A stretch of 64,000 bases of DNA, taken from sequence record MN850576.1, one strand, 5' to 3'. Under the pieces are notes generated by a model. It ran no database searches, was not told the origin of the DNA, and saw only the letters and a program-made list of their open reading frames with translations. The translations under genes were made by a program, and so were the position numbers. Of this stretch, positions 1 through 64,000 are shown one piece after another. How positions within the stretch are numbered: the stretch's first letter is position 1; every line of letters begins with the position of its first letter. Source of the stretch: Escherichia phage ime.

Positions 1-264
1 GCTAAATAGCTCCACCACCCCTCTTCAGATTGGTAGTCGAATCCCATACTCTCCAACCATGAAGCATATACGCCTGCACCCTCAAGCCAGTGAGTATTTT
101 CATCCAGAAACTTGTTAATAGACATGTGAGCTTCTAAGCATTTATCCAGCTCTTTTCCGTTAACCAGCCACGCACTGACCGTGGCGCATCCAAAGTCTAC
201 AGATTGAGTTGACAGGTTGTATTGGTCATAGTTCTCAGGTTTAACAATGATATCTTCTAATGTC
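1..264 (-). CDS. hypothetical protein, partial (3' end lies beyond window start)
   Basis: Minus-strand ATG at 262-264 with AAGGAG about 9 nt upstream; frame stays open to position 1. Absent from ORF track because it is truncated. Confidence 0.4.
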
Positions 265-283
265 ATTTTTCAGATCTCCTTAT

Positions 284-313
284 ACAAAAATGCCCCACCC
301 TTTCGGGCAGGGC
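284..313 (-). terminator. rho-independent terminator (minus strand)
   Basis: Minus-strand RNA GCCCUGCCC-GAAA-GGGUGGGGC (9-bp stem with two G.U pairs, GNRA loop) followed by UUUUU; lies just downstream of the SSB-like gene stop. Confidence 0.6.
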
Positions 314-328
314 TATGTTAACTAGATG

Positions 329-1555
329 TTAGAATGGGATGTCATCATCAAAGGCGTACTGTGCTGGATTCTGATCCATCGGGTCATCTTCCTCGTCATT
401 TACAGGAGGAGCGTCTACAGTATTTTGCTGTGAAGCAGCTTCCTGTTTGGCAGCTTGAGGTTCTTGATGGTCAGTGGACCCAGCACCGTTCTTGATCCAA
501 TCGTACAACGGCTCAGCCAGATTAGTCAAGACATCTTTTGCTTCTGCAGTAATTGCCGCTGCAAAATCATCAACTTTCGTTTTCTTGTCAATACGGCGAC
601 AAGCGTTCAACACCGCATTACCGACACTGGCACCTACTTCATCTTCAGTTCGGTTGGTGGCTTGAGCATACTCTTTCTTAAGCTCAATAGTGACTACGTG
701 CAGTGTTTTAGCCACACCTAGTGGGTCGTCTACCTTAAACCCGCGATCCAGGATGATTTGCAACGCATTGATGCTATGTCCCGTCTCCACACCAATAGGG
801 TCGTAAGAGGATTTACGCTTGCCACCAGAGCCTTGAGTGCCGTTCTCTGCCTTAGGTGGATAGGCTTTGAAACCACTGATAATGTTTCCGGTGTCTTTGT
901 CAACAATGGCTGCAACACGACCACCTACCACCAGGTCTTTAAGCTGCTCATCAGTAACAACCATGGCACCTTCGCCAATCTTGTGGTCATTAACAGTAAC
1001 CACGTTGCCAACAATCTGAGTCACATCGCCATAGATGCGTAAAACGTCCTGATTGGCATTCTGCTGAGGTTTCTGCTTCTGGCCTTGTGATTGTGCACCT
1101 TGTTGCTGTTTTTGCTGCTGAGTCGCTGCTGGAGCCTCTCCTGCACCCAGCTTGACCATCTTAGCCAGTGAGCCTTTGTAATAGGTCTTACCGTTATGCT
1201 CGTTTGCCTTCAAAGGGATATTTACGATCCATCCCGGCGTTACGGTTTCCCACTTGTCATCAATCTTAACAGAGACAGAGTCTTGATGACCAGGTTTAAG
1301 CAGCTTATCACCCATACTGATCCAAACTTCTTCACCACCTTGAAGCAGGTTATCAGAGGAATCCAGTTCAGAAATCAGTAAAGAGATGGTGTGGCTGGAT
1401 TCAATTTTCTTACCTTGCCACACAGTGGTTTTAATACCTGTTGTAGGATCAGCACCTTTGATAGGTTTGATGCTGACACGTTTAATCATGCCGTGAGCCA
1501 GTAAAACAGTTTCACGCGGATTCATCGGGTTAGCGAATTGTTGAATAACGCTCAT
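329..1555 (-). CDS. single-stranded DNA-binding protein-like, acidic C-terminal tail ending DDDIPF
   Basis: 408-aa ORF with Q/G-rich linker; the last residues ...AFDDDIPF match the C-terminal tip of bacterial SSB. Location in a replication module with primase-helicase and polymerase. Confidence 0.55.
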   Translation of the reverse strand: MSVIQQFANPMNPRETVLLAHGMIKRVSIKPIKGADPTTGIKTTVWQGKKIESSHTISLLISELDSSDNLLQGGEEVWISMGDKLLKPGHQDSVSVKIDDKWETVTPGWIVNIPLKANEHNGKTYYKGSLAKMVKLGAGEAPAATQQQKQQQGAQSQGQKQKPQQNANQDVLRIYGDVTQIVGNVVTVNDHKIGEGAMVVTDEQLKDLVVGGRVAAIVDKDTGNIISGFKAYPPKAENGTQGSGGKRKSSYDPIGVETGHSINALQIILDRGFKVDDPLGVAKTLHVVTIELKKEYAQATNRTEDEVGASVGNAVLNACRRIDKKTKVDDFAAAITAEAKDVLTNLAEPLYDWIKNGAGSTDHQEPQAAKQEAASQQNTVDAPPVNDEEDDPMDQNPAQYAFDDDIPF

Positions 1556-1920
1556 TATTTGTCTCCTTGTTCTTCGTTAGTGTTTGCCGTGTGTGCAAAC
1601 CCTGCTTGAATTAATTTGTCCTGAACTTGAGCCAACAGGCCCATTGCAAAACTTGTGGTCCCAGAGAGGGCCATCAACATATCTCGTTGTTGAGCTACCC
1701 AACCTAAGGCATAGTCCAAACGACGATATTTTTCTTCTTCACGCAGAGCCTGAAATAATTGTTCAGCCTCCGGTTGTTGTGTGAGCTCCTGAAGTCTTCC
1801 CATGAAAGAAGAAAGCACTAGCAAAAGAGACACTTGATCTTTACTTAACCCTAAGAAAAATTCTTGAGGTTGTTCTTGCTCGTTCATCGCAACCGACGCT
1901 TGATCGTTCATTTGTTCCAT
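1555..1920 (-). CDS. hypothetical protein
   Basis: 121-aa ORF, same strand as neighbours, stop overlaps downstream start. Confidence 0.5.
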   Translation of the reverse strand: MEQMNDQASVAMNEQEQPQEFFLGLSKDQVSLLLVLSSFMGRLQELTQQPEAEQLFQALREEEKYRRLDYALGWVAQQRDMLMALSGTTSFAMGLLAQVQDKLIQAGFAHTANTNEEQGDK

Positions 1921-2003
1921 TATGGAATCTCCGATTTTATTTGAACAACATAGAAGGAGACACTATTTTAGCATCCCCTTCTGTAAATTACAATAGATAT
2001 TTG

Positions 2004-2249
2004 TTAGCCAATCACTTCAAAAGTTCCCCAATTCCCGTCCAGCAGGCAGGTGATCGGATCCCCATCGTCGTCAAAGATTTCAAAGTTTTCAGCATCCAGG
2101 ATGTGGCCCTCGAACACAATACTTTCGTCGCCACCACCAGAAATAACAGCGTATTCCTTACCTTGAGTCAAGTTTTGACACCCTTTGCCACCAAAACCTA
2201 CTTCAACACAACGTACTTTCTGTCCTGCGCGAGCAACTACTCCAGTCAT
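2004..2249 (-). CDS. hypothetical protein
   Basis: 81-aa ORF in co-directional early gene string. Confidence 0.4.
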   Translation of the reverse strand: MTGVVARAGQKVRCVEVGFGGKGCQNLTQGKEYAVISGGGDESIVFEGHILDAENFEIFDDDGDPITCLLDGNWGTFEVIG

Positions 2250-2266
2250 CTTAAGGTCTCCTGATA

Positions 2267-2587
2267 TTAATCGTCAAGTTCAAAATAGATTTTAACAGCT
2301 TCATCAAAGATTGGAATCCCGATGTTGTTGATAAGCTGCCAAACTACCATATCTTTACCTGGGTCTGGGAGAATGTCAACCTTTCTCCATGCGCTGTATA
2401 TCCAGTTCGGACCACCTTCTGCACTAACTGGCAGATTTTCACCAGCCTCCTGCAGATACTTATACAGCAAAAGATATTCTGGATACTCTAGAACACTGTC
2501 CTCTGTAGTATATAGCAGTTCACGGTATACTTTTAAGAACCCTGCGGGGGTGATGTTTTCAGTCTTCATTTGCTGCTTCTCCTGCAT
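2267..2587 (-). CDS. hypothetical protein
   Basis: 106-aa ORF, tightly packed with flanking minus-strand genes. Confidence 0.5.
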   Translation of the reverse strand: MQEKQQMKTENITPAGFLKVYRELLYTTEDSVLEYPEYLLLYKYLQEAGENLPVSAEGGPNWIYSAWRKVDILPDPGKDMVVWQLINNIGIPIFDEAVKIYFELDD

Positions 2588-2948
2588 TCATCAGATCTGC
2601 CATAGCGTCACCCACGAAGAGAACAACCACATCGTTGATCGCGTCAGCATCATCTTTGTTGACGTTGCTGAATTTAGGACACACAGCAATGATCATATAG
2701 ACACCGTTACCAACCTGGACTGTCCGTGTGGTGCACATCATGGCGGTATTTGTGCCTTCTTTGAAGGCGAAGCCTTGAAGACGCTCCTCTAAAGTGTTAC
2801 CGGTAGATTTCAGAAGCGCCAGCTCGTCCAAGGCATAGATGATATCTCCGGAAGTTAGTGTTGCCTTGCCATCAGACACCATAATCACTCCATCAGCACC
2901 GTCAAGCTTAGAGGCTTCAAAGATATCAATATCCCAAATATTTTTCAT
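2559..2948 (-). CDS. hypothetical protein
   Basis: 129-aa ORF; start overlaps stop of upstream gene. Confidence 0.5.
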   Translation of the reverse strand: MKNIWDIDIFEASKLDGADGVIMVSDGKATLTSGDIIYALDELALLKSTGNTLEERLQGFAFKEGTNTAMMCTTRTVQVGNGVYMIIAVCPKFSNVNKDDADAINDVVVLFVGDAMADLMNAGEAANED

Positions 2949-3280
2949 TACGCTTCCTCGTCGTCTAAGTAATCATCAAGAGAGGTGAAGATTTCACCGA
3001 AGTATTCTAAGATTTCTAGCTCACGTGTGGTGCAGCAAACATAATCGCCTTGGTCGTCCTTAATAGTGGCCTCTTTACCCAGAACATGCACTTCAAATTC
3101 ATCGTTCAGCAGGACGGCCCCTGTGTAAACTTTGTCAGCTGTGCAGTCCCGAAAAGCAGAGTCCTTTTCCAGATAGTCTGGCTTAACCTTGGCTTTAATT
3201 CGTTGATATTGTTTGGTCATTGCTGTGGTCCCCTTTCGTTTTGATAGGGCCATTATATTAGGCCCTATCACTGTTGTCAA
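2948..3280 (-). CDS. hypothetical protein (paralog of 3284..3538)
   Basis: 110-aa ORF; shares motif RAF[KR]DCT...Y...KDD[QE]GD.V.CT with adjacent ORF. Confidence 0.5.
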   Translation of the reverse strand: MTTVIGPNIMALSKRKGTTAMTKQYQRIKAKVKPDYLEKDSAFRDCTADKVYTGAVLLNDEFEVHVLGKEATIKDDQGDYVCCTTRELEILEYFGEIFTSLDDYLDDEEA

Positions 3281-3283
3281 GTA

Positions 3284-3538
3284 TTAATGTTCAGGTTTTA
3301 CAAAAACTACTTCATTAACAGTGCACCAGACAGAGTCTCCTTCGTCATCTTTAAAGGTAAGGCACTGTGCTGAGTTTTCCAGCTCATCAATCTCTTCTTG
3401 TGATAAAGGGGCCCCTTCTTCCAGAAGGGCTTTTACCAGAGGGTTCTCACAAAACTCTGCTTCATAAATTGCACCGACTGTGCAATCTTTAAAAGCTCGG
3501 TCATTTGCAACGCATTCTGGCTTCAAAGTAATTTTCAT
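3284..3538 (-). CDS. hypothetical protein (paralog of 2948..3280)
   Basis: 84-aa ORF; shares the same motif as its neighbour. Confidence 0.5.
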   Translation of the reverse strand: MKITLKPECVANDRAFKDCTVGAIYEAEFCENPLVKALLEEGAPLSQEEIDELENSAQCLTFKDDEGDSVWCTVNEVVFVKPEH

Positions 3539-3614
3539 CTTGGCAGTCTCCTTAGTTATTTAAAAATCAACGCTCTGTTTGTGTGAAGCATCTTATATCT
3601 AATCTTACTTCTTG

Positions 3615-4013
3615 TCAATGGCTATTTTCAATCATCCACACAGGGTCGAGGTAAATTTGTTGACGTCTTGCCCAATGACAAACTTCATTGTACATCTGAA
3701 TCTCTTTGTCTGTCAATTCACGAATAGGCTCATCTATACCCTCATTTTTGTGGTAATCCCATTCTGCGTCTATCTCCCACAGCCATGACTTGTTGTCACC
3801 ACGCTTACGCACACAGAAGTCACCAGGGCGGCCTGCCAATGCATTTAAGAACTCGTTCTCCGCTCGCTCCTGGAGAATACTAAGGAGCAAAACGTTGGAA
3901 CATGACCGTAAAATATGCTTCAGCTCGCAGTCATCGATCTCAACTTCGATACGTTGTTTGACTGTGTGAGTACCTTTTACTAACATTCTACCTCCTCTAT
4001 ACAAACTCTGCAA
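3615..4013 (-). CDS. hypothetical protein
   Basis: 132-aa ORF in early gene string. Confidence 0.5.
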   Translation of the reverse strand: MQSLYRGGRMLVKGTHTVKQRIEVEIDDCELKHILRSCSNVLLLSILQERAENEFLNALAGRPGDFCVRKRGDNKSWLWEIDAEWDYHKNEGIDEPIRELTDKEIQMYNEVCHWARRQQIYLDPVWMIENSH

Positions 4014-4191
4014 GGGTTGTGTCGCTCATTGCACTGTGATAAATAGAATACCCTAACCCGTTAGAGTGCAAAAACCATGGCGTGCCGAAATTATCTTTCA
4101 CGTAGACATCGCCGTTGCTTGTAAATGGCCAATATTCTTCACCAAGGGTGAAATACCTACTCATACCCTCAGCCAGATACTTTACTTTCAT
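3997..4191 (-). CDS. hypothetical protein
   Basis: 64-aa ORF, overlapping stop/start with neighbours. Confidence 0.4.
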   Translation of the reverse strand: MKVKYLAEGMSRYFTLGEEYWPFTSNGDVYVKDNFGTPWFLHSNGLGYSIYHSAMSDTTLAEFV

Positions 4192-4415
4192 AGGTCCTCT
4201 TCAACAGCTACAAACTTGGCAAGCAGGGTGGTTCCGTAGATATGATACTCACCGTTTGCCAGATGGGAGATAAACCAGGCAACCCCTTCCTCGTCTTTAA
4301 TCATTTTATTTGCACGAGCTTTATCGTAATAAACCTCGTAGGTCTTTCCTTCTTTAAAGAATGACAGGTCTGTCATCTTTTCTTCTACAAAGGTAGCTTT
4401 AACCAAAGTCGTCAT
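4188..4415 (-). CDS. hypothetical protein
   Basis: 75-aa ORF, ATGA-type overlap with neighbours. Confidence 0.45.
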   Translation of the reverse strand: MTTLVKATFVEEKMTDLSFFKEGKTYEVYYDKARANKMIKDEEGVAWFISHLANGEYHIYGTTLLAKFVAVEEDL

Positions 4416-4786
4416 TGATCAGTCTCCTTCTTGTTAAGTCTGAATACTGCAATAATAGCATTCCCAAGGTGCAGTGTCAAATCATTTCCAAGATACCACA
4501 GCATCCCACGGTCATCTTTAATGAAAGGGTAACAATCTGGTGCCTTCCAGACATTGTACACTTTGCCAACCTGAAAGAAATCAGGCCCTGTCGGGATTTT
4601 GGTGCCAGGCCACACTTGAGATACCTGAACACACTCCACCTGCATAATAACAGGAATAGTCATGGATGTAAATGTTTTTGTTGGTTCTACTACCATAAAA
4701 GTCTCCTCTTTGCTCAACAACACTTCCATGTGTTGATAGTTTACATTAGTGACAATCACCCCAATTACGACCACACAAGTATTCAC
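4412..4786 (-). CDS. hypothetical protein
   Basis: 124-aa ORF; first 13 codons overlap polymerase exon 2, so the true start may be the internal Met (MEVLL..., about 4729). Confidence 0.45.
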   Translation of the reverse strand: MNTCVVVIGVIVTNVNYQHMEVLLSKEETFMVVEPTKTFTSMTIPVIMQVECVQVSQVWPGTKIPTGPDFFQVGKVYNVWKAPDCYPFIKDDRGMLWYLGNDLTLHLGNAIIAVFRLNKKETDQ

Positions 4787-5099
4787 CTGTGATCTGGAAC
4801 GGGACTCCCATCATTTTAGAAGCTTGCCAGAAGCAATGCACCACCATTTCACCCACAGGGCTCCAGATAAGTTCAAGCTTTCCGTCATCGTTCAGGATAG
4901 GATCGTACACCGTGTTTCCGTCTCTGTCAACCACTTCGTTTCCGTTTTCATCCTTGCGTGCCTTTTTGTACTTATGACCGTCAAACACATGAAGTTTGGC
5001 CTCCTGCTCTGCCTTAAATGCTTCCAATTCTTCAATTGTGTCGAAGGTGTACACAGTCTTATACTTAGGCGTGTCAGGGACCTGAAGTTGGTACTCATC
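4746..5099 (-). CDS. DNA polymerase family A, C-terminal segment (putative exon 2)
   Basis: Frame is open from an upstream TAG and begins DEYQLQV...; ends ...GRNWGDCH, resembling family A polymerase C-termini as recalled. No ATG or RBS of its own; the ORF track starts it at TTG 5102. Confidence 0.65.
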   Translation of the reverse strand, partial: DEYQLQVPDTPKYKTVYTFDTIEELEAFKAEQEAKLHVFDGHKYKKARKDENGNEVVDRDGNTVYDPILNDDGKLELIWSPVGEMVVHCFWQASKMMGVPFQITGEYLCGRNWGDCH

Positions 5100-5941
5100 C
5101 AATAGTTCAGGTAGGTCGTTAAGCTACCCCGCACCATTACGTGCACAGCCATACGGTTTCCTGTATGGATCGGACTATCTCACTACCTTGTTACCAAGGC
5201 ACCTCTCATTTCGACCGCACTTGCTGGCCTACTCTACTCGCTTCTTCACACCAAACTATGTTGGAGCTATGCTTTCGATAGTCTCTGAACGTTACTACCA
5301 GGTGTAGTTTTTAGAGATATGTTTCCACTGTCTTCTTTGCTTTATGGCTCTGACCGTCTCATAAGGATACCCAAGATCCCTAATCTCACATTGTCGTAGA
5401 CCACTCTGCAACAGTTCACAAATCTCCATTACCTCATCCTCGGTCAGCACAGCGTTGGCATTATACTCACCGACTGGCCTTACTCTGAGCTCATTATCGT
5501 AGGCGTGTTTGATATTTTCACCGGGGGTAGTCCATTCCAGGTTCCAGTATGCATTGTTGTACTTATTTCCATCCTTATGGTTCACCCATGTGAGCTTTTC
5601 AGGATCAGGGTTCGGTACAAAGCATTCAGCAACCAAGTGGTGGACACCTTTTGTGCACTGCCTTCCATCGATGAGCATGGTTACGCAAAGGTAACCTCTA
5701 CCATTATCAAAACAAAACATTGTTGTATGATCACGTTTCGATAAAGGTATTGTTCCATCATCAAACACGATATACCCGTGATAATCAGCTGATCTAGCCA
5801 TTTTAACTACACCCCTTTAGTCTTCGCTGCGGATTAGCATATTGAGTTTTTACCATGTTTAGGTGTAAAAGTCAACTTAGCCTTCCCGTCAATTAAAGAG
5901 GTTTTCGACGTGCATCACTGCACGAAGCCACAATGTTATTT
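5100..5941 (-). mobile_element. putative group I intron carrying an HNH homing endonuclease ORF, inserted in the DNA polymerase gene
   Basis: Interrupts the polymerase after the His codon of motif C; exon 1 ends in U, element ends in G; possible P1 pairing of exon CCAU with GUGG 11-14 nt into the element; about 335 nt of non-coding sequence flank a 507-nt HNH ORF. Confidence 0.55.
5295..5801 (-). CDS. HNH homing endonuclease (I-HmuI-like, HNH_3 type with C-terminal helix-turn-helix)
   Basis: 168 aa; motif ...WVNHKDGNKYNNAYWNLEWTTPGEN... is typical of HNH_3 endonucleases; C-terminal ...LTEDEVMEICELL...WKHI resembles their DNA-binding tail; own RBS upstream. Confidence 0.8.
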   Translation of the reverse strand: MARSADYHGYIVFDDGTIPLSKRDHTTMFCFDNGRGYLCVTMLIDGRQCTKGVHHLVAECFVPNPDPEKLTWVNHKDGNKYNNAYWNLEWTTPGENIKHAYDNELRVRPVGEYNANAVLTEDEVMEICELLQSGLRQCEIRDLGYPYETVRAIKQRRQWKHISKNYTW

Positions 5942-8365
5942 ATGGTAATAAATAATACGACGAACACCTTCATCGTACCACCCACGCTTCACCATTTGGT
6001 GGTGCATGAGTATCCCAACTAAGTCACACAACGATGCACCACCATTTTGTTGGTATGCATTAAGTAAAGAGTGTTTAGATCGGGTCCAGATAGCATGACC
6101 ATCAAAAGAGTAGATAAACTTCTTACCCGTTGCTTCCCAGAATTTCTCCAGATCCTCTTTACGCCCTTTAAGACCAGGGTTGGCATCCCAAAGCGCATCG
6201 ATTACCCTTTGCCCCAACTCTGGGGAGATATCCAGCATGTCTGCAACTTTATCTTTTTGTGCCCCATACATAACCCCGTACGTGATAGGTTTACCGTCGT
6301 TACGAGACACCTCTCTACCTGCTACTTTCGTATATGCCTCAGCATTGTTTTGGTGGGCATCCCCGTTACTTACAACATCGTAATACAGGCCGTTGTCGAA
6401 CTCAAAGGCACCCCAAGCCCCGATAAGCTGCTCTAAGTTGGACCCGTCAATACCGATCTCAAAGTATCCTGGAGGAACACCCCACAGACTGCGCATCTCT
6501 TTACCCATAACCACTTTAGGAGATGGTTTAGGCATGTTTGCACAAATACTGTGTTTCTGTCGGGAAGTGTTTGTTAATCCAGAGCTTTTAGCAGGAAGCT
6601 TATGGTCAATCTTCAAACGTGGGTGATTAAGAAGACCAGTATCAACCTTATCCTCCTTGATTGGATCAAGGACCGATCTGCGGTTTCGCAATGATAACCA
6701 CAAGACGATATCTTTAGCCATCTCTCCGTTCAATTTTTCAAGATTCGGACATAGGTGTCCAAACGTATCTTTCAGTTGCGGAGAAGTAATAAGTGCCCTG
6801 GCTTTTCTGCGTATTTTCCCGAACACTTCCTTTTTAATCCTTTCGGAGTTAGGAAAGCTTCGGAACTTGTGCACTGTTGTCTGAAACTTAGCATCAGTTT
6901 TGTTCCAGAAGTTGATAATTAGGTCACAATACTCTGACTCTAAAAGCTCGTCCATGTATGCATATACTCGTGCATCAACATCTGCATCAGGTAGAGCTTT
7001 CTTCTTGCTGTCCTTAGTTACATCCTTAGTTCTCCACATTGTCGGAAGCCAACCAGCACTGATCAGGTATCGCTTAATGTCGTCCTGGTTGCTGATTTTC
7101 ATAGGTATCTTGCAGTCAGGCATTCGCTTCTGCTGCAGATCACTTATTGCCTGATCCATCAGCTCTTTAGGTAAAGGTTGTGGTGTGGAGGTGCCCTTAA
7201 TATAACCTCTCAAGAAATCAGCCATCTTGTCGGGGTCTTTGCAGCCCATCTCTTCGCACCATTTTATCCCCATCTTGCTGACATCTCCTGTGGAGGTAAA
7301 TGCTCGCTTAGGCGGGGCTTTGAATTCTAAAGCGCTCATGTCTACAGGATAGCCAAGCTTATCTTTTAACCATTTCCAACCATTATTGGAGATTGTCCCA
7401 TCTTGGTTAAACGGCTTTTCAGGGAACTTGGGCCGCTGAGACATTGACAACTCTTTTAAAGGAAGTTGAGGTTCAACACGATCAGCGATCTCTTTCATCC
7501 ACGCATCGCAACGGTCACGTAAAGCAATAGCTCCATCTATGTCGAAGTATACACCCTGACGGGCCTGCAGCTCCATCAGGAAGTGCTGCAGCATGCCTCG
7601 ACGTAATGCGTTCTTCCAGGTGATCTTCTTGAACCCTTTCGGCTTCTCTTTGGCTGGATCGTACATAAAGTTCTGCATGTCAGATTTGCCGTAGAATACA
7701 CCTTTTGATTCCGCTACCAGCTCTTTCCAGAGCAGCTCCTGGATGATAACGTCCTCGAATACACGATCCACATACTTCCACAACGGAAGATCGCGCCAGT
7801 CATCAATTTGAACTTTCTGGTTACCAAGGGCGTAGCCCCATGCCATAAGGCCGTGAGGACCAACAGGCTGCATTTTCTTAGTAACCGGGTTGAATACAGA
7901 GTCCGGACAACCTTTTGGTAAAGGGCGATCAGGCCACAAGATTCTGCTCATCGCCAACGTATCAAACAGGTTAACCTGGTGGTCGTTGATAGTCCCCATG
8001 CATTTAGGATCACGGAACATATCAAAATGAATACCGGATAATCTTTCCATCAGCATAAAGTCATAACTGTAGCAGTTATGGCAGTTCAAAGCTGTTGGTG
8101 ACCAGTCGGAATTGCCTGTAAGCCAACCTTCCAACTCCGAAAAATCTGCTATGCGAACTTCAAAATCTTTATGAAGAGTTTTCTTTGCCAGAATAAAGTT
8201 CTTAGCCTTCTCTATATCCTCTTCGGAGTAGTGTGTGCGGTCATTTAGAGGAAGGAACAGCATAAAACGGTTCTTATTCAGCTCTTTAAACAGGCCGCAG
8301 TGATAATAAAGATCTGGATCTTCCAGCAAACCGGATGACTCAAAGTCGAACGACCACATGCTCAT
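5942..8365 (-). CDS. DNA polymerase family A with 3'-5' exonuclease domain (putative exon 1; ORF track extends to 5936)
   Basis: N-terminal FDFESSGL matches the Exo I motif; GIDGSNLE...FDNG...NGDAH and K...YGVMYGA align with polymerase motifs A and B as I recall them from T7 gp5; ORF stops two codons after the motif C His. Confidence 0.8.
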
Positions 8366-8423
8366 ATACAGTTCTCCTTAAAGGGGAGGCGGTTGTACTA
8401 CCCCTCCCACTCTTTGTTAAACA

Positions 8424-10502
8424 TTAAAAAGGTGTTTCATCATCCTCAAAACCAGGGACCGGATCAGAGGATGGATCATCGTATTGGAGGTCTTCCTGCG
8501 TGTCAATAGGCTTGACAGTGGGTGTTACAACCTTATCAGCCACAACCTTGCCCATAGGTGTTTCTACAACTGCATGCTCCTGATCCTCAAACATAGCCTG
8601 AGGTCTCCAAACAACCTCCCCACCTTCTCCGTCTGTAAACATCTGCATTTCTTTGTCCCAGTACCAATTACTGGCATCATGGAACTTACCTGTATGCGGA
8701 TCCATAACTAAAGTGTCAGCAATACCTAAAGTTTTTGCTGGACGGTTTTTAAGACCTACCAGACGGACACGTCCACGAGAACGATCCACCATTTCTTCGG
8801 CCTCGACACCTATGACTACCCAACTCAACTGTTCAAGCCCAGCCGATCCTCGCAAATTCTCTTTTCGCACAGGATACCAGAAAGGTAATGGGTTACCATC
8901 CTTGTCCTTAGGGGGCACAATCTCTGTACGTTTGAGGTGAGCGATCACCAAGATAAACACGTTAAACTGCTTACAAAACGCAGCCAGTTGGGTCATAGCC
9001 ATGTCCAGTTCTTTTCGCTCATCCTTAACATTAAGCCCTGAAATTACCATGGACAGGTGATCCAGCACAATATAACGACAATGGTACAGGCAAACCATTT
9101 GCTTAAGCTTGGTAATCAACTCGTCCACTGGAATAGACCCGAAATGTTTGAACACTTTGATTTTTCCAGCTTTTGCCCATGATTGGTGAATCTCTGCGTG
9201 TTCTTGATCAGTTAAAAACTGGCTAGGATCTTCAACAAACTCTTTAACATCAAACCCTAACTGGTTTGCATACAAGGAGTTAATTGCTTCCTCTGGGTCC
9301 TCCTCAAGATGGATCATACATAGACGATCATCCTCTTCATAGTCATCAGCCTTCGGGCATGTTGGGTCCATTAGGTATCTTGCAATACAATGTTCCAGTT
9401 TTTTAGCTACGGTTGTTTTACCGCCACCTGATGGGCCTGTAAGCATTACAAGTGTCCCCTTGTGCAAGCCTTTTAACATTTTTTGCAGTTTTGGGAACTC
9501 TGCACTGATATCTACCCCGTTGGAAGTCTTTTTCCGCAAAGACTCGATAGAGAAGTCTTCTAAGTCCGACACAGCATCAGGCACGTATTTAACAGGATGC
9601 CGGAACATGTTGACAATATCTTCCAGCTTTTTAGCCTTCAGCATGTCACGGATATCTTTTACCCCGTCAGGGTCATTTACTTCACCAGGGTATTCTACGT
9701 GGTAAACGTTATCAGCCATCAAAAATGCTGCGATATTGTGCGTGGCCTCAACACCTTTAATGACGTGTTTTTGCTTCTCTACCTCGTTGGCTGCATCGTT
9801 ATCCATTGCCAGCACAACTGTTCCATAGCTACGGATAAACTTCTCATTGTTTGCAAAAGTATCTACTGCGTTTGCACATCCACAGTTAATTCCAACAAAA
9901 GGTAGGCAGGGTTTTCCTGCCAGATCACCACCGTTGATAACTGCATCGATCCCGTCCTGGACCTCTTTAGCCCACTGTTTCACCTTTGCCGGGGCTTTAG
10001 CATTGGTGAGAATCCCTTTTACTTGTATCTGATATGCAGCCTGCCATGCTGCAATAACATCGCCTTCCCCCTCACAAACGTTAATCTGCTTACGGTTGTT
10101 AGAAGATGCACACAGCTTTTGCCCAAACATTTGGGAGTTAGCCTTTACGATCCCAACCGTCGTAAAGTGCCCACGTTGCTCTTTGGGGATCGTCCAGTCA
10201 CGCTTTTTGAAACCGGACAGATTCCCGTAGCGGTCGTAATATGGGAAATATGTTGCAGTAACTGTCACACCGTCTTCTTGGGACAATGCTGATCGCACAC
10301 CAAAATATTGTGCAGCCATCAGACCGATATTTTGTTGTGGGACAGGGACAATTTTAGTATTTTCTAAAACAGTCTCTACAGTTTCAACTTCTTTTTCATC
10401 ACGATAGTCTCGTTTCACACTTCCCCCACTTTTATACTTAGTTGCTTTCGGGTTTGGCTCACCGAAACGGTTGTATGCAGATGCCATAAATTTACTTCCC
10501 AT
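8424..10502 (-). CDS. DNA primase-helicase (T7 gp4-like; TOPRIM primase plus DnaB-type helicase)
   Basis: 692 aa; TOPRIM motifs VCEGEGD and AMDNDAAN; Walker A GPSGGGKTT; acidic C-terminal tail ending ...EDDETPF. Confidence 0.8.
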   Translation of the reverse strand: MGSKFMASAYNRFGEPNPKATKYKSGGSVKRDYRDEKEVETVETVLENTKIVPVPQQNIGLMAAQYFGVRSALSQEDGVTVTATYFPYYDRYGNLSGFKKRDWTIPKEQRGHFTTVGIVKANSQMFGQKLCASSNNRKQINVCEGEGDVIAAWQAAYQIQVKGILTNAKAPAKVKQWAKEVQDGIDAVINGGDLAGKPCLPFVGINCGCANAVDTFANNEKFIRSYGTVVLAMDNDAANEVEKQKHVIKGVEATHNIAAFLMADNVYHVEYPGEVNDPDGVKDIRDMLKAKKLEDIVNMFRHPVKYVPDAVSDLEDFSIESLRKKTSNGVDISAEFPKLQKMLKGLHKGTLVMLTGPSGGGKTTVAKKLEHCIARYLMDPTCPKADDYEEDDRLCMIHLEEDPEEAINSLYANQLGFDVKEFVEDPSQFLTDQEHAEIHQSWAKAGKIKVFKHFGSIPVDELITKLKQMVCLYHCRYIVLDHLSMVISGLNVKDERKELDMAMTQLAAFCKQFNVFILVIAHLKRTEIVPPKDKDGNPLPFWYPVRKENLRGSAGLEQLSWVVIGVEAEEMVDRSRGRVRLVGLKNRPAKTLGIADTLVMDPHTGKFHDASNWYWDKEMQMFTDGEGGEVVWRPQAMFEDQEHAVVETPMGKVVADKVVTPTVKPIDTQEDLQYDDPSSDPVPGFEDDETPF

Positions 10503-11256
10503 TAATTCTGCTCCTTACTACAGGCTCGTTTGCTAAGAATACGGCTTTTGCCCAGCCACGTGGTGTGAGGCTTCGGATCATCTTCGTTCTTGCACTCTTC
10601 CCACCCAGCTTGGCGTGTTGCATGGAATACCCGCTAACCGCGTCAACTATTTGCGGGACAGGTTTTGTGGCCGGGATTATAAATCCATTACCTATCCAGC
10701 CGCAAGTTATTTTTGGATAGGCATCACGTGGAGCTATAAATTCAGGAAACCAGGGGTTTACATCATCCTCCGGTAAATACCCGCCATAGTCAGAAGGATG
10801 AAAACGGTAATCAGGTTTGCGCCACAGTGTGGACATAACACCAACAGGATTCTCTACATGCCACGGGCAATCGTAAATCTCTCCCAGCTCTTCCGCAACC
10901 CGAGCATCCTTTACAGCATTAATTTGGATCAAAGGATCCTTAGCCAGCTTTTTCTTAAAATGTGCAGCACCTGATACCGCTAAATGCGTGCACGGAGGAA
11001 ATGCAAGAATAAAGTCTGGAGCTGGATACATGCAAAAAGTTTCCTGAGGGAACCATGGGTCAATCCAATAATCCACATAGTGAATGTTAGGATGATCGGT
11101 TATCACCTCTGCATAACTGCCGTGGTCAGCACCTTCTGCATTAAAGCACAGGCACAGGTACCCAGCTTTTGCCCAGTCAATAACTGCACCACCAGACCCG
11201 TCAAATAGACTCCACACAACACCTTTGTGGTAGTGTTCTTTGTAGATGAATTTCAA
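10492..11256 (-). CDS. putative DNA (cytosine-5)-methyltransferase (short form)
   Basis: Motifs in canonical order: LFDGSGG (motif I), PPC...SGA (motif IV PC), HVENPVG (motif VI ENV). Start moved to TTG 11256, which has AGGAGA 7 nt upstream; the GTG at 11286 used by the ORF track lies inside the terminator hairpin. Confidence 0.55.
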   Translation of the reverse strand: MKFIYKEHYHKGVVWSLFDGSGGAVIDWAKAGYLCLCFNAEGADHGSYAEVITDHPNIHYVDYWIDPWFPQETFCMYPAPDFILAFPPCTHLAVSGAAHFKKKLAKDPLIQINAVKDARVAEELGEIYDCPWHVENPVGVMSTLWRKPDYRFHPSDYGGYLPEDDVNPWFPEFIAPRDAYPKITCGWIGNGFIIPATKPVPQIVDAVSGYSMQHAKLGGKSARTKMIRSLTPRGWAKAVFLANEPVVRSRINGK

Positions 11257-11274
11257 TTTGCTGTCTCCTAATGC

Positions 11275-11301
11275 AAAAAGCCCCACCCTTTCGGGCAGGG
11301 C
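11275..11301 (-). terminator. rho-independent terminator (minus strand)
   Basis: Same hairpin as at 292-313 (GCCCUGCCC-GAAA-GGGUGGGGC) followed by UUUUU on the minus strand; lies downstream of gene 11308..11790. Confidence 0.6.
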
Positions 11302-11307
11302 CTAGTG

Positions 11308-11790
11308 TTAAACCCGGATACCTATTGTATACTCGGTGGATACCAATGTCAAATCTAAATTTAAAATTTCTTGCATCTCATAATATGCGTCCAGGGTTAG
11401 ATACATTTCCCCATCCTTTTCTACATACTTGTCCAAGTGCTTGAGGCATTTCGGATAACTATCAAGTGCAGCTTTCAGGCACTCAAACTCTGTGCTGTTG
11501 ATGAATCCTTCCATCTTGGCTACCCGTTCTGGGGTAATGATAGCACTGTAGTGAGATTTAGCTTCCTGAATGCAATGGGTCCAAGCATCAACCTTCTCTT
11601 CGAAAAGTCCAAAGAACTTCTTTTTGGTGAGCTTCAGATTCTTTAAGTGCTTAAGCACTCGGTTGCCGATTACAGCCACATCACGAAACTTAAGGATCAC
11701 CTTGTCGATATCCTCGCGGCCTATTTTCACAAAGCAGGCTTCGCACATTTCAGGGGCTGCGTAACCTACTTTCCACATAAAATCTGACAT
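11308..11790 (-). CDS. hypothetical protein with N-terminal Cys motif (WKVGYAAPEMCEAC)
   Basis: 160-aa ORF; N-terminal motif is shared with ORF 30344..30544. Confidence 0.5.
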   Translation of the reverse strand: MSDFMWKVGYAAPEMCEACFVKIGREDIDKVILKFRDVAVIGNRVLKHLKNLKLTKKKFFGLFEEKVDAWTHCIQEAKSHYSAIITPERVAKMEGFINSTEFECLKAALDSYPKCLKHLDKYVEKDGEMYLTLDAYYEMQEILNLDLTLVSTEYTIGIRV

Positions 11791-11802
11791 ACCGCCTTCT
11801 CC

Positions 11803-12198
11803 TTATTCCTTAAAAGCTATGATATCATAGGAACTTGCAGATGATTCTGGTGAAGAATGACTCCAGTCCAGGTCATCAGAATAGTCAGCGTACTGTGCAC
11901 CACTACGTAGTTTATATTTTACCCACTTACCTGGTGCAGGGTTTTCACCACCTTCCCATACTTCCCAGCCTTCTGGCAGGCCGTCCTGGGGATAGTCATC
12001 CACCTCACTAATAATCTTAGGGTTTGGCACCAAGATCCCTGCAGGCTCTTCCTTCCGGATAAGTGTCCACACAACGTAGGTGTCTGAGCAGGCGCATGAT
12101 AGCAAAGTATATCCACTATTCAGAACTTCTGCAAGCTCTTTTTCAGCATCTTCCAATTTGGTTAAGTGGTATTGGATAATCTTCACACCTGTAATCAT
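11803..12198 (-). CDS. hypothetical protein
   Basis: 131-aa ORF. Confidence 0.5.
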   Translation of the reverse strand: MITGVKIIQYHLTKLEDAEKELAEVLNSGYTLLSCACSDTYVVWTLIRKEEPAGILVPNPKIISEVDDYPQDGLPEGWEVWEGGENPAPGKWVKYKLRSGAQYADYSDDLDWSHSSPESSASSYDIIAFKE

Positions 12199-12503
12199 CA
12201 GAAACCTCCCACTTCTTCAGCAAATGCAGCTGCTGTCGTCGCTGCATCCAGATAGGACTCTAGTTCACGGGCTGCACGTTTGTAAATTGAGTGGCGCATA
12301 TCGTTTGGCAGTTGGTGGAAGTCCACCTCTTCACCGTTGTGGTAAACATGCACATCGGTGATTTGTCTAAATCCGTAACAGTCAACATCAGAATCCCGGC
12401 ACTCCGGATCTGGCAACTGAACAACTGCCTGAGCTTCCACAGTAAACATATCGTCAAGTTCGAAATCGATTTCAAAAGTGTATGGTTTATAACGTTTCAT
12501 CAT
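12198..12503 (-). CDS. hypothetical protein
   Basis: 101-aa ORF, acidic. Confidence 0.5.
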   Translation of the reverse strand: MMKRYKPYTFEIDFELDDMFTVEAQAVVQLPDPECRDSDVDCYGFRQITDVHVYHNGEEVDFHQLPNDMRHSIYKRAARELESYLDAATTAAAFAEEVGGF

Positions 12504-12516
12504 TTGATTGTACTCT

Positions 12517-13842
12517 TTATTGATCAGAATTATCTTTCGTAATTAAGGTCTGGGTAAGTTTGTAATAGCGGAAGCCACCGCCACCTTGCCAGCTTGCAGA
12601 CTTAGAAATACCACCTTGATCTTCACCATCAATCACTTTTTGCAAGCGAGGGATAATATGGGTATGACAATGATCACCCAGTTCGATCAAGATCCAACGT
12701 CTTTTCATCTTGTGGGCTACAGCAGCAGTAGTTCCCGAACCGCCGAATGAATCCAATACCAAATCACCTTCTCGCGTACACATTTCGAGAATCCGCTTCA
12801 AAAGCGCTTCTGGTTTTTTTCCATTTTTGAAACTAACGCCGCCTTCATTTGCTATTCCATTCCAACTAATGTCTGTCCAAACATCAGTTATTAGTTCCGC
12901 AGGTTGCATCTCACCGTCAATTTCCAAAAGCCTGTTGGAGTAAAAGACCATTTGCCTACCATTTGCGATATAAAATCCTTCAACATCCTCATTCGGATGT
13001 GCATAAACCTTATCCCTATCTTTCTTTGACTTCTCGATAGTTTCTTTTCTCTTTATTTTAGCGCCACCACCAATTGCAACAGATTGAAATACACGTTCTG
13101 CATTATCAATTGCGAATTGTGCTAATTCATCATCGAATGTGTCAGGCAGTTTTTTCTTAGCTTCTTTTGCATCTTTATAGCCATTGGCCTTTGCAAACGC
13201 ATCGGCAATACCGCACCACGTCCAATTTTTATAATGGTCATCCGGGTTTAATAGGTATTTGTTATATCCTGTATCATACCCTTTAGGTATATAGATTTTG
13301 TTAAGCGGTTTCTGGGTGCGATCTTTTGCATATACAAGCAAAAAGTTTGCTGTGGAGAAAACTGTGGCTCCTGTTGCCTTAAATCCCGAAGGGGAATTTG
13401 TGGTCATCGATATGGTATTTAACTGATTTGCACGACCAAAAATCTCGTCCATCAAAACTTTTAAATACGCCATTTCGCAATCATCTAAGTGAACGAATAT
13501 TACCCCATCATCACTTAGAAGATTACGAATTATTTCTAACCTATCCCTCATTAAGCCCAGCCAAATGGAATGCTCAAGGCTATCATCGTAGTGCTCAAAA
13601 GCCCTTCCAGTATTGAATGGTGGGTCTATGTAAACACATTTCACTTTGCCTGCATACTCTTGCTCTAGCGCCTTCAATGCTAATAAGTTATCTCCAAAAA
13701 TCAGTTTATTATCAAAAATATCGTTTTCGGTCACTTTCTGGCTGTGGTAAGACTTGCTAGAATCTTCTAACAAAATGTGCGGCTCTAACTTTTTGCGCTC
13801 GTTTTTACCTATCCAGGTTAGTTCTAATTTGGTTTTACTCAT
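12517..13842 (-). CDS. DNA methyltransferase (N6-adenine or N4-cytosine, beta class)
   Basis: 441 aa; catalytic motif IDPPFNTG (DPPF/Y) followed later by AdoMet motif DSFGGSGTT, the order typical of beta-class amino-methyltransferases. Confidence 0.8.
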   Translation of the reverse strand: MSKTKLELTWIGKNERKKLEPHILLEDSSKSYHSQKVTENDIFDNKLIFGDNLLALKALEQEYAGKVKCVYIDPPFNTGRAFEHYDDSLEHSIWLGLMRDRLEIIRNLLSDDGVIFVHLDDCEMAYLKVLMDEIFGRANQLNTISMTTNSPSGFKATGATVFSTANFLLVYAKDRTQKPLNKIYIPKGYDTGYNKYLLNPDDHYKNWTWCGIADAFAKANGYKDAKEAKKKLPDTFDDELAQFAIDNAERVFQSVAIGGGAKIKRKETIEKSKKDRDKVYAHPNEDVEGFYIANGRQMVFYSNRLLEIDGEMQPAELITDVWTDISWNGIANEGGVSFKNGKKPEALLKRILEMCTREGDLVLDSFGGSGTTAAVAHKMKRRWILIELGDHCHTHIIPRLQKVIDGEDQGGISKSASWQGGGGFRYYKLTQTLITKDNSDQ

Positions 13843-13903
13843 CGTTTGGTGCTCTCCTTAGTTTTTGTGGGGAGGAGTGCCTCCCCTTTATACTCACATC
13901 TTA

Positions 13904-14245
13904 CTACTCAAGGTCTTCAGAGTCAAGCTCAAAAAGAATCAAACTGTGCATACCTGCAGAGAGATTAACACACCCTGCAACAATAAGGGTTTGATAGTAA
14001 GGTTCAGCACCCTCAATGTCTTCGTTAAAATCCACAACAAGGTAGTCACCTTTGTTAAAGGTGTATTTGTCCGATGTAAACGCAAAACCTGCCCAGTCCC
14101 CTACTGCAGGATCTTTATCAGTCACCTTTGTTAGCAGTAGATCTTTTTCACGAGATCTTTTAGTAAAATCGTGAATCACAACATCCTTCTCTTCAGGAGT
14201 CGGATTGCCACACACGTAGTTAACGATATTTCTCCACAAACTCAT
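13904..14245 (-). CDS. hypothetical protein
   Basis: 113-aa ORF; stop overlaps helicase gene start region. Confidence 0.5.
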   Translation of the reverse strand: MSLWRNIVNYVCGNPTPEEKDVVIHDFTKRSREKDLLLTKVTDKDPAVGDWAGFAFTSDKYTFNKGDYLVVDFNEDIEGAEPYYQTLIVAGCVNLSAGMHSLILFELDSEDLE

Positions 14246-15612
14246 ACGTCCCCCTCTTCTGCTCTGGTTTCAAAATCTTTCCTGACAATTTTGTCTAAGT
14301 CAGGGAATGTTGTATTGTAAAACTCTACTACTCGCGGGTCAACAATAATGTCAACTTCTCTTAGGGGACGCAACAAGTTTATTCCTTGTATTGTCTTAAC
14401 TCTACTCAAAGCGACATACGTCATCCCAGGAGAGAAAGCTCCGTTCTTTCCAAGGTCTAGGTTGTAACAATCTAGCGTAAGTCCTTGACTTTTATGAGAT
14501 GTTACGGCGTACCCAGATTTCAGAGGAAGTTGCTTGTATGACCCAATCACTACCCTCTCTATAAACTTCTCCATCTTCCTTTCTGCAATGTTGTATCTCT
14601 GAGAGGGCTTATACTCGTTATTCTCCCACAACCTCTGCTCTATGTCAACCTGTGTTCCATCTTCAAGCTCTACCACCACCGCCTTGTTCTTAAATTTAAC
14701 AATTGTGGCACGTGTTCCGTTAACATAATAAGGTACTTTGTGCGTCGGGTCAACATCGTTGGCGGTTATCATAACTTTCATGCCAATTTTCAACTTCATC
14801 TCCTGCTCAACTGGCAGGGTGGAGGGAAACTTACCCTTCATTTCACCAGTGTATACCTTCTCTGGGGCGTTGATGGCATCATAGAACCTTCTGTTTACTT
14901 CCTCTGCTTGTTTGTTGGTGGCGCAAATTGTGAGAGCATCTGTTGGTACACCACCTTTGTAACAGCGAGCATTAAGTTCTGCTACAACCTCTTTTATGCG
15001 ACGACCCTCACGAACACAGTTGAGCATTGTGGCAAATCGAATAGACTCCTGTCGGAACTGATCTATTAGGGCTATGTTGTGGAGGTCAAGCTCTTTCCAA
15101 GATTCGGTGTAGCAACACAGGTCCGTATGGTAGAAGTTGAAGTAGGCTTCCTTCTCCATAGAAGAGACAACAGGAGGTGCCTGGTAAAAATCGCCAAACA
15201 ATATGACCTGTATGCCTCCGAAAGGTTTGTCATTTTTTCGAAGGAAGCGGAGTTTCCTATCCATCTCTATAAACTTATCAGCACGGATCATAGAGATTTC
15301 ATCGATAATTAGGATGGTAAATGCCTTGCTTTTCAAAGGCTTTGCTGTTTTTGCCCTTATTGCGGTCCAGTCCGACTCCATGCTCACACCTGCTGCAAGA
15401 TCGAATGTTCGGTGTGCTGTTGCTCCATTAACGTTTAAAGCGGCTACCCCTGTCGGGGCAACCGTTATGCAAGAGTCTCCATACATTGACTGGATCATGT
15501 TGATGAGATACGTCTTCCCACAACCTGCAGGTCCTGAAACGAAGACATTCTCACCACTCATGATTGCAATGAGGGCAGCATCTGTGCCTACGTCATACTG
15601 CCCTTTTTCCAT
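14242..15612 (-). CDS. SF1B DNA helicase (Dda/RecD/Pif1-like)
   Basis: 456 aa; Walker A GPAGCGKTY, Walker B IIDEISM, GDFYQ motif, and C-terminal TSHKSQG characteristic of Dda/RecD-type helicases. Confidence 0.8.
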   Translation of the reverse strand: MEKGQYDVGTDAALIAIMSGENVFVSGPAGCGKTYLINMIQSMYGDSCITVAPTGVAALNVNGATAHRTFDLAAGVSMESDWTAIRAKTAKPLKSKAFTILIIDEISMIRADKFIEMDRKLRFLRKNDKPFGGIQVILFGDFYQAPPVVSSMEKEAYFNFYHTDLCCYTESWKELDLHNIALIDQFRQESIRFATMLNCVREGRRIKEVVAELNARCYKGGVPTDALTICATNKQAEEVNRRFYDAINAPEKVYTGEMKGKFPSTLPVEQEMKLKIGMKVMITANDVDPTHKVPYYVNGTRATIVKFKNKAVVVELEDGTQVDIEQRLWENNEYKPSQRYNIAERKMEKFIERVVIGSYKQLPLKSGYAVTSHKSQGLTLDCYNLDLGKNGAFSPGMTYVALSRVKTIQGINLLRPLREVDIIVDPRVVEFYNTTFPDLDKIVRKDFETRAEEGDV

Positions 15613-16817
15613 TACGCCTCCTCGTAGATAATGTCGATGATGTTACCATCACGGTCAACTACGTATTCAATCGGATCGCCATCTTTGCGTGATTCCGGTG
15701 CTGCTACGATTTCGTAGCGGCATGCACGGCACTTAGCACTGTTGTGTTGGTATGGCACACTAACCACATCCGCAGGGTCAACCATAACCATCATTATAGT
15801 GCCATAGCCCGCTGCATACTCTTTGCTGGCGCAGTGCAGGCCATAAGAACACGCAGCTTCCGGATCATCTTCTACAAAGTTACGAGGCATGGACACAAAA
15901 GCACCCTGGTATTGTGGAACTTTACCGCTGTGCCAATCCACCCACCTGCTCCCGTTAAACTGAACCCCCTTATAGCAAATGATTCGACCATCTTCTGCAA
16001 CCTGGATGTCATTAGCCTGCATGAAATCGTAGAGCATGTTCACAGATTTTGCAGACGGGTTGCGTAGCAGACGGACAAGGAATTTAACATATCGGTCGTC
16101 CAGTGTTCCATCTACATAATCTTCCTCAATTTTCTTTGCAATGGTGGATCGCATCTCTACACCGTAGTAGTAGAGCTTACCATCTTTCATGATCAGGTTG
16201 TCTGCAAGTGTGGTGAACTCATTCTTGCGTTCCAGCCAGACAAGGATTTCACCAATTGCCTCATCATATTCCTGAACAGAAATATGGTCGAAGACTTTCT
16301 GGTAAACTTCCTCACTTTCGCTGCGGCGAATTTCAAAAATGCCTTCGTTGCAGGTGATCTGGAGGAGTTCCCCGCAAATAACTACCAAAGGCTCGATGCT
16401 TCGAGACTGTTGCTGAGACACACTGCTCACCACTTCCAGCACCGGATCTTTGACTTCTACTAAAGGTTCTTCTGACTTGATTGCTACCCCAGTGACCCCC
16501 GCACCGTGAACAACACACAGTGGGTATACCACGCCCCAACGTTTAACGGAACCTTCACCTGAATCTAAGATCATGGCGTACTTACCGTTGTCTTCCAGTC
16601 CGTAGCGGAATAAACGGGCCTCTTCGCGGGTTTCAAAATCCTCACGGGTATAGCAGACACTGTCTCGGTCAGGATCAAACAGCTCTGGGGCACCTACTGC
16701 CAGTGTCCATGTTGTAGTACCTTTCTCAATAGCACATGTGAAACCCTTCTTCTCAAGTTCTGCACGGCGGTCGCGTGCTTCTTTACGAGTTTTGAAATGT
16801 TCGTAGATGAAAATCAT
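15612..16817 (-). CDS. hypothetical protein with N-terminal tandem ~40-aa repeats
   Basis: 401 aa; two repeats F[KE]TR[KE]EAR..R..LE..G at the N-terminus; Cys/His-containing C-terminal region with no family recognised; translationally coupled between the GHKL ATPase and helicase genes. Confidence 0.5.
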   Translation of the reverse strand: MIFIYEHFKTRKEARDRRAELEKKGFTCAIEKGTTTWTLAVGAPELFDPDRDSVCYTREDFETREEARLFRYGLEDNGKYAMILDSGEGSVKRWGVVYPLCVVHGAGVTGVAIKSEEPLVEVKDPVLEVVSSVSQQQSRSIEPLVVICGELLQITCNEGIFEIRRSESEEVYQKVFDHISVQEYDEAIGEILVWLERKNEFTTLADNLIMKDGKLYYYGVEMRSTIAKKIEEDYVDGTLDDRYVKFLVRLLRNPSAKSVNMLYDFMQANDIQVAEDGRIICYKGVQFNGSRWVDWHSGKVPQYQGAFVSMPRNFVEDDPEAACSYGLHCASKEYAAGYGTIMMVMVDPADVVSVPYQHNSAKCRACRYEIVAAPESRKDGDPIEYVVDRDGNIIDIIYEEA

Positions 16818-16827
16818 AGCTGTCTCC

Positions 16828-18810
16828 TTATTTGGTGTTATTCTTTGCGTCGATCAGTTCACGGTATTCAATCATAGCAGGAGTGTCCCAATATTTCAAG
16901 CCCACATGCTTCAAAAGTGGATATTTCTTTTCCAATCTTGCAATATAGGCCTTCCCGCACTTGACTCGGTTGGCGATTAAGATTTTGGCACGATGATTTA
17001 GCTCACTGTGCTTCCACGCGGTGTTACCTTCCCACTTGTGGAAATGTGGCCGATAATTTCCAAAATCTTGCATGGGGATAATTTTCCCTAATTGTCTATA
17101 CAGGCTGTCATATGAAGTTTCATTTGCTGCGCGAGTCAGTAAGAATTTCCAGGCGTCCTCTTTCAACAAATGTTCCACATTTTTCTCTGTAACATACTGG
17201 CAATCAGGATCAGTCCAAAGCAGACGAGATTCTGATACCAGGTACAGATCTTCCCCTTCAGGAATCTGGAGTGCCGCACGCACACGGTCATAATTTTGCT
17301 GGTAGATGTTACTTAGCTGTCCCAGCCAACAACTTCCACGTTGGATATCACCCTCATAAGGAATGCAGTGCTTAATCTTCTTGAACTCTGCCTTAGTAAT
17401 ACGTTCACGACGGAAGTAACCATCCTTCTCAAGCTTTTTAACCCAATAACCTGGCTCGTAATGAGTTTTTGTTTCACCTTTCTTCGCAGGTCGGCGAGGG
17501 AGCTCTGATAACAATTTGACAGTATCTGCAAAGAACGGATGGTGTGCCGCCTCTTTAAACTCTTTCACCAGATCCGTGTTCCGGCAATAGAAAACGTTGC
17601 GTCCGGTGATTTCGCTTAAGTAGTTACACTTATTTCGGTTATATTTACCATCTCCGTCGTTAAATACAAGGTATACACCTCGTAAGAACTCCGACTTTCC
17701 GTAACGAGCATAGCCTATGCGGTCTTTATTTAAGCCGCCAGCGAAAATTTCACAATCGCCTAAGTCGCCAAGCCCTGTTTCTTCCCAACGGTTCCACATA
17801 AAGTTTTTGCCGAAGATGTGTCCGAACACTCCACTATTCTTCATCATTTCACGTGCTTCTGCGGAGGTTTTTGCCGTCTCCAGTTCTGCAATAACTTCTG
17901 CCCCGCGAAGACGTATACCTTCTTTGACAAAGGCCTCCAGGCGATCCTGGAATCCACCGTCGTCATGGCCCTCTATGGTCCATTCACGCCCAGGGTTAAT
18001 ATTGCAATCCCCAATAGGAATTTCCACGCAGATTGCAGGGTAATCGGTCAATGTCTCCAGGAACTTGGAGCGGTAAGGTTGGTGACCCATCACAACACGG
18101 CTCTCATCAGAACTGGTATAACCTTTCAGGATGGTCATTTTCCAGCCATCCTTCTCGTAATGATACTGTGCCTCAACCTTGTCACCTTCTAACATCTTAC
18201 TGGTCATAGGATCGGTGACGATGAACGGAAACTTCGCATAGCGTAAGCACGATGCAATAGCAGTGCGATATTTCAGGACATGCTCTTTCTTAACATGGAA
18301 CTGAACTTTTACCCCGTTGTGCTCTTCAGTCTTCCGCTCACGGATCTTGGTAACGTTTGGGATACCCTGATCCAAGAACAATAGATATGTGCTTTCAACA
18401 CCATTGTGCACACTGATAACATCGAAAGTGTCCACCATACTGAACGGAGCCTTTGAACCAACACCTTTATTACCTACCAGAGCGTTGCTGTTGCGCTTGG
18501 TTGACTCCCCGAGATTCATGAAAGTGTTGCGGACCATCTCTTCTGACATGCCCAATCCAACGTCCTGCACAAAGAAGTATGGTTCAAGGTCTGTAGGAGA
18601 GTGAATGATGATCGGTACATCACCCCGTCCAGACTCAACATGGGAGTCCACAGCATTGAAGATTGGTTCACGGCAGCTTGCCAGCACCTTATCTTCGTAA
18701 ATCCCTTTAATGATTAGCCCAAAAGTCTCTTTGTTCAGAGAAATTGAGCCCCTGGTGACCTCCATATTTCCGGTCAGCACTGCTTTAGTTTCATTACTGT
18801 TTACAATCAT
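16828..18810 (-). CDS. GHKL-superfamily ATPase (Hsp90/MORC-like Bergerat fold) with large uncharacterised C-terminal region
   Basis: 660 aa; N-box EPIFNAVDS, G1 box VQDVGLGM, NLGESTK and G2 VGNKGVGSK in GHKL order; about 480 aa downstream with no recognisable motif. Confidence 0.6.
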   Translation of the reverse strand: MIVNSNETKAVLTGNMEVTRGSISLNKETFGLIIKGIYEDKVLASCREPIFNAVDSHVESGRGDVPIIIHSPTDLEPYFFVQDVGLGMSEEMVRNTFMNLGESTKRNSNALVGNKGVGSKAPFSMVDTFDVISVHNGVESTYLLFLDQGIPNVTKIRERKTEEHNGVKVQFHVKKEHVLKYRTAIASCLRYAKFPFIVTDPMTSKMLEGDKVEAQYHYEKDGWKMTILKGYTSSDESRVVMGHQPYRSKFLETLTDYPAICVEIPIGDCNINPGREWTIEGHDDGGFQDRLEAFVKEGIRLRGAEVIAELETAKTSAEAREMMKNSGVFGHIFGKNFMWNRWEETGLGDLGDCEIFAGGLNKDRIGYARYGKSEFLRGVYLVFNDGDGKYNRNKCNYLSEITGRNVFYCRNTDLVKEFKEAAHHPFFADTVKLLSELPRRPAKKGETKTHYEPGYWVKKLEKDGYFRRERITKAEFKKIKHCIPYEGDIQRGSCWLGQLSNIYQQNYDRVRAALQIPEGEDLYLVSESRLLWTDPDCQYVTEKNVEHLLKEDAWKFLLTRAANETSYDSLYRQLGKIIPMQDFGNYRPHFHKWEGNTAWKHSELNHRAKILIANRVKCGKAYIARLEKKYPLLKHVGLKYWDTPAMIEYRELIDAKNNTK

Positions 18811-19307
18811 TTATTGCGCTCCTTGTAGTAGATATGGCTCCCGAATTGAGCTGTCCTCTGCATCTTTTTTGCCCATTTCGGTCGTACTTTGGTTGTATGG
18901 TAGTGTGTTGCTCCACCTGTTATGTCCATAGCCATGTATGCAACATGGTTGTTATTATAGACCTTTAGAAGCATCTTTGCAAGACTTTTAGCGTGATCCC
19001 ATGAATCTTTTTCTGTCACCTTAAAAGTTTTGCCGTGGTTTGTCCACGAAAACTGGTTAGGTTGGTAGACAATCTTTCTTATAGTGTCTGGGTATTTAGG
19101 GTGGGATTTCCTGTTTAGTGTGGCAAACCCAGATGCCAGCATACCCATCGTGCCATCTCCTCTAGCTTCCCTGTAGATATTGCATGCCAGAATGTTTTCC
19201 TTAGTATCTGATGGCTTGCAAGTATGATATACTTTTTGTTTTTGTGCTGCAACAACAGGCAGCGATAAAAGTGCGCTCAAAATAATAGCAAAGATCTTAA
19301 TTTTCAC
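18807..19307 (-). CDS. secreted cell-wall hydrolase, SleB family (candidate endolysin)
   Basis: 166 aa; N-terminal signal peptide MKIKIFAIILSALLSLPVVAA; motifs NIYREARGDG ... TLNR ... QF typical of SleB-type hydrolases. Confidence 0.65.
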   Translation of the reverse strand: MKIKIFAIILSALLSLPVVAAQKQKVYHTCKPSDTKENILACNIYREARGDGTMGMLASGFATLNRKSHPKYPDTIRKIVYQPNQFSWTNHGKTFKVTEKDSWDHAKSLAKMLLKVYNNNHVAYMAMDITGGATHYHTTKVRPKWAKKMQRTAQFGSHIYYKERNK

Positions 19308-19317
19308 AATGACTCCA

Positions 19318-19343
19318 AATAGAAAATCCCCGCCGAAGCGGGG
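19318..19343 (-). terminator. rho-independent terminator (minus strand)
   Basis: Minus-strand hairpin CCCCGC-UUCG-GCGGGG followed by AUUUUCU; between gene 19357..19785 and the SleB-like gene. Confidence 0.55.
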
Positions 19344-19356
19344 GAGGTCTTAGAAA

Positions 19357-19785
19357 TTAATCGTAGTGTGCCAAAATCTCTCCATCGTTGCAAGTTCCCT
19401 CTACAAAGTTATGAAGATTCATGCACTCATCTTGATAGAAGAATTTACCGCTTTTCAGCCGTAGGCCAAACAACTCCGCATCTCCACGATGGCAAGCCTC
19501 TACAAGTTCATAGATTTCATACGGCAACTCTCCGTCGTCATGGAAGAATCCAGCCTTATCGTTGACATAAATGAAGAAATAATCACTGCTATCGCAAGCG
19601 TCCAATATTTTAAACCAGACTTCATCTACATCTTTTTCTCGGATATCGATCACGCAAGTGGAGCTGCATTCGTACTCCTTCTCCGGCTCCTCGGTCAATA
19701 CCACCAGGTAGTTTCCCCGCTTACCTACTTTAGCCATACAACCCCCCTTAAGCTTTAGCCAAAATGGCGCTAAACTCTTCACCAA
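19357..19785 (-). CDS. hypothetical protein
   Basis: 142-aa ORF. Confidence 0.5.
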   Translation of the reverse strand: MVKSLAPFWLKLKGGCMAKVGKRGNYLVVLTEEPEKEYECSSTCVIDIREKDVDEVWFKILDACDSSDYFFIYVNDKAGFFHDDGELPYEIYELVEACHRGDAELFGLRLKSGKFFYQDECMNLHNFVEGTCNDGEILAHYD

Positions 19786-20932
19786 ACTCTTTTACAATCT
19801 TCATCAGGTTTGGGTATGCTTTGATCAGCTGAGCAACAATCTTGTCACGCCCTTTACCGATAAGCAAGGCATTTCCTAAGGCATTAGGTTTCATCATCGC
19901 CATAAAGACTGAGAATACAAAATCTCGGTTCTCGTCCTTGAAGTTTTCCCAAAGGAAATCGAGGAAGTTTGCCACGCAGCTGACAAGATCTTCGTCTGAG
20001 ATACTTGCATTTTCCATCATATTGCGAATAGCGATACAACCTTCAGATCCAAGAATCCACAAAATGTCTGGCTGCTTAGGACCTACGTATTCTTTGCAGC
20101 CACCTGCCATAATCCGACCGATTTCCGGTAAATTACGTTTCTTGGTGTGGTAAGTCCAGATCTCTACCGCTGCAGTGTGACCAATAGCACCTTGTAGAAG
20201 AACACGGGCCATAGCGTCAGAAATAATACCGCTGTCAAAATCGTGCAAGATGTCAGATGCAGCAACCCAAGATCGTGGTGTGGCAAAAGATGGACAATTA
20301 ATCTCAGCCATAGCCTCATAATTATCAATAGCTGATGGAACTCTTTTCAGATACCCAATTACAGAGGAGTGAACCCCGTTGAGGAATGCGTAGTCCTCAA
20401 TAAACACCTCTGCATTGCTTGTAACCTCTACAATGATAAAACGGTTAGCCAGAGGGGCTTCGAGCGCCGAAAGAACCGCACCATCTGTAGAACGGTTACC
20501 CGCAGCCACAAAAACAGAACCCTTAGGGAATGCATAGGTGCCGCACTTGTGGTCAAGCATAATTTGCATTGCAACCTTTTGCAGGTAGTTATCTGCATGA
20601 GTGAGCTCATCCAGAAAGATAATTCCGCTCCAGTCAGGATCCGCAGGCCAAAATTCTGGAATTGCAAACACTGTACGTGTAGTTCCATCCGCTTCTACAG
20701 GGATAGGTAGCCCAGATAAGTCGGCAGGATCTTTATCTGACAGTCGCACGTCAACAAGGTTGTCATCTCGCTCACCGAACATATTATCAGCGATCTGCTT
20801 CATCACCTGGCTTTTACCCACACCCATTGGTCCCAAAATTAGGACAGATCGGCTATGACGTTGGGCAAACTGAATAATAGCTGGCAACTCACGGACAGTG
20901 ATTTGACCACTTTCGAATACGTTTCTTGACAT
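19748..20932 (-). CDS. AAA+ ATPase (MoxR/AAA_5-like)
   Basis: 394 aa; Walker A GPMGVGKSQ, Walker B IIFLDELTHA, sensor-like AAGNRS. Confidence 0.7.
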   Translation of the reverse strand: MSRNVFESGQITVRELPAIIQFAQRHSRSVLILGPMGVGKSQVMKQIADNMFGERDDNLVDVRLSDKDPADLSGLPIPVEADGTTRTVFAIPEFWPADPDWSGIIFLDELTHADNYLQKVAMQIMLDHKCGTYAFPKGSVFVAAGNRSTDGAVLSALEAPLANRFIIVEVTSNAEVFIEDYAFLNGVHSSVIGYLKRVPSAIDNYEAMAEINCPSFATPRSWVAASDILHDFDSGIISDAMARVLLQGAIGHTAAVEIWTYHTKKRNLPEIGRIMAGGCKEYVGPKQPDILWILGSEGCIAIRNMMENASISDEDLVSCVANFLDFLWENFKDENRDFVFSVFMAMMKPNALGNALLIGKGRDKIVAQLIKAYPNLMKIVKEFGEEFSAILAKA

Positions 20933-21201
20933 TAGTAAAAGTCCTCTACTTGTGTGTAAGTGTTTTCAAAGTTTTCCAAAACAGATATCACATCGAATCT
21001 GTCAATATCATACGTGACTCTCCAGTTGTACGCAACCCTTTCTGCTGTTGCCTCTTCTGGCGCTAGTCGTCTGCTGGCATAAAAGAGTGTTGGAGTACAC
21101 TTTCTTGCTTGCCCTCTAACTTTCCCATAATAATATCTGTGAATATCTTTGTCAAAATTTAACTCTTTTTCTGCACGAAGTTCATATTGCTGGTATAACA
21201 T
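20932..21201 (-). CDS. hypothetical protein
   Basis: 89-aa ORF. Confidence 0.45.
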   Translation of the reverse strand: MLYQQYELRAEKELNFDKDIHRYYYGKVRGQARKCTPTLFYASRRLAPEEATAERVAYNWRVTYDIDRFDVISVLENFENTYTQVEDFY

Positions 21202-21245
21202 CTCTACTACTCCTTAAGCAGCATCCTTGCCGCCATTCCTGCCCA

Positions 21246-21626
21246 CTAAAATGCAGTCCGAATCCAGACAAGGTTCTTATCTGCCCAATCATAGAGGCAA
21301 GTCATTGCACTATTGAATTGCTCACACGGAGGATAATCTTCTTCCATCTGGCGCATAGCAGAGCCTTGTGGGTAAAGCTCCCGTGCTGCAAACCACGCGT
21401 CGTAGTCATCAACGGTGTCGAAGTAGTATACAACATCCTCTAACTCAGGATCGAACTTTGAACTATCAGGATCCAGTTGTTCAGGGAACTTGGAGCGTAA
21501 CTTGCCAGCCACAATACTTGCCAACTCGCTAACATGCTTATTGTCCCACTCCACTAGCTTCCCGTCTTCAGTGATGCGTCCTAACCACTGATCATGAAGG
21601 TCAACTGTTGTCTTCCACTGAGCCAT
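21246..21626 (-). CDS. hypothetical protein
   Basis: 126-aa ORF. Confidence 0.5.
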   Translation of the reverse strand: MAQWKTTVDLHDQWLGRITEDGKLVEWDNKHVSELASIVAGKLRSKFPEQLDPDSSKFDPELEDVVYYFDTVDDYDAWFAARELYPQGSAMRQMEEDYPPCEQFNSAMTCLYDWADKNLVWIRTAF

Positions 21627-21628
21627 TA

Positions 21629-21889
21629 TCAGTCCACCTCTTCTTCTCGTTGTAGTTCAAGATACCCGTAGGTCTGGACATCTTGAAGGGTGTGGAACTC
21701 CCCCCCCTCTGCCGCTAAGGCACGAACAACTTGGCACAAAACCTTATGAGGAACTTCATCCAAACCTAGATTCAGTGCAGGAAACACCTTATCTAAGTCA
21801 ACAAAATAAACGAACTGTAGCTCACCAGCTTCAAAAGGTGTATCTTCAATAAACATCTTCTCGGCATTAGTCAAGATCTGCACTTTCAT
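21629..21889 (-). CDS. hypothetical protein
   Basis: 86-aa ORF. Confidence 0.45.
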   Translation of the reverse strand: MKVQILTNAEKMFIEDTPFEAGELQFVYFVDLDKVFPALNLGLDEVPHKVLCQVVRALAAEGGEFHTLQDVQTYGYLELQREEEVD

Positions 21890-22245
21890 TATTCTACCTC
21901 CTCTTCTTTTTCTTCGGCATTAGTTTCATGGCTACCCCACTCGGGAGTTTCCACCTCGATAGTAAACTCACGCACTACACGGTAATTGCCCATGAAGCGC
22001 TCTACTTCGTCAAGGCTTATGGAGAGGCCATTGGCAACCAGGTCTGCAGCACCCTCTTCTACCAGGTAGTCCAGATTGGCTTCCAGAGCCTCAGGTTCAA
22101 ACCCTGTCAATGCAATCAGATAACCTTCCCCTTCATCAGGGAGGACAATACAGCCCAATTGATTTTCTTTAAAAAGGCAGTGACCATCATTATTGATTGG
22201 GTGTTCATTGCAGTAAATAGCTGCACGATAAGTAACTTTAGACAT
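21889..22245 (-). CDS. hypothetical protein (N-terminus MSKVTYRA shared with internal segment of 23510..24553)
   Basis: ATG at 22245 has AAGGAG 9 nt upstream; the ORF track instead starts at TTG 22266. Start region lies in a 29-bp inverted repeat. Confidence 0.5.
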   Translation of the reverse strand: MSKVTYRAAIYCNEHPINNDGHCLFKENQLGCIVLPDEGEGYLIALTGFEPEALEANLDYLVEEGAADLVANGLSISLDEVERFMGNYRVVREFTIEVETPEWGSHETNAEEKEEEVE

Positions 22246-22250
22246 CGGTA
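22222..22250. repeat. 29-bp perfect inverted repeat copy A (partner at 24084..24112)
   Basis: Sequence tgcacgataagtaactttagacatcggta is the exact reverse complement of 24084-24112. Confidence 0.85.
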
Positions 22251-22258
22251 AGGTCTCC

Positions 22259-22537
22259 TTAGGCAATTGTCGTTTTACATTCTTGAAATTTTAACACAAG
22301 ACGGTGATTGTGTCTAGTGTCTAAAAAGATTTTTTCAACCATCAGGCACACGGTATAACCGTCAATCTTGTTGACAACAAAATCTCCAGGATGAGGGAGG
22401 ATGTCTCCCGGATTGGGGAAACATAGTCCACTCAGAAAGGCATCGTCAGTGGTGGACTTAATAGATTTCCACACACTGTCTGCCTGAACATGTTCACCGA
22501 CGTAATATACATTACCACATGCCTTCATCATAGTCAA
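22259..22537 (-). CDS. hypothetical protein
   Basis: 92-aa ORF. Confidence 0.45.
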   Translation of the reverse strand: MTMMKACGNVYYVGEHVQADSVWKSIKSTTDDAFLSGLCFPNPGDILPHPGDFVVNKIDGYTVCLMVEKIFLDTRHNHRLVLKFQECKTTIA

Positions 22538-23433
22538 ACCCTCGCATAAATTAAACTTGTATCAGTATACTTCTTTAATGGGTAAATATCCTGTCCATAG
22601 ATGCAATCATTAAACACCTCATCTACCCAAAGGCTACACTTATATCCCATCATTTCTAAAACACCCATCTCTTCTTCGGTAAACTTATCACCGCTCTTGC
22701 AAGATGTCAATACCTCATTCTGAACTCTTGCTACCTCGAAGCGGTTATTGGCAATATCGCTATTGGCGATCAAATACTCACCTAGAGGGTGTGCGGCATT
22801 AAAGATGCACAGTGGACGGCTGACGTAATAGTCTCCAGGTGTATAAAAATTGTTGAGGTCTTTCACTAGAACATTCTTATCAGTCACTTCATTTATAACA
22901 TCATGCATATCGCACATCTTTATATGTTTGAGGATTCCATCCCCCATCACAAAATAAAAACTTGCTGAGACACTTTCGGCATAGATCTTACTAGATCCGT
23001 TGTAGTTGTATTTTACTCGGATGCTAACGGGGGTTTTTCCTGTCGCGTTAGCCATCATCCAAAGAAATGGCAGCTCATACTTCTCCTCTGAGGAAACAAA
23101 AGGTGAGGTAGCCAGAGATCGAAAACCTCCAGAGAAGTTGAAAGTTACAGAACCGCTCCGGCGGTATGATACCGCGTATTCTACTTTTATATCGACATAC
23201 CCATTGGAATAGGTGTGTCCTTCATTATCTAAATATGTCCACTTATCAGACCCAGATACCAATCTACGCTCAATAACCTTCATCACTATAGGAATTAATG
23301 GGTTGGTACAAACCGCTTTTGAAGTAGCTTTATCATCTAAAGCCTCGTAAATTGCAGAAAGGATGTCCCCAGCTGAAAGATTGGTTGTTATGTCCTGTTT
23401 CCACCGCGTACTAAAACTGTTAAGATTTGCCAT
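22534..23433 (-). CDS. hypothetical protein (first gene of leftward operon)
   Basis: 299-aa ORF; AGGAG RBS upstream of ATG 23433; sits downstream of the leftward sigma70-like promoter. Confidence 0.55.
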   Translation of the reverse strand: MANLNSFSTRWKQDITTNLSAGDILSAIYEALDDKATSKAVCTNPLIPIVMKVIERRLVSGSDKWTYLDNEGHTYSNGYVDIKVEYAVSYRRSGSVTFNFSGGFRSLATSPFVSSEEKYELPFLWMMANATGKTPVSIRVKYNYNGSSKIYAESVSASFYFVMGDGILKHIKMCDMHDVINEVTDKNVLVKDLNNFYTPGDYYVSRPLCIFNAAHPLGEYLIANSDIANNRFEVARVQNEVLTSCKSGDKFTEEEMGVLEMMGYKCSLWVDEVFNDCIYGQDIYPLKKYTDTSLIYARV

Positions 23434-23473
23434 AAGTAAGTGCTCCTATGTTAGTTTTCTTTCGAATGGGTGC

Positions 23474-23502
23474 ACTATATTGTGGAGTTAGAGTAAAGTC
23501 AA
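23474..23502 (-). promoter_or_regulatory. sigma70-like promoter, leftward (-35 TTGACT, 17-nt spacer, -10 TATAGT)
   Basis: On the minus strand: TTGACT-N17-TATAGT, about 40 nt upstream of the gene start at 23433. Confidence 0.55.
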
Positions 23503-23509
23503 CACGTTT

Positions 23510-24553
23510 TTGATGTTGACATCTGTTGAGACAATTGATACGATTTCTTCACTTACAGAGCACGAGAGACGACTCATGAATCTTGAAAAATATTATACAC
23601 CAGAAGAGTTAGAGCGCTTGCTCAAAAAATATAGACGCAAACAGAATAACGCACGGAAACGAGATATAGAGTTCGACCTGTCATGGGAAGAATACCTCCT
23701 ATTTGGTAAAAAACTTTTAGGAGATGGAGTATGCGACTATACCCTTATACCTTTTGACATGCACACAGATGAAAACGGGCTGGGGAATCCTTTCTACCCA
23801 TCTCTGGAGCGGATAGATGATGAAGGTCCTTATGCGGTTGATAACTGTTGTGTGGTGGGATTGAGATGCAACTCTCTAAAGGACTGTCTGGTAGATAAAA
23901 AGACTGCAGTCTTGATTAAAGACGAAACTGATCGAAAAATTGTCCAGCAGATGATGCTCCACCTGAGCGAAGAGCGTATGGAGAAATTGAAAGGTGATTA
24001 TACTTTTGAAGATTTCATCTTGCAATATGGAACGGAAGAGGATAAACTAGCACTCTTTGACGAAGAAGAGGAGGAAGATATGCTACCGATGTCTAAAGTT
24101 ACTTATCGTGCACCCAAGAAGCACATTTCCGACATTGTAAACGAGCCTATCACAGAAGAGATTGAAGAAATGACGCAACAGGTGCATGAAGAGGAAAAAG
24201 AGACTCAGGAGGTCGAAGAGGAGCTTACAGAAGAGGTTCCTGCACTACCTGATGATGTTGAGATTGCCAAAGCTTACACTTTCTATTGTCAAACGTTCTA
24301 CGATGTAGGTATGAAAGTTGATCTGTCGTTCAGCCAATTTAAGAGTTCGTATATTCGCAAATGCTGTGCTTTAACTGGTGAACGTCTTGGAGCTGGACTT
24401 AAACCCCTGTTGGTGACCGACTGGAATAAAGGTTTCACTAAAGGAAACTTTATGGTAGTATCTCCAATTATGGAGAAAGCTATGACAGATCTTATGAAGA
24501 CCACCCGCATGACAATGACCGAGTTGGCAGGTATTTTCAAACACGTTAAATAA
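23510..24553 (+). CDS. hypothetical protein with two degenerate HNH (His-Me finger)-like domains
   Basis: 347-aa ORF; two halves share the pattern [FV]DLS...C..TG...[RW]...G[YF]...N..VV...K; the catalytic His appears replaced in both. Start may be ATG 23576 if the promoter at 23516-23544 is used. Confidence 0.5.
   Translation: MMLTSVETIDTISSLTEHERRLMNLEKYYTPEELERLLKKYRRKQNNARKRDIEFDLSWEEYLLFGKKLLGDGVCDYTLIPFDMHTDENGLGNPFYPSLERIDDEGPYAVDNCCVVGLRCNSLKDCLVDKKTAVLIKDETDRKIVQQMMLHLSEERMEKLKGDYTFEDFILQYGTEEDKLALFDEEEEEDMLPMSKVTYRAPKKHISDIVNEPITEEIEEMTQQVHEEEKETQEVEEELTEEVPALPDDVEIAKAYTFYCQTFYDVGMKVDLSFSQFKSSYIRKCCALTGERLGAGLKPLLVTDWNKGFTKGNFMVVSPIMEKAMTDLMKTTRMTMTELAGIFKHVK
23516..23544 (+). promoter_or_regulatory. 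sigma70-like promoter, rightward (-35 TTGACA, 17-nt spacer, -10 TACGAT)
   Basis: TTGACA at 23516-23521, 17-nt spacer, TACGAT at 23539-23544; divergent from the leftward promoter. Confidence 0.5.
24084..24112. repeat. 29-bp perfect inverted repeat copy B (partner at 22222..22250)
   Basis: taccgatgtctaaagttacttatcgtgca; encodes LPMSKVTYRA in the interdomain linker of ORF 23510..24553 and follows a GAGGAGGA and ATG. Confidence 0.85.
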
Positions 24554-24565
24554 TGACAGGGGCCA

Positions 24566-26047
24566 ATGGCCCCTTCTGGAGTTTTAATGGATAGTAGAAG
24601 TTCAGAAATCATTGCCTCGCAGAAAGATGATGCCCTGAGAATGTTGCAGGCTGCACGTATGTATCTCCTTGAAAAGCTGCCGTTTTATGGCACACTACTG
24701 TCAGGGTTGCAGTTCGTAGAAAACCACACATGGTGCTCCACCATGGCAACCGACCATAAACGCATCTATTACAGTCCTGAGTTCATTATGGGATTGGCTG
24801 ATGAACGCAAGGCTATTCTTAAGGCTTCTCTAACTGACGAGCAGTTTGAGATGGCTGAAGTTTTCTATTCCCCAAAATCTGTGAAAGAGGTGGCCTTCCT
24901 TCTGTCACATGAGGTGGGGCATATTATCTGTGATCACCTAGTCCGTGGTAAAAGCTTTGAGCCGGAACTGTTCAATATTGCTTGTGATCACGTTATCAAC
25001 ACAGGCCTTGTGGTTGACTTTAGCAAACCTCCTTGTGTTTTCTTCCCGAAGGGGAAAAGCACTACGTTCATGAAAGGTAAGCCTTTTGGCTTCTTAGCCA
25101 GCTGCTACTGCGACATGAAGTTTCATGGATGGATTGCTGAGAACGTTTATGCAGTTCTTGATAAGCAAAGAGATCAGAATAACGGTAAAAGTAAGAACGG
25201 TAAAGGTGAGAACTCTCAAAGTGATAAGCGACAAACCGATGATCACATGAGTGGGAACGGTGGCACCAGTGATAATCTTGGAAAGGCTATGAGGTATGAT
25301 CAGCCACAACCTGTAATCAGCCAATCTGATAAAGATCAGGCCATGCAGGACTCTGGTGATATGCTGGAGGCAGCAATGCAAGCGTCCGGAGGCCGTTGCC
25401 CTGAGGCGGTGCGTGAGTTTGTCAAGAACAGAGGTAAGCCTGTAATCAACTATATAGACATCATTAAGCAACGTATGTTGTCTAAAAGAAAGGCCGAACT
25501 GACCTACAGAAAACCTGGTCGCCGATCTGGGTCTTTGACCAGCACAATGCGAAAAGTTGGGGCTATAAACAAGAACCAGCACGTTATTGTTCCTGGTCGT
25601 AATCCGGAAAACACTATAGATATTGTGGTGGCTTTAGACGTTTCTGGCTCGATCTCTCAAAGAACTTTAAAGAAAATGTTCAATGAAATCACCGGATTGT
25701 GCAATCTGTATAAAGAGTTTAAGGTTACAATGTTCTGTTGGTCAACTGAGGTTGGAGAGGTTAAAGTATACACTCGCGGCAACATAGACGAGATGGTCAA
25801 CTATGAGGTCCACTCAACATGGGGCACAACAGCTGCTTGCGTGTTCGAGTATCTGGATGCCAACATACCTAATGCAAAAGATGTCATCGTCCTGACCGAC
25901 CTATACTTTGAGCATAACTTTGAACAAAAGGTTGTTGACAACAAGTGGAAAAAGTACGATACTCTATGGGTCCTCACTGAGGGGTATAATAAAAATTATA
26001 TCCCGAGCTTTGGGAAAACTGTGGAATTAATCGAGTACGCTAAGTAA
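24566..26047 (+). CDS. putative metallopeptidase plus VWA domain protein
   Basis: 493 aa; HExxH motif (LSHEVGHIICDH) in the N-terminal half; MIDAS-like VVALDVSGSIS in the C-terminal half. Alternative start ATG 24587 has a GGAG RBS. Confidence 0.65.
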   Translation: MAPSGVLMDSRSSEIIASQKDDALRMLQAARMYLLEKLPFYGTLLSGLQFVENHTWCSTMATDHKRIYYSPEFIMGLADERKAILKASLTDEQFEMAEVFYSPKSVKEVAFLLSHEVGHIICDHLVRGKSFEPELFNIACDHVINTGLVVDFSKPPCVFFPKGKSTTFMKGKPFGFLASCYCDMKFHGWIAENVYAVLDKQRDQNNGKSKNGKGENSQSDKRQTDDHMSGNGGTSDNLGKAMRYDQPQPVISQSDKDQAMQDSGDMLEAAMQASGGRCPEAVREFVKNRGKPVINYIDIIKQRMLSKRKAELTYRKPGRRSGSLTSTMRKVGAINKNQHVIVPGRNPENTIDIVVALDVSGSISQRTLKKMFNEITGLCNLYKEFKVTMFCWSTEVGEVKVYTRGNIDEMVNYEVHSTWGTTAACVFEYLDANIPNAKDVIVLTDLYFEHNFEQKVVDNKWKKYDTLWVLTEGYNKNYIPSFGKTVELIEYAK

Positions 26048-26062
26048 GAGAGGAGGTTATTT

Positions 26063-26326
26063 ATGGCAACAGAGTTAAAATTTGCATCAAACCGTAAAAC
26101 TAAGAAGTATCTGTCCTCAGTAGCTCCAGGCACTGTGGTGATGTTTGTTGATGAACTTGGGGATGTGAATACAGCACTTGTTGTAAAATCACATCCTGCA
26201 AACATATATGTTGGGGTATTTGACCTGTTCAGAAAGGTGTTTGTAGAACTGCCTCACAGTTTGGTTGTTACAGAAATGGATGCCTGCATAGAAATTCTTG
26301 GCGAAGTTATGGTGGAGGAACAATAA
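26063..26326 (+). CDS. small paralog family protein, copy 1
   Basis: 87 aa; GGAGG RBS; shares the core pattern (GTVV / CG.VV, conserved Val/Asp positions) with the next three ORFs. Confidence 0.55.
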   Translation: MATELKFASNRKTKKYLSSVAPGTVVMFVDELGDVNTALVVKSHPANIYVGVFDLFRKVFVELPHSLVVTEMDACIEILGEVMVEEQ

Positions 26327-26589
26327 TGGCTACCAGCATTGTATTCAATTCTAAGGTGAAGAACAAAAAGCGTGCAGACAGTTTTCCGTGTGGGACCGTG
26401 GTAAGTTGCGACGGAGACGGCATTCAAAACATAGTTATGATTGTCAAAACAGGAGAACATTGTGTGTGGGGGTTCGATTTAGAAAATAATGAGTTGTACG
26501 ATCTGCCGCCAAACATGAAAGTTACAGAGCTTGACACCAAAATTACCATCCTTGGAGAGACAAGCTATTCAAAAGAAGGAGGAGAATAA
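26326..26589 (+). CDS. small paralog family protein, copy 2
   Basis: 87 aa, exactly 264 nt; start overlaps previous stop (ATAATGG). Confidence 0.55.
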   Translation: MATSIVFNSKVKNKKRADSFPCGTVVSCDGDGIQNIVMIVKTGEHCVWGFDLENNELYDLPPNMKVTELDTKITILGETSYSKEGGE

Positions 26590-26852
26590 TGACCACAAAA
26601 ATCACTATCGCAGAACCGAAAGCTAACACTCAGCCTATCGAAAAGTTTAAGTGCGGTGAGGTGGTAACATTCACACCAGATAATGAAGATGCTAAGATTT
26701 TCGCAATGGTCACAGCTGAGTGGATGTGTGACAACACCACACAGGTTCTGCGTTTTGACACCTATCTTACCGATGAAATCAGGAACGACAAGATTGTGAC
26801 TGGTGTGGATACTGAGATTGTTTTCTACAAGAGCTTTTTAGAGGGTTTCTGA
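26589..26852 (+). CDS. small paralog family protein, copy 3
   Basis: 87 aa, exactly 264 nt; start overlaps previous stop. Confidence 0.55.
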   Translation: MTTKITIAEPKANTQPIEKFKCGEVVTFTPDNEDAKIFAMVTAEWMCDNTTQVLRFDTYLTDEIRNDKIVTGVDTEIVFYKSFLEGF

Positions 26853-26853
26853 T

Positions 26854-27087
26854 ATGGCAAAAATTAGAAAATTATCTAGCAATCAGGTTGTGAAAGACTT
26901 CGAATCTGGAGAGATTCTTTATGTTCGTGATGCAGATGACGAAGGTGAAGATCTCGTTATGTTGGTGGGGCACGCTGAGGACGGATGCATCCAAGCTGTT
27001 TTTCTTGAAACAGCTATGGTGCACTGGATAGAGCTGGACCTGAAAGCACGAAAACCTAAAGCAGAAATCCTGATTTACGAAGATTAA
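26854..27087 (+). CDS. small paralog family protein, copy 4 (more diverged)
   Basis: 77 aa; same size class and acidic character, immediately downstream of copy 3. Confidence 0.5.
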   Translation: MAKIRKLSSNQVVKDFESGEILYVRDADDEGEDLVMLVGHAEDGCIQAVFLETAMVHWIELDLKARKPKAEILIYED

Positions 27088-27103
27088 CAAAAAGGAGATA
27101 GCC

Positions 27104-27553
27104 GTGTTGAGCAAACGTGAATGCGACAGCATTAGCCTGAATTCTTATAAGAAACAATGGTTTGGGGTGGAAGTTTGCCGACTGCGGCTAGGCTCCTACC
27201 TGAACTTCGTTTATTATGAGAGTGACAGTCGTATCGTTTCTTATGAAGTGTTCTACACTAAGAACACATTCGAACTGCGCCGTAAAGTAGATGGCGGGAG
27301 AACTACCACCCAGAATAATTGGGAAACTATTCTGCCTCCAGATGTTATAGGAAGTCCCCTGAATGTATCTGAAGATGAAAATCTTATGGTTCATGCTATG
27401 ATGGGACTTGACAGCTTAGAGCTGGCAATCTATGATATGTCCATCGAAGCAGTTAAGCTGGACTACATCGAAAACACTTTAGAGGAAGGTATCAAGAAGT
27501 TTCTCAGTGAGAAATTAAAAGACCACTTTCATAAGGAGCTATATCTGTTATGA
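27104..27553 (+). CDS. hypothetical protein
   Basis: 149-aa ORF; GTG start with AAAGGAGA 7 nt upstream. Confidence 0.55.
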   Translation: MLSKRECDSISLNSYKKQWFGVEVCRLRLGSYLNFVYYESDSRIVSYEVFYTKNTFELRRKVDGGRTTTQNNWETILPPDVIGSPLNVSEDENLMVHAMMGLDSLELAIYDMSIEAVKLDYIENTLEEGIKKFLSEKLKDHFHKELYLL

Positions 27554-27795
27554 AGACCCGTAAAGAACGTAACAAAATTTTACCTGGAGCTCTCGAACAC
27601 CTGATGAAGTGCAGATCTATTTGGCACTCTGCCAAGGAAGGGCAGAAGGTGGTTGTGGTTAGTGACAATACCAACCCGTTTGGAGATTATACCACCATGA
27701 TGGCTCCATATGTCCGTGATGGCGTTGTAGAAGTGGTCCCTTACAACGGTTTGCATGAACGGCACTTTGAAAGCACTTTGCTAGTGGAGCTATAG
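27550..27795 (+). CDS. hypothetical protein
   Basis: 81-aa ORF; start overlaps upstream stop. Confidence 0.5.
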   Translation: MKTRKERNKILPGALEHLMKCRSIWHSAKEGQKVVVVSDNTNPFGDYTTMMAPYVRDGVVEVVPYNGLHERHFESTLLVEL

Positions 27796-27797
27796 TC

Positions 27798-28364
27798 ATG
27801 GCGGTCAATGTGGCTTACAACACAGGAAAGCTTGACAGAGACATTGGGTGTCTTGTCCTTTCAGATACAGAAGAGTATTGGGGTTATGGGTTGCTGTCAG
27901 ACCCACACCCGAGCAACCTTGTATCAACAGTGCTATACCGCTACGACCCTGTGCCAACGGTACACGACAGAGACATTCACGACCTTCGGATCAAGTGTCT
28001 GGAAGATCTGCTGAACAATGGTTGCAACGATCTGCGGGTAGCCAAGGAGAAGCTTACAAACATTCACAAAGAGGAAGTGATGAGTACCCTCAGTAAAAGA
28101 TCAGTGCACAAAAAGATGATGCTGAACTTTGCAATGGGTATCTACATGGATGGGTATAAGGGAGGGGATCCGATCCTCAAGCTTCGCTGCCCGACACTGT
28201 GGGAAAGAGTGGTTGACAGTAAGGACGGTACTGCCCTGCTCGAACTCCACACTGCAGGTTGGATTTGGCGGTATGTAGACGGATACCCTCTGTGGGCATG
28301 TGGACCTGGGGAATTTGTTGACAGACCTAGCGCGGTGGTGGACTTACTATTGCAGTTTGAATAA
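27798..28364 (+). CDS. hypothetical protein
   Basis: 188-aa ORF. Confidence 0.5.
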   Translation: MAVNVAYNTGKLDRDIGCLVLSDTEEYWGYGLLSDPHPSNLVSTVLYRYDPVPTVHDRDIHDLRIKCLEDLLNNGCNDLRVAKEKLTNIHKEEVMSTLSKRSVHKKMMLNFAMGIYMDGYKGGDPILKLRCPTLWERVVDSKDGTALLELHTAGWIWRYVDGYPLWACGPGEFVDRPSAVVDLLLQFE

Positions 28365-28421
28365 AAAGGTGAGTTATAAGGTATTCATACACCTACCAAC
28401 AATACAACAGGAGAGACTAAG

Positions 28422-28697
28422 ATGACGAAAGAAGAGGCCGACGTATTAGATTTTGCACTAGAGGCTACGCAGGAGGCTTTGGTGTTAGCTTGGAAAATGA
28501 ACCAGCGTGCTGCAGAATGCAACCGCCGCATCAATGAGATCTTGGGCATGTCTATGTATGATTTCACCATGCATGCCGGAGAGATTCCTGAATTAACTGC
28601 CGAGATGAATGATCTTGACGATAAAATTAATATCATTCTGAAGACAGCAGAAACAACTCACCAAACCGCCCGTAAATTTATCAACGAGAAGGTGTGA
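28422..28697 (+). CDS. hypothetical protein
   Basis: 91-aa ORF; AGGAGAG RBS region upstream. Confidence 0.5.
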   Translation: MTKEEADVLDFALEATQEALVLAWKMNQRAAECNRRINEILGMSMYDFTMHAGEIPELTAEMNDLDDKINIILKTAETTHQTARKFINEKV

Positions 28698-29164
28698 ATA
28701 TGGACTACAGCTACTGCGGGGAAGAAGTCCCTTTTAATTACAGCAATCTTACCACGAGCAATCCATATGAGACTCGCCACGGCACGCACATCATTGCCAT
28801 CGACTTTGATGGAACGTTTAATGCGAGCCCTTTCATCTTCTCCAGCCTGATCAGGGATCTGAAGAAGGAGGGGTGGACAGTCTACCTTGTGACTTTCCGA
28901 TTCATTACTCAAGACAATGTAGACATTGAGTATTGGCGCAAGGAGCTCGATGTTGGTGTGTTCTACACAGGTGGTGTTCAGAAGGCAGCCTACCTGGCGC
29001 AGTTTGATATCTACCCAGATATCTGGATTGATGATTCTCCGGCATGTATTCCGGCTAAGAATCAGTTAGAGTTTGCAATGAAGGAGATTGAGTATAAGTC
29101 TGAGGCTAAGCGGAACGGATGGCCCTTTATTATTGAAGATTACCCAGATCCTGAACCGGAGTAA
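28694..29164 (+). CDS. HAD-superfamily hydrolase-like (possible nucleotidase/phosphatase)
   Basis: 156 aa; HAD motif I HIIAIDFDGTF (DxDGT) and a C-terminal IWIDDSP acidic motif. Confidence 0.5.
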   Translation: MNMDYSYCGEEVPFNYSNLTTSNPYETRHGTHIIAIDFDGTFNASPFIFSSLIRDLKKEGWTVYLVTFRFITQDNVDIEYWRKELDVGVFYTGGVQKAAYLAQFDIYPDIWIDDSPACIPAKNQLEFAMKEIEYKSEAKRNGWPFIIEDYPDPEPE

Positions 29165-29169
29165 GAGCC

Positions 29170-29340
29170 ATGAGGCGAAGATATCATTACCTGATGTGGA
29201 AGTTATATCAAAATGCTGCCAAAGCCTATCATATCATGTTTGGCAATGACGATCACTACATCATGTTACATCTCACCGCTATTGAGCATCACAATGAGTG
29301 GATTCATGCAATCGTGGCAGGTGATAAAGACTTTAAGTAA
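29170..29340 (+). CDS. hypothetical small protein (56 aa)
   Basis: ATG at 29170 with GGAG upstream; His-rich; below the ORF-track size cut-off. Confidence 0.3.
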   Translation: MRRRYHYLMWKLYQNAAKAYHIMFGNDDHYIMLHLTAIEHHNEWIHAIVAGDKDFK

Positions 29341-29390
29341 AGTATACCTCAAAAACGTATAGTGCGGCTTTCTAGACGGAGACTGATTAA

Positions 29391-29771
29391 ATGTGCAAGT
29401 GTAAATCCTATAATTGGAAAGTGAAAGGTGCCAAGCATCCAAATGTTATCGTTGATGTGCCTAAAAATCTTCGTGACGGCAAAAAACGTGTGTGCCTTGA
29501 TAAGTGTATGGCTAAGCCTATCATGAGTTTGTGGGCAGCAGGTTTGAAAACGCTAAACTGCTGCTGTGGTCATAACAAAGATATTCCAAGCATCATTATC
29601 CCAGAAGATGCAGATCCTAAAGCTTATGCCAAAATACTGACCCGCTATCCCAGCACCTTCCTGATCGGAAAATGGTGTCACGATGAACTCCAATGGTGGA
29701 TAGCCTATGGTAGTATAGGCACTACTTTTGGCTTCCCAGCTTTGTCAGAGCGCTATGTCAAAGTGCCATAA
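29391..29771 (+). CDS. hypothetical Cys-rich protein (possible zinc-binding)
   Basis: 126 aa; MCKCKSY...CLDKC...NCCCGH cysteine clusters. Confidence 0.5.
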   Translation: MCKCKSYNWKVKGAKHPNVIVDVPKNLRDGKKRVCLDKCMAKPIMSLWAAGLKTLNCCCGHNKDIPSIIIPEDADPKAYAKILTRYPSTFLIGKWCHDELQWWIAYGSIGTTFGFPALSERYVKVP

Positions 29772-29875
29772 TAGAATTTAAGGCCTCAAACGAGGCCTGT
29801 GCCTTCATAAATTTCTCCACCCTGTGCGATTGCCTTCCTGAATAAAATACCCTCTCAGATCTCTTAAAATTAAGC

Positions 29876-29904
29876 TTGACACCACCACCAGATCTATATA
29901 TAAT
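29876..29904 (+). promoter_or_regulatory. consensus sigma70 promoter (TTGACA, 17-nt spacer, TATAAT)
   Basis: TTGACA at 29876-29881, exactly 17 nt, TATAAT at 29899-29904; GAGGAG RBS at 29921-29926 and ATG at 29933. Confidence 0.7.
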
Positions 29905-29932
29905 TCTCACCAACCAAACAGAGGAGATCGTC

Positions 29933-30340
29933 ATGGATAATCTTGCAGATGTAAATGTCGAAATTGTTAAACTAAAGTTCTTGGGCTTTCGAGACCCTTA
30001 TTCTTTAACAGCCATACTAATGGATACTCACTTCACACCAGGTAAAGAGTACACTGCCTTCCGTTATATTTGCGGAGATCACGAATCAGCTTACAGTGTG
30101 AATACAAACCTCGGCGAGGGATATTTCATCAGAGATATCACAGATCACTTGTGGGGTATGTGGGAGTTGGTGGAGGAAGAGAATAAATCCCTTCCTAAAG
30201 AGATTTGGGTGCACACCTTCCACACAGGTAAGTTTGGAGGTACGGAACATAAGTCTATCCACTATGATGAAGAAAGTGCCATCAAACAACAAGCTGTGCT
30301 TGGTGGATCTATAGAAAAATTTGTTAAATGCGAGGACTGA
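29933..30340 (+). CDS. hypothetical protein
   Basis: 136 aa from ATG 29933 with GAGGAG 6 nt upstream; the ORF-track start (TTG 29876) coincides with the promoter -35 box. Confidence 0.55.
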   Translation: MDNLADVNVEIVKLKFLGFRDPYSLTAILMDTHFTPGKEYTAFRYICGDHESAYSVNTNLGEGYFIRDITDHLWGMWELVEEENKSLPKEIWVHTFHTGKFGGTEHKSIHYDEESAIKQQAVLGGSIEKFVKCED

Positions 30341-30343
30341 GAA

Positions 30344-30544
30344 ATGGCTGATTTTTGTAAAGATTGCTCTGAAGAGTTGTTTGGCTTTGACTGCAAAGAT
30401 TTGGAAGGTCTGATCACTGAGGATCAGTGGAAGGAAGGCTATGCAGCACCTGTTATTTGTGAAGGTTGTGGCTATACCTATGTTGACCATAAAGGTAAGC
30501 GCGTCAAGCCGTCTGAAGATGGGGCATGTTGGGAGTATTACTAA
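30344..30544 (+). CDS. hypothetical small Cys-motif protein
   Basis: 66 aa; CKDC...WKEGYAAPVICEGCGY, shares motif with ORF 11308..11790. Confidence 0.45.
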   Translation: MADFCKDCSEELFGFDCKDLEGLITEDQWKEGYAAPVICEGCGYTYVDHKGKRVKPSEDGACWEYY

Positions 30545-30554
30545 CTATAAAAAG

Positions 30555-30583
30555 AAAGGGGCCGTTTGGCCCCTTTTTATTTA
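30555..30583. terminator. bidirectional rho-independent terminator at convergent junction
   Basis: Perfect hairpin AAAGGGGCC-GUUU-GGCCCCUUU flanked by T-runs on both strands; lies between the end of the plus cassette (30544) and the end of the minus late module (30592). Confidence 0.7.
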
Positions 30584-30591
30584 CCACCTTG

Positions 30592-33030
30592 TTAACGAGA
30601 AAAGGTTGCGTAGGCTTCTAGACGATACTGCTGGTCACCAGGGAACATAACACCTATAGAGGCTGTCCCTAGAATCCTGCCTTCCTTTCCAGACTCCATT
30701 CTGAACCCTACCCATCCTGAACTCCTTGCAGCCTCGATGTTGTCGCTATACCCGAAAGTGGCAAGATCGTCAACACCAGCCCCAAACAGCAACTGAAGCT
30801 GACTTCTCGGAAGCCCTATAATTTCAGGAATATACGCACCAAAGTACACCATCTGCCCTACCTTAGGACCGCTGCCGTACTCCATCGGTTTGCTTGTAGA
30901 GAAAGTCTTCATACCAGAAGTACCTGCCGGATTAGGGTATGCCCCGTTTGTTGCTGTACCTATCCACATTCTCCACTGTGGTGCCATCTGTTTGACAGTA
31001 AAAGATGTTGAAGACGTTTTGCGCCCTGCATCATCTGTAACTACAAACTTTATGGTGACATTCCCAGTAGCTTTAAATGTTACCAGTCCTGTGGTGGCAT
31101 CCACTGTTGCAATGTTGGTATTACTACTTTCCCAAGTCTTTCTAATCCCGGATACGTTGGAAGGGGTAATAGAAGGTTCCTGCATCTGCAGTTTACCACC
31201 CACAATCCCTATGCCGTTGCCCGGATTATACAGCACACCAACCTCGTCTATAATGTTCCCTGCTTTGAGACTATACTTCCTTGAGAAGTTGTAGGTTCCG
31301 TTATAAGTGTGTGTCCCTGAGAAGGTGACATCTGCCTTCCCGTAAGAGATGCAAACCAAAGCATACTTCCTGTCAGGCAACGTTTCTCCAGTCTCTGGGT
31401 GAGTTTTACCTACCTGGAACACACTCGGGTCAGTAGAGTCGTGACTATCACTAACGGAGCTTGGACCGCCCATCAACTGTGACAAACAATTCCTTACCCA
31501 TGTCCAGTTATTATCGCTGGAGAAGTCCACAGTCAAATCAAACACAACCCACTCATTTGGCTTCCACACAGGTGTTGTAATGGACTTGCCTACACCACCT
31601 CCTTGGAGTGTTGCCGACTGTTCGGTGATCAGGGCCGTATAGGCCAGAGTTCCTAAACTCAGAGTCTGGCTTGCTGTCCTCACTACCTTAGAATCAGCAT
31701 CTGTGAAGTTGTTGATGATTTGGAATGTGCCATAAGTGTTTTTACAGGTAATTCTGGCGTTCAGCGTGTCAATCTTCCTCACATCTGCCATAGCAGTGTT
31801 AGACACAGAGAAGTCAGAAGCTTTAGCTGAGTTTGCCGCAACAGCAGGATCAACGTTAAGAGTTGCGTTGAACTGACAGGCAGGGGTAACCAGCAGCTTG
31901 TTATCACCTATTTGCTTCCATGAAATACTTTGGACAGGTAGATTCCATTTAATACCTGAGAAAACTTTAGCAACCCTTGGCCCCAAAGCTCCAGTCCTGT
32001 TGTCTTTACAGCACATAGACATGGTGATCGTTGACGGAGTTGCCTGACCAAATAATTGCTGTGCTTTTGCAGAGGACATAGTGTAGAAATTGTCCTTAAC
32101 AAACTCATCAGCAGCTAAAGATCCATCAGCTCTCCACCACTGAACCTGGTACCCTGTTTTGTCCCAACCACCGACCTGCTTCAAGTCCTCCCAGGAGATT
32201 TCTAGATCCCCAGTGGTAGGGTTGATTGCAGCAGTTCCCGGTGTTCCGGGTGACCACAATGGAATATCGAACCACGCTGGTTTAACCGACTGCACTGCGC
32301 TGGGACCTATTGCGGCAGCAAGTTGCTGGCCCATCAATACGCGAGCATCTTTCACCAGACCCCACTCGATCATAGACCCAGAGTAACCTTCTTTCTTGTA
32401 GGCTGAGGATCCGTTCAAATGGATGAGTCGGCTTGTGCCAAAGTTATGTGCTCCACCACCGTTGTCGTCTGCAAAATTGGTTATGATTCTATCCCTGATA
32501 TTTTTCCATGCCCTGCCCCCAATCTCATAGTCATGGTCATAACATCTTTGCAGTGTTGTCCAGCAAATGATCGCCATCCTTCTACCATCGCTGAATCCAA
32601 AGGCCTGATCGTTAAGCTCTCTCCACAAGTAGCAGTTAGTGGTCCACATGGCCCTATGAATGTTAAACCAGTTTATAGATTTGGCTGAGTTGTCCCACTG
32701 AGTCCCAGGTAATTCAGGCCATACTGCATTAACCAGCATGTCTTCTGTTCCTGCATCAACCAAGAACCCTCTTACCTTCTTACCCATGCCTACCCTATCT
32801 TTTGCAATCCAGCTGCCAAACAATCTCAGTTTTGGACCGTAGACAACATCTTCCGGATGCTCAAAAGAAACATATTTTAGGTATATTGTAGGGTCACCAT
32901 AGGTGCCATCACAAACAGCTTTGTGCATGTTCTCGCCAAGGTCTAGACGAAGTCCTGTTACAACTTTAGACGTGTCGGTGAATTTGTCTGTTAAATCAAA
33001 CTCATACCACCACCAACCTGCACCCAACAA
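30592..33030 (-). CDS. putative tail fibre / receptor-binding protein with Big_2 (bacterial Ig-like) domain
   Basis: Large beta-rich ORF; segment NIATVDATTGLVTFKATGNVTIKFVVTDDAG fits a Big_2 fold. The ORF-track start (33150) overlaps the upstream gene by 91 nt; TTG at 33030 or ATG at 32931 are more plausible starts. Confidence 0.5.
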   Translation of the reverse strand: MLGAGWWWYEFDLTDKFTDTSKVVTGLRLDLGENMHKAVCDGTYGDPTIYLKYVSFEHPEDVVYGPKLRLFGSWIAKDRVGMGKKVRGFLVDAGTEDMLVNAVWPELPGTQWDNSAKSINWFNIHRAMWTTNCYLWRELNDQAFGFSDGRRMAIICWTTLQRCYDHDYEIGGRAWKNIRDRIITNFADDNGGGAHNFGTSRLIHLNGSSAYKKEGYSGSMIEWGLVKDARVLMGQQLAAAIGPSAVQSVKPAWFDIPLWSPGTPGTAAINPTTGDLEISWEDLKQVGGWDKTGYQVQWWRADGSLAADEFVKDNFYTMSSAKAQQLFGQATPSTITMSMCCKDNRTGALGPRVAKVFSGIKWNLPVQSISWKQIGDNKLLVTPACQFNATLNVDPAVAANSAKASDFSVSNTAMADVRKIDTLNARITCKNTYGTFQIINNFTDADSKVVRTASQTLSLGTLAYTALITEQSATLQGGGVGKSITTPVWKPNEWVVFDLTVDFSSDNNWTWVRNCLSQLMGGPSSVSDSHDSTDPSVFQVGKTHPETGETLPDRKYALVCISYGKADVTFSGTHTYNGTYNFSRKYSLKAGNIIDEVGVLYNPGNGIGIVGGKLQMQEPSITPSNVSGIRKTWESSNTNIATVDATTGLVTFKATGNVTIKFVVTDDAGRKTSSTSFTVKQMAPQWRMWIGTATNGAYPNPAGTSGMKTFSTSKPMEYGSGPKVGQMVYFGAYIPEIIGLPRSQLQLLFGAGVDDLATFGYSDNIEAARSSGWVGFRMESGKEGRILGTASIGVMFPGDQQYRLEAYATFSR

Positions 33031-33058
33031 TACTTTCTTACAACGCTGTGCGTCTGTA

Positions 33059-36000
33059 TCAGATATTCTCTTCCCCTGCAAAAGGTGAGTCAGCAAACTG
33101 ATAGTGCAGAGCGATCTCAAAAGGATGTGTGGATGTCCCGTTTTCTGCAAGAACTTGTTTACCTATCAGGTCGCACTTAATGATCATCACAACACGTTTG
33201 TATCCGTTTGTTACCGGAATTTGCATGGACATGGATGTCCCATCCATGTTTGATCTCAGTGCAGTCATGATGATATAAGGGTCAACTGCATTGCCCAAAG
33301 TCTCAGGACCGGGGATTATCTTATACTTCTTGACCTGCCCCATGATGTAGTCACTTGCGTAAGTTGCCTCATTCAAGCAAGATCCCCCACCAGGTAACTC
33401 ACCAGGTCCCCAGAAAAATGCGCCGTAACAGTTGTAGAACCACTTGTTAGGATCGTATTTATTCTTGAAGGTCTGAACCTCGTTGGCCTGTTTTGTCAAG
33501 AAAACCTGCGTGTCTGTGAAGATTGCAGGGTTTACTCTCGCCTGTCTTGGAGGGTAACCTGTAGTTTGGTTAAACCACAAATTACAAGAGTAATCCCTCA
33601 TATAGTCATAATCAGAGTATTTGTTTACATCTTCGTTCCAACACATGTTTAGGTTGGTACCGCCCATGCATACAATATATTCTGCGACATACTTATCACT
33701 TCTGGTAGGAATACCTATGAACCATCTGTTAACAGGCTCATCCCAAGCTGTGCGCTCATCTTTAACGCAGATAGCAATCCAGTCATGTGTTCCTGTTTTC
33801 TTGCACACATCTCGCTTCATGCCATAGTAGAACTCTTTAGTATTCGGCTCAGGTGCATTTATCAGGTAACTCCATGCCTGATTTGCATAAGTTCCATTGG
33901 TGCGTGGATCATGATCAAAGGCATACATGATGATCCTTTCCCCACCAAGATGTTCGCCAAGAGTAACTTTGACATTCACATCGCCGTAACCATTGCGAAC
34001 AACATCCATATTATCAATAGAGATACCTCTGGGCGTGTAGGCAATTTTCAGCGAGTTATCTTCACTAGTGCCGCCAAGTGTAATCCCTATGTTGTTTGTT
34101 GTCCCGTCGACATATCTTACTGTAGCTTCCCAGCGTATTCCGAAATATCCTGCATCATGGCTGACAATTTTCAGTGTACGAGCTCCCGGGTGAGGTTTTC
34201 CAGGATCAGGCCAAGGGTCTGGGTGTTCGTGAACAGTCAACGACGTTCCGTTCTGCTCATTAACCTGCAACATTTTACCACCCTTGCCATTAGGATTGAA
34301 CTCCCACAAGGCTTGTGTTTTCACAATATTGTCATACGTGGCGCGTCTTTGATCGTAGATCTCTTGGGTCACATCATAAGTGACTGATCCAGCATCCATT
34401 CTGTGGAGTCTGACCATATACGATGTATCCCCTTCTACTGCAGGTTGGGTCCCATTCAGCCCAAAGTATACAGTATCGTTAACATGGAACTGCTTGTTTC
34501 TACCAACGGTATGCCACTTGCCGTTGGACGGATACGCAGGAACTATGGTGTTCCAGTTCAAAGTCCTTGTCGTGTGAGTTCTGCCTGTGCCATGCTTGTC
34601 ATGATAGGTTATTTTTACAGAGTACAGGCCACGTCTGTTAACATTTCTGTTATACTGGGTAACAACAACTTCGTTGGCCCCGCCGTGGTTCCAGTTGGTG
34701 GAGAATTGGTAATTTGCATCTGTAACAACCGTACCTGCAGCATTCACCAGTTCAATCTTGTCAATGATGAACGTAGCTCCCTCTGGCTGAGGCTTCAATT
34801 TCATCTTGACCGTGTCACCAATGTAGATATTGCTAACACTACTAACACCATTAACGTCGAAAATATCATCAACGCCCCAACTGTCTACTGGGACATTTTT
34901 ATACCAATTCTCAGGAACCTCTGTGAACCCCTGACTATTAAGTCTGCCGCCAAACAGGTTATTAGAGCCTGCAAAACTTCCCCTTGGGATGCCTGACCAC
35001 CAAAGTTTGCCATTAACAACAGTAAAGGTCCCTAAGAAACCTTCTCTGTGGATACCCTGGAAATAAACACTTTCTGTCCAGCTTACTGGCATCCGTTGCT
35101 CGACGTATTTAGCCGTAGCCAGAGCCTGATAGTGAATAAAATTAGCCCTAGGACTGTTGTTTGCAGATTGTGCACCAATATCATTGCACAGATTGCGAGA
35201 GAAGCCACGATACTGTTTGGTGCCATTATTGAAGAAAATGCCACTTGTGCCGTATCCACGAGCCATTATCACCTCATGGGTGTAGGTGATATTTAAGGAA
35301 CGCCATGTGTCATCTCCCCAGACGTCTTGCCCGTAGAATACGTTAACAAGCTGTTGGTCATCAGGTTTGTGCATCCTTTCTGTGGCTATAATTGCACCAT
35401 TAGGTCCACACATGAACCCTTTCCATGTCTCGCCCACCGGGATGCCTTTAAACTGGTCAAGAGTCACATGCTCGGCTGGATAAACTAGTGTGTTTTTGCT
35501 GTTATTTCTTAAGAAATCGTAACCTGCAATCCAGAATCCGTTAGGACCACCAAAAATAACCGAGTTGTCATGCACCTCGCAGTTGATGCTTGGGTTTTTC
35601 CAAGGGCCTGTTTCAGGATTTTCCGATGTCTCGCCGATCTTTACGGGAGTTGCATGCTGATTTTTATCTACATGCAAAGATCCGTAGGTGTTGTTACCAG
35701 ACCCATACAGGTTCAGTATGCCAGTGCCTTCTGCCTCTGCAATAACCCAGACAGTGTTGTTAATACCACCCATCACCTCAACAAGGCGTTCTGGGTGGGT
35801 GTCAAGGTGCAATCCTTTAACAATCTGCTCTGGGAGTGGTGTCCACTCGTTTACGCAAACATCATTACCGCCTGCCGCAGTGGATCCGATAAGACCTGCA
35901 GTGCAGCCGATGTAGAAAAACTGGTTATCAAAAGTCCGGATCACAAACGCGCGGTCTGCTCTCCACACATGATCAACATTCCAGGCTGTTTCGCTCGGAT

Positions 36001-36226
36001 AGTTTATAGGGCTACGATCCCCAGTGCGGCACTCTCCGAACTTGTTATAGCCAGTAATATTAAGCTGACCATCATCAAAAAGTATAGCTAAGCTATTTAC
36101 ATAGGATACTGTGTTGCTTGTACCATCACTGTTGTCTATTGGGTATGACAGAACAGCAAGTTCCTTAATTCCACCCCTCTTATCGAGGAAATGACGACCA
36201 AGTTTTAGCAAAGGGATTGGAAGCAT
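33059..36226 (-). CDS. putative tail fibre / host-recognition protein (1055 aa)
   Basis: Very large G/N/T/W-rich ORF in the fibre cluster; no enzymatic motif recognised. Confidence 0.5.
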   Translation of the reverse strand: MLPIPLLKLGRHFLDKRGGIKELAVLSYPIDNSDGTSNTVSYVNSLAILFDDGQLNITGYNKFGECRTGDRSPINYPSETAWNVDHVWRADRAFVIRTFDNQFFYIGCTAGLIGSTAAGGNDVCVNEWTPLPEQIVKGLHLDTHPERLVEVMGGINNTVWVIAEAEGTGILNLYGSGNNTYGSLHVDKNQHATPVKIGETSENPETGPWKNPSINCEVHDNSVIFGGPNGFWIAGYDFLRNNSKNTLVYPAEHVTLDQFKGIPVGETWKGFMCGPNGAIIATERMHKPDDQQLVNVFYGQDVWGDDTWRSLNITYTHEVIMARGYGTSGIFFNNGTKQYRGFSRNLCNDIGAQSANNSPRANFIHYQALATAKYVEQRMPVSWTESVYFQGIHREGFLGTFTVVNGKLWWSGIPRGSFAGSNNLFGGRLNSQGFTEVPENWYKNVPVDSWGVDDIFDVNGVSSVSNIYIGDTVKMKLKPQPEGATFIIDKIELVNAAGTVVTDANYQFSTNWNHGGANEVVVTQYNRNVNRRGLYSVKITYHDKHGTGRTHTTRTLNWNTIVPAYPSNGKWHTVGRNKQFHVNDTVYFGLNGTQPAVEGDTSYMVRLHRMDAGSVTYDVTQEIYDQRRATYDNIVKTQALWEFNPNGKGGKMLQVNEQNGTSLTVHEHPDPWPDPGKPHPGARTLKIVSHDAGYFGIRWEATVRYVDGTTNNIGITLGGTSEDNSLKIAYTPRGISIDNMDVVRNGYGDVNVKVTLGEHLGGERIIMYAFDHDPRTNGTYANQAWSYLINAPEPNTKEFYYGMKRDVCKKTGTHDWIAICVKDERTAWDEPVNRWFIGIPTRSDKYVAEYIVCMGGTNLNMCWNEDVNKYSDYDYMRDYSCNLWFNQTTGYPPRQARVNPAIFTDTQVFLTKQANEVQTFKNKYDPNKWFYNCYGAFFWGPGELPGGGSCLNEATYASDYIMGQVKKYKIIPGPETLGNAVDPYIIMTALRSNMDGTSMSMQIPVTNGYKRVVMIIKCDLIGKQVLAENGTSTHPFEIALHYQFADSPFAGEENI

Positions 36227-36240
36227 TGTGTTCTCCAGAT

Positions 36241-36267
36241 AAGAAAACCGCCCCGTCAGGAGCGGTT
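36241..36267 (-). terminator. putative rho-independent terminator (minus strand)
   Basis: Hairpin AACCGC...GCGGUU followed by UUUUCUU on the minus strand, between the 581-aa and 1055-aa genes. Confidence 0.4.
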
Positions 36268-36274
36268 AGATATA

Positions 36275-38020
36275 TTAACGTTGTGCAATTACTACGTCTA
36301 CGATATCACCAACACCACAATACGTTAATTGCAGCAAGGTAACACTGTTAGCCTTGTTGTTAATAACAGGTGTTGCCGACAGGATAGCATACTTATCGTG
36401 CAAAGTCACGTTGTGACCTACAGCATCCTGAATTACATAGATAACCGCAGTGAATGGATAAGGTTTATCTTCCGCTGATGTCCCAGGCCACTGTCCTATT
36501 GTAAAATCCCCTTTCGCGTGAACAACATACATACTGGCCTGCCCGTTAGGTGTCCATGTCCCACTGGACGCGTCAACCTCCTCTAAATCAAAATCTACCT
36601 TTCCTGCGTGGAAAGTAGGGGCAGTAATGGTTTTACCCGCCTCAATTTCTTGAGAGGTGGTTATCTTGCCACTGGAGTTAATGCCATTACAGACAAAGTT
36701 GACATTAGAGAAGTCAGGCAACCACCCAGTCACCGTGCCGGATATTTCAAGGTTGTGAACAGAGGTGGTGCCAGTCCCTGCTGCGTTTAAACTGACATCT
36801 CCATTTACCTGCAAGTTGCGGGTAACGTTGCAGTTTTCAGAGTTTGCAGTTGTTGCAGTTAAAGTGGTTGTTGTCAGCTCGGTAATTACACCTTTGTTGG
36901 CTGTAAGCCCTTCTCCTTCAAAAGTTGCACGCTCATTGACTCTTAAGGTATTCAGAGCTATGTTTTGGATAGAGGCCGTACCTCGAATAACTACAGACCC
37001 GCCAACCTCCAAATCGCCATTTATCAATGCATCACCAGTGCTTTCAATATAGCTAGGGTAGATCATGGTGCCATCGACAGAGTATGTTATCCCTGTAACG
37101 GTACCTGTCACCTCAAGGTTCTTAACCCTGGTGGTCCCATCTACCTGCAATGTCGGTTCGGTTGCTGCCTTCATGGCATTACCACGAATGTACACGTAGT
37201 CAAAAAAGTTATTACCCAGACCATCAAAATGCACATCGTTATTATTAGCCACTGGTTTCCCAGAAGTTATAGTGTCAGCTATAACCCTGTGGGTGGACAC
37301 TTCATGAGGTTGCAGCTCTGTACTTCTCCAGTCTGCATGCTTAGGATCGCTCCACGCAAAAGTAAGTGTAGAAGTATTTGCCGTGAGGATTAGATTCCTA
37401 AAGCGTGCAGTAGAATCTGCCCCATTAACAGGTCCATGTAAGGTAAGGGTGCCACCAACTATAGTGTTAGCGAGTTCTGTAAGACCTTTTACCACCAAAG
37501 ACCCTACAGTAACTTTCATCCCCTCCATGGCTTTAAATATGCTATCAACATAGTCAACAACAAACTCTGTGTTTGCTATGGACTCTGACTTATCGTCCAT
37601 TGGAGGTGTAGGTACTCGTGGGTCACCTTCGAACCTCGGGCTGTTAAGTTTTGCGTAGTATTTTGCCATTACTGCAGAGTCGGTATATAATCTCCAGTTT
37701 GGAGATTGTGAAGGATCTGCTGGCATTCTAACCGGGTTAGATTTTGATGCTGCGGGAGCGTACCACCACTGAGGGCCTGTGTCCCCTTTAAACTCGTACA
37801 GCTGGTTAAAAACTGTTGTGGATGCACCATACGCCCAAGGGATCGGTGGCGTTTTAAAATAAAGGGTGTCAAGCATGGCTTTTCGTACCGTAGGGATGGT
37901 GGTCCCATCCTCTACGACAACTTCATCCACAGCGTTACCGTTGACAACCAAGTGCAAACGTTCAGAATCAACAATTACTTGATCTACCGCCTGCTCAAAG
38001 CTTGTCATGTCTTGCGCCAT
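36275..38020 (-). CDS. tail fibre protein (581 aa)
   Basis: Beta-rich repetitive sequence (GxxTGT-type repeats, LTATTANSENCNVT); lies in the tail-fibre cluster. Confidence 0.55.
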   Translation of the reverse strand: MAQDMTSFEQAVDQVIVDSERLHLVVNGNAVDEVVVEDGTTIPTVRKAMLDTLYFKTPPIPWAYGASTTVFNQLYEFKGDTGPQWWYAPAASKSNPVRMPADPSQSPNWRLYTDSAVMAKYYAKLNSPRFEGDPRVPTPPMDDKSESIANTEFVVDYVDSIFKAMEGMKVTVGSLVVKGLTELANTIVGGTLTLHGPVNGADSTARFRNLILTANTSTLTFAWSDPKHADWRSTELQPHEVSTHRVIADTITSGKPVANNNDVHFDGLGNNFFDYVYIRGNAMKAATEPTLQVDGTTRVKNLEVTGTVTGITYSVDGTMIYPSYIESTGDALINGDLEVGGSVVIRGTASIQNIALNTLRVNERATFEGEGLTANKGVITELTTTTLTATTANSENCNVTRNLQVNGDVSLNAAGTGTTSVHNLEISGTVTGWLPDFSNVNFVCNGINSSGKITTSQEIEAGKTITAPTFHAGKVDFDLEEVDASSGTWTPNGQASMYVVHAKGDFTIGQWPGTSAEDKPYPFTAVIYVIQDAVGHNVTLHDKYAILSATPVINNKANSVTLLQLTYCGVGDIVDVVIAQR

Positions 38021-38029
38021 GATTTCTCC

Positions 38030-38296
38030 TTAAGCTTTTTGCTCTTCGTTTTTAACGTGGTCAGGGTGCTGGCAACCCCACCGGAGCGAGATGAATTTGC
38101 TAATAAGCTGGGGGCAAGCTACTGAAGGCGCGTATATCCACGCATACCATTCAGGAAGCGTATCATTATACCCCATATGAATAAACACCCCAGTCATCAC
38201 CGCCATGCCTATGTTCGACCATAGCTTAGATTGGGATACTTTCGTAGGGTCATCAGATGCCGCAACCAGTCCCCATAAAAACTGAGTTAGTTTCAT
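38030..38296 (-). CDS. small membrane protein (holin-like candidate)
   Basis: 88 aa; two or three hydrophobic segments and a charged C-terminus (KNEEQKA). Confidence 0.35.
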   Translation of the reverse strand: MKLTQFLWGLVAASDDPTKVSQSKLWSNIGMAVMTGVFIHMGYNDTLPEWYAWIYAPSVACPQLISKFISLRWGCQHPDHVKNEEQKA

Positions 38297-38307
38297 TTAC
38301 CCTCTTT

Positions 38308-39354
38308 TTAAGCATAAGATATAGTGATCCATTGACCGTTTACAAGTTTTTGGATAGCACCTGTCCAGTAATCACCTTGATAAGGGTGTTTATAAGCGTA
38401 GTTACCAGAGCACATCACATGTCCAGGGTAGACTCTTGACTCTCTGTAGGTGGTTTTGAAACGGTTCGCTATCCTTACATCGTCAACCCCTCTACTGGGC
38501 ATAGGGACAGTAAGGTTACCACTACCGTCTGCGCTGTTACCGTTTACCCTGCGGACCACGTTTCTTCCACCAACGGTTGCATATTGGCCTCTAACGGTTT
38601 CATCGTTACAATCAACTCTTCCACCTATTTGAGCGCTTCCGCAGGATTGTTGTCCGTTAACAGTGGCTCTTGGTATCGTGACCGCATTGGCATTTGCAGA
38701 GGAACTTTTTGCATCGTTGCATTCAAGATTTCCTTGGATAGCCAGTCTTGCACGGTTGGCAGTTATAGCATTGAGCTTCATAGCCGAAAACACAGGCTGC
38801 CCACCAGAAGGTTGAAATCTCCAACGGAACCCGTCTATTTGGTGAGAAGGATCATCAAGGTCTGTGCCGTCAGCACCACCGATGTTGTCCATAATCCAGA
38901 AGTCCATCGTCGTCTTGTCTGGAGTTATGGTGGTATATATTGCCGCATTGTCTGTTGACGCAGATGCAAACTCGATTCTTTGAAGGCCTAAAGTTTGAGT
39001 CTGAGTCATTATGTCTCCAGACTTGTCAACATACAGATCGTCCATTTCTTCAGGCGAGTATACATTGAGAACTTGACGTGCAGCAGCTTTGTCTGGAACG
39101 TCTGCTAGATTATTAGTGACCCTTAAGAATCTATTATCCCATCCTGGGACAACATCTTCTGTTAAATGCTTTAACCACGCAGAAAGCATGTGAAGTTCAA
39201 AGTTAACAACTTCACATGCCACTCTTTGTGTCATATCCCAACCTTTCAATCTCTCTTCTTTTTTTGGTTGAGACTTATTCAACTCTCCCGTATTTTCAAG
39301 CACAACATCCTGATTGGCCCAAATATCAAGAGGGATAACTGGTTTAGTCATCAC
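38308..39354 (-). CDS. tail fibre protein, paralog B
   Basis: 348 aa; paralogous to 40366..41406, with identical C-terminal motif QKLVNGQWIT and shared PLDIWA / GDxMTG / LGLQRI motifs. Confidence 0.65.
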   Translation of the reverse strand: MMTKPVIPLDIWANQDVVLENTGELNKSQPKKEERLKGWDMTQRVACEVVNFELHMLSAWLKHLTEDVVPGWDNRFLRVTNNLADVPDKAAARQVLNVYSPEEMDDLYVDKSGDIMTQTQTLGLQRIEFASASTDNAAIYTTITPDKTTMDFWIMDNIGGADGTDLDDPSHQIDGFRWRFQPSGGQPVFSAMKLNAITANRARLAIQGNLECNDAKSSSANANAVTIPRATVNGQQSCGSAQIGGRVDCNDETVRGQYATVGGRNVVRRVNGNSADGSGNLTVPMPSRGVDDVRIANRFKTTYRESRVYPGHVMCSGNYAYKHPYQGDYWTGAIQKLVNGQWITISYA

Positions 39355-39400
39355 GTTCTCCTGAGAAAATTCCTTAGGACTATTTTAACACTTTAGGGAA

Positions 39401-39430
39401 CAAAATGCAAGAACGGAGTCCTTTCCGTTC
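39401..39430 (-). terminator. possible terminator (weak)
   Basis: Hairpin GAACGG...CCGUUC with an interrupted U-run on the minus strand, downstream of the 104-aa gene. Confidence 0.3.
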
Positions 39431-39440
39431 TGACCTTTGT

Positions 39441-39755
39441 TTACCTTTTACTATGCTCTACGAGCATGTGCAAAATCTTTTGTACATCGGCTCTGATGCC
39501 TGAGACATCTGTCCTGACATCCTGCTTAAGGTCGTTAATATCGGCCTCTAGCTTGCTTAACCGGGTCTCTATAACGGAATCAAGTTTATCTTTTGTAACC
39601 ATACTGTTTTTCACTAAGATGAGGTCTTTCTCCAGCTCATCCAACCTCTTGGAAATGCCTTTCCATTTGGTGTGCCACTGGTTGAAAGCCCATACACAGA
39701 TCGGGACAACGGTGCCCATGCAGATACCGTACAATGCCGCCAAATCCAACTCCAC
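39441..39755 (-). CDS. membrane-anchored coiled-coil protein (i-spanin-like or fibre-associated candidate)
   Basis: 104 aa; N-terminal transmembrane helix LAALYGICMGTVVPICVWAF followed by heptad-like coiled coil. Confidence 0.35.
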   Translation of the reverse strand: MELDLAALYGICMGTVVPICVWAFNQWHTKWKGISKRLDELEKDLILVKNSMVTKDKLDSVIETRLSKLEADINDLKQDVRTDVSGIRADVQKILHMLVEHSKR

Positions 39756-39766
39756 AACACCTCCTC

Positions 39767-40351
39767 TTAGAGGGTAGGTCGCTCCGGGAAGAAAATGTCA
39801 GGGGCTTTAGATGTATCTATTTCAAGAAGTTTTACCCTGTACATTTTCAAATCTCTGATGTTACGTTTCTGGTCATCAGTAAGATCATATTCAAGGTCAA
39901 TCATGTCTTGATAGGCACCAATTCTAGCAGTAGCCCAAGCAAGTTCTGTCTCTATGACACCCTCTGCCTGTTGAACAAAGAATTCATTGTCTGTGACAAA
40001 TTCATCACCAACTAAACGCAAAGCGTCGTGGTGAAGCATAATGTTTTCTGGTACCTCTTCTTTTTTGGCGATAACCACACGAAGACCTGGAGCAGGCCAT
40101 AAGGCATCAGGTTCTTCTGTAGATGTCTTAAGAATTCCCTTCTCGTCAACAAGTAGGAAGATACACCCTGGATTTTCTTGTCGTAATGTTCGTGACTGCA
40201 CATACCAATCACCATCATCATTACGTAAAAAATACCCAGTGTATGCGGTGTAATCCTCGACCTCTTGAGGGGTCAGCTCCTTGGTTTCCTTGTTGGAGTG
40301 GTATTCGCCAGATCCCGGTTGGTAAAGTTTAAACTCTTGAAGTATTTTCAT
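39767..40351 (-). CDS. tail fibre assembly chaperone (Tfa-like)
   Basis: 194 aa; C-terminal ...LKMYRVKLLEIDTSKAPDIFFPERP resembles the conserved Tfa C-terminus as I recall it; located between two fibre paralogs. Confidence 0.55.
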   Translation of the reverse strand: MKILQEFKLYQPGSGEYHSNKETKELTPQEVEDYTAYTGYFLRNDDGDWYVQSRTLRQENPGCIFLLVDEKGILKTSTEEPDALWPAPGLRVVIAKKEEVPENIMLHHDALRLVGDEFVTDNEFFVQQAEGVIETELAWATARIGAYQDMIDLEYDLTDDQKRNIRDLKMYRVKLLEIDTSKAPDIFFPERPTL

Positions 40352-40365
40352 GCTAGTCCTCCGAT

Positions 40366-41406
40366 CTATGCATAATTAACAGTGATCCATTGACCATTTA
40401 CAAGTTTTTGTAAAGGTCCTGCCCAGTAGGTTGAACCACGCATCTCTTTTTTGTCACCGAAATGCCAGCCTGTGACAACGTATCCGTTGCGGATTGGAGA
40501 TTCAGAAACGCCGTCCACAAGTCTTGCACCGATTCTGATGTCTTGCACACCTGTCTGCGGGATAGTGATCGTTACATCACCGTTACCGTTAGCCGTCACT
40601 CCATTCACGGAGCGCACCACATTTCTGTTACCGACAACACAGTGCTGGCTTCTTACAACCATACTGTCACAACTTGCACCACCATTGACATATACTGACC
40701 CAGCCGTCAACTGACTGGCCACATTACAGTTGGTGAATGTTGCTGTATTGCTGATAGTAAGGTTATTGCACCTCATGTTATCGACAACTTCAACATTGCC
40801 TACCACTTTCAACAGCGCACGATTAGCCGTGATCGCGTTAAGGTACATCAAAGTGAACTCTGGATTAATATCCGGCTGAGTTGGCTGGAATCTCCAACGA
40901 AACGCATCTACTGTAGATGTACCACCATCATCAAACGACCCGGTATTATCACTTAACCCAAAGTCGAGGGTTGTCTTATCTGGGCCAATAGTTGTCTCTA
41001 TCCAAGCCTTATCTGTCTCGGCAGCTTTAAAGTTGATACGTTGCAACCCCAAGGGGCCTGTCATTGTATCACCTGTAACTTTTACATACCTGGCGTCTGC
41101 CTCTTCCTTAGTGATAATCCCAAGGTTTCTACGGGCAACAGGAATGTTCAAAAGATCGCTCAAGTTATTATCACGTACCAGATAACGGCCTTCTTGAGCT
41201 GGGATCTGCTCGTCAGCAATGTATTTTGCCCAAGTCCCGAGCATATTGAAAATATAGTTAAGTTCTTCACATGAGGGCTTTTGACCAAGATCCCAACCTT
41301 TTCTCCACAAATCATCAATCGGGCGTAGCCTGTTCTGTCTGTGGGTGTTAGGCAGAACCTGATCCTCCTCTGCCCAAATCTCTAATGGAAAACTAGGTTT
41401 TGACAT
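40366..41406 (-). CDS. tail fibre protein, paralog A
   Basis: 346 aa; paralog of 38308..39354. Confidence 0.65.
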   Translation of the reverse strand: MSKPSFPLEIWAEEDQVLPNTHRQNRLRPIDDLWRKGWDLGQKPSCEELNYIFNMLGTWAKYIADEQIPAQEGRYLVRDNNLSDLLNIPVARRNLGIITKEEADARYVKVTGDTMTGPLGLQRINFKAAETDKAWIETTIGPDKTTLDFGLSDNTGSFDDGGTSTVDAFRWRFQPTQPDINPEFTLMYLNAITANRALLKVVGNVEVVDNMRCNNLTISNTATFTNCNVASQLTAGSVYVNGGASCDSMVVRSQHCVVGNRNVVRSVNGVTANGNGDVTITIPQTGVQDIRIGARLVDGVSESPIRNGYVVTGWHFGDKKEMRGSTYWAGPLQKLVNGQWITVNYA

Positions 41407-41418
41407 TTTATCTCCTGA

Positions 41419-43491
41419 TTATGAGAAGTCTGGCGGGACAACATCTTCTACATACCCTTTCAGAGCAACCTGCCCCATATGAAGCACGGTAGAATCTCTA
41501 GCGGTAACAGTGATGCTGTCAGACATTACTTGCGGGTATGCCCACACATACTGTTTTACCTCAGGATATCTATACTCTATAGTTGCCATGTTTCCGCAAA
41601 TACATCTCCATAAAAATTCTTGGTAATTCCTGGTTGGGTCGTAACCATATACCGGAGCAAGCTCTTTACTAGGAACGAACCCTGCAAGGTATTGTATTTC
41701 AGACGGTTGCCAACCTAACTTAACGATAGGTATGTTTACAGACTCTTTTGCCTTTTCAATACCTCCCTGCATCACCCAATCGTAGCACTCGGTGCAGAAG
41801 AAATCAAGAGCACCTGCTTCCTTTTTATATTGGTCAGCAAGGTTAAGCTTTTGCGTAAGCTCGGTTTCCATAATGGTTGGGAAAAACAGCAGAGCTGTCA
41901 TCTGAGCTGATGCAGCGTGTGCCTTTATTGCCTTTGAAATAGCCGCAATACGAGCGCCAAGCTTACCACGACAAAATGCTACATACTTATCGTAAACACC
42001 GCCAGTTTTAGGATCGTCAATAGTCCCAATATCTAATGCATACTCGCCTGTCTCATCATAAAACGCCTGTTTTGTAGGGTAATCATAAATACAAGGTCTA
42101 CGAGTATCGGTATTGTACCACCACCACGGTTCACCAACCTGCATAATCACTGGCAGGTTGTTTCTCATAGCGGCTGATGCAAAATTCTTAAATACTGCAG
42201 TAAGGAAATTCATACCCTCTTCAATGGTTGGAGACAGGAGGTAGCTACAAGGTGTATACCCTGTTTTAGCGTAGTTATCGTTCCAGTCTCTTTGGGTCCA
42301 TTCCAACGGGCAGGCATCGCTGAAAAGCTCAAAACTTACAGATTGCATAACGTCGAAGTTATGTCGTTTGGCATTGTACATAAAATCATCATGCCATTTA
42401 TAAGCTGCAGCGTTTAGCGCTCCTGTTCTGTTTATAGACCATTGGGTTCCTGACCATGTGTAGTCATAATAATGACTCATACCAACATAATGGTTTATGG
42501 TTCCGGTATAGCCCAGACGCTTGATATTGTTCAACACCCTTAAAGGAGACACGTTCCACATATCATCATATGCGGTGCAGATCCCAACATCGTGCTCTCT
42601 CACCTGGATATTGTTAAGTTGCATCATTTTCCAGCCTGTGTCTGGCTGAAGCAGATCTAGGCGCAACTCACACTCTACATTTTCCGTTCTCGGGTCTGTG
42701 CTATTACTTACCCAGTCTTTAGGCATAAGCGGTATTAAAATCCTTCTCACCTGCCGAGGATCAACACCCATCATGCTGTTGTTCTGGTCCATCCCGACGC
42801 AGTCCTCAAAATCAATATGAATTTCTGCAACATTCTTATCCTCTGAGATGCTGACAGCATATTGAGCTAAAGGAACATAGATGATTGTGCCATCAACAAG
42901 GTCTACAGTCATAATCATCTTTTCAGGAGTGGAGAAGTTGCTGGCGTTGGTTATTGACATTCTGAACCAGAGCTTGGTGTTTCTCATCTCATAATGATCA
43001 TCAAACCCAATGCCGAAATGGTCATACTTGTCAACTGTTTCCCAAATGCACCCAGCCATACCTCCATATGTTCTTGACACTAAACGGTTAATACAACAGT
43101 TGTTATCTGCAACAATACAGGTACTTTCAGTCTGCTGAGTAGTTGTAACCCAATATCTTGGGTGGAACATTCTCTCCTCAACAGTATCCCAAGATATCCT
43201 GTCGAGATTCTCATCTGAAACTATTGTACATTTCGCCCTTTGTGTTCCAATCATTACCCCTTGGGATTTTGATGAAAACTCCATAAAGAAGCTTCTTGGT
43301 AACCTGTTGGGTAATTTGTCAACAATTTCCACGGGGATCTCAACACTGGTTGCCCCAATTGGGATAGTTACATCGCCCTCAACATGATTATAATCTCTAC
43401 CAGGAACGGCAGTATCCTGAACTGTTCGGTAATGAAACTGTGCAGCCATTGTAGAGTAATCACGGTAAGGTTTAAAAACAGCTGTTGCCAT
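41419..43491 (-). CDS. structural protein with N-terminal Calx-beta-like domain
   Basis: 690 aa; DYNHVEGDVTIPIGATSVEIPVEIVD fits the Calx-beta signature. Confidence 0.45.
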   Translation of the reverse strand: MATAVFKPYRDYSTMAAQFHYRTVQDTAVPGRDYNHVEGDVTIPIGATSVEIPVEIVDKLPNRLPRSFFMEFSSKSQGVMIGTQRAKCTIVSDENLDRISWDTVEERMFHPRYWVTTTQQTESTCIVADNNCCINRLVSRTYGGMAGCIWETVDKYDHFGIGFDDHYEMRNTKLWFRMSITNASNFSTPEKMIMTVDLVDGTIIYVPLAQYAVSISEDKNVAEIHIDFEDCVGMDQNNSMMGVDPRQVRRILIPLMPKDWVSNSTDPRTENVECELRLDLLQPDTGWKMMQLNNIQVREHDVGICTAYDDMWNVSPLRVLNNIKRLGYTGTINHYVGMSHYYDYTWSGTQWSINRTGALNAAAYKWHDDFMYNAKRHNFDVMQSVSFELFSDACPLEWTQRDWNDNYAKTGYTPCSYLLSPTIEEGMNFLTAVFKNFASAAMRNNLPVIMQVGEPWWWYNTDTRRPCIYDYPTKQAFYDETGEYALDIGTIDDPKTGGVYDKYVAFCRGKLGARIAAISKAIKAHAASAQMTALLFFPTIMETELTQKLNLADQYKKEAGALDFFCTECYDWVMQGGIEKAKESVNIPIVKLGWQPSEIQYLAGFVPSKELAPVYGYDPTRNYQEFLWRCICGNMATIEYRYPEVKQYVWAYPQVMSDSITVTARDSTVLHMGQVALKGYVEDVVPPDFS

Positions 43492-44177
43492 TAACCCTCC
43501 TGTCTAGTTGCGTTTACTGTAATACTTTCACAATAAATGGTTGTGGTGTCCCAATCAGGTCTTACGTCAGGAACATATAGCAAAGTAGCCAGCCCACCAA
43601 CTCCGAATTGGTTTTCTTCCCATACTGATCCGAAGCCAAGAGCTGTAGAGTCCCCTTCAAAACCAAAAGCTTGCCCTTGCGATTCTGTAAGACGCAAATG
43701 ACAAGGCAATGGTAGCATATCTAAGATCTGATCGATAGACTGCAATATGTCAAAGCAAGTTTTTCTAATATTTATGTCAAACCTGAAGTTGTCTCCTTTC
43801 CACGTATCGAAATTGTCTCTTCCGAACAATTGTCGCAAGGTGGAGATGACATCTTCGCGAGTCCCGCCCCTTGATGCTGCGGCCTGCTGAATAATTAGTG
43901 TGGCACGAAAATCAGCATCTGAAAGTCCATTCCTAAGAATACCAAGTTGATTACCAACTTCGTCAAGGTATCTTCCGCTGGCATTGTTAAGCAATCTTCC
44001 TTCAGCCAAACCTACCAGCATCTTATCAACATCCTCCAACCTTTTAAGGTATACGGTTAAGAATGTGACTAAATTAACCTTCTCAGCCAGAAAATCTCCA
44101 GGCAGGTAGTCAAGACCTCCCTGAACAAAATCTGGCAGAGTGTGGATGTGGTTAACATCCGACTTAATCTCTGCCAT
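43491..44177 (-). CDS. putative baseplate protein (gpI-like)
   Basis: 228 aa; immediately downstream of the baseplate J-like gene with start/stop overlap; no diagnostic motif beyond position and size. Confidence 0.4.
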   Translation of the reverse strand: MAEIKSDVNHIHTLPDFVQGGLDYLPGDFLAEKVNLVTFLTVYLKRLEDVDKMLVGLAEGRLLNNASGRYLDEVGNQLGILRNGLSDADFRATLIIQQAAASRGGTREDVISTLRQLFGRDNFDTWKGDNFRFDINIRKTCFDILQSIDQILDMLPLPCHLRLTESQGQAFGFEGDSTALGFGSVWEENQFGVGGLATLLYVPDVRPDWDTTTIYCESITVNATRQEG

Positions 44178-44188
44178 ATCTCGCCGCC

Positions 44189-45679
44189 TTAAATAGTTTG
44201 TTGGAAAGTTATATTACTTTCGTCGAGGTCAAACACCTCAGTCATGTTCGCAACAATATCGTTTGTAGTGTAAGCTTCATCAGAAGCTCCTACGGATTTA
44301 ACTTGAATTACCAGTCTATTAAATCTGCCTATTGACACAGCAGCAGATGCAGCACCTACCAATTGGATATTATACAACGTATCTGCAACATCCAGTCCGT
44401 TAACAACCTGCAAAAGAGCCTCTATAATGGCATCTTTTTCGGTTGTGGAAAGCGCAGCACCGGAGTAGGTAATTCTCATATCCAGGCGGTAGGTATTTGC
44501 CTTGGAGTAATAAATTCTTTCAGTCTGACCGTCAGATGTAGTGACATCGTAGAAAATATTACCATAAGTCCTGTTCGTACAGGCTATAGTTTGGTAAAGT
44601 GCCTGGCAGATATCCTCTGTTGCACCACCAAACACCACCACTTGAAACTTATAAGGTGGTATACCTTTCGCATCCGTTTTATCGGTGTTGTTAGAGAACA
44701 CTCTTACTTTCTCAACACCTTTCACCTCGCTTACAGCGCTAAGGATTGCAGGACGGGTAGCCTTAGATGTTAACTGTTTTGTGCTGGAAGCTCTTAAGCG
44801 ATACTCTGAGTCTTTCTCAACATCCCTGCCCTCATTGAATCTTTCTCTGTTGGTAAGCTTGATAAATCCACTGGGAGTAGGTGACATTGTTGTCACGGTT
44901 TCTGCTTCTCTTGACAGCTCACCAGCCTCGTTAGCGATAACATCCAGTGTGATAGTTCTTTCCCCTACAATCGGGGATACTCTGAAATCTACCCTACTGT
45001 TAAGTCCAACTTGATCAAGATTCGAATTGTACCCTATCCACAACGTTCCTGTCAACATATCGATCTGAATCAAATCGTCGTTCAACAGGGTTGTATTATC
45101 GACAATGAATTGCTTAATCTCTCCGTAAAAGCTTGGCAAATCAGAAGAGTCCAGAGATTTATCTGTTAAAACCAGGCTTTTTGTTTTGATACTTCCATCT
45201 GTCTGGTTGGTAATTTGGAAGTTGTATTTCCCAATCCTTAGGTCTGGAGCATTTATTCTGTGAGCAATAAGATTCCCTGCTACTTGCACATCGTTGCTAA
45301 GAACAAAGTTGCCACTGTCCAGCGTATAAGTTTTGGAATCATAAATCATATTGTACGGCACAGTTGTGTTGATTGTCAACTGGCAGGTACCTGATGATTT
45401 AGAACGGCCTCTTCGGTAAATACCCTGTCTTCCAAGAAGCTCATCTAGGTAGATACCTTCTGCCCCATACAGCGTCTGTGATGCGTATACAGATGCTGCC
45501 ATAAGAATAAGTTGATACTCTCGCTCGTTGAAGATAGTGGTCAGCTTATCTGCAACGGAGTTACTCTGTACGTTGAAGTTTTCGCCAAAAGCACGGATCA
45601 GGCTTTGCTTAGTTTCAACGATTAGGTCATTTAGGGTTGGTATAACGAAACCAGCCTCTGTCAATCCATACTTAGCCAC
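44189..45679 (-). CDS. putative baseplate J-like wedge protein
   Basis: 496 aa; N-terminus MAKYGLTEAGFVIPTL and overall architecture resemble baseplate J-family proteins. Confidence 0.45.
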   Translation of the reverse strand: MAKYGLTEAGFVIPTLNDLIVETKQSLIRAFGENFNVQSNSVADKLTTIFNEREYQLILMAASVYASQTLYGAEGIYLDELLGRQGIYRRGRSKSSGTCQLTINTTVPYNMIYDSKTYTLDSGNFVLSNDVQVAGNLIAHRINAPDLRIGKYNFQITNQTDGSIKTKSLVLTDKSLDSSDLPSFYGEIKQFIVDNTTLLNDDLIQIDMLTGTLWIGYNSNLDQVGLNSRVDFRVSPIVGERTITLDVIANEAGELSREAETVTTMSPTPSGFIKLTNRERFNEGRDVEKDSEYRLRASSTKQLTSKATRPAILSAVSEVKGVEKVRVFSNNTDKTDAKGIPPYKFQVVVFGGATEDICQALYQTIACTNRTYGNIFYDVTTSDGQTERIYYSKANTYRLDMRITYSGAALSTTEKDAIIEALLQVVNGLDVADTLYNIQLVGAASAAVSIGRFNRLVIQVKSVGASDEAYTTNDIVANMTEVFDLDESNITFQQTI

Positions 45680-45750
45680 GTCACTCCTCCGGTATGAAAA
45701 TCTCTACAAGGTATTTTACCAAATTTTGTAACAATAGTCAATCTGAGCAT

Positions 45751-45775
45751 AAAAATAAACCCCGCCGAAGCGGGG
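45751..45775 (-). terminator. rho-independent terminator (minus strand)
   Basis: Minus-strand CCCCGC-UUCG-GCGGGG followed by UUUAUUUUU, just downstream of the J-like gene stop (45785). Confidence 0.55.
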
Positions 45776-45784
45776 CTTTAAAGG

Positions 45785-48700
45785 TTAGTCGTGAGACTCG
45801 TTCCAAGGTCCCTGGAAGCTTGAGTTAGAACGACTAACGATCACAGTGGGACAGGAGATTGTGACACCTGTCACGCTAGACGTTGACCACGGTGTGTAAA
45901 TCTCGACAATAATGTCTATAGTTTGTTCACCTAGACCAGTTATCCCTACCGCACACATGCCGTTGTTGTCGTTTCCGTACTTCTTACCTGCAAGGATTTG
46001 ATGTCCGGCTATCCAAACGTTAAGCTGGGAGCCAGACAATGTCCCGTTTAGTTTAAAGAAGAATGTTACGTTCTTACCTTGTCCTGAAACGTTGTCCACA
46101 TATCTCCACCTCCAACGGCAAACCCTCTGCTGCGAGTTGTATACTGGAGGACAGTCACCGTAGGTTCTGTGTGCAACTATTGCACCTTCGAACTGGTTAG
46201 CACGGATAACAGAAGCTTCTACACGCCCACGGAAGGTACCTCCAGTTGCATCTATGGTACCCCTAAAGTTACCATTATTGGCATAAACATCTCCACGGAA
46301 GGTACCACTGGTGGCGTTAACTGCCCCTGTGAAGTTACCAGAACTGGCGTTGATGTTGCCTTTCACCCACACATCCATAAATTGGGCGTGCCCGTTCTTG
46401 TTAATGTACCAACCGTATTTATGGTACCCGTTGCCATCGTAGTTGTTTGACGAAATTTCTTGTGCGATCTTGGCAGAGGAGATCGTGCCATTCTCTATAA
46501 AAGCGTCTTTCAAGAACGCTTGGTTGTTCTTGATTGCGAAAGCAAGGGTTGCTGTTCCATTTCCAGGGTTGTATACCGCAAAATTGTTTGCACTAACCAT
46601 GAAGTAGGATTGAACTTGTCCTCCAGACCCCTCCATGCCTAGCTGGATACCTGCAACATACTTATTCCCTGCAGAGTCTACCTGAATCTTAGCTCCCCAC
46701 TGAGCATTTATTTTACCCTCAAGTGTTGTTACAGCTTTAGAGGTATTAGATACTGTAGCCCTGAGCTCATCAATATTACCCATTTCGTCAACAATTTCTT
46801 GTTTTGCAGAGGTAAGTTCTTGACGGATCGCTGTGGCTGTATTATTAACAAGATCAACTGTTGTACTATTAGTTTCTTGAATAGATGCTTGCAGATTGGC
46901 AACCTCTTTCTGCACATCATCTTCCAGCTTGGTGATCTTCCCTGTAGCTGCCACCAGATCCTGCTTAATAGCTTCCGTTGTCTTATTTAGCAGATCTGTT
47001 GTTGCCTTGTTGGTTTCTTGAATAGAGGAGTTAAGTTTACTCTCAGTGTTCTTCAACTCTTCCCGCAGAGTACCTTGAGTTGCAGTTATTTGCTCACTCA
47101 ATGCTTGAGTTTTACGATTAACAAGATCAACGGTTGATCTATTTGTTGTCTCGATTAGTGACCCAAGCCTACCAGACTCTGCTGCAAGTTTATCGTCAAA
47201 TGATTGCTGAGCTGCTACCAGCTTACTGTTAAGGGCAGAAATTTCTCCATTAACCCCTGTAAATTTTTCTGTCGTCTCTCTGACAACACCCTCTATTGTA
47301 TCCCCAAGCTCTTCAAAAATGCTAGTAACACGGTCATTGACTGCACCAACATTTTTATCCATTTCCTTGACTGCATTATCAAGATTGGCGGTAAGCTCTT
47401 TATAAGTCTCTGTCTTTTTGAACTCAGCATCAATCTGTGGCATAAGATCTTCTATGGATGTGTAACAGTGGGCTGCACACTCCACAAAAGCAGATGAACC
47501 AAAAGCATTTGTTGTCCTGATATACCAGTAATAAATCTTATCGTTCTGCAGACCTTCAGATGTCCAAGTTGAACCAACACCCATACGAGTGGCTTTTGAA
47601 GTAACGGTTGCATCACTGGTATCTGGCAATCTTGTCATCCCAGATGTCCAAAAGTCGTACTGGGTGCTTACACTAGCCAAGTCTCTGCTGTGCGGGATCA
47701 GGGTAATAGCAAAGTATCCCTGTTTAACTTCTACAGAAACCGGAGCCTCAGGTGCCTGAATGTTAAACTCACAGTATGCTTCTGGAGATACACCACCTTT
47801 ATAAGATGTTGCAACAACAGTGGCTGTGTAGGAACCTTTAGTCAGACCTTCAACACGGACAAACTGCTCAACTGTCTGCGCTGTCCAGACAATCTCTCCG
47901 TTTTTCCTGACCTGCACAATGTTTTGAGCATAAGTCCCAACGTTGTCCCAAGCCAAAACACCGTGAGTTACTTCTCCAGCTTGGAGAACGGAATATCTGA
48001 AGTTTTGCGGTTGAGCTACACCAGATGGAGATATCGGAATATCTACATCGCCAGAATCCGGAAGTTGCCCTGTGGCATCATTCCACTCTTTAGCATCTTG
48101 ACGAAGTTTTACCTTGACACCCCCCTTTTTGGTAAACTCCCATTCAAGAACTCTCATTTCTTGGCCCACTATACCAATACTTGGGAGGTCCATTGTAACG
48201 TAACGACCAGGTTTAAATTTGAAACCTCGCATATTGCAGGTGACTTCAATAATCCTGCCAGCTCTGGCACGTCTTAGGAAGATTGCAGAAACACGCTGAG
48301 CTTGATAAGGACTGGTAACAAAGCGATAGTCTATATCGATTATCTTTCTTTCTCCATCCTTCTCTATCCACTCTGGGACAAACACTGATGGAAAATCTGT
48401 TTCAGAATACCCTTTGGTAGGACTGGTGAATCTGCCAGTTATTGTGTTGGATCTTTTGTCAAATGAGGCTTCCGGATAGATCTTGACCTCACCACAGACA
48501 CAATCCTCACTCAGTGTCATTGTTGCCGGGCCATAGTATGCACCAACCAGCAAACCATACTTACCAGCTACATAGCTGAGATCTGCACCACAAGCTTTCA
48601 GCATTTCTGCCATAATGCTTGCTGGGGCCTCATCCATGTCAAACTCACCGTTAATGGTGTAACGTCGCTCACTGGTTCCGTCAGCGTTTTTTACCGCCTC

Positions 48701-49384
48701 GTCGCATATGTTGGCAGCCTCCTTGAAGGACTCCCAGTTAATGGTTTCGTCAGGACATTTAAGGTACGTTCTTAAATAGTCTAGGATCACCAAGGCCGCG
48801 TTATTGGTATACACCTCTTTACTGATACGAGGATCATAGCATTTTTTACCAACCTTGACAAGTGTAACGTTTGGCAACCCAAAAGGAAACTTGTTAGGGT
48901 CAAACCTGAAGCTGGCACGTAGCCAACTGATCCCTCTACCTATCATGTCGGGTGACCATGATGGGCAGTGTGTACCCATGAAAGGATCAGATGTTTTTCT
49001 GTCGTTATGTAGCTCCCACGATACCAGATCTCCATACGAGGAAATAGGATTACCGTCGATAAGTATATCTTCTATACCTTCCAGAGGGTGATTGGCAAGA
49101 ACAATAGCACAATGGAGGGTTCTGTCGCTATCCTGCTCCAAAAACGCAAGCAATCCGGATGTGCGTGTCTTCCCATACACTACAGAGCAGGGTGCAGCAG
49201 AAGATCTGAGAAGCTTTTGTCTATCTTGCTGACTTCTGTAAGATTTGTTGCCCTCAAAAATCTTATCCAGAGTTCTGGTGGTAACAGTGTTCAGGCTGTC
49301 AGCCAGAGCTGCCTTGGATGCGTTCCAGTCATAACTTGAAGATCTTGCAGAAGCAACGATGTTATCAATCATTGCAATTGGCAT
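45785..49384 (-). CDS. central tail fibre / host specificity protein (lambda J-like)
   Basis: 1199 aa; segments ...APEAPVSVEVKQGYFAITLIPH...YDFW...YYWYIRTTNAFGSSAFVE... and ...KYVAGIQLGMEGSGG...YFMVSANNFAVYNPGNG... resemble the central and C-terminal regions of lambda J as I recall them; long coiled-coil segment. Confidence 0.65.
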   Translation of the reverse strand: MPIAMIDNIVASARSSSYDWNASKAALADSLNTVTTRTLDKIFEGNKSYRSQQDRQKLLRSSAAPCSVVYGKTRTSGLLAFLEQDSDRTLHCAIVLANHPLEGIEDILIDGNPISSYGDLVSWELHNDRKTSDPFMGTHCPSWSPDMIGRGISWLRASFRFDPNKFPFGLPNVTLVKVGKKCYDPRISKEVYTNNAALVILDYLRTYLKCPDETINWESFKEAANICDEAVKNADGTSERRYTINGEFDMDEAPASIMAEMLKACGADLSYVAGKYGLLVGAYYGPATMTLSEDCVCGEVKIYPEASFDKRSNTITGRFTSPTKGYSETDFPSVFVPEWIEKDGERKIIDIDYRFVTSPYQAQRVSAIFLRRARAGRIIEVTCNMRGFKFKPGRYVTMDLPSIGIVGQEMRVLEWEFTKKGGVKVKLRQDAKEWNDATGQLPDSGDVDIPISPSGVAQPQNFRYSVLQAGEVTHGVLAWDNVGTYAQNIVQVRKNGEIVWTAQTVEQFVRVEGLTKGSYTATVVATSYKGGVSPEAYCEFNIQAPEAPVSVEVKQGYFAITLIPHSRDLASVSTQYDFWTSGMTRLPDTSDATVTSKATRMGVGSTWTSEGLQNDKIYYWYIRTTNAFGSSAFVECAAHCYTSIEDLMPQIDAEFKKTETYKELTANLDNAVKEMDKNVGAVNDRVTSIFEELGDTIEGVVRETTEKFTGVNGEISALNSKLVAAQQSFDDKLAAESGRLGSLIETTNRSTVDLVNRKTQALSEQITATQGTLREELKNTESKLNSSIQETNKATTDLLNKTTEAIKQDLVAATGKITKLEDDVQKEVANLQASIQETNSTTVDLVNNTATAIRQELTSAKQEIVDEMGNIDELRATVSNTSKAVTTLEGKINAQWGAKIQVDSAGNKYVAGIQLGMEGSGGQVQSYFMVSANNFAVYNPGNGTATLAFAIKNNQAFLKDAFIENGTISSAKIAQEISSNNYDGNGYHKYGWYINKNGHAQFMDVWVKGNINASSGNFTGAVNATSGTFRGDVYANNGNFRGTIDATGGTFRGRVEASVIRANQFEGAIVAHRTYGDCPPVYNSQQRVCRWRWRYVDNVSGQGKNVTFFFKLNGTLSGSQLNVWIAGHQILAGKKYGNDNNGMCAVGITGLGEQTIDIIVEIYTPWSTSSVTGVTISCPTVIVSRSNSSFQGPWNESHD

Positions 49385-49821
49385 TAATACCTCCAGACAT
49401 CAACAACTATAGAATCTTTCATGTCGAACATAAAGACCCCTTTATCACCTTTCGCCCAAAGCTGGTTGTTCCAGAACACACCAGCGGTGAGCCCGTTCAG
49501 ACCTTCGAAGATAACAATATCGCCACGCTGAACCTGTTTAGGAGTATCTAGTCGAGTCATAAAGAGATCAAAAATAGTAGGCAGGTGTGTGGTTTTGAAA
49601 CGGAGCATGCACCATCTTTTGCTTTCCAACTCTGTTTTATACGTTCCTTCGAAGTTAGAAAGAAAATCTGTTCCGTATTGGGCATCAACACACTTAGCTG
49701 CAAAGGTGCAGCAATCGTGGAATCCCCATTCAAAAGGTATGGTGGCCTCTTCGTCAAACACTTTCCACAATCTTTCTTGCCAATCCACTAAACGAGGGTG
49801 TGTGCTCATTAAACCTCCCAA
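49384..49821 (-). CDS. putative tail assembly protein (Cys/His motif WGFHDCC; possible NlpC/P60-like)
   Basis: 145 aa immediately upstream of the J-like gene, in the position of lambda K. Confidence 0.4.
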   Translation of the reverse strand: MGGLMSTHPRLVDWQERLWKVFDEEATIPFEWGFHDCCTFAAKCVDAQYGTDFLSNFEGTYKTELESKRWCMLRFKTTHLPTIFDLFMTRLDTPKQVQRGDIVIFEGLNGLTAGVFWNNQLWAKGDKGVFMFDMKDSIVVDVWRY

Positions 49822-50375
49822 ATGATCGGGCGGCTCGCCACCTGATCCACATATTTAAAAAATCTGTCATTATCGTTTCTTGAGCTGTGGCTTTCCTCCG
49901 TGTACCGATAAGGAAAACCTCTTAACCAACTGTTGAAGATGGAAGAAATGGATATGGACAAAGCACTATTCTCACCCGTCTGAATAGCCATATCTGTTAT
50001 AAGGCCGTCAAACAAGCCATTGGTTGTAACAGGCAGACCATTCTCCATAGCGGTAATGTACAACGTGGCACGACACCCAGAATACTCCGTCTTCAGCAGA
50101 TCACCCACATACTTAGGATCAAACCCGTTCAATGTCGCTACCACAGATCCGAAGTTGGTGGCATCTTTCTCAGACACAGCAGTTAATGTTGCTGATCCAC
50201 CTATCCCTATAAAATGTTGCCCCTCAATTACTACAACACCAGTGCCTGAGCACACCCTGACAGTTCCTGTGGGTAGCTCCAGCTTTGCAGCAATTAAGAT
50301 CTCAACACCATCAAGCTCCAGCTTTTCAAGAAATAAATTATCTAACGGCGCTCTGATCATCTTAGAAATCCTCAA
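49809..50375 (-). CDS. putative minor tail protein
   Basis: 188 aa; overlapping start/stop within the tip-complex gene string. Confidence 0.4.
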   Translation of the reverse strand: MRISKMIRAPLDNLFLEKLELDGVEILIAAKLELPTGTVRVCSGTGVVVIEGQHFIGIGGSATLTAVSEKDATNFGSVVATLNGFDPKYVGDLLKTEYSGCRATLYITAMENGLPVTTNGLFDGLITDMAIQTGENSALSISISSIFNSWLRGFPYRYTEESHSSRNDNDRFFKYVDQVASRPIIWEV

Positions 50376-50952
50376 AGAAGTTGATAACTATATTATCACC
50401 TTTTTGCATAGCATCGACTTTTTGCTTAATTTTATAAATATCTCTGATATGAAACCTACCCTTCGGGGATTGAGTTATTATCTTCATAGTGTCCCCTGCG
50501 GCAATAGGTTTTCTAAGTCTTGGAGATATGCCTATAACAGCAGACCCAACACCATCGCTACGCACTGGAGCTGTTACCACTTTCAATTCATCATTGACAG
50601 ATATTTTATCCCCAGCTCTGGCTATGTCTCTGTTCGGCTCCCACCCAACCGTCTTCAAAAAATCGTCGTTACCAGTAGGCCCAAGGGCGATTGGCTCATT
50701 AGCTGTTACTGAGTGACCGTAAGTTTTAATGAGAAAGATGTTCCCATCTTTATACACCTGATCAACAAAGCTCTTAAGCTCTAGCAACTGTGACTCGCTG
50801 ATATTGGAAACCGTCAAAGTGCCTTTCCAGTTAGGTGTGGCATAGGTTACTTTTTGCGTTTTACCTGTAAACGGACTTTTAAACGTAACAATATCTGCCA
50901 GCAGCTCCAATCTAATATCTGGAAGGTATCTAGGCCTTTCCCATAAAAACAT
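50362..50952 (-). CDS. putative minor tail protein
   Basis: 196 aa; in the position analogous to lambda L/M. Confidence 0.4.
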   Translation of the reverse strand: MFLWERPRYLPDIRLELLADIVTFKSPFTGKTQKVTYATPNWKGTLTVSNISESQLLELKSFVDQVYKDGNIFLIKTYGHSVTANEPIALGPTGNDDFLKTVGWEPNRDIARAGDKISVNDELKVVTAPVRSDGVGSAVIGISPRLRKPIAAGDTMKIITQSPKGRFHIRDIYKIKQKVDAMQKGDNIVINFFEDF

Positions 50953-51016
50953 TGTGCCTCCAGGTTAAACAATCATGATAGTTATTTTACCAGATTTTGA
51001 GTTAATACGCAATACA

Positions 51017-51044
51017 AACAAAAAGCCCCCGCCGAAGCGAGGGC
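51017..51044 (-). terminator. rho-independent terminator (minus strand)
   Basis: Minus-strand GCCCUCGC-UUCG-GCGGGGGC followed by UUUUUGUUUG, downstream of the 110-aa gene. Confidence 0.5.
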
Positions 51045-51050
51045 AATACT

Positions 51051-51383
51051 TTAAAGTGCTTCCAAGGTGGATACTGATGGGTCGAACATGTTCAACCTTA
51101 TCGAATCTACAACTTTTCCGCTTTTAGAGATGATGTTTTCTGCATCCTCGTCCAGAGCCAGAACGTTAACATAAAACAATTCACTTTTCTCGCAAACTGG
51201 GTAGACAACCATGTTGCCAAATTCATCTTCGGCCTCATAAGTGTCTCCAGTCTCTGTGTAAATGAACCCGACAACCTCTACAAGAAGGGTGTTTTGCAAC
51301 ACCTCATTCTCGTAAAAGCCGATTTCGTCCATGAAACCGTTAAAATCCTCCCTGTCAGTAAATCCAAGGGTAAAAGTATTCAT
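51051..51383 (-). CDS. hypothetical tail-associated protein
   Basis: 110-aa acidic ORF. Confidence 0.45.
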   Translation of the reverse strand: MNTFTLGFTDREDFNGFMDEIGFYENEVLQNTLLVEVVGFIYTETGDTYEAEDEFGNMVVYPVCEKSELFYVNVLALDEDAENIISKSGKVVDSIRLNMFDPSVSTLEAL

Positions 51384-54300
51384 TATTCAACACTCTCCAT
51401 CATAAGCTGGGTGTCTGTCAGTGCAGAGTTCCAAACTCTTATGTCCTTAATATGACCAAATAAGTGTCTTTCACCTGTCGCCGTTTGACCACCAATGCGG
51501 ATGAAAGCACCTCCTGCCAGGAATTCCCAAGAAGACTGCGTTTCTGAGCTCACCAGTCCGTTAGCAAAAGAGCAGGTTTTACCGTCATCTTTTATCCTGA
51601 ACCCAACTTTCAATTTACGAACTTTAGCCATCTCGTAAACACGTCTGTTTGACCCTCCAATATCACAGTATGGATAACCATCATCCGCAATATTTGTTGC
51701 AGAGCCAAATCCCATGATAAATGCAGCACCGGATTGATGACCCTCTGTATCGATAACCCTAGGAGCTGCGTTAGGAGCTTTACCCCAACCTCTCCAGTTG
51801 GCATCCACCGTAGCAGCGATAGTGAATGGTCTAGGCGCTAAGTTATCCGTCATTGGGAATTTACAAAGATCTGCCGCCCTGGTTACAGGTGAAGATCCTG
51901 TAGGGATAAACGAGGACTCACAAGATCCTAACTCAAACTGAGGTATTGCAACGTCAACCCAATCCCCTACGGCATGTTGAGAACTCTCCGGCGGGGCAAT
52001 CTGAAACTGGCACCCGATCTTTCTGTCAGAGGCCACTGCCTCAAACGTAGCAACAACCCTTGTCCAAGCAGGTCCGGCTGTTTGCCATCTCTCAGCTTTT
52101 ACTTTAATTCTCCCCGCTGCACCCCCTGTTGTTTTCACTTCAAGTGTTGACAGGTTAACATAAGCATCACCTTGATATGTTGTGGTGGATCCGTCGTACA
52201 TGTCGAATCTTATACGCAGTCTCTGGTGAGCTTTACCGCCTCTTGCAATGATAGACCCAGTACAGAATTTCTCATCACCTGTTACATCGGCACCTCTGGT
52301 GGCTGGAACTACAGCCAAGTTTAACGCCGTTGTTTCTACACCGGACGTGGTGTTTACTGTAAATCTTGCACCTTTTGTGCCGTTGGTGTTTGTTACAGTG
52401 CTACCGACAGTAATCGCCTGCTGTGCACCCCATTTACTCGGGTCTTCACTGTTAAGCATTAGGTTTGTCCTTTGCCCTTCAATAAGCAGACCATCTCTTT
52501 CAAACCGAGGCTGATCGTTCTGAGCAGTAACCATCACACCGCGTTTAGAAAAGTATGTTGCTGTAGAAGGTCTGGAAAATACCATCTCTCCCTCACCAAG
52601 TGCAGGTTTTAAGTTGGAGGTCAAAGGTAACCAAAGATCAGGCATAACTGGGGCTGTTGTGCTTTCAGGGAAGCTTGTCCTCTTCCAAGGACTCCAAGCC
52701 ATTCCACTACCAGTGTTATTATAATACCTTTCCCATGTTCCACCAAGGTACATCTTATAGATCTGAATACAGCCCGTGCCTTCGTTAGCAGAGTTTCTAA
52801 GAACAATCAGCGTACCAGCCATCTGCTGTCCAGGCGGGTAATGTCTTTCAGCTGTAGCATTAGCATTCGCCTCTTGATGGTAGATACCTTCACGATCTGC
52901 TTTATAATCGTTAAGGTCGCTATTCCCCAGTCCTTGACCACGGTGCTGAATAACCTTGTTCCACGCTCTGTGATTTCCCTGCTCTATGGAACGAGTATAC
53001 AGCTGATCTAAGCGACCTGCTATCTGGAAAGCATAGTTCCCAGAGAATGCCACAGACAACCCGCCAACAACCATCGAACCTTCAGGTCCGTTGACGTTAC
53101 CAGCCATTATTTTAGAAGGGTTGTTATTCCCGAACTGGTTGTTCCAGTCTGCACCTGTGTGGCATACAAAACCACCAGGGGCTGAGAAAGTGCCATCTTT
53201 GTTGAAGTTGTAGAATCTGTGAGCAGAACCTACAACATCACGAACAATAACTTGACCAGCCTCTGGAGTAGATCTGAACTCTGCCTGGCCTTTGAGACCA
53301 GCACCATTACCGCATTTAGAGGTAAACGTACCGTTAGTCAGATCCTCTGTCCCATCTGATGCACACTGGAAGCCTGCATTAGAGAATAACGCCTTTCTAG
53401 GACTGCCGTAGCACAAATAGTCAAGACCGTCTGCCCATAACTCGACTTTTGGCATATTCATTTTGCTCATCACAGCATAGCGTTCAGCAGTACCTATATA
53501 GTGCCACTGTGTGCCGCCACCAGTGTAGAACCCTGAAGTCCCTTTGAAGTCAACAATAGGTCTGGTGTTGGTATTATTATCTCCAAGAACAGCAAGATTC
53601 AAATCTGCTGACTGGAGAGGTGCAACGAACTTAACACCGTCCTGATTGTCTGTTACAGAGCCAACCTGGTAATCTTGCTCCCTGGTAAACACCTCGACAA
53701 CATTTCTACTTGCGTATATGCTGACAGGGAAAGCACGCGCCTCCGCATAGAAAGCAACATATTCTTGTTTACCCCTTGTTGGAGCAACCATCCCAAGAAT
53801 TGCTTTTTCATTCTGGTAGAAATTTACTACCCCGTAGAAAGAGTCTCCTCTGTCTGTCCAACCACCAGTTCTATAGTGACACTGTAAGGTCGCACAGTTC
53901 ATAGGGTCACCGCCGGATGACGATCTGGTAACTATGGTAATATCAGTGCCAGTTGCTGGAGCATAGTACGGATCTGTTCTAACGATAATTGGGTAGTATT
54001 TCCCATCTTCCATCCCTGCGGTTCTTGGCAGTGTTAAGAAGTCTTTTACACCTGCTGCTATAGGAACTTTGAACAGATTCTGAGCATCTGCTAAAGTTGT
54101 AGCCCCAGTGCCACCTGCGGCTTGAGGTAGAGGTTCCCACTTGGCCTTCCGGTTGTTATAAACACCCCATTCCAGAGCGCCGTTACCGGATTCGTCCATC
54201 CCACCATCCCAGATAACCATCTTGGCGGCTTTCTTGGACCCCCAGAAGCCTCTTTCTGCTCCTGAACTACGAATCCATTCTCCAAGACCCCAGTTTGTCA

Positions 54301-55822
54301 GCTGACCAGTAAGATCCCCAACCTGCATATATTTAGGGCAGTCTAATACGCCGTCTTCGCGGAAACCTAAATATTTATGAGTTTCAGATCCTTTTGCACC
54401 TTTGTGCAGGTGGATTGTCAGCCAAGCCTTATTGTCGTTTCTTACCTCAGAGTAGATCCTATATCCATGCTCAAGAACACCATCGGTGTTATATTTATCT
54501 CCATGGAGAATACCTGAGGCCGATTTAACATCTCCAGAGTATTGAGCTAAGTAAAGGTGCCCGAAGGCTGGCGAGTTGTTTTTACCAAGGCCAATATGAG
54601 ATCTAAAGGTATCATCGTTACGAGGTCTGACCATCGGCTGCCATGCAGTCCACTGATTTGTGTTGGCCTGATAGGTTCTCAAATACCAAACATCTACGTT
54701 AGAGAATGGATAGTATTCCTGACGACAACCTGTACCTCCGTTAGCATTGTTCTGCCAAACAATCAAGTGACCAGCACCAGAACCTGCAGGGTAACCATTT
54801 GCCTCAGTTGCATAAGCAGTCATTGGCTGGTAGTATACACCATCCTGATTACCAGTCAAGTTATTGATATTGAAATTTGGCTCAAGGGCTGCACGTTGCT
54901 TATAGAAAGCACCGATATTGATACGGACTCCAGCGGCATCTCTAGCCCCTGTGCCGCCTTGCTCTATAGCAAGAGGTTGCCACGAAGCTGTTTGTTGGTT
55001 CCACATACCCCAACGGCCTGTTGCATCAAGCTGCAAGTACCCTGCCGTATTTAAATCATCTCCAGCACGGATAACTGTTCTTGTTGGGTTGTTTGCCTCT
55101 AGGCGTTTAAATTCATCACGAAGTGCTATTCTTTTCGTTGTTGCTACACCGTTGGTTACTGCAATGGTGTACATGGCTCCGGTGGTAGCGCCACGGAAAA
55201 TACCATCAACAGTTGTAGTATCACGACGAGACACCACACCGTTCAGAAATTTTTCACCAGCTGCTACAGAAGGGTAGTTGGTAGTTCTTCCCTCTTCAAT
55301 AACTGCAGGGCCAACAAAGTTATCAAGGTGAATAACATCGCCTACAGTGTGCACTGTACCAAAATCTACACGCTGTGCAAGTGCTTTGGCATCGTTAGCT
55401 GTCTGAACAGTAACATCCATTACATCCTGGACAGACTGCCCTTCGGCTGTCATGATCATAGATGCGCCAATGGTAGATTCCAGCTCCTCCCTTAAGGACG
55501 GGTCAGTATATACCATCCATGCAGCGTCAGTAATCCCACCATCGGAGTACGGTGAAGACAGTGCAGGAACAGTGTGTGGAAATTCGCCTTTCCAACGCAG
55601 GTAGAGGTCTTCCTCTTCGAAGTAGGCAAAATCCATTGGGCCGTTTAACTTACCACCTTCCTTAAAGGAGATTACATGAGAAACAGTCCCATCAACATGG
55701 ACAACATCGCCAATTTTTACACGACGGGTCAGGTCTGGTTGTTGAACAACCAGGTAATCATCCTCTGTCACTGAGGTAGTGGCAGGAAGAGATTCAATTC
55801 TGACAACTTTAATATCAGCCAT
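51383..55822 (-). CDS. giant tail fibre / tailspike-like protein with C-terminal ConA/LamG-like domain
   Basis: 1479 aa; N-terminal about 110 aa paralogous to ORF 58457..59125; internal repeats containing W.PL...GGTGA and GTGC.Q.Y; C-terminal ...GERHLFGHIKDIRVWNSALTDTQL resembles LamG-type lectin domains. Confidence 0.55.
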   Translation of the reverse strand: MADIKVVRIESLPATTSVTEDDYLVVQQPDLTRRVKIGDVVHVDGTVSHVISFKEGGKLNGPMDFAYFEEEDLYLRWKGEFPHTVPALSSPYSDGGITDAAWMVYTDPSLREELESTIGASMIMTAEGQSVQDVMDVTVQTANDAKALAQRVDFGTVHTVGDVIHLDNFVGPAVIEEGRTTNYPSVAAGEKFLNGVVSRRDTTTVDGIFRGATTGAMYTIAVTNGVATTKRIALRDEFKRLEANNPTRTVIRAGDDLNTAGYLQLDATGRWGMWNQQTASWQPLAIEQGGTGARDAAGVRINIGAFYKQRAALEPNFNINNLTGNQDGVYYQPMTAYATEANGYPAGSGAGHLIVWQNNANGGTGCRQEYYPFSNVDVWYLRTYQANTNQWTAWQPMVRPRNDDTFRSHIGLGKNNSPAFGHLYLAQYSGDVKSASGILHGDKYNTDGVLEHGYRIYSEVRNDNKAWLTIHLHKGAKGSETHKYLGFREDGVLDCPKYMQVGDLTGQLTNWGLGEWIRSSGAERGFWGSKKAAKMVIWDGGMDESGNGALEWGVYNNRKAKWEPLPQAAGGTGATTLADAQNLFKVPIAAGVKDFLTLPRTAGMEDGKYYPIIVRTDPYYAPATGTDITIVTRSSSGGDPMNCATLQCHYRTGGWTDRGDSFYGVVNFYQNEKAILGMVAPTRGKQEYVAFYAEARAFPVSIYASRNVVEVFTREQDYQVGSVTDNQDGVKFVAPLQSADLNLAVLGDNNTNTRPIVDFKGTSGFYTGGGTQWHYIGTAERYAVMSKMNMPKVELWADGLDYLCYGSPRKALFSNAGFQCASDGTEDLTNGTFTSKCGNGAGLKGQAEFRSTPEAGQVIVRDVVGSAHRFYNFNKDGTFSAPGGFVCHTGADWNNQFGNNNPSKIMAGNVNGPEGSMVVGGLSVAFSGNYAFQIAGRLDQLYTRSIEQGNHRAWNKVIQHRGQGLGNSDLNDYKADREGIYHQEANANATAERHYPPGQQMAGTLIVLRNSANEGTGCIQIYKMYLGGTWERYYNNTGSGMAWSPWKRTSFPESTTAPVMPDLWLPLTSNLKPALGEGEMVFSRPSTATYFSKRGVMVTAQNDQPRFERDGLLIEGQRTNLMLNSEDPSKWGAQQAITVGSTVTNTNGTKGARFTVNTTSGVETTALNLAVVPATRGADVTGDEKFCTGSIIARGGKAHQRLRIRFDMYDGSTTTYQGDAYVNLSTLEVKTTGGAAGRIKVKAERWQTAGPAWTRVVATFEAVASDRKIGCQFQIAPPESSQHAVGDWVDVAIPQFELGSCESSFIPTGSSPVTRAADLCKFPMTDNLAPRPFTIAATVDANWRGWGKAPNAAPRVIDTEGHQSGAAFIMGFGSATNIADDGYPYCDIGGSNRRVYEMAKVRKLKVGFRIKDDGKTCSFANGLVSSETQSSWEFLAGGAFIRIGGQTATGERHLFGHIKDIRVWNSALTDTQLMMESVE

Positions 55823-55857
55823 TCTTTCTCCTGAAAGGGGGCAAACAGCCCCCTATG

Positions 55858-58455
55858 TTAAAGGTACAATCCACGGTATTGAGCATAGAGGCCCAGACCG
55901 CGAAGGATTTCGCCAGAGTGATAGCCTACCGGATCAGAAACTGCCCAGCAGCCGTTTAAAACATTATCCCCATTAATGAAGTGGTGCTTTTGCAGTAGCT
56001 TCACACAGGCCTCTACAACAATATCTATTTGAGGTATTGTCTCTGAATACCCGCACAGACCTAGCCAGCAGCAACCTGCAAGCCATTCACCTACCACCCA
56101 CATCCTGTCCCCTCTGTCTTGATAAGAATATCCCCCAGAGGTGTTAAAGTCTGTAGGCAGATTTCCTGAATGAGATGACTGGAATCTGTTGAGGAACCAT
56201 GCCCATTTCTGGCAGAACAGGAACAGTCTTTCATCAACAGGTTCTTTATGTTTCTTGAGCTCATATATTGTGCGGCACGCAGCAACAAAAGATCTTGACT
56301 GGAGCTTAGAGTTATCTACCATCTCCCACCAACCAGTCAACCCTTCATTACCTCTCTGCCATACATAACGTGAGGCAACTGGACCCTCTGTCTTAAATGT
56401 ATTATTATACCAGACTTGAGCGTCATACAGAAAGCCTATTGTATTTGACAATCTATGGCGATCTATGTTTTCTGCACCCATGCAGTAGACTGCTGGGTAT
56501 TGCATGCCTGGGTAGGGCCAATTTGGCCTTTCCTCTAAGAGATAGTTTTCCTTATCTATCACCTTTCCGGCAGGGAACACACCTGGTGTGTGCCTGTATG
56601 CACCTTGCTTGTAGTTTCTAACATAGCAATCACCAACCTTAGCGGTTGATTCTGTCTTGCTTGCCATCCATACGCTAAACCAGATTAGATAAGCATCCCT
56701 ATCTGCAATATAGAATTGCGGCAGTGTGTTGACGCAATATAGATCAAACAAGCCATTACCTATCTGCCTGTCGCTTAGGGTGAAATCTACAGAGGTGAGT
56801 CCCTTAGGATTAGCAAAGAAAGGTTTAATCTCTTCTTCAGTGTGATGAGGTTGTGTCGGATCTAGTTTGAAATCTCCTAGAGTAAGAGTTTCTGTTATCC
56901 ATTGTCCATTAGTGGCATATAGATCAGCATACCATAACCACCTGTCTTTGTCAAGAAATTTGACCCTTACCATCTCATCATCTGATCGATAAGTTACTGA
57001 GTTTAAAGAAATCTCTCTTCCAAAATTGAAAGTTACTTTGCCTCTTGCTATATTACAACGGGTGAAGTTGTCAGAGTGGTTGTAAATGTCAGTAGCGTAC
57101 TGCATACTAACACTGGCACCACCGCTCACGGCAATATTTTCCTCTTTAGGTAAAAGGTACGGATTACCGTCTTTACCAACTACCTCTACGAAATCAGTAA
57201 CCTTGGCAACTATTTCTGTTACCTCTGCCCCTCCAAAAGGAACCCCTATCCTGTACTGTTTTTTGTTATTGTTGCCATCATTAAGGATGAAATGTGGCTG
57301 GAACAGAACCCCTTCTCCTCCGAAATTCATAACAATTTCAGCATCTCTGCCTATTTTGTATGTAGTCCCTTTTTGAATTATTTCGCAAGGCTGGCGTGCG
57401 TTCATTCTAAAGTTGATATACCCGTCACTGTCTCTGCTCATGACAGGAACTGTTCCTGCAACAAGACAAGTACCGTCTGTAAACGGTGCCTTAATCAACG
57501 TGGTCTTTCTAAACAGCTTGTCGTAGGCGTTTATATCACTGAAATTAAGCAACTTGTTGTAAGACTGTTTAAATGCGGTGTAATACTTTTCCTCACCTGT
57601 CAAGGTGTAGAGTTGATAACAAGCGTCACACCACATTTCTTCCCCGTCCAACTCTGGGGCCTGATTATCTGCAACCACGTTTATAGGATTTACAATTACA
57701 GGGGATCCAGCAGGTATCACCGATCCGCCCTGCTCTTGAGGTAATCTTACACAATAGGTCACCTTGTGGCTGCCTGTAACACCCTTATCTTGTAATTGGA
57801 TTGTGCCGAACTCTACAGACGTATGACCACTGTCGGCTATGCTACCGTTAGCCCAATAGCGGTTACCATCCCATGCTATGTACCACTCAACCCACCAACT
57901 TAATCCGGATGTTGTCCAATCTGGGTTAGCATCTGTGCCACCGTAAACATCAGAGTCTACAGTGTTTCTTCCTAACACACCGTTATACGCTTGGAATGCC
58001 TTGTCCAGGTATTCCCCCCATGTCGGAGATCCAGCTGGGATTTTTCCTCTACCGTTGGTAAAAGACACCACCACATCTTTAAACCCACCGTGTGATGGAA
58101 CCCCATCTGTGGATAGAGGGTAGTGGGACAATCTTTGCATTTTACTTTCTACGGCATATGCACCCAGAAGATGACTATTGTAAGCTTCCCAAGCATCTTT
58201 TGCCCTATCCAGATAGAAATCGCTTTTCGATGCCCTATATGCTTCAATGTATCCCAGAATCAACACAGCTTGGGACTCATGCATTGCCCAATCATTATTT
58301 ATCTTATTACCTGCCCACCCTGCAGCTATAAGACCATCAGGGTTTACTAGCTTATTTTGTGTAGGGGTGTTGGTAATACCTGTGTTGTTATCGAGGCACT
58401 TCCTGTGCCCCTCAATCATCTGAAATACGTTATCAATGTTGTGTTGAATACGCAT
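55858..58455 (-). CDS. putative polysaccharide-degrading tailspike (alpha/alpha-toroid glycoside hydrolase-like)
   Basis: 865 aa; aromatic-rich W/Y repeats at both ends suggest an (alpha/alpha)6-type hydrolase fold with a beta-rich insertion; AGGAG RBS inside the end of the upstream gene. Confidence 0.4.
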   Translation of the reverse strand: MRIQHNIDNVFQMIEGHRKCLDNNTGITNTPTQNKLVNPDGLIAAGWAGNKINNDWAMHESQAVLILGYIEAYRASKSDFYLDRAKDAWEAYNSHLLGAYAVESKMQRLSHYPLSTDGVPSHGGFKDVVVSFTNGRGKIPAGSPTWGEYLDKAFQAYNGVLGRNTVDSDVYGGTDANPDWTTSGLSWWVEWYIAWDGNRYWANGSIADSGHTSVEFGTIQLQDKGVTGSHKVTYCVRLPQEQGGSVIPAGSPVIVNPINVVADNQAPELDGEEMWCDACYQLYTLTGEEKYYTAFKQSYNKLLNFSDINAYDKLFRKTTLIKAPFTDGTCLVAGTVPVMSRDSDGYINFRMNARQPCEIIQKGTTYKIGRDAEIVMNFGGEGVLFQPHFILNDGNNNKKQYRIGVPFGGAEVTEIVAKVTDFVEVVGKDGNPYLLPKEENIAVSGGASVSMQYATDIYNHSDNFTRCNIARGKVTFNFGREISLNSVTYRSDDEMVRVKFLDKDRWLWYADLYATNGQWITETLTLGDFKLDPTQPHHTEEEIKPFFANPKGLTSVDFTLSDRQIGNGLFDLYCVNTLPQFYIADRDAYLIWFSVWMASKTESTAKVGDCYVRNYKQGAYRHTPGVFPAGKVIDKENYLLEERPNWPYPGMQYPAVYCMGAENIDRHRLSNTIGFLYDAQVWYNNTFKTEGPVASRYVWQRGNEGLTGWWEMVDNSKLQSRSFVAACRTIYELKKHKEPVDERLFLFCQKWAWFLNRFQSSHSGNLPTDFNTSGGYSYQDRGDRMWVVGEWLAGCCWLGLCGYSETIPQIDIVVEACVKLLQKHHFINGDNVLNGCWAVSDPVGYHSGEILRGLGLYAQYRGLYL

Positions 58456-58456
58456 C

Positions 58457-59125
58457 TTAGATAGCTCCTGCGATAATCAGTGCCCCGTACCAAGTTAACC
58501 CGTTGTCGTAGGTTTCCAACTTGAAAATGTCTGTTGCACCAGCTGTAAATGTTAGGATAGGATCTCTTCCGTAGGACCATTTAACATTACCAGGCCAATA
58601 GACTTTGTTGCCGCCAGAGGTCTGAGTAATGCATACGGTTATAGTTCTCGCCACCCCTTCAAGACCTTCTGTTTGATTTTCAAAAGAGATTGTGGTATTT
58701 GAAGTTAGTCGAACCTTAAAGGTATCCGCAACTTCAAGATCCATATCAAGCTGACCACCGATAGATCCGTAATCAACTATTCTGCCAGAAGAAGTTGCAG
58801 CAAGCTCACCAAAAACAGACCAGGCATTTGCAGACACACCCCCAGCACCCTCTACAGTGGAGTCTGGGAGGATTATTTTAGGATAATCCCCGTTCCACGT
58901 GTAGTAGCGCTTAGTTTCTGGATCATAAGCAAAGTCCTTCTTGCTCTTAAGATAACCACCCTCTGTGAAATAGACTATTTTAGTAATGCTGAGATCGTTG
59001 ACAACATCATCAATCTTAGCCTTTCTTGTCCCATCAGTCTGGTTGACAACCAAGAAGTCATCACTCAGGACTGTTTCTGCATCTTCAAGATCTGGAATTG
59101 GTATTGTAGGATAAGCTACAGCCAT
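58457..59125 (-). CDS. fibre/spike anchor-domain protein (N-terminal domain paralogous to 1479-aa fibre)
   Basis: 222 aa; shares LP...DD[FY]LVV.Q.D.TR..KI.DVV...FAY...Y.W.G[DE][YF]P with the N-terminus of the 1479-aa protein. Confidence 0.5.
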   Translation of the reverse strand: MAVAYPTIPIPDLEDAETVLSDDFLVVNQTDGTRKAKIDDVVNDLSITKIVYFTEGGYLKSKKDFAYDPETKRYYTWNGDYPKIILPDSTVEGAGGVSANAWSVFGELAATSSGRIVDYGSIGGQLDMDLEVADTFKVRLTSNTTISFENQTEGLEGVARTITVCITQTSGGNKVYWPGNVKWSYGRDPILTFTAGATDIFKLETYDNGLTWYGALIIAGAI

Positions 59126-59134
59126 GATTTCTCC

Positions 59135-59851
59135 TTAGTTAACATCGATAGCACGACCAGACTGGTTGGCAATAGCCTCATCATTGGAGGTAGCAATAAC
59201 ACCAGAGTATTCGCGCTCATCTGGAGCAAGCGTCCAGGTATTGCGGTTAATGGTTTGTTCTGCCTCAGTCATCAGCAGATCTTTATCCTGAGTCAACAGA
59301 GAGCCTACAGGGATCGGGTTTTCCATCTCAGGACCAGCATACTGGTTCCACCATGTGGCATCTCCGGTTCTAGGCAATCTGAAGTTGATCAGGTAGTACA
59401 GTTTATTAGCCCACTTAATCCAACCTTCATCATCACAGAGAGAGGTTGTCCCAGAATCAGGCTGTGGGTAGGTAAACTGATCAAGACCTACAAAAGCCAG
59501 CCTTACAATCTCGTTCTCTTTGGTAACAACCTCAAAGAACGCTTGGTATGTTCTCGATCTTCGATCCATGGTAGACTGGAAGTTTACGATGTTTAGCACA
59601 TCCGGCTCTTGTCTTGCCACTTCCATAATCTTGTTATCAAGAACAGTCTTCATGACCTTCTTACTGAGAAAGTCCATATAAGGGAAGCCAAACAACTCGT
59701 CAAAGTACCAGCTCCCCTTCCACGTATTAAACCTCATCCACAAGCGCTGGCGTAGACTTACCTGGTTTGAATCTATCAACTCAAGACCTTTGTCTATCGC
59801 CAAATCGCCTGTCTGTGGGTCCATCAATATATCACTATAAAGCGTAGCCAT
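59135..59851 (-). CDS. putative baseplate wedge protein (gp25/gpW-like)
   Basis: 238 aa; N-terminal ...DPQTGDLAIDKGLELIDSNQVSLRQRLWMRFNTWKGSWYFDELFGFPY resembles the gp25/gpW signature; C-terminal extension. Confidence 0.4.
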   Translation of the reverse strand: MATLYSDILMDPQTGDLAIDKGLELIDSNQVSLRQRLWMRFNTWKGSWYFDELFGFPYMDFLSKKVMKTVLDNKIMEVARQEPDVLNIVNFQSTMDRRSRTYQAFFEVVTKENEIVRLAFVGLDQFTYPQPDSGTTSLCDDEGWIKWANKLYYLINFRLPRTGDATWWNQYAGPEMENPIPVGSLLTQDKDLLMTEAEQTINRNTWTLAPDEREYSGVIATSNDEAIANQSGRAIDVN

Positions 59852-59863
59852 GAAAGCCCTCTA

Positions 59864-60541
59864 TTAGTGCGGTCCACTTGTCTCGCCATCAGGGCAAGAG
59901 TGGGTATGACCTTTATATTCTGCATAGAATGAATCCAAATCCACGCCAGCAGCAGTTATAATTCTACCAGATGGGTCTATTGTAGCACCATTCATTCTGA
60001 TATTCCCATCCACAGCAGCTCGCAAATTGGCAGCCCCGTTAGTGAAAGAAAACTCCCCGCTGCTGTCGCACCGTAATGTCCCACCAGGTGTTTGAAGCTC
60101 AAAATCGCCAGAAGGTGTCAGTTTAAAATAAACCCTATCATTCCATAACTCTACGTTATCAGGATCGATCTGTAAGGAGTTTGAGTCTGAATGAACAGAG
60201 GTGATTGCCCACCCTGGAAACAGGCCGTGAGTTTGTTGATCGTCGTTATTGTTTTCATTTCTCTCTGAAAACTGCAATCCTACAACATCTCCAGCCTTAA
60301 TAGGGAGTGTTAACCTTGCCTTTCCGCTGTTTGCAGACATCACCTGAATTGGAACGTCATAGATAAGAGGGTATCTCTCCACATCTCCGTCATCAAACGT
60401 AGTTTCAGCTATTGGCTGCACGGCTGCAGAAGGTATACTGTAGTCTACACTGACAACTCTGGCCCTGATACTGGTGTGGTAGTCCCTCATTATTTTTTCT
60501 ATAAAAGATCTTACAGCAGCATCTTTCCTATTTATTGCCAT
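59864..60541 (-). CDS. putative baseplate central spike (gpV-like)
   Basis: 225 aa; C-terminal ...YKGHTHSCPDGETSGPH resembles the H.H...G..T..P tip of P2 gpV-type spikes as I recall it. Confidence 0.5.
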   Translation of the reverse strand: MAINRKDAAVRSFIEKIMRDYHTSIRARVVSVDYSIPSAAVQPIAETTFDDGDVERYPLIYDVPIQVMSANSGKARLTLPIKAGDVVGLQFSERNENNNDDQQTHGLFPGWAITSVHSDSNSLQIDPDNVELWNDRVYFKLTPSGDFELQTPGGTLRCDSSGEFSFTNGAANLRAAVDGNIRMNGATIDPSGRIITAAGVDLDSFYAEYKGHTHSCPDGETSGPH

Positions 60542-61545
60542 TATACCTCCTCAGTTTTGTCAACAACTCCACCCACTGTTTCCCCAAGGCCAAGCTCTGT
60601 AGTGTAATCACCACCTTCTATGGTGCCCTTATGATGCACCGTGATCACCTTATAGAAGCCTGTATATTGCTTGCTTTTAAGATAAATAGTGGACTCTGGG
60701 AGGATAGCTCCGTTAAGGCATGTGGTTACAGTAAGGCCAACATCCTCTCTCGGGTTTTTCTTTTTCTTTTTAGATGTCGAACCACCTTTGGCAGCAGCTT
60801 TAGCTTTTCGTTTTTTAGCAGGTTCTGGGTTTTTAGGGGTAGGAGATCCGTGCATCCCAGACTCTGCACTTATTTCAAACACAGAGTCTTTGAACCTTTT
60901 TCCAACCTTGGTCCAATACAAAGCCCCATCCTGAACGCTAAATGTTGAGTTGGTCAGCCTTGCAAACCTGCGGAGGTTCTCTGCAGTGTTTCCAGAGAAA
61001 GCCATAGAGTATTGCAAAGTCTGGTTTCCAAAACCAACAACCCTACCTTTTGGCAAGTTCATATCCTTCAGTAGGTCATTAAGCACAGAGTTCAGAGGTG
61101 TGCCTTTCTGATAAGATCTTGTGCTTTGGCACTTAATGATGTTCTCAGTGCCATCCCCAAAGATGAACTTAGTTTTTCTGGTAGGACCTTCCCATCTGTC
61201 TTCAACAAACTCCACAGTTCCGGAGAATATCAACTGGTTCTCATTATCATAGCCAGCTTCAAACATAACTGCAAGGGCATCAGCCTGATGCATATCCAAG
61301 TAGTTAACTGTATCGTCAGACAGGTTGTAAACTGTCACATAACCTTTGTTTGGCTCTTTGGTATTGTCCTTTTGTATGTCAAACTCTATATTGGCGGCAC
61401 CAGTGTCCGAGCTAACTTCATAAACTCCGGAATCACTCTCCCCTTTCTTTTCAACAGATTTTGGGATATTGGTTTTTGATTTGCCGCCATGTTCTACAGG
61501 ACGACCAAACAATAATCGCCATGTTCTACGTCTGTACTCTGCCAT
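60541..61545 (-). CDS. putative baseplate hub protein (gpD-like)
   Basis: 334 aa; position upstream of the gpV-like gene and size fit a gpD/Mu gp44-type hub; contains a K-rich stretch. Confidence 0.35.
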   Translation of the reverse strand: MAEYRRRTWRLLFGRPVEHGGKSKTNIPKSVEKKGESDSGVYEVSSDTGAANIEFDIQKDNTKEPNKGYVTVYNLSDDTVNYLDMHQADALAVMFEAGYDNENQLIFSGTVEFVEDRWEGPTRKTKFIFGDGTENIIKCQSTRSYQKGTPLNSVLNDLLKDMNLPKGRVVGFGNQTLQYSMAFSGNTAENLRRFARLTNSTFSVQDGALYWTKVGKRFKDSVFEISAESGMHGSPTPKNPEPAKKRKAKAAAKGGSTSKKKKKNPREDVGLTVTTCLNGAILPESTIYLKSKQYTGFYKVITVHHKGTIEGGDYTTELGLGETVGGVVDKTEEV

Positions 61546-61925
61546 TATTCTAACCCTTGCTGTTCCTTGTAAAGATCAACCGGGGTGCCGTATACAAGTT
61601 GTAGCTCAGATCTCGCCCCAAGGTTATATCTTCCAACCCTGCCCCAATATTGATCGTCTTTAAACGACAGCGCCATCAGTCTACCTTTCGGTAAATCATC
61701 TCTGTAATGCAGTCCGTCTAAAATATCTTGACAAGCTGTTACTTTTCTGGTTACTAAAGGGCTGTCACCTACTGGACCAAGAGATAACCACCAGGACTCA
61801 TCCCTCTCATTCCATTGCATACGCATTTCATACGTTTCATTGTCTAAAACAACACGCATGGTTTGGTCAGGAAAGCCGTCAATGTCCCACACAAAGGTGA
61901 TTATGCACCAATCTTTAAGCTCCAT
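61545..61925 (-). CDS. hypothetical tail protein
   Basis: 126-aa ORF with start/stop overlap to neighbours. Confidence 0.45.
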   Translation of the reverse strand: MELKDWCIITFVWDIDGFPDQTMRVVLDNETYEMRMQWNERDESWWLSLGPVGDSPLVTRKVTACQDILDGLHYRDDLPKGRLMALSFKDDQYWGRVGRYNLGARSELQLVYGTPVDLYKEQQGLE

Positions 61926-61937
61926 TATACGCTCCCC

Positions 61938-62822
61938 TTATTTCCCGTTAACTTTGTTGTAGTTTCCCTGCTCAGATGGGACTATGGTAGAAGGTCTTCC
62001 ATATTCCTGATAATACCAATCCGCAGCCGATTGGGTAACACCGTTTTCATCTGTCCACATCATAGATTTGTATGGCTGCCACTCCTCTGCAGCGTTTGTG
62101 GATGCAGTGTCTGCGAATGCTCCTGTGTCCCTCTTGTTACCTACGTTACTACCATTCTTACAGTCGTTGACAGCACCTTTTTGTTGGGTCTTGCCTACTT
62201 TCTTAGGATTGCTGTATACAGTTGCATTAACAACCTTGTTCAAGTAGAATGTGCGGAACTCTGTAAGTTCTACATCAAAAACCATTGCAGCACCTTCACC
62301 AACAGACTTGTTGGCAGAAAGACTGGTTATGATGTAGTTCTCAAGAAGTCTCTCCTCGGTAACCAAAGAAACCAACTGTCGCTTATTGATAATCTCAGTC
62401 AAAGCCTCCAATGCAGCGCCTGGTCGCATAGATGCTGCAGGGTTTTTAGAGTCAGTATTCCTATCAATGTAGTTTTGCTCATAAATTATATGTGGGGATG
62501 TATTTACCCTACCAGTAAAAGAAAATACACCATCTTTAATTACAGCGTGGTCTGACATGGTAGATTTATCTTCCACTGCAAAACCAGTTTTATCAACAGA
62601 ATGTTTGAAAGAATAGTTCTCAACCTGGTCGAAGATAATGGCAAGATCGTTAGTAAAGTTTTTACCCTTCATCTCCGTATTGCGACCACCATAGTTAAGA
62701 CCGCTGACAAACATAGTATACTTTACATCGCTTTCAGTTTGCTGCTCTGCCTTTTCAGCCTTTGGAGATTTAACCTCTTGAGGCTTGTACAGGTCTTTTT
62801 CATCAACTATATTGCTTGGCAT
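61938..62822 (-). CDS. hypothetical tail protein (first gene after tape-measure-like gene)
   Basis: 294-aa ORF. Confidence 0.45.
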   Translation of the reverse strand: MPSNIVDEKDLYKPQEVKSPKAEKAEQQTESDVKYTMFVSGLNYGGRNTEMKGKNFTNDLAIIFDQVENYSFKHSVDKTGFAVEDKSTMSDHAVIKDGVFSFTGRVNTSPHIIYEQNYIDRNTDSKNPAASMRPGAALEALTEIINKRQLVSLVTEERLLENYIITSLSANKSVGEGAAMVFDVELTEFRTFYLNKVVNATVYSNPKKVGKTQQKGAVNDCKNGSNVGNKRDTGAFADTASTNAAEEWQPYKSMMWTDENGVTQSAADWYYQEYGRPSTIVPSEQGNYNKVNGK

Positions 62823-62888
62823 AACCTCTCCAGGACACTCCTATACCATCTAGATATTGTATCATAAAATAGCTGTTTTTACAACACC

Positions 62889-62916
62889 GATAAAATAAAG
62901 GGGGCCGGAGCCCCCT
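62889..62916 (-). terminator. rho-independent terminator or attenuator (minus strand)
   Basis: Hairpin AGGGGGC-UCCG-GCCCCCU followed by UUUAUUUUAU on the minus strand, downstream of the tape-measure-like gene. Confidence 0.5.
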
Positions 62917-62926
62917 TCACAGTTTA

Positions 62927-64000
62927 TTACCAAAGGTCGGTAGACATGAAGTTGATATCTTTATTGTTCTCCCACTCAAGTTTTGCATCAAATATTTTGT
63001 TAAACTCACCCTCATCTATTGAAATCGTGATTTTCCCATCACTGATCTCTAAAGGTAGCATTTCCATAGTTCTTAATTGAGAAGCAAAACCAGGGCCACC
63101 CGGCAACGGAAGAGTCCCGCCAGGTAAGGTGTCCAAAGGATTAACAAACCCGTTACCTCCCGATATGATATCTTTGCGAATCATATCGCTGATAGTATCC
63201 AGCTGCTGATTTCTTTCACTTAGTGGGTTGTAACGGTCATTAAATAATTCCCCGGCGCTTAGTATTGTACCGATAATGCCCAGCTTACCGAGCAGACCAA
63301 CTTTGCCACCAGGTGTCTTGAGGCCACCCCCACCTTTTCCTGCCGGAGCTCCACCACCAGATCCTTCTGTAGTAGCGGCACCCGCTGCTCCAGCTGCACC
63401 CCTTAGAGAGTTAAGGAATTTAAAGGTTTTTACAAGCATGGATGCCATGACAAAACCTTTTGTTAGGGCGTTGACTACCAGCATGATGGCAGCAGCAAAC
63501 CCTGCCCATTTAGCATAGCTAAAGGTGTCATGAAGCTCTTCAGAATATTCCTTCGTCTTAGCTGTTATGAATCCCCATTTAATCCCCCATTCAAGGAAAA
63601 ACATGCGGATCTTGACTATAGTGTTGTTTAGTTCACCAACTGCCCAGTTAAGGCCTCTCACAAACCCGCTAACAAAATCACCAGAGGCATCCCACACAAA
63701 TTGCAGAGTCTCACCAGTGCGGATTAGTGTATAATAGAACTCTGTTAGTTCGTCAGACCAACGGGTGAACAGTTTCTGACGAGTCAGTTCGATGAAGGTT
63801 TTCAGTCTGTTTTCTGCCAGCACGTTAGACTTCTGCATTCTTTCATAACCAGCTGCAGATGCCTCGTTCATGTACTTAGCCACATACTTCATGATCTTGG
63901 CTGTTTTAACCTCACCTTTCTTCATCATGTCCATGAACTGATCCATGGAGAGTTCAGAAAGACCAAAAGCCTCTTTGGTGGCCTTGATAAAAGGTTCGTA
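62927..64000 (-). CDS. putative tape measure protein, C-terminal part (5' end beyond window)
   Basis: Frame stays open through the window edge, so the ORF-track start at 63946 is an internal Met; hydrophobic segment followed by a Gly-rich region is typical of tape-measure C-termini. Confidence 0.45.
   Translation of the reverse strand, partial: YEPFIKATKEAFGLSELSMDQFMDMMKKGEVKTAKIMKYVAKYMNEASAAGYERMQKSNVLAENRLKTFIELTRQKLFTRWSDELTEFYYTLIRTGETLQFVWDASGDFVSGFVRGLNWAVGELNNTIVKIRMFFLEWGIKWGFITAKTKEYSEELHDTFSYAKWAGFAAAIMLVVNALTKGFVMASMLVKTFKFLNSLRGAAGAAGAATTEGSGGGAPAGKGGGGLKTPGGKVGLLGKLGIIGTILSAGELFNDRYNPLSERNQQLDTISDMIRKDIISGGNGFVNPLDTLPGGTLPLPGGPGFASQLRTMEMLPLEISDGKITISIDEGEFNKIFDAKLEWENNKDINFMSTDLW

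Follow-up and report, generated by a model that had tools for sequence, protein, structure and literature searches.

The minus-strand locus described here, part of a 64,000-nucleotide stretch of DNA (the window), is very probably a Vequintavirus rIIA-rIIB module for counter-defence. It belongs to a longer string of tightly coupled early genes, whose other members are a cell-wall hydrolase gene, a Pif1-type helicase gene, and a small ORF (Table 1). The rII locus is that of Benzer, and its two genes, rIIA and rIIB, are some of the phage genes known for the longest time; what is found here is a rediscovery of both together with an ordinary Pif1-type helicase. The source of the window is a Vequintavirus, an rV5/Murica-like coliphage, with the fifteen matches listed for the 4569-nt locus (EdH4, Murica, nomo, and rV5-like isolates) showing 96.8–98.6% nucleotide identity, and phage EdH4 97.9% identical over all 4569 nt. 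The locus occurs at 90–99% identity in more than 100 GenBank records, the majority annotated as rIIA, rIIB, and helicase, and a protein search with RIIA finds matches across 2646 phage records.

Table 1. Features of the rIIA-rIIB locus and its neighbours, in window coordinates.
Feature	Coordinates	Strand	Basis
GC hairpin resembling a terminator, preceding the gene string	19328..19343	-	Consensus match only
SleB-like cell-wall hydrolase, signal-peptide-like N-terminus	18807..19307	-	Pfam Hydrolase_2, E 2e-19
rIIA gene, 660 aa	16828..18810	-	phrog_612 ‘RIIA’; BLASTP to T4 RIIA; identity to Murica rIIA
RIIA GHKL (Bergerat) ATP-binding domain, residues ~26–190	18241..18735	-	
RIIA second, transducer-like domain, residues ~191–285 (approximate boundaries)	17956..18240	-	Predicted model
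RIIA C-terminal region, residues ~286–660	16831..17955	-	Confident model, no PDB fold match
rIIB gene, 401 aa	15612..16817	-	phrog_609 ‘RIIB’; BLASTP to T4 RIIB; Foldseek
RIIB N-terminal repeat 1, residues 3–42, beta-alpha-beta-beta unit	16692..16811	-	Alignment, motif, model
RIIB N-terminal repeat 2, residues 56–99, beta-alpha-beta-beta unit	16521..16652	-	Alignment, motif, model
RIIB low-confidence linker, residues 100–142	16392..16520	-	pLDDT 24–27
RIIB conserved core, residues 143–401, the part in common with T4 RIIB	15615..16391	-	
CSxGLH motif of the RIIB core, C323...H328	15834..15851	-	Invariance across homologues
Pif1-family SF1B helicase, 456 aa, coupled to rIIB	14242..15612	-	Pfam PIF1; PDB Pif1 helicases; phrog_325
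113-aa ORF	13904..14245	-	phrog_11869, E 2e-78

The 660-residue protein matches the PHROG family phrog_612 ‘RIIA’ (E 2e-124), with residues 1–656 aligned to positions 1–722 of the 725-position profile, and is 99.8% identical to rIIA of phage Murica. T4 RIIA has the same best PHROG family (E 9e-250), with BLASTP between the two giving 28% identity over 198 residues of the N-terminal region (E 3e-21) and nothing significant past residue ~190. The 401-residue protein matches phrog_609 ‘RIIB’ (E 3e-60, residues 132–375), likewise the best family of T4 RIIB (E 7e-111), and BLASTP between these proteins shows 36% identity over 204 residues (E 4e-38), with the motifs CSxGLH, DVVS-P, and K-R--Y common to both. 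A Foldseek search of the RIIB model against BFVD gives 31 matches at E ≤ 1e-3; those with function names are all of the rIIB or ‘protector from prophage-induced early lysis’ type except one ‘Transposase’, the others being unnamed. The original prediction had presented both proteins as novel, however the PHROG families, the BLASTP matches to T4, and the annotated records identify them as RIIA and RIIB. Anti-defence, one of the roles that it suggested, fits the rII counter-defence against lambda RexAB.

The Bergerat (GHKL) fold predicted for RIIA is borne out, with all four of the motifs originally quoted present in the translation, Pfam HATPase_c_3 matching above its cut-off (E 1.7e-8), and the motif residues E48, N52, D55, D83, G85, G87, S103, T104, K105, G113, G116, G118, and K120 invariant across 30 homologues. 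In a profile search of the PDB, Hsp90 ranks first (E 4e-8); a single-sequence PDB search gives no significant match (best E 0.06), and NCBIfam and PADLOC hold no family for RIIA or RIIB, with GHKL-type matches being sub-threshold only. Both the GHKL domain and the variable C-terminus of RIIA have been described previously (PMC7824862). The view that about 480 residues of this protein are unrecognisable was overstated, as residues ~190–285 are modelled as a transducer-like domain and the RIIA PHROG profile aligns along the entire protein. As had been noted, the protein has no C-terminal partner of the TOPRIM, GyrA, or MutL kind; Pfam and NCBIfam detect no TOPRIM, and the region past residue 285 has no PDB match.

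In RIIB, the two predicted N-terminal repeats are supported by the alignment of residues 5–25 with residues 58–78 (score 44, reached by 1 of 2000 shuffles), by the motif F-x-[ST]-R-x-x-A-R...W conserved in both units, and by the model, in which each repeat forms a beta-alpha-beta-beta unit. Pfam detects no helix-turn-helix (HTH) in the RIIB N-terminus, including when the N-terminal 103 residues are scanned alone. A phmmer search with these 103 residues finds two representatives among 1.84 billion proteins and links them to no other architectures; this N-terminal module is either lineage-restricted or fast-evolving. The linker that follows varies in length between homologues. A single-sequence PDB search of RIIB gives no significant match (best E 0.077). 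The core is without a fold relative in the PDB, and its CSxGLH motif is invariant in the RIIBs of five phages spanning the Vequintavirinae, Straboviridae, Ounavirinae, and Schitoviridae, and in 30 closer homologues. The proposed Cys/His-rich C-terminal domain is not borne out by composition, the 401 residues of RIIB including 10 Cys and 6 His. The CxxC at 363/366 is not conserved in the RIIBs of T4, Mooglevirus, and Litunavirus, and only C323 and H328 are invariant. A zinc-binding reading of this domain was rejected, and a conserved zinc site is unsupported, because the CxxC is not kept outside the Vequintavirinae. The core without a PDB fold relative, the invariant CSxGLH, and the repeats in place of the T4 HTH are the small additions made here.

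In EdH4 and four other phages, plating without Rex has been shown to be unaffected when RIIA or RIIB is knocked down, whereas the EOP falls on hosts with lambda RexAB (PMC11879866). The reported Rex phenotype would extend to rIIA and rIIB of the window by transfer from EdH4, given the 97.9% identity. Similarly, insertions in T4 rIIA and rIIB are depleted on RexAB hosts only (HIDEN-SEQ preprint). In the BASEL work very few wild-type phages were inhibited by RexAB and defence as its main role was questioned, suggesting that RexAB may not be the natural or sole target of RII (PMC8594841). Furthermore, RIIB sets off a CARD-gasdermin defence system, and expressing it by itself is toxic, which suggests that it has a cellular activity of its own (bioRxiv 10.1101/2023.05.28.542683).

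By these reports, phages can do without RIIA and RIIB on ordinary hosts but need them to grow when the host has an abortive-infection system of the Rex type (lambda RexAB). From its anatomy, RIIA would be a GHL-type ATPase combining GHKL and transducer-like domains in the manner of Hsp90, MutL, MORC, and GyrB, probably dimerising via its N-terminal domains upon ATP binding, with the lineage-variable C-terminal ~370 residues probably contacting a target or partner. RIIB may be the obligate partner of RIIA, as suggested by the A-then-B gene order in four phage families or subfamilies and by the natural fusion in RB43, and would supply the conserved core with CSxGLH together with an exchangeable N-terminal module (HTH in T4, repeats here). 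Together, RIIA and RIIB would keep RexA from activating the membrane protein RexB, preventing membrane depolarisation.

The three ORFs lie as originally described, with rIIA and rIIB joined by TAA, a 10-nt spacer (ggagacagct) that includes a GGAG Shine-Dalgarno, and ATG, and with rIIB and the helicase gene sharing a one-nucleotide overlap (TAATG). The coupling claimed for a three-gene operon is therefore present, however its extent was too narrow, with the string also holding the hydrolase gene and the 113-aa ORF. These overlap the rIIA start and the helicase stop, respectively, by ATGA, and are predicted to be co-transcribed with rIIA, rIIB, and the helicase gene. The hairpin upstream of the string may possibly form the 5' boundary of the transcription unit; it is one of just two strong GC hairpins, both on the minus strand (19343–19328 and 11303–11278). 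Across the window, the promoter and terminator scan gives counts equal to chance expectation, and a tRNA scan finds none.

The helicase matches Pfam PIF1 (E 1.5e-32, 113.4 bits where the cut-off is 25.9) and, over its full length, solved Pif1 helicases (E 1e-64 to 1e-48, including 8bns at 1e-64, 5ftb at 2e-59, and 6s3e at 1e-52), and contains the Walker A motif GPAGCGKT. Its assignment to SF1B is retained; the label ‘Dda-like’, also the name of its PHROG family (phrog_325, E 1e-111), fits less well than ‘Pif1-like’, because similarity to T4 Dda is weak (27% identity over 172 residues, E 5e-6). The protein is most likely an ordinary replication or recombination helicase that is merely co-expressed. 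A functional link would make the helicase of the Vequintavirinae a partner of RIIA and RIIB in a three-component module, one that might act, for instance, on Rex-triggering intermediates of replication or recombination. The one-nucleotide overlap of rIIB and the helicase gene, the conservation of the rIIA-rIIB-helicase order with abutting coordinates in Seunavirus SalP219 (RIIA identity 39.7%), the HTH-like N-terminal segments of the T4 and Mooglevirus RIIBs, and the treatment of RIIB as a DNA-binding regulator in a survey by the Aravind laboratory (PMC7824862) are all consistent with such a module. However, start/stop overlaps are the rule throughout the gene string, unrelated genes included, and whilst Vequintavirus, Seunavirus, Mooglevirus, Litunavirus, and T4 all have rIIA directly ahead of rIIB on one strand, a helicase follows rIIB in the first two only. 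We consider joint action of the three proteins improbable, the helicase gene being a lineage-specific neighbour that follows rIIB only in the Vequintavirinae, outside any conserved three-gene module.

A role for RIIA and RIIB in lysis timing, through control of the adjacent secreted hydrolase or of the envelope, with SPOR-like RIIB repeats binding peptidoglycan, is more doubtful still and appears very unlikely. The gene name stems from the historical ‘rapid lysis’ phenotype and an annotation reads ‘lysis inhibitor’, and the SleB-like hydrolase with its signal-peptide-like N-terminus is ATGA-coupled to rIIA and also lies upstream of rIIA in Seunavirus. Additionally, Pfam SPOR matches the isolated N-terminal 103 residues of RIIB, though the match is borderline, at 22.4 bits with the cut-off at 21. 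Whole RIIB, however, scores 18.2, below this cut-off, and the beta-alpha-beta-beta unit matches SPOR no better than it matches designed mini-proteins and numerous unrelated folds. RIIB has neither a signal peptide nor a transmembrane segment (its top 19-residue hydropathy of 1.64 falls within the non-conserved linker), making a periplasmic peptidoglycan-binding role unlikely, and in other phages rIIAB has no adjacent hydrolase.

The case named in the original prediction as its own refutation, a split type II topoisomerase or DNA-topology machine with the 660-residue protein as ATPase subunit and the 401-residue protein as DNA-cleavage core, is effectively excluded, with TOPRIM, GyrA, and Spo11 domains absent from both proteins (Pfam, NCBIfam, and PADLOC), Hsp90s rather than topoisomerases nearest to RIIA among solved proteins by sequence profile, both proteins belonging to the RIIA and RIIB families, and rII genes dispensable without Rex (PMC11879866), although this does not rescue novelty.

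The rIIA-rIIB counter-defence module is thus the reading preferred here, and as the result of a scan it carries little weight, being an rII locus in a well-sampled and annotated phage genus. The identity of RIIA and RIIB, the GHKL domain (PMC7824862), and a knock-down test in a near-identical phage (PMC11879866) are already known. Several GenBank records of the genus, including EdH4 and HdK5, still carry the labels ‘hypothetical’ or ‘helicase-primase subunit’ for rIIA and rIIB and could be corrected. The two-domain GHL-type ATPase, the RIIB core with CSxGLH, the exchangeable RIIB N-terminus, and the RB43 A-B fusion offer targets for mutagenesis.

Compared with the GHL ATPases Hsp90/TRAP1/HtpG, MutL, MORC, and GyrB/ParE/topo VI-B, to which its sequence identity is 9–18%, RIIA lacks the C-terminal dimerisation domain of Hsp90, the endonuclease/dimerisation domain of MutL, TOPRIM, and a CW/zinc-finger domain, and residues 286–660 have no relative in the PDB. 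The helicase matches bacterial Pif1 (e.g. PDB 5ftb/5fhd) over its full length, with T4 Dda a distant cousin. The Vequintavirus relatives EdH4, Murica, nomo, and the rV5-like isolates have the same neighbouring genes as the window and show essentially no difference from it.

The T4 rIIA and rIIB genes share with those of the window both their best PHROG families, phrog_612 and phrog_609, and their adjacent, same-strand A-then-B order. T4 RIIA is 725 residues long compared with 660, with likeness past residue ~190 at the profile level only, and T4 RIIB is 312 residues compared with 401. The T4 RIIB N-terminus carries an HTH (HTH_7, 23.6 bits), probably not a trait that defines the family; in the window protein it is replaced by the pair of beta-alpha-beta-beta repeats plus a disordered linker. 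In T4, rIIB is followed by denB.1/denB, but by the Pif1-type helicase here. In RB43, RIIA and RIIB form a single polypeptide (UniProt Q56C47, 1049 residues), in contrast to the two translationally coupled genes of the window, with the C-terminal part of the fusion matching the window RIIB model (Foldseek E 1.3e-16). The phrog_609 profile (1055 positions) likewise matches both, RIIA sequences at the N-terminal end and RIIB sequences at the C-terminal end. The long RIIA-like proteins P0150 and P0152 were rejected as possible RIIA-RIIB fusions, with BLASTP to the window RIIB not significant; the fusion came instead from RB43, by Foldseek.

The two proteins for which the original prediction claimed novelty, a 660-aa ATPase and a 401-aa repeat protein, are the already known phage proteins RIIA and RIIB, with the former matching phrog_612 ‘RIIA’ from end to end (E = 2e-124) and the latter matching phrog_609 ‘RIIB’ (E = 3e-60) in a PHROG scan. 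As an independent check of this assignment, the T4 rII genes were retrieved, then scanned and compared by BLASTP, with T4 RIIA and T4 RIIB having the same two best PHROG families, and sharing 28% identity over 198 aa (E = 3e-21) and 36% identity over 204 aa (E = 4e-38) with their counterparts here. Furthermore, the predicted structure of RIIB yields 31 matches at E ≤ 1e-3 in BFVD, among them RIIBs of many phage groups. The phage is a Vequintavirus, with 120 phage records matching the locus (95 at 95% identity or above), the majority annotated ‘rIIA / rIIB / helicase’, and with the RIIA of phage Murica 99.8% identical; the RIIA protein search extends to matches in 2646 phage records. The locus is already known and, as a discovery, of low interest.

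Annotation of rII within the genus is inconsistent, with both rII orthologues entered as ‘hypothetical protein’ in the EdH4 (MK327930.1) and HdK5 (MK373780.1) records, where the Pif1-like helicase appears as ‘putative helicase-primase subunit’. PF26926.1 stands in the precomputed Pfam column for every listed RIIB homologue (n = 120), yet matches neither this RIIB nor T4 RIIB in our local Pfam-A copy, so a newer Pfam apparently has an RIIB-core family. One RIIB homologue (498 aa) combines the RIIB core with TPR repeats.

The GHKL/Bergerat fold proposed for the 660-aa protein is borne out, with all of the quoted motifs present in the translation, HATPase_c_3 matching above its gathering score, and E48, N52, D55, D83, G85, G87, S103, T104, K105, G113, G116, G118, and K120 invariant in 30 homologues. 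The RIIA model (mean pLDDT 82.6) implies a second, transducer-like domain beyond the bare GHKL fold at residues ~191–285, within which the invariant residues Y246, R275, and E276 fall, the last two as a putative transducer contact. The nearest solved proteins by sequence profile are Hsp90s (E = 4e-8), and the confidently modelled residues 286–660 found no counterpart in the PDB.

The two N-terminal repeats predicted in RIIB are real, with residues 5–25 and 58–78 giving a local alignment score of 44, reached in 1 of 2000 shuffles, and both units conserving an F-x-[ST]-R-x-x-A-R...W signature. When only the first 103 aa are scanned, Pfam SPOR is matched at a borderline score (22.4 bits, cut-off 21). 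T4 RIIB carries an HTH at this position, as, from a weak HTH match, does Mooglevirus RIIB probably, so the N-terminal module is exchangeable; judged by its two representatives among 1.84 billion clustered proteins (phmmer), the repeat module appears very lineage-restricted. In the RIIB model (mean pLDDT 74.6), the core has no PDB relative in fold. The Cys/His-rich C-terminal domain did not hold up, with 10 Cys and 6 His in 401 aa, and a CxxC (363/366) that is not conserved in distant relatives. Near it, however, C323-S-x-G-L-H328 is invariant in the RIIBs of Vequintavirus, Seunavirus, T4, Mooglevirus, and Litunavirus, a comparison spanning four families/subfamilies (Vequintavirinae, Straboviridae, Ounavirinae, and Schitoviridae), and its conserved Cys/His pair might form a putative active or ligand-binding site.

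Three minus-strand ORFs were recovered at exactly the coordinates predicted, with the 10-nt gap and one-nucleotide overlap as claimed: the rIIA–rIIB junction reads TAA, ggagacagct (including a GGAG ribosome-binding motif), and ATG, whilst rIIB and the helicase gene meet at TAATG, the stop and start sharing 1 nt. The coupled string exceeds the three genes of the original prediction, with ATGA-overlapping neighbours at both ends. Two strong GC-rich, terminator-like hairpins flank a tightly packed string of ~8 kb (hydrolase, rIIA, rIIB, helicase, 113-aa ORF, N6 adenine methyltransferase, and small ORFs), and may be the limits of a single transcription unit.

Features of the rII locus and its surroundings (window coordinates)
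Feature	Position	Strand	Remark
264-aa methyltransferase-like ORF	10492-11286	-	‘Dcm’ in phage nomo annotation; no Pfam match
Hairpin	11278-11303	-	terminator-like
N6_N4_Mtase gene	12517-13842	-	Pfam E 8.5e-43; downstream of helicase
113-aa ORF	13904-14245	-	ATGA overlap with helicase stop
Helicase ORF, 456 aa	14242-15612	-	
RIIB ORF, 401 aa	15612-16817	-	
RIIB C-S-x-G-L-H motif	15834-15851 (residues 323-328)	-	cross-family comparison
RIIB beta-alpha-beta-beta units	16521-16811 (residues 3-42, 56-99)	-	model
RIIB disordered linker	residues 100-142		model
RIIB well-modelled core	residues 143-397		model
RIIA ORF, 660 aa	16828-18810	-	
SleB-like cell-wall hydrolase	18807-19307	-	ATGA overlap with rIIA; Pfam Hydrolase_2 E 2e-19
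Hairpin	19328-19343	-	terminator-like
MoxR-like AAA ATPase	19748-20932	-	phrog_1297 E 2e-110; two genes upstream of rIIA
ORFs right of switch	23510-24553, 24566-26047	+	‘anti-sigma factor’ in related phages

The third ORF encodes an SF1B helicase of the Pif1 family, with matches to Pfam PIF1 (E = 1.5e-32) and to Pif1 helicases of solved structure (E = 1e-64 to 1e-48); its prediction as a Dda-like SF1B helicase was right as to the helicase, but it resembles T4 Dda itself only weakly (E = 5e-6). A true three-component module, with the helicase working with RIIA and RIIB, is at most a weak possibility; the rIIB–helicase coupling is conserved within Vequintavirinae only. Adjoining rIIA and rIIB genes occur in this order on the same strand in Vequintavirus, Seunavirus SalP219, Mooglevirus SFPB, Litunavirus Pa2, and T4, and phage RB43 has a natural RIIA–RIIB fusion of 1049 aa, which explains why the N-terminus of phrog_609 matches RIIA and its C-terminus RIIB. 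Of these lineages, just the two Vequintavirinae genera have the helicase after rIIB, so the conserved unit is the rIIA–rIIB pair, with the helicase a neighbour particular to that lineage, in a string where stop/start overlaps are the rule.

An envelope or lysis-timing role linked to the adjoining SleB-like hydrolase, whose N-terminus is signal-peptide-like (MKIKIFAIILSALLSLPVVAAQ) and which precedes rIIA in Seunavirus SalP219 too, is unlikely, because RIIB carries no export signal. The location of this endolysin-like gene inside an early/replication gene string is odd. A split type II topoisomerase, with RIIA as ATPase subunit and RIIB as cleavage core, is excluded, as Pfam, NCBIfam, and PADLOC showed no TOPRIM, GyrA-like partner, or cleavage core, and RIIA is Hsp90-like rather than topoisomerase-like by profile.

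In the wider neighbourhood, the stretch downstream of the helicase includes a closely spaced pair of DNA methyltransferase-like genes; Vequintavirinae are nevertheless reported to be exceptionally sensitive to restriction-modification systems (BASEL; PMC8594841). At ~23433–23510 the GC skew changes sign at a divergent transcription switch, with minus-strand genes to the left and plus-strand genes to the right. The ‘MoxR ATPase’ gene bas54_0063 of Bas54 (Vequintavirinae) is reported to be an anti-defence gene required against DS-28, a predicted defence system (10.1101/2025.11.20.689424, 2025 preprint); were the MoxR-like ORF here its orthologue, the early region would cluster counter-defence genes.

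Returning to the rIIA–rIIB pair, RIIA would act as a GHL-type ATPase in which ATP probably triggers closure or dimerisation, with RIIB as its obligate partner, and the two together would block RexA-dependent activation of RexB, and hence membrane depolarisation. RexB is an inner-membrane protein of four helices, and RexA its DNA-binding partner (PMC11077077; PMC8594841). We infer the ATP-driven clamp, the A–B complex, and its target from the fold, the conserved gene order, and the fusion in RB43, and the motifs and domain boundaries presented here are testable targets for the long-standing question of rII mechanism. Rex-dependence is the one step with experimental support, with data from a near-identical phage, EdH4 (97.9% identical over all 4569 nt), and not from this one: in CRISPRi-ART, knock-down of RIIA or RIIB in T4, MM02, EdH4, SUSP1, and N4 had no effect without Rex, and lowered the efficiency of plating with lambda RexAB (PMC11879866). 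HIDEN-SEQ likewise shows conditional essentiality in T4 (bioRxiv 10.1101/2025.11.20.689424), and the RIIB of T6, besides being toxic if expressed by itself, sets off the CARD-gasdermin defence system of Lysobacter (bioRxiv 10.1101/2023.05.28.542683).

Follow-up and report, generated by a model that had tools for sequence, protein, structure and literature searches.

A perfect inverted repeat in two genes of a Murica-type Vequintavirus as the probable footprint of a templated multi-nucleotide mutation

Organisation of the locus and geometry of the repeat

The window, that is the whole 64-kb stretch of DNA that was analysed, belongs to a Murica-type Vequintavirus (rV5-like coliphage). At the locus under study two operons are read away from each other, and a consensus scan located a divergent sigma70-like pair of promoters between them (23474..23544), as the initial annotation had proposed; promoters are also annotated in V5 and Gotham. 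The predicted leftward promoter (23502-23474, minus strand, TTGACT-17-TATAGT) would serve the operon gp010-gp009-gp008 and the genes beyond, and the rightward one (23516-23544, plus strand, TTGACA-17-TACGAT) the operon beginning with gp011 and gp012. The gp008-like gene (21889..22245, minus strand, 118 aa), which is annotated in Murica, V5 and others, matches phrog_12908, a family with no assigned function, at 2.2e-80, ends in an acidic C-terminal tail and gave no match in a Pfam search; its Shine-Dalgarno, AAGGAG, is found at 22260-22255. The open reading frames of gp009 (90 aa) and gp010 (299 aa) occupy 22259..23433 on the same strand and match phrog_12847 and phrog_12338, neither with an assigned function. 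No Pfam match was obtained for either of them, and gp010 is annotated as 'putative alpha 1-3 fucosyltransferase'. Both are context and lie outside the repeat itself.

The rightward gp011-like gene (23576..24553, plus strand, 325 aa, or open reading frame 23510-24553 if the upstream TTG start is used) is annotated 'Srd-like anti-sigma factor' and matches phrog_3118 at 6.5e-113. Its product consists of an N-terminal domain, an acidic linker and a conserved C-terminal domain, and has no match among the Pfam models. Residues 13-130 match the 'decoy of host sigma70' family phrog_4592 (3.3e-13), residues 13-219 the 'Srd anti-sigma factor' family phrog_1400 (2.3e-10) and residues about 15-111 endonuclease PHROGs. 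Hence the Srd and endonuclease-like matches fall in the N-terminal and not in the C-terminal domain. The HNH-like character initially given to the latter did not hold, as no Pfam match was found even at E = 10 and the label is carried only by the protein's own PHROG. Judged by similarity, gp011 would belong to the family of T4 Srd, the decoy of host sigma70/sigma38, and the rV5 paper describes gp11 as a probable Srd homologue (PMC3606486). The likeness lies in the N-terminal matches to the Srd and decoy PHROGs. Unlike T4 Srd, gp011 has in addition the acidic linker and another conserved domain, and the comparison concerns solely the gene in which the right arm sits. An internal duplication relating the N- and C-terminal domains was considered and rejected (BLASTP not significant, E = 1.5).

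In the alignment of homologues the variable acidic linker (24031..24250, plus strand) is the least conserved and most indel-rich part of gp011, which suggests that it tolerates indels and is swapped by recombination. The AlphaFold model, of mean pLDDT 44.8 and with residues about 170-225 at pLDDT 23-38 and devoid of secondary structure, is too poor for a fold search and lends weak support to a disordered linker only.

The repeat, TACCGATGTCTAAAGTTACTTATCGTGCA, occurs exactly twice in the window, at 22250-22222 on the minus strand and at 24084-24112 on the plus strand, so the perfect 29-bp inverted repeat first reported is real. Its arms are 100% identical and are separated by a spacer of 1,833 nt. 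When inverted repeats of 18 nt or longer are compared across the 64 kb, it is the sole one with 100% complementarity, the rest reaching at most 90%. No further copy with up to 3 mismatches was found in the window, and no match, even at up to 3 mismatches, in 100 dinucleotide shuffles of it, in agreement with the earlier view that a perfect 29-mer is improbable by chance. The placement of the arms was likewise correct: the left arm (22222..22250, minus strand) is the start of the gene at 21889-22245, made of the 5-nt leader TACCG and gp008 codons 1-8 (MSKVTYRA), and the right arm (24084..24112, plus strand) lies inside the open reading frame 23510-24553, where it forms linker codons 170-179 of gp011 (LPMSKVTYRA).

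Distribution of the arms among relatives

The two arms differ strongly in their distribution. The start of gp008 carries the left arm with 0-3 substitutions in about 115 Vequintavirus records, and given that the outgroup gp008 homologue (L015) begins with MSKVCRAM, the left-arm sequence is native to gp008. The right arm is confined to 27 of the 117 phage records, from 25 distinct phages, and to one metagenome contig. The other 90 records, together with outgroup proteins, have a longer linker allele (MSPMQDFKNFMADRAA), which in the 90 records reads ...ACCGATG-CAGGATTTTAAAAATTTCATGGCTG-ATCGTGCAGCC in place of the right arm. Only two related loci were found in IMG/VR and both are of the ancestral type. 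Furthermore, the outgroup gp011 proteins P0015 and P0016, at 62-65% identity, show M-T-P-A-Q-E-L-R-E-F-M/I-..-K-R at this place, as in the long allele. The outgroups thus set the polarity, and by this comparison the perfect repeat is derived, with gp008 as donor and the linker as recipient. The initial annotation had held that absence of the repeat from all relatives would speak against its significance; this is partly what was found, the left arm being near-universal and the right arm absent from 90 of the 117 records.

Nine carriers were also examined for arm identity, and in four of them the arms have diverged by 1-2 mismatches, with a single differing base in each of nomine and PMBT16, two in Alma, where the differences include a V to A replacement in gp008, and two in ECP32. 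The copy itself varies, since LPMSEVTYRA is found among homologues and TACCTATG in ECP32. Arm identity is therefore not maintained. In addition, the linker of HeinrichReichert is 78-89% identical to the window within flanks of 96-99%, and the linkers of ECP32 and inoa are 97-100% identical while their other segments reach about 85-97%, so that the derived linker of these two phages sits in otherwise divergent backgrounds. These mosaic patterns show that the arms are inherited separately, the linker allele recombining into backgrounds without the left arm.

Ancestral linker and templated patch

Alignment with the ancestral linker, ...ATG TCA CC(G/A) ATG CAG GAT TTT AAA AA(T/C) TTC ATG GCT (G/A)AT CGT G(C/G)A GCC..., shows that it already matched the gp008 start at two motifs, ACCGATG and ATCGTGCAGC (V5) / ATCGTG(CAGC), and that these bracket exactly the segment swapped for gp008 sequence. 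Between the motifs, 25 nt have given way to the 13 nt that separate them in gp008. The linker is thus 12 nt shorter but still in frame, and in the protein QDFKNFMAD has become SKVTY. The bases shared by the arms thereby rose from 7 nt plus 6-10 nt in the ancestral state to 29 of 29, and the new bases, TCTAAAGTTACTT and the T at 24084, are exactly those of the gp008 start. A chance match of 13 novel bases with the donor is expected at about 4^-13. In light of these results, the inverted repeat is probably the trace left in one sublineage of rV5-like phages by a single templated multi-nucleotide mutation, which arose in the ancestor of the Murica-type linker allele, and nothing indicates that it acts as a switch or control element. 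Of the three readings offered initially the 'recombination joint' comes closest, as a short copied tract is bounded by pre-existing microhomologies, but the product is an intragenic patch and not a joint of two modules.

We propose that the ancestral linker shared its two short stretches by chance with the gp008 start, which lies on the other strand at a distance of 1.8 kb. Indeed, the window has 378 quasi-inverted pairs of 7+8 nt within 3 kb, compared to 263-355 in shuffles; as shuffling leaves such microhomology pairs about equally frequent, the ancestral substrate is not special. A nascent strand during replication, or a resected end during break repair, would have paired by its 3' terminus in the linker at the first microhomology, copied about 13-21 nt of the gp008 start (TCTAAAGTTACTT...) and rejoined its own template through the second microhomology, so that a trivial quasi-inverted repeat would have become a perfect 29-mer. 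The donor would be the plus strand at 22222-22250. For a fork moving rightward this would be the lagging-strand template, trailing by about one Okazaki-fragment length, a position that makes a cross-fork (intermolecular) template switch geometrically plausible. The patch would have landed in a disordered, indel-tolerant linker with the frame intact, would have been tolerated and would later have spread among Vequintaviruses via ordinary homologous recombination.

Homogenisation of repeat arms by template switching was reportedly first proposed by Ripley in 1982 for rIIB of phage T4. Inverted-repeat template-switch mutation is documented in E. coli with thyA and lacZ reporters (PMC7202029), and template-switch mutations are described in yeast coding genes, where the spacers surveyed are 70 nt or less and shorter ones are favoured (PMC8604942). 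The patch resembles such quasipalindrome events in that the change is clustered within coding sequence, the new bases are those predicted by the other arm of a prior imperfect inverted repeat, which is made perfect, and several adjacent amino acids are replaced. It differs from them by a 1,833-nt spacer and by involving two genes, where the spacers of such events run from a few nt to about 70 nt, and by also removing 12 nt. With a spacer so far beyond the classical ones the simple hairpin version is unlikely. A nascent-strand hairpin is implausible at such spacing, which leaves only a cross-fork or a recombinational route. Although it operates as a template switch would, the event falls outside the classical quasipalindrome class, whose spacers are typically under 100 nt.

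Short-tract ectopic gene conversion and microhomology-primed repair synthesis (synthesis-dependent strand annealing, SDSA, with template switching, or events of the MMBIR type) offer a second likeness, since there too synthesis starts from a 3' end paired over a few bases with an ectopic donor and goes back after a short copied tract. Untemplated substitutions clustered beside the tract are reported for error-prone repair synthesis (bioRxiv 10.1101/2023.08.09.552703). Here gp008 does not account for four substitutions that lie next to the tract but outside the 29-mer: TGG has become GAG upstream and the T at 24083 a C, and downstream GCC and AAC have become CCC and AAG. Extra mutations or an unsampled parent are hence needed, and the exact parent is not among the sampled genomes. 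The event differs from this class in that no sign of a break is seen here and in that the flanking homology, of 7 and 6-10 nt, is far shorter than that used by canonical homologous recombination. A short-tract ectopic conversion of the SDSA type fits equally well as a cross-fork template switch; we infer that one of the two routes produced the patch and that it has been selectively neutral, while its spread into divergent backgrounds could instead reflect positive selection.

Alternative readings and significance

An adaptive transplant would mean that the copied patch was kept and spread because the peptide LPMSKVTYRA, or the nucleotides themselves, give gp011 a new interaction or regulation. 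In ECP32 and inoa the derived linker is about 100% identical in backgrounds otherwise 91-95% identical, as in a recombination sweep, and the N-terminus of gp008 retains MSKV..RA even in a distant homologue, so that a role of the peptide in gp008 is conceivable. On the other hand, carriers make up only 27 of 117 records, the patch sits in the least conserved and most indel-rich stretch of gp011, and the copy already varies in the two forms given above. Moreover, mosaicism is general in the region, so the spread needs no selection. We consider adaptive retention and spread unlikely. A wider proposal, in which the 29-bp in-frame homology made by the patch supports rare inversion of the promoter segment in Murica-type phages with chimeric proteins, or in which the gp008 motif or start gives gp011 a selected property that accounts for the presence of the patch in divergent backgrounds, is decidedly unlikely.

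The repeat could also have duplicated an initiation region, giving an internal start for the C-terminal domain of gp011 alone or a common target of a trans-acting translational regulator. An SD-like run, GAGGAGGA (24068-24075), does lie upstream of the right arm as initially described, with GAGGAGG at 24068-24074, 5 nt before an ATG; this upstream in-frame ATG is at 24080-24082 and not at 24079. A second ATG (24089) lies inside the repeat, followed by the same 24 bases as in gp008, and distant homologues also show Met after the acidic run. Nevertheless, the Shine-Dalgarno of gp008 was left out of the copied tract, the SD-like GGAGG and ATG 24080 are already present in FV3-type genomes lacking the patch, the former as a by-product of Glu codons, and the SD-like run stands 14 nt from ATG 24089, where 5-9 nt would be expected. 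Four carriers have arm differences upstream of the ATG, and RNA folding around the arms was unremarkable (z = -1.39 and -0.64), with no shared RNA element. Shared translational control or internal initiation, as suggested at first, is hence very improbable. Antisense pairing of the two mRNAs was discarded, since both carry the same sense sequence and are not complementary.

In the case of an invertible segment, the arms would serve as substrate for homologous recombination that flips the 1.8-kb segment containing the promoters. The 29 identical inverted bases read LPMSKVTYRA in both genes, and this shared frame implies that inversion would interrupt transcription of neither operon and would produce two in-frame fusions, namely chimeras of the gp011 N-domain with the gp008 body and of the gp008 start with the gp011 C-domain. 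An in-frame match is also expected from purifying selection on any surviving patch. The predicted isomer junction ATAGC-arm-GCATAT had 0 matches in viral, metagenome and genome contigs, a weak null as the positive control revealed only one carrier in these collections. The informative null is therefore the colinearity of GenBank genomes: 115 of 119 records, the 27 two-arm carriers included, are colinear in one piece, and the remaining four are fragments. Furthermore, Pfam and PHROG searches revealed no recombinase, invertase or integrase gene among the six proteins gp007 to gp012, 90 of 117 records lack the right arm, and four carriers show decay of the arms. Chimeric proteins were sought among gp011 homologues, where the short P0017, P0018 and P0021 proved to be frameshifted or truncated forms of the ancestral type and not fusions. 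The Mu G, P1 C and e14 P segments are inverted by the Gin, Cin and Pin invertases at inverted repeats of about 26-34 bp. As in those systems the repeats here are placed in coding sequence around a segment of at least 1 kb and permit alternative C-terminal fusions, but there is no invertase gene, no enhancer and no second orientation in any genome, and most relatives lack one arm, so that the likeness is only geometric. The initial suggestion of an invertible segment is accordingly very improbable.

An origin of the identity by chance, by convergence or as an assembly artefact is already refuted, since short microhomologies of this kind are common but nothing else favours it, the identity extends to synonymous sites and leader bases, the shuffles gave no match even at 3 mismatches and the same allele recurs in all the carriers listed above, the metagenome contig included.

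As a functional element the repeat is of no importance, and we regard it as a mutational scar. Its value is that of a clean natural case, with polarity resolved, of a templated multi-nucleotide mutation acting across about 1.8 kb and two phage genes, in which five residues were rewritten and four deleted in one step. In phage comparative genomics such patches can be mistaken for regulatory repeats, recombination sites or bursts of positive selection; they can be recognised by their restricted distribution, by flanking microhomology in the ancestral sequence and by arms that are not maintained.

The 29-base inverted repeat and its locus

The 29-mer TACCGATGTCTAAAGTTACTTATCGTGCA is present in exactly two copies in the window, at 22250-22222 on the minus strand and at 24084-24112 on the plus strand, with a spacer of 1,833 nt separating the arms. 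No further site was found in the window at up to 3 mismatches and no match appeared in dinucleotide-preserving shuffles (0/100), so that the perfect 29-bp inverted repeat of the initial annotation is borne out with both positions exact. In a whole-window repeat search this pair is the sole 100% complementary inverted repeat, all other inverted pairs of 18-29 nt being 72-90% complementary. The left arm comprises 5 leader bases and the first eight codons (MSKVTYRA) of gp008, a 118-aa gene at 21889-22245 whose Shine-Dalgarno AAGGAG (22260-22255) lies outside the repeat. The right arm, in frame with gp011 (23576-24553), encodes LPMSKVTYRA at codons 170-179. The divergent promoters said to be flanked by the arms were also found, as consensus-like sites at 23502-23474 (-) and 23516-23544 (+).

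The phage belongs to the genus Vequintavirus (rV5-like myoviruses), with 99.8% identity over this region to Escherichia phages Murica and pangalan. Matches were found in 119 records of the phage collection, and 115 of these records span at least 80% of the 3.5-kb query as a single colinear piece. In rV5 numbering the left gene is ORF 8 (phrog_12908), the right gene is ORF 11, which is annotated "Srd-like anti-sigma factor", and ORF 9 and ORF 10 lie between the arms. Through its N-terminal domain, ORF 11 matches the PHROG families "decoy of host sigma70" (3.3e-13) and "Srd anti-sigma factor" (2.3e-10) as well as endonuclease-like families, and the "C-terminal HNH-like domain" proposed earlier has a PHROG label as its sole support. 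Inverted repeats are not mentioned in the rV5 paper (PMC3606486).

Sixteen GenBank records named 'Campylobacter phage' (host C. jejuni; e.g. MG065635.1, MG065655.1) are 93-99.5% identical to the E. coli rV5-like phages here and are likely mislabelled or contaminating coliphages. Around the locus, an ATPase gene at 19748-20932 (-), so annotated in Murica and MoxR/AAA-like by eye, and a gene at 24566-26047 (+) for a DUF2201 metallopeptidase plus VWA-like protein resemble a MoxR-VWA pair separated by the divergent promoter region. The RefSeq label 'HNH endonuclease' on the VWA protein and on gp011 is without Pfam support. After the VWA gene, Murica carries three consecutive genes of equal length (264 bp; gp013-gp015, 7061-7850 of locus L001), likely tandem paralogues, with the window equivalent just downstream of 26047. 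Elsewhere, near-identical GC-rich hairpins recur at 19316-19344, 45748-45776 and 51015-51043, and also at 287-313 and 11275-11301 (CCCCGCCGAAGCGGGG; GCCCCACCCTTTCGGGCAGGGC); these families are probably shared intrinsic-terminator cassettes. Three diverged 59-nt copies about 135 nt apart (46827-47158) and a 62-nt pair (38309-38370 / 40367-40428, 82% identity, 2,058 nt apart) suggest internal repeats or paralogous genes in a presumed structural region.

Linker alleles and direction of copying

The gp011 linker of the ancestral type (V5) reads GAT ATG TCA CCG ATG CAG GAT TTT AAA AAT TTC ATG GCT GAT CGT GCA GCC AAC, and the derived linker of the window reads GAT ATG CTA CCG ATG TCT AAA GTT ACT TAT CGT GCA CCC AAG. 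The gp008 start, aligned to them, reads CCT TA CCG ATG TCT AAA GTT ACT TAT CGT GCA GCT ATT. The motifs ACCGATG and ATCGTG(CAGC) were common to the long (ancestral) allele and the gp008 start before the patch, and the 25 nt between them gave way to the 13 nt that gp008 carries in the same interval. A net -12 nt resulted, which kept the reading frame and turned QDFKNFMAD into SKVTY. The gp011 linker took up a short copied tract, at least 13 nt long with identity over 29 nt, from the gp008 start, and a microhomology bounds this tract on either side. Next to it are four substitutions without a gp008 template (TGG to GAG, T to C at 24083, GCC to CCC, AAC to AAG), which may stem from error-prone synthesis, from a parent outside the sample or from drift after the event.

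The polarity was read from outgroups. Two gp011 homologues of 62-65% identity (P0015, P0016) show M-T-P-A-Q-E-L-R-E-F-M/I-x-K-R, the long-allele pattern, and at the relative locus L015, where gp011 is only 55% identical, the gp008 homologue starts MSKVCRAM while the gp011 linker holds nothing resembling MSKV..RA. MSKV..RA is therefore native to gp008, so that copying ran from gp008 as donor to the gp011 linker as recipient, and the perfect repeat is the derived state. We consider the repeat probably the footprint of a templated patch mutation.

Inverted-orientation site pairs sharing a 7-mer and an 8-mer within 30 nt, at most 3 kb apart, number 378 in the window vs 263-355 in ten shuffles; the ancestral quasi-repeat is one among hundreds of chance microhomologies and was not a special substrate. 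The linker is acidic and indel-rich across homologues, and the patch sits where the protein is least constrained. Predicted linker pLDDT is 23-38 with no secondary structure, the model as a whole being poor (mean pLDDT 44.8).

Distribution of the arms and alternative readings

With a 30-nt query, the left-arm sequence was found at the gp008 start in essentially all Vequintavirus records and at a second site in only ~28 of them. A 76-nt query centred on the right arm retrieved its allele from 27 records (26 at 100% identity, ECP32 at 97.4%), and a 74-nt query from the rV5 linker version retrieved the long allele from 90. One human-gut metagenome contig carries both arms with unchanged spacing. 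Among nine carriers of the derived allele, the arms are perfect (0 differences) in the window, Murica, Gotham, inoa and metagenome contig L013, differ by 1 nt in nomine and PMBT16 (TGCCG vs TACCG) and by 2 nt in ECP32 and in Alma, where one change is gp008 Val4 to Ala. A protein variant LPMSEVTYRA was found as well.

The derived linker of ECP32 and inoa is 97-100% identical to that of the window, most other segments being about 85-97%; for HeinrichReichert, identity drops to 78-89% in the linker from 96% in the gp011 N-domain and about 99% over gp009, gp010, the intergenic region and the C-domain. Given these segment-wise identities, the linker allele moves independently of the left arm. Compared with the relative loci L007, L008 and L010, the linker at 24031-24250 behaves as a recombination mosaic, the HeinrichReichert pattern being reversed in ECP32 and inoa. 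An adaptive transplant, in which the copied motif was retained for a new property, takes the main share of the residual probability and is unlikely.

Internal initiation from the repeat region ranks after it and is quite improbable. An SD-like GGAGG does stand five bases before an ATG at 24080 (put at 24079 in the initial annotation); it consists of Glu codons and, with this ATG, is present in unpatched FV3-type genomes (GGGAGGAAGATATG). Since GGAGG predates the patch, ATG 24089 inside the repeat is 14 nt away from it and the gp008 Shine-Dalgarno is absent from the copied tract, the patch created no start site. In gp011 homologues down to 55% identity, a Met recurs immediately behind the acidic stretch of the linker (EEEDM / EEEPM / KEEDM / EEETNQM; alignment columns ~195-205); it could hint at conserved initiation of the C-terminal domain from within the gene, or be chance. 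A promoter-like TTGACG-16-TATGCT at 24057-24084 (+) abuts the right arm; the T that ends its -10-like hexamer is also the base at which the patch begins, next to the untemplated C at 24083, and the ancestral allele reads TATGTC. It is probably a chance match, since the region holds 8 promoter-like sites vs 7.0 in shuffles.

Rare inversion of the segment between the arms, also raised initially, is the least probable of these three readings: no phage-collection record has the segment inverted, no recombinase is encoded near the arms among gp007 to gp012, and a search of three collections for the predicted isomer junction found none, a weak null since just one carrier is present there. RNA folds around both arms are unremarkable, and both mRNAs carry the same sense sequence, so that mutual pairing is impossible.

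Possible routes to the templated patch

For the templated patch mutation, a 3' end in ...ACCGATG would pair with CATCGGT on the plus strand at 22243-22249, copy leftwards to about 22222 and then re-anneal at ATCGTG. With a fork moving rightwards, the donor strand would be the template of the lagging strand and would trail the fork by roughly one Okazaki fragment, a geometry compatible with an intermolecular (cross-fork) template switch. Strand switching between molecules is described for leading-strand quasipalindrome correction (Rosche et al. 1997, as listed in PMC7202029) and for the homogenisation of inverted-repeat arms in yeast genes (PMC8604942). Spacers in those cases do not exceed 70 nt, with a preference for shorter ones (PMC8604942), and the 1.8-kb spacer is far longer. 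Short-tract repair synthesis primed by microhomology is therefore just as good a route.

The resemblance to the invertible segments G of Mu and C of P1 does not go beyond geometry, and every testable defining feature of these is absent here. The patch event shares three defining features with the quasipalindrome, or inverted-repeat-homogenising, template switch but lacks the short spacer, and it was therefore filed as a long-range templated patch mutation, not a classical quasipalindrome event. The patch adds one more example of an already known mutational process and is not a new kind of element.

Follow-up and report, generated by a model that had tools for sequence, protein, structure and literature searches.

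Four consecutive small genes (P1 to P4, at 26063-27087 on the plus strand) in the genome of a Vequintavirus (rV5-like) E. coli myovirus, of which a stretch of 64,000 nucleotides (the window) was analysed, are, as judged from sequence and profile comparison, diverged paralogues of a single family. In general terms, what were four "hypothetical proteins" become a defined family in which one ancestral gene has apparently given rise to up to four, with one recombining slot and two members that are constrained like core genes. Existing catalogues list these genes as hypothetical proteins and under three PHROGs of unknown function; the unification into one family, the predicted fold, the copy-number series and the selection contrast between the slots are new. 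The explanation that best accounts for the whole, which is put forward tentatively, is that of one ancient family, duplicated and modular, whose products would be non-enzymatic binders acting early. In work on biocontrol and therapy against pathogenic E. coli, O157 and other strains, rV5-like phages find wide use, and for the majority of their early genes no function is known.

Layout and surroundings of the array

P1 (26063-26326), P2 (26326-26589) and P3 (26589-26852) have 264 nt each and encode 87 aa (pI 5.0, 4.9 and 4.5, respectively), and P4 (26854-27087) has 234 nt and encodes 77 aa (pI 4.6, net charge -8), which confirms, in coordinates and lengths, the four tightly packed plus-strand ORFs of 87, 87, 87 and 77 aa described in an earlier note on this DNA. 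That note also had the first three genes start on the preceding stop codon. This is the case for P2 and P3, which share a single base with the stop of their neighbour (ATAATGG at the P1/P2 junction and ATAATGA at the P2/P3 junction, where the last A of TAA doubles as the A of ATG), and not for P1, which starts 15 nt after the stop of the upstream DUF2201 gene; P4 follows P3 after a 1-nt spacer, with no overlap (TGA-T-ATG). The equal length of 264 nt is not kept elsewhere either, the corresponding genes of the related locus L005 measuring 267, 258 and 264 nt and rV5 gp014 258 nt. As for the coupled translation that had been proposed in the same place, the stop-start overlaps at P1/P2 and P2/P3 are real and coupling may be read from them, but every gene has a strong Shine-Dalgarno sequence of its own: GAGGAGG for P1 (26049-26056, plus strand, read from the sequence), GGAGGA for P2, AAGGAGGAG for P3 and GAGGG for P4, the last three embedded in the 3' end of the preceding ORF. 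Neighbours unrelated to the array overlap too, for example through an ATGA at 27550, and such overlaps and abutting starts indicate that tight packing marks the operon as a whole and is not peculiar to the array.

The left flank of the array is a conserved gene (24566-26047, plus strand) encoding a DUF2201 metallopeptidase and VWA-like protein of 493 aa, identified by Pfam (PF13203, 3e-28; PF09967, 2.3e-11) and by synteny, which is in turn preceded by a gene annotated as Srd-like anti-sigma factor (23576-24553, plus strand; phrog_4592 and phrog_1400), the first of the transcription unit made up in rV5 by genes 11-26. The conserved right flank is P5 (27104-27553, plus strand), which has a GTG start, encodes 149 aa and is matched in blastp by GAP31_034 (5e-10) and Seu621_237 (1e-6). 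A MoxR ATPase gene is located nearby on the opposite strand. In rV5, genes 11-26 were proposed to be one transcription unit, extending from bidirectional sigma-70-type promoters that lie between gene 10 and gene 11 to a bidirectional terminator after gene 26 (PMC3606486). A promoter and terminator consensus scan of the present sequence gave nothing above shuffle expectation and was not used. Based on gene order and on these literature-predicted promoters, the array appears to sit in an early-type transcription unit headed by the Srd-like anti-sigma gene, and would be expressed early.

Over the 2.1 kb around the array, the DNA is 100% identical to that of phages HdK5, nimi and CarlMeissner (Bas48 of the BASEL collection), and 117 GenBank phage records match the array region. 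The four genes are labelled hypothetical in more than 100 GenBank phages, including Bas48, whose counterparts, bas48_0054 to bas48_0051, are each annotated "hypothetical protein".

Paralogy and predicted fold

The relationship is most evident between P1 and P2, which are 38% identical, belong to the same PHROG and reach a Smith-Waterman z of 17.9 (2000 shuffles). With the same method the scores are marginal for P2-P3 (4.7), P3-P4 (3.8) and P2-P4 (3.0), and no significant pairwise similarity was found for P1-P3 and P1-P4. A profile was built for the family of P1 and P2 (family A) from 10 sequences, P3 and P4 being excluded, with diverged members from related phages and metagenomes (rV5 gp014, sequences from Pr121LW, Aya and L005, and P0002, P0024 and P0025). 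In hhalign, this profile aligned full-length and collinearly with the P3 family (92% probability, P=6.4e-7, 74 columns) and with the P4 family (70% probability, P=4e-5, 67 columns), the lowest P in 26 negative-control runs with small neighbouring proteins from other genera being 0.019. As an HMM run against 759 six-frame ORFs, it retrieved the orthologues of P3 (E=3.5e-6 to 5e-5) and of P4 (E=4e-5 to 6e-4) and no other ORF at E of 0.01 or below, and an earlier and shallower family-A profile gave the same ranking among 1654 ORFs, including those of the whole window. The earlier note's view of the genes as paralogous and highly diverged is thus upheld, by pairwise alignment for P1-P2 and by profile alignment for P3 and P4. 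On these comparisons all four are paralogues, the link of P4 being the least secure and only moderately strong. When tested for membership, the downstream P6 (81 aa) and the remaining ORFs of the 64-kb window all proved to lie outside the family. Nucleotide-level tandem repeats were sought in the array and none was found, which indicates that the duplications are old.

It could be argued, nonetheless, that no true paralogy links P3 and P4 with P1 and P2 and that unrelated small beta proteins lie side by side, their similarity being due to a convergent fold and to translation signals at the N-terminus. The non-significant pairwise scores of P1 with P3 and P4 would be expected in such a case, as would the direct comparison of P3 with P4, for which hhalign gives only P=0.03, the movement of the members as independent cassettes (see below) and their distribution over three separate PHROGs families. 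However, a family-A profile lacking P3 and P4 picks both of them and nothing else in either ORF set, the full-length collinear alignments lie far below the control minimum, lengths are equal and the order of strands matches in the models, and the single-copy protein of the metagenomic relative L012 matches P2, P3 and P1 at nearly equal E (1.6e-4 to 7e-4), that is, P3 as well as P1 and P2. Convergence is for these reasons considered unlikely. The PHROGs themselves (phrog_10698, matched full-length by P1 at 7.6e-43 and P2 at 4.8e-41; phrog_12861, by P3 at 8.8e-62; phrog_12046, by P4 at 5.1e-55) are catalogued families of exactly these proteins, all of "unknown function", and unlike that catalogue, which keeps them as three separate families, the profile comparison joins them in one superfamily.

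For the products, an all-beta build around an SH3-like small beta-barrel core is tentatively predicted. The AlphaFold2 model of P2, made from an alignment of family A and P3, is all-beta and of moderate confidence (pLDDT 76, pTM 0.62), with strands at residues 2-16, 25-30, 33-42, 46-51, 56-59 and 65-76; that of P4, made from the P4 family only, is of low confidence (pLDDT 66, pTM 0.54) and has a short helix at 9-15 followed by strands at 21-26, 32-42, 45-50, 55-60 and 70-74. The five core strands of both models coincide after a 4-residue N-terminal offset, which is the one given by the sequence alignment. The P2 model matches Tudor and L2-type barrels and not Sm, and a Foldseek search of BFVD returned a P1 orthologue and the family-A gene of Pr121LW, followed by a large number of phage proteins of 70-90 aa that are uncharacterised, N4 gp21 among them. 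This gp21 and the proteins of SU7, EP335, 172-1 and Seu621 have a similar size and a Foldseek TM of 0.55-0.75, but their identity is only 10-20%, with no detectable sequence relation, so that the likeness is one of fold only. Since the fold is very common among small beta proteins, these matches back a common topology, carry little weight for homology and give no functional lead.

The comparison with known SH3-like barrels (Tudor, KOW, PWWP, the SH3-like domain of ribosomal L2, Sm/Hfq, RimP), whose fold is a strongly bent antiparallel barrel of five strands, is likewise structural, there being no Pfam or PDB sequence match between them and the array proteins. In particular, none of the Pfam KOW, SH3 and Tudor families matched P1-P4 even at E up to 1, neither an LSM/Hfq Pfam match nor an Sm2-type RG(D/N)N motif was seen in the four sequences, which have no KOW motif either, and no conserved aromatic set comparable to the aromatic cage with which Tudor domains bind methyl-lysine or methyl-arginine was found across the four families (alignment A6). 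Unlike those barrels, family A and P3 are predicted to have an extra long N-terminal strand, and the array proteins are acidic stand-alone units, whereas SH3-like barrels are domains of larger nucleic-acid or histone readers. The four proteins are soluble, with 77-87 aa, a pI of 4.5-5.0 and a net charge of -4 to -8, and family A has a basic N-terminal stretch. Invariance across the four families is limited to the start methionine, one isoleucine and one glycine (the G of F-x-x-G-x-V-V). None of the polar residues is invariant in all four, which makes a shared catalytic site unlikely.

Copy number, exchange and selection

The position between DUF2201 and P5 holds a different number of family members in different phages, as the comparison of the locus across related genomes proposed in the earlier note showed: none in Seunavirus GAP31 and Mydovirus Seu621, members of two sister genera, where a P5 homologue comes directly after DUF2201; one in the metagenomic relative L012, whose DUF2201 is 61% identical; three in rV5 and most cultured Vequintavirus; and four in this phage, in Aya and in L005. 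In Certrevirus CR3 and phage A5-4 no family member was found after DUF2201 either, the P5 homology of their downstream gene not being established, and hhalign of 13 small neighbouring proteins from Seunavirus, Mydovirus, Certrevirus and A5-4 against the family profiles gave P of at least 0.019 in all cases. Two further loci hold single members in other positions: in L015, a family-A gene stands alone upstream of a P11 homologue, and in L021, a P3-like gene stands alone between a P11 homologue and an Srd-like gene. Such single members in other slots of related early regions indicate that the genes are independent modules, and argue against an obligate four-subunit complex.

The family is very narrowly distributed. 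Word-indexed searches of a 5.8-billion-protein index gave 3, 6 and 13 clusters, with near-identical Vequintavirus proteins only, and IMG/VR gave four loci. When 1.84 billion representatives were searched exhaustively with a profile, 10 matches were obtained. Nine are small proteins of Vequintavirus type or fragments of such proteins, and two diverged family-A clusters (P0024 and P0025) were added in this way. The tenth, P0026, a repeat protein of 408 aa, was judged spurious, its repeated GEVITVRF motif inflating the score. On the sequences covered by these searches, the family is restricted to Vequintavirus-type phages.

The variation between cultured phages is concentrated at the beginning of the array. 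Compared with rV5, the DNA homology (95-97%) ends after codon 4 of P1 (MATE; 26077) and restarts at the TAATG of the P2/P3 junction (26578), with 500 nt between the breakpoints here (P1 and P2) and 230 nt in rV5 (gp014). This stretch (26077-26578), in which blastn with word size 7 found no nucleotide similarity to rV5, behaves as an exchangeable cassette, with P1 as its first gene and P2 as its second. Among the 117 records, 43 carry P1 and P2 in this first slot and 74 carry a single gene of gp014 type, about 40% identical to P2; Bas48 has the two genes and Bas49, like rV5, the gp014 type. Pr121LW has the single-gene type in spite of belonging to the same species (Vequintavirus murica) as four-gene phages. 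The alleles of the slot are 26-70% identical and come in one or two copies, and this looks like the swapping of old alleles as cassettes, cut at gene boundaries, and not like fast divergence of the genes where they stand.

The two last genes follow a different regime. The P3 protein is 93-100% identical in all 117 records, even where third codon positions are only 52-78% identical, and the P4 orthologues compared are all at least 95% identical, which places both among the most conserved proteins of the region. At the codon level, dN/dS against three relatives is 0.01-0.02 for P3 and 0.03-0.13 for P4 (0.01-0.04 for the two in most comparisons, with synonymous sites diverged or saturated), and 0.15-0.24 for P1 and P2, the upper value being that of P1 against Aya (0.24). 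In L005, identity is 98% for P3 and 95% for P4, at a dS of about 0.6, against 55-82% for the flanking genes, whose synonymous sites are saturated; this pattern indicates that purifying selection is very strong and that the P3-P4 segment was exchanged more recently. The lone P3-like gene of L021 is 81% identical (dN/dS 0.09), its neighbours being 37-65% identical. The description of the array as fast-evolving, which the earlier note had put forward, is then apt for the first slot in that it is variable, and does not apply to P3 and P4, which are nearly invariant; as a plain account of the whole array it was rejected, given the low dN/dS and the conservation of these two genes.

Taken together, the array would have grown as an ancestral gene was duplicated in tandem long ago and the copies then diverged and recombined as modules. 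Its first slot resembles the variable accessory regions between conserved genes that have been described in phages, which often carry counter-defence genes (bioRxiv 10.1101/2023.04.06.535777), in lying between conserved genes, in being exchanged at its boundaries and in its varying copy number. Unlike in those regions (bioRxiv 10.1101/2023.04.06.535777), only one slot varies here, and P3 and P4 occur throughout the genus with hardly any variation: variable content between conserved flanks is found for the family-A slot and not for P3 or P4. The rV5-like phages are not mentioned in that study (bioRxiv 10.1101/2023.04.06.535777).

Possible roles of the proteins

Searches of Pfam, NCBIfam, PADLOC (for defence proteins) and PDB sequences gave no significant match for P1-P4, PHROGs gave families of unknown function only, and no paper on these genes was found in the literature on Bas48, rV5, Vequintavirus and anti-defence. 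That literature, around Bas48, rV5 and anti-defence, dealt only with unrelated topics: the predicted recognition of terminase by KpAvs2; CBASS and proteases; Avs8 and capsid; and daunorubicin.

In the favoured explanation, the proteins would act early in infection by binding macromolecules of the host or of the phage in stoichiometric amounts, as inhibitors or adaptors, and not as enzymes. Conserved targets would be expected for P3 and P4, whose conservation pattern marks them as likely binders of such a target, and the variable family-A slot may address one that differs between hosts, for instance a defence or strain-specific factor, which makes the first slot a candidate determinant of differences between phages and host strains. 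Each member probably works alone, given that members are found singly in related phages. The counter-defence or host-interaction role suggested in the earlier note is plausible; P3 and P4, conserved as strongly as they are, could equally well have a part in the own programme of the phage (as a regulator or an assembly factor) or in host takeover. More speculatively, and with a low probability in our view, the array could be a toolkit of beta-barrel inhibitors, in which P3 and P4 block a conserved essential machine of E. coli or a widespread defence and the cassette sets which strain-specific immunity is beaten, an exotic variant being an Sm-like hetero-ring. If that were true, the cassette type would predict host range among rV5-like therapeutic phages. 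Should the favoured explanation be confirmed, the family would add a new small-protein scaffold to the host-takeover and counter-defence factors of phages. In itself, the array is of the ordinary kind of phage accessory genes, and its products, as candidate host-takeover factors, are a reasonable and unsurprising experimental target.

Other readings take the four genes as parts of something larger. Should they encode the subunits of one hetero-oligomer (an Sm/Hfq-like ring or a mixed beta-barrel), coupled translation would fix the ratio of these, and the complex would perhaps act on RNA with the Srd-like protein. This is improbable, in that members occur singly in related phages (family A in L012 and L015, P3 in L021), rV5 has only three, all four proteins are acidic, which is unusual for RNA binders, and neither the barrel type matched by the P2 model nor the sequences, devoid of an Sm2-like motif, are those of Sm proteins. 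As leading model, the obligate four-subunit complex was rejected because of the single members in other phages. Slightly less probable still is that P1-P4 are accessory partners, substrates or adaptors of the upstream system formed by the MoxR ATPase and the DUF2201 VWA-metallopeptidase. VWA MIDAS sites bind acidic ligands, and the array proteins are acidic; furthermore, in L012 and in all the Vequintavirus loci examined the array is the direct downstream neighbour of DUF2201 within one operon, and the MoxR ATPase gene lies in the vicinity, on the opposite strand. However, no array separates DUF2201 from the P5 homologue in Seunavirus and Mydovirus, DUF2201 occurs in 456 phage records and the small proteins in only 117, and the members in L015 and L021 are not adjacent to DUF2201.

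That the ORFs are annotation artefacts, or what is left, functionless and decaying, of a duplication, as their very small size, their want of a known domain and the confinement of their homologues to one phage genus might suggest, can practically be dismissed, because all 117 of the 117 genomes carry them intact, dN/dS lies far below 1 and synonymous change is saturated for P3, each is preceded by a strong Shine-Dalgarno sequence and the modelled cores of P2 and P4 appear confidently structured. Judged by their codon substitution patterns, with dN/dS values between 0.01 and 0.24, all four ORFs are genuine genes that encode proteins and are subject to purifying selection.

Recombination at the P3/P4 junction

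Compared with the reference phage rV5, the array does not diverge evenly along its length. Across window 26589-26880, the stretch of the third array gene, P3 (26589-26852), is 80-95% identical to rV5, whereas from 26878 onward the two genomes are 100% identical over approximately 700 nt. The synonymous divergence follows the same partition, with a dS of 0.51 for P3 and of 0-0.04 for the fourth gene, P4 (26854-27087), and the right-flanking gene P5 (27104-27553). This identity step, together with the difference in dS, locates a breakpoint of recombination where P3 and P4 meet.

Genes flanking the array and their labels

To the left of the array, the DUF2201 metallopeptidase/VWA gene (window 24566-26047) is a single intact ORF of 493 aa, whereas in the rV5 RefSeq record (2257-3718) it is represented by two overlapping ORFs, gp012 and gp013, a split that stems from a frameshift or else from an error in the sequencing of the reference. 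PHROG and RefSeq label this gene and the upstream Srd-like gene (window 23510-24553) as "HNH endonuclease", and P5 as "tail protein". Pfam domains and genomic context both contradict these labels, which look like propagated mis-annotation. To the right, the start of P6 (window 27550-27795; 81 aa, phrog_4868) overlaps the stop of P5 (ATGA). This small protein carries a "GQKVVVV" β-strand motif; it has no detectable sequence relationship to the array (HMM E=8.8), and the gene is absent from the four-gene lineage L005. In L012, a Vequintavirus-like metagenomic contig, a TnpB/Cas12f-like (OrfB_IS605) gene lies directly upstream of the Srd-like gene, and there are two tandem paralogues of P7, whose counterpart in the window is at 27798-28364 (L012 119-1258 and 4938-6128, respectively).

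Database matches and host names

The sole non-phage match of the exhaustive profile search, the 408-aa protein P0026, was judged a false positive: it consists of four repeats, each some 100 aa long ("DLDAGEVITVRFTN...GRIIVEK"), which match the GxVV strand of the array family and thereby inflate the score. Sixteen "Campylobacter phage" records (GenBank MG0656xx; H21, H36 and H37 among them), with Campylobacter jejuni as stated host, match E. coli Vequintavirus at 97-100% identity in the array region, and that host looks doubtful. The name "hypothetical protein [Escherichia coli]" that NCBI gives to the phage proteins of a 45.8-kb Vequintavirus-like contig (L007, JZQG01000001.1) is due to the placement of this contig within an E. 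coli genome assembly (GCA_002973135.1).

Follow-up and report, generated by a model that had tools for sequence, protein, structure and literature searches.

Paralogous short tail fibre genes have been described in phage rV5 and its relatives. Kropinski et al. 2013 (Virol J 10:76) reported the paralogy of rV5 gp30 and gp33 (42.3% identity) and put forward the hypothesis of two LPS chemotypes for the pair, and Maffei et al. 2021 (PLoS Biol, S5C-D Fig) described a "short tail fiber locus" in the BASEL Vequintavirus phages, with two paralogous short tail fibres (STFs) and a chaperone, related to Mu GpS/GpU. Phages of the rV5 type are E. coli phages with a broad host range; they have been isolated widely and are used in therapy and biocontrol cocktails, and knowing whether both short fibres bind different LPS-core structures would help to explain their host breadth and would guide fibre engineering. 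Since the pair and the dual-receptor idea have both been in print since 2013, the existence of the pair adds nothing new. The additions made here are narrower: the replacement of a membrane protein gene by one of the two fibre genes, the separate promoter of that gene, the asymmetric evolution of the two copies, and a mismatch between the text and the mass spectrometry (MS) table of the 2013 report.

The window analysed here, a stretch of 64,000 nucleotides of Escherichia phage ime (MN850576.1), comes from a Vequintavirus: it has 99.5% nucleotide identity to rV5_ev146 and Bas48, and the annotation of rV5 and Bas48 corresponds gene for gene to the locus under study. This is the rV5-like myophage short tail fibre locus, the same one as in rV5 (gp33, gp32, gp31, gp30 and gp29), whose proteins are 98–100% identical to those in the window without any material difference. 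All five genes lie on the minus strand as follows: STF-A (40366..41406, 346 aa, the rV5 gp33 orthologue) carries the name "short tail fiber protein" in the Bas48 annotation, is gp033 in that of rV5, and matches phrog_4465 ("tail fiber protein") with E=1.8e-171, residues 1–346 aligning with positions 1–342 of the 342-position profile. It is directly followed by the gene for a tail fibre assembly chaperone (Tfa; 39767..40351, 194 aa, the gp32 orthologue), with identical synteny in six single-copy phages, and then by a gene for a small protein (39441..39755, 104 aa, the gp31 orthologue). STF-B (38308..39351, 347 aa, the gp30 orthologue) matches the same profile with E=5.4e-166 (residues 2–348 in GTG-start numbering, again positions 1–342 of 342), but it is not directly followed by a Tfa gene; the next gene (38030..38296, 88 aa, the gp29 orthologue) is annotated as a membrane protein, matches phrog_1322 with E=2.7e-32, is 51–67% identical to "membrane protein" genes of Av-05, R7 and BIS47, is weakly hydrophobic in the window (maximum KD19 1.05) and forms the conserved downstream flank of the locus. 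The original prediction had drawn the two fibre ORFs at 40366–41406 and 38308–39354; both exist on the minus strand, but the second starts at the ATG at 39351 and not at the GTG at 39354 (which would give 348 aa), because the spacing of an AGGAG Shine-Dalgarno sequence fits the ATG, the position of the GTG is GCG in rV5, and the database records annotate the ATG. Next to the locus, the gp27 homologue of the window phage carries a 2-bp frameshift, which is additional to the rV5 arrangement.

The two fibres are clear paralogs, as had been predicted: they align end to end with 43% amino acid identity (E=1e-95, far beyond chance; 52% identity in nucleotides), and both are full-length members of phrog_4465. 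The expectation of a common N-terminal region with diverged central parts turned out to be nearly the reverse of what the alignment gives. Columns 1–110 are 38% identical and columns 111–210 are the best conserved (54%, with a peak of 70%), while the least conserved are columns 211–255 (23%) and 301–330 (27%). The 10-residue motif QKLVNGQWIT is present in both proteins, as predicted, but it is family-wide and not special to the pair: the core residues Q333, G338 and W340 of the consensus PLQKLVNGQWxTV are conserved in all aligned Vequintavirinae and Phapecoctavirus STFs, and the phiTE STF and Mu GpS both have a recognisable form of the motif. In most genomes its nucleotide identity between the paralogs is 29–30 of 30. 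The N-terminal part is homologous to the phiTE STF (9cuy), which STF-A residues 1–108 match with E=1.4e-19 and the STF-B N-terminus with E=2e-8 (both by phmmer), and which the STF family profile matches with E=1e-30 over positions 1–137. The C-terminal part is homologous to Mu GpS (5yvq): STF-A residues 286–343 match it with E=1.7e-6, and the family profile matches GpS 435–503 with a domain i-E of 2.6e-8. STF-B alone, compared with the PDB by phmmer, gave no Mu GpS match at E<=1, although it does carry the motif Q-K-x-[VI]-N-G-x-W. These fold assignments rest on sequence comparison, since an AlphaFold2 model of STF-B from a 7-sequence alignment had a pLDDT of 30 and a pTM of 0.18 and was unusable.

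The prediction of a Tfa-like gene and a small membrane/coiled-coil gene between the fibres was borne out. The gp32 orthologue is the sole Tfa in the locus; it matches PF02413 (Caudo_TAP) with E=9e-12 (45.7 bits against a cutoff of 22.1) in the conserved C-domain, residues 121–192, matches phrog_136 with E=2.2e-36, and is 33% identical to the Tfa proteins of Av-05 and R7 and 30% to the Phapecoctavirus Tfa. A phmmer comparison of this protein with the PDB gave spurious matches only. The gp31 orthologue (phrog_5345, E=1.1e-48; 33% identical to the 104-aa genes of Av-05, R7 and BIS47) has a single hydrophobic segment at residues 5–23 (KD19 = 1.9) followed by a Leu/Ile-rich stretch that is 39% charged and almost without Pro or Gly, and its place beside the Tfa gene is conserved across the Vequintavirinae. 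With one chaperone and two fibre genes, an identical C-terminal motif and a central segment of up to 70% identity, it might be asked whether STF-A and STF-B assemble into heterotrimers, nucleated at the common motif by the single chaperone. We think this improbable: the genes have separate promoters, the proteins have indels in the shaft and an overall identity of 43%, homotrimers are the only possible state of the single-copy homologues, and no precedent was found in solved relatives. Homotrimers are the more plausible state for each of the two fibres.

Comparison with single-copy relatives separates the two genes. STF-A corresponds in both position and sequence to the one STF of other Vequintavirinae, of which it is the orthologue (46–51% identical to the single-copy STFs of Av-05, R7, BIS47, TH18 and GAP31, and 35% to that of an Erwinia phage), and STF-B is an additional copy that evolves faster and is confined to the genus Vequintavirus (37–43% and 32%, respectively). 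The single-STF loci (Avunavirus Av-05, Seunavirus PVP-SE1/GAP31, Mydovirus BIS47, Henunavirus, and the Phapecoctavirus/phi92-like phages) have in common with the window the STF, the Tfa and the 104-aa TM/coiled-coil gene; their membrane protein and lateral fibre flanks are homologous, and conservation extends to the N-terminus and the C-terminal motif of the STF. At the STF-B position, every single-fibre genus instead has a gene for a 157-aa polytopic membrane protein (m157, phrog_7451), without an intergenic terminator or promoter. STF-B occupies the m157 slot, and the locus is not the product of a simple tandem duplication. The predicted duplication of a cassette is not supported either; the fibre gene alone is extra and it replaced another gene. 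We considered m157 as a remnant of a second fibre, but it is an unrelated polytopic membrane protein.

The duplication itself is genuine, but it is old and nothing unusual in this genus. All ~115 Vequintavirus records contain both copies, with two places in each record, and so does a deep Vequintavirus lineage, in which the orthologues are 87% (A) and 78% (B) identical. Where STF-A and STF-B share a residue the same codon is used in 41% of cases, and synonymous sites are saturated. The A clade and the B clade each have 100% bootstrap support, and the clade that unites them has only ~60% NJ bootstrap support, so STF-B may have arisen by duplication within the lineage or by capture from an unsampled relative. 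Among 5.8 billion proteins, the search for an outside donor of STF-B gave only orthologues, STF-A and one Seunavirus-type STF, with STF-A the nearest non-orthologue, and tblastn of STF-B against phages found nothing closer than STF-A. Searches of IMG/VR and metagenome contigs for more divergent two-fibre lineages gave only 95–99% relatives. Gene-wide concerted evolution was rejected, with 202 sites supporting orthology against 24 concerted and 27 third-topology sites.

STF-B also has transcription signals of its own. Between gp31 and STF-B a scan finds a terminator-like hairpin (39410..39431, minus strand) followed by TTGCATTTT; it is absent from the published list of rV5 terminators. In both FV3 and the divergent L012 lineage the stem has substitutions that compensate each other and preserve it, and the T-rich tail is invariant. 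Downstream of the hairpin, ~30 nt upstream of the STF-B start, is the late-promoter-like motif TGTTAAAATA (39381..39390, minus strand; consensus TGKTAAAATA), which reads TGCTAAAATAG in the L012 lineage and is the published rV5 P030, a putative late promoter (Kropinski 2013 Table S4C). The consensus occurs 3 times in the window (expected: 0.34), each time on the coding strand, and the matches at STF-B and upstream of gp36 were both confirmed to be intergenic.

No genome examined has a damaged copy of either fibre gene, where the original prediction had allowed for one carrying disabling changes, and both genes are under strong purifying selection: within the main clade dN/dS is 0.017–0.029 for STF-A and 0.047–0.068 for STF-B. 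There, both fibres are among the most conserved tail genes and have low allelic variation; according to Maffei 2021, it is the three largest lateral fibres that carry the allelic variation. As the two short fibres are among the least variable tail proteins in the genus, they do not explain host-range differences within it, and the proposal that they determine such differences finds no footing here. The picture of a recently duplicated host-range cassette, or of a pair in which one copy is decaying, has adjacent paralogs with a common motif to recommend it, but it is refuted by the saturated synonymous sites, the fixation of both copies in the whole genus and its deep lineage, the dN/dS values of at most 0.07 in two intact genes, the gain of a fibre gene alone in place of another gene, and the low allelic variation in the main clade; we give it almost no credence.

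The two copies have not evolved symmetrically. At 129 alignment columns that are invariant in five single-copy genera, 16 positions have changed and become fixed only in B and 6 only in A, and 8 of the 16 fall in the first 68 residues; the replacements specific to B are concentrated in the N-terminal docking domain, where they also affect the RPIDDLW..KGWD region that is otherwise invariant. In phiTE the STF N-terminus docks on baseplate wedge 1 and the long fibre contacts the STF (PDB 9cuy/9mjn). Receptor binding might thus not be the primary task of STF-B: it could act as an adaptor or structural fibre that attaches elsewhere on the baseplate and, for instance, braces or anchors the lateral fibres encoded beside it, a reading that would also suit its own promoter and its place directly upstream of gp29 and the lateral fibre gene gp28. 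However, STF-B has kept the whole fibre architecture down to the Mu-GpS-like C-terminal motif, and no part of it is better conserved than the tip, as is expected of a ligand-binding end, and we regard an adaptor role as distinctly unlikely.

From residue 291 to the end, the tip of each paralog keeps 93% conservation over the deepest split, whereas the two paralogs are 44% identical in this part, a pattern that fits two different constrained functions. The A tip is 57–62% identical to those of Av-05 and Phapecoctavirus, and the B tip 42–43%. Do the two tips nevertheless bind the same receptor? Maffei 2021 found that all tested BASEL Vequintavirinae, whether they have one or two STFs, are equally dependent on waaC and waaG, failing on both mutants, and suggested one shared secondary receptor. 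These results and the similar architecture and length of the two fibres are what would be expected if both have one ligand, the LPS outer-core glucose, and the second copy serves only to increase the number or avidity of the fibres. We consider such redundancy unlikely, if less so than an adaptor role, given the tip divergence across a split with saturated synonymous sites and the 8 otherwise invariant docking-domain residues that B has changed. Dual receptor use by STF-A and STF-B, as published for rV5 gp30 and gp33 in 2013, is a reasonable hypothesis.

It is also probable that both fibres are part of the virion, but the proteomic support that is often cited for this is not visible in the supplementary MS table of the 2013 paper, in the copy examined. 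The text of Kropinski 2013 names gp30, gp32 and gp33 as detected in the virion, whereas the 19 loci in that copy of its MS table do not include 30, 32 or 33; six diagnostic tryptic peptides of gp30 and gp33 were sought in the rV5 MS supplement and none is present. A literature search found no independent virion proteomics of a two-fibre Vequintavirus.

The explanation that best accounts for these observations, and which we hold with moderate confidence, is that STF-A and STF-B are trimeric baseplate fibres served by one shared Tfa, the old STF-B probably binding a second conserved ligand. The N-terminal ~110 residues of each would make up a globular joint of the phiTE type, by which the fibre docks on the baseplate wedge, and the C-terminal ~65 residues a Mu-GpS-type distal domain that ends in PLQKLVNGQWxTV. 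The Mu-type Tfa (gp32) is proposed to initiate trimerisation at this conserved C-terminus, and one chaperone could therefore serve both fibres. STF-A would be the ancestral orthologue with a tip type common to single-fibre relatives, which depend on LPS outer-core glucose. STF-B would be an old extra copy that displaced the membrane protein gene, acquired a terminator and a late promoter of its own, and evolved faster, particularly in the domain that docks on the wedge, with a distal tip that differs from that of STF-A yet is strongly conserved; its most likely role would be recognition of a further conserved ligand on the cell envelope, such as an LPS core of another chemotype, and not the tuning of a variable host range. 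A stronger version, which we offer tentatively, is that STF-B is no redundant duplicate and has been neofunctionalised through the replacement of m157 (a core gene of the whole subfamily) in the Vequintavirus ancestor, its own terminator and late-promoter unit, re-tuned docking and a second ligand, with micro gene conversion possible at the C-terminus. If this is true, the virion would carry two structurally distinct short-fibre rings served by one chaperone, the change in docking would end the competition of STF-B with STF-A for the same site, and conversion, if it occurred, would have been confined to the ~30-nt C-terminal motif and kept both fibres compatible with the chaperone.

Outside the rV5-like phages and their single-STF relatives, the locus can be compared with three known systems. 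T4 gp12 is a functional analogue, as an LPS-core-binding baseplate fibre; Kropinski 2013 reported HHpred similarity of gp30 and gp33 to it (1PDI, probabilities 98.4% and 97.7%); our phmmer and hmmsearch profile searches of the PDB (E<=0.1–1) retrieved no T4 gp12 chain, and T4 differs in that it has one gp12 gene and uses gp57A instead of a Tfa. The phiTE STF (9cuy/9mjn) has an N-terminal docking domain homologous to those of STF-A and STF-B and also has the C-terminal motif, but it is a 554-aa protein with a long coiled coil and Ig-like domains, present as a single copy in a flagellotropic phage. Mu GpS/GpU (5yvq) shares the homologous C-terminal ~65 residues and a Caudo_TAP chaperone gene immediately downstream of the fibre gene, and the Mu TFA binds the distal fibre and remains in the virion (PMC9608196); most of the fibre body is unrelated, and the window locus has a single chaperone. 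An invertible cassette of the Mu G-segment or P1 C-segment type was rejected, as both fibre genes are complete with their own starts on the same strand; no significant inverted repeats flank the fibres, the one pair found being 18 nt long with 78% complementarity. Where Gin-mediated inversion of the Mu G segment alternates S/U and S'/U', the window phage has both fibre genes complete, co-oriented and constitutively present.

The two fibre genes, STF-A (40366-41406, minus strand, 346 aa) and STF-B (38308-39354, minus strand, 348 aa as an ORF), are genuine paralogs, since the short tail fibre proteins they encode are 43% identical over their whole length (E=1e-95) and each gives a full-length match to PHROG 4465, "tail fiber protein". 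Between them on the same strand lie the gene for a 194-aa tail fibre assembly chaperone (Tfa; 39767-40351), which matches phrog_136 and, above the gathering score, Caudo_TAP PF02413 (E=9e-12), and a gene for a 104-aa protein (39441-39755) whose N-terminal part has a single hydrophobic segment and whose remainder is charged and helix-prone. The core of the original prediction, two fibre paralogs with a Tfa-like gene and a small membrane/coiled-coil gene between them, is thus real. It had the STF-B gene right and its start wrong: translation starts at ATG 39351 (347 aa), with an AGGAG 6 nt upstream, and not at GTG 39354, which is GCG in phage rV5; the records annotate the ATG. STF-B is followed by an 88-aa gene (38030-38296) and a 581-aa fibre gene (36275-38020), and STF-A is preceded by a gene for a 690-aa fibre or sheath-like protein (41419-43491), all on the minus strand. 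In rV5 numbering these genes are, in order of transcription, gp34, gp33 (STF-A), gp32 (Tfa), gp31, gp30 (STF-B), gp29 and gp28.

Two neighbouring fibre genes deserve mention. The gp34 homologue (41419-43491) carries the TIM-barrel and N-terminal domains of the Pfam "non-contractile tail sheath protein" (E=4e-80) plus Calx-beta, and is an N4 gp65-like deacetylase-domain fibre, a type reported as the NGR glycan binder in Vequintavirus and Justusliebigvirus (bioRxiv 10.64898/2026.04.02.716166). The homologue of rV5 gp27, a giant Ig-like/intimin-domain lateral fibre (1878 aa in rV5), lies at 30592-36226 on the minus strand and is split into two overlapping ORFs of 1055 and 852 aa by a 2-bp deletion (GGGG[AT]AAGAG) relative to phage Bas48, between 33073 and 33072; the region has the same total length in phage Alma. 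The deletion is either a genuine inactivating lateral-fibre frameshift or a sequencing error.

Where do the two fibres differ? The paralogs had been described as sharing an N-terminal region and diverging centrally, but a sliding identity profile along their alignment gives close to the reverse: the N-terminal third is only 38% identical and the central segment is the best conserved at 54% (peak 70%), with divergence highest in alignment columns 211-255 and 301-330. Both proteins do have the same C-terminal QKLVNGQWIT, but it is not special to the pair. Its core is conserved in 11/11 aligned short tail fibres, which represent six Vequintavirinae lineages and one Phapecoctavirus (consensus PLQKLVNGQWxTV, with Q333, G338 and W340 invariant), and it is recognisable in the phiTE STF and Mu GpS, so by sequence it is a family signature.

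The position of STF-B is informative about its origin. The order STF, Tfa, 104-aa TM/coiled-coil gene, 134-157-aa gene, ~88-aa membrane gene, lateral fibre is common to six Vequintavirinae phages with a single fibre, which represent four or more genera. The 104-aa gene in it is a homologue of gp31 (33% identity) and the ~88-aa gene of gp29 (51-67%). The additional gene (L008:6949-7422, L009:6997-7470, L010:6847-7320, L015:6020-6493, L016:5961-6434 and L017:5894-6295 in these loci) lies between them in all of the single-STF Vequintavirinae phages examined, with a length of 134 aa in the Erwinia phage, and encodes a polytopic membrane protein with at least three hydrophobic segments (phrog_7451); a search for fibre homology in the 157-aa protein found none, and it is unrelated to the STFs. 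Its slot in the window, 38308-39440, is exactly where STF-B sits, and the 157-aa gene was not found in the window. Genes of this type occur in 107 phage records and in every other Vequintavirinae genus, including phiTE and Septuagintavirus. The gene appears to be missing from rV5-like genomes, because only 16 Escherichia-phage records have it, in a collection with ~100 rV5-like genomes from Escherichia phages, and the Escherichia records among the matches listed are all non-Vequintavirus. As judged from these comparisons, STF-B is a gene replacement rather than a tandem duplication. Single-STF phages carry three small membrane proteins within their tail-fibre cluster.

By tblastn, only Vequintavirus has two STF places per record; there is a single one in Avunavirus, Seunavirus, Mydovirus, Henunavirus, TH18, Phapecoctavirus and the other listed relatives. 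A divergent Vequintavirus lineage from public assemblies shares the window's two-fibre arrangement; its STF-A and STF-B are 87% and 78% identical to their orthologues there, and synonymous sites are saturated. STF-A and STF-B themselves have 52% nucleotide identity and use the same codon at 41% of shared residues, and a neighbour-joining tree gives bootstrap values of 100% to the A clade, 100% to the B clade and ~60% to A+B, the longer branch leading to B. Because of the divergent lineage, the saturation, the nucleotide identity and the clade bootstraps, the sequences place the fibre duplication as old, earlier than the deepest sampled Vequintavirus split, and the suggestion that it was recent is not supported. 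The duplication most simply falls on the Vequintavirus stem; alternatively, STF-B may have been captured from an unsampled relative. Among 5.8 billion proteins searched, its nearest non-orthologue is STF-A.

Both genes are intact in 10/10 genomes, with no disabling changes in either copy. Nei-Gojobori dN/dS in these genomes is 0.017-0.029 for STF-A and 0.047-0.068 for STF-B, which indicates strong purifying selection on both and 2-3-fold faster amino-acid change in STF-B. Five single-copy genera have 129 invariant alignment columns in common; at 16 of these a change is fixed in B alone, and at 6 in A alone. The first 68 residues, in the domain homologous to the wedge-1-binding phiTE joint, hold half of the changes specific to B. 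Conservation within each paralog is highest in the distal ~55 residues (93% across the deep split), where A and B are nevertheless only 44% identical to each other; the A tip is 57-62% identical to the Av-05 and Phapecoctavirus tips and the B tip 42-43%. Tips alike within and unlike between copies fit redundancy or an arms race less well than they fit two distinct functions, each under constraint. The STF-A tip (residues 287-344, window 40375-40548) is also 58-64% identical to fibre tips of other phage groups, namely the unrelated ~52-kb Salmonella/Escherichia myophages BP63, JEP7 and SE13, Phapecoctavirus and Av-05, whose fibre proteins are otherwise much less similar or unrelated, and this points to exchange of a tip module between groups.

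The 30 nt encoding QKLVNGQWIT (38323-38352 in B, 40381-40410 in A) are identical between A and B at 29-30/30 positions in most genomes, and in both genes GTA, CAA and CTT of the main clade correspond to GTC, CAG and mostly CTG in the divergent lineage. This hints at a micro gene conversion in the past, limited to the chaperone-related motif, a reading that is unproven because gene-wide four-taxon sites favour orthology (202, against 24 concerted sites and 27 that fit the third topology), the probability of three concerted sites within 30 nt (P ~0.03, uncorrected and estimated from site counts) is not significant after multiple-window correction, and FV3 and one metagenomic phage have unshared changes in the stretch.

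STF-B probably forms a separate late transcription unit. The 89-bp gap upstream of it is the sole sizeable intergenic space in the five-gene locus from gp33 to gp29 (the others are 9-14 nt) and contains, on the minus strand, a terminator-like hairpin (39431-39410) followed by TTGCATTTT and the late-promoter motif TGTTAAAATA (39390-39381). The latter matches the rV5 late-promoter core, which has three matches in the window versus 0.34 expected, and is late promoter P030 in Table S4C of Kropinski 2013 (PMC3606486). Across rV5, Aya, FV3 and the divergent lineage (alignment A3 of this gap) the stem is kept by compensatory substitutions, and the TTGCATTTT tail and promoter core are invariant. The hairpin, directly upstream of P030 (both within 39381-39431), is missing from the published rV5 terminator list.

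Both paralogs are likely incorporated in the virion. According to the main text of Kropinski 2013 (PMC3606486), gp30, gp32 and gp33 were detected by virion proteomics, as were gp36, 42, 43, 45 and 49. The accessible part of its supplementary DTASelect MS table (Additional file 5) has 19 loci (61, 60, 64, 53, 52, 133, 79, 152, 82, 34, 237, 41, 62, 235, 106, 37, 1, 27 and 228, locus 64 being taken from the main text); loci 30, 32 and 33 are absent from these, as are, despite the main text, the other five, and 0/6 diagnostic peptides were found in the accessible part of the MS supplement. For two-fibre Vequintavirus phages our literature search found no independent virion proteomics. The virion of Septuagintavirus W70 contains its homologous single STF in abundance.

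With the family profile, the phiTE STF gives matches at both termini and Mu GpS over the last ~65 residues. The Tfa of Mu uses its N-domain to bind the distal fibre and its conserved C-domain to drive trimerisation, and it remains on the virion (PMC9608196); the gp32 Pfam match covers this C-domain. Beyond these homologies, we infer a mechanism in which gp32 would nucleate trimerisation of both fibres at their common C-terminal motif, both would dock on the baseplate via their N-terminal joints, and STF-A would keep the ancestral receptor while STF-B binds a second conserved ligand.

The 8-kb surroundings of the locus are 99.5% identical to rV5_ev146 and CarlMeissner (Bas48) and match 118 records, essentially all Vequintavirus. 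About 16-21 "Campylobacter phage" records (host Campylobacter jejuni; for example MG065639, MG065654, MG065662, MG065674 and MG065690) have ~98% identity to genomes of rV5-like E. coli phages or of Phapecoctavirus, and probably have wrong host labels or represent contaminating coliphages; the Seunavirus-like Salmonella phage record PQ002170 has a Demerecviridae taxonomy line. The paralog observation is correct, yet it is an ordinary feature of a well-sampled phage genus. Bas48 is annotated with "short tail fiber protein" twice and a "tail fiber chaperone", and both the two-fibre locus and its interpretation are already in the literature, as Kropinski et al. 2013 (PMC3606486) reported an HHpred resemblance of gp30 and gp33 to T4 gp12 and Maffei et al. 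2021 also described the locus. Dual receptor use is a decade-old, putative idea. A role as host-range determinant is not supported, as the two short tail fibres have little allelic variation compared with the three largest lateral fibre genes (Maffei et al. 2021). For the same authors, the Vequintavirus STF locus has its homologue in the single-fibre locus of phi92-like phages and, more remotely, in Mu GpS/GpU.
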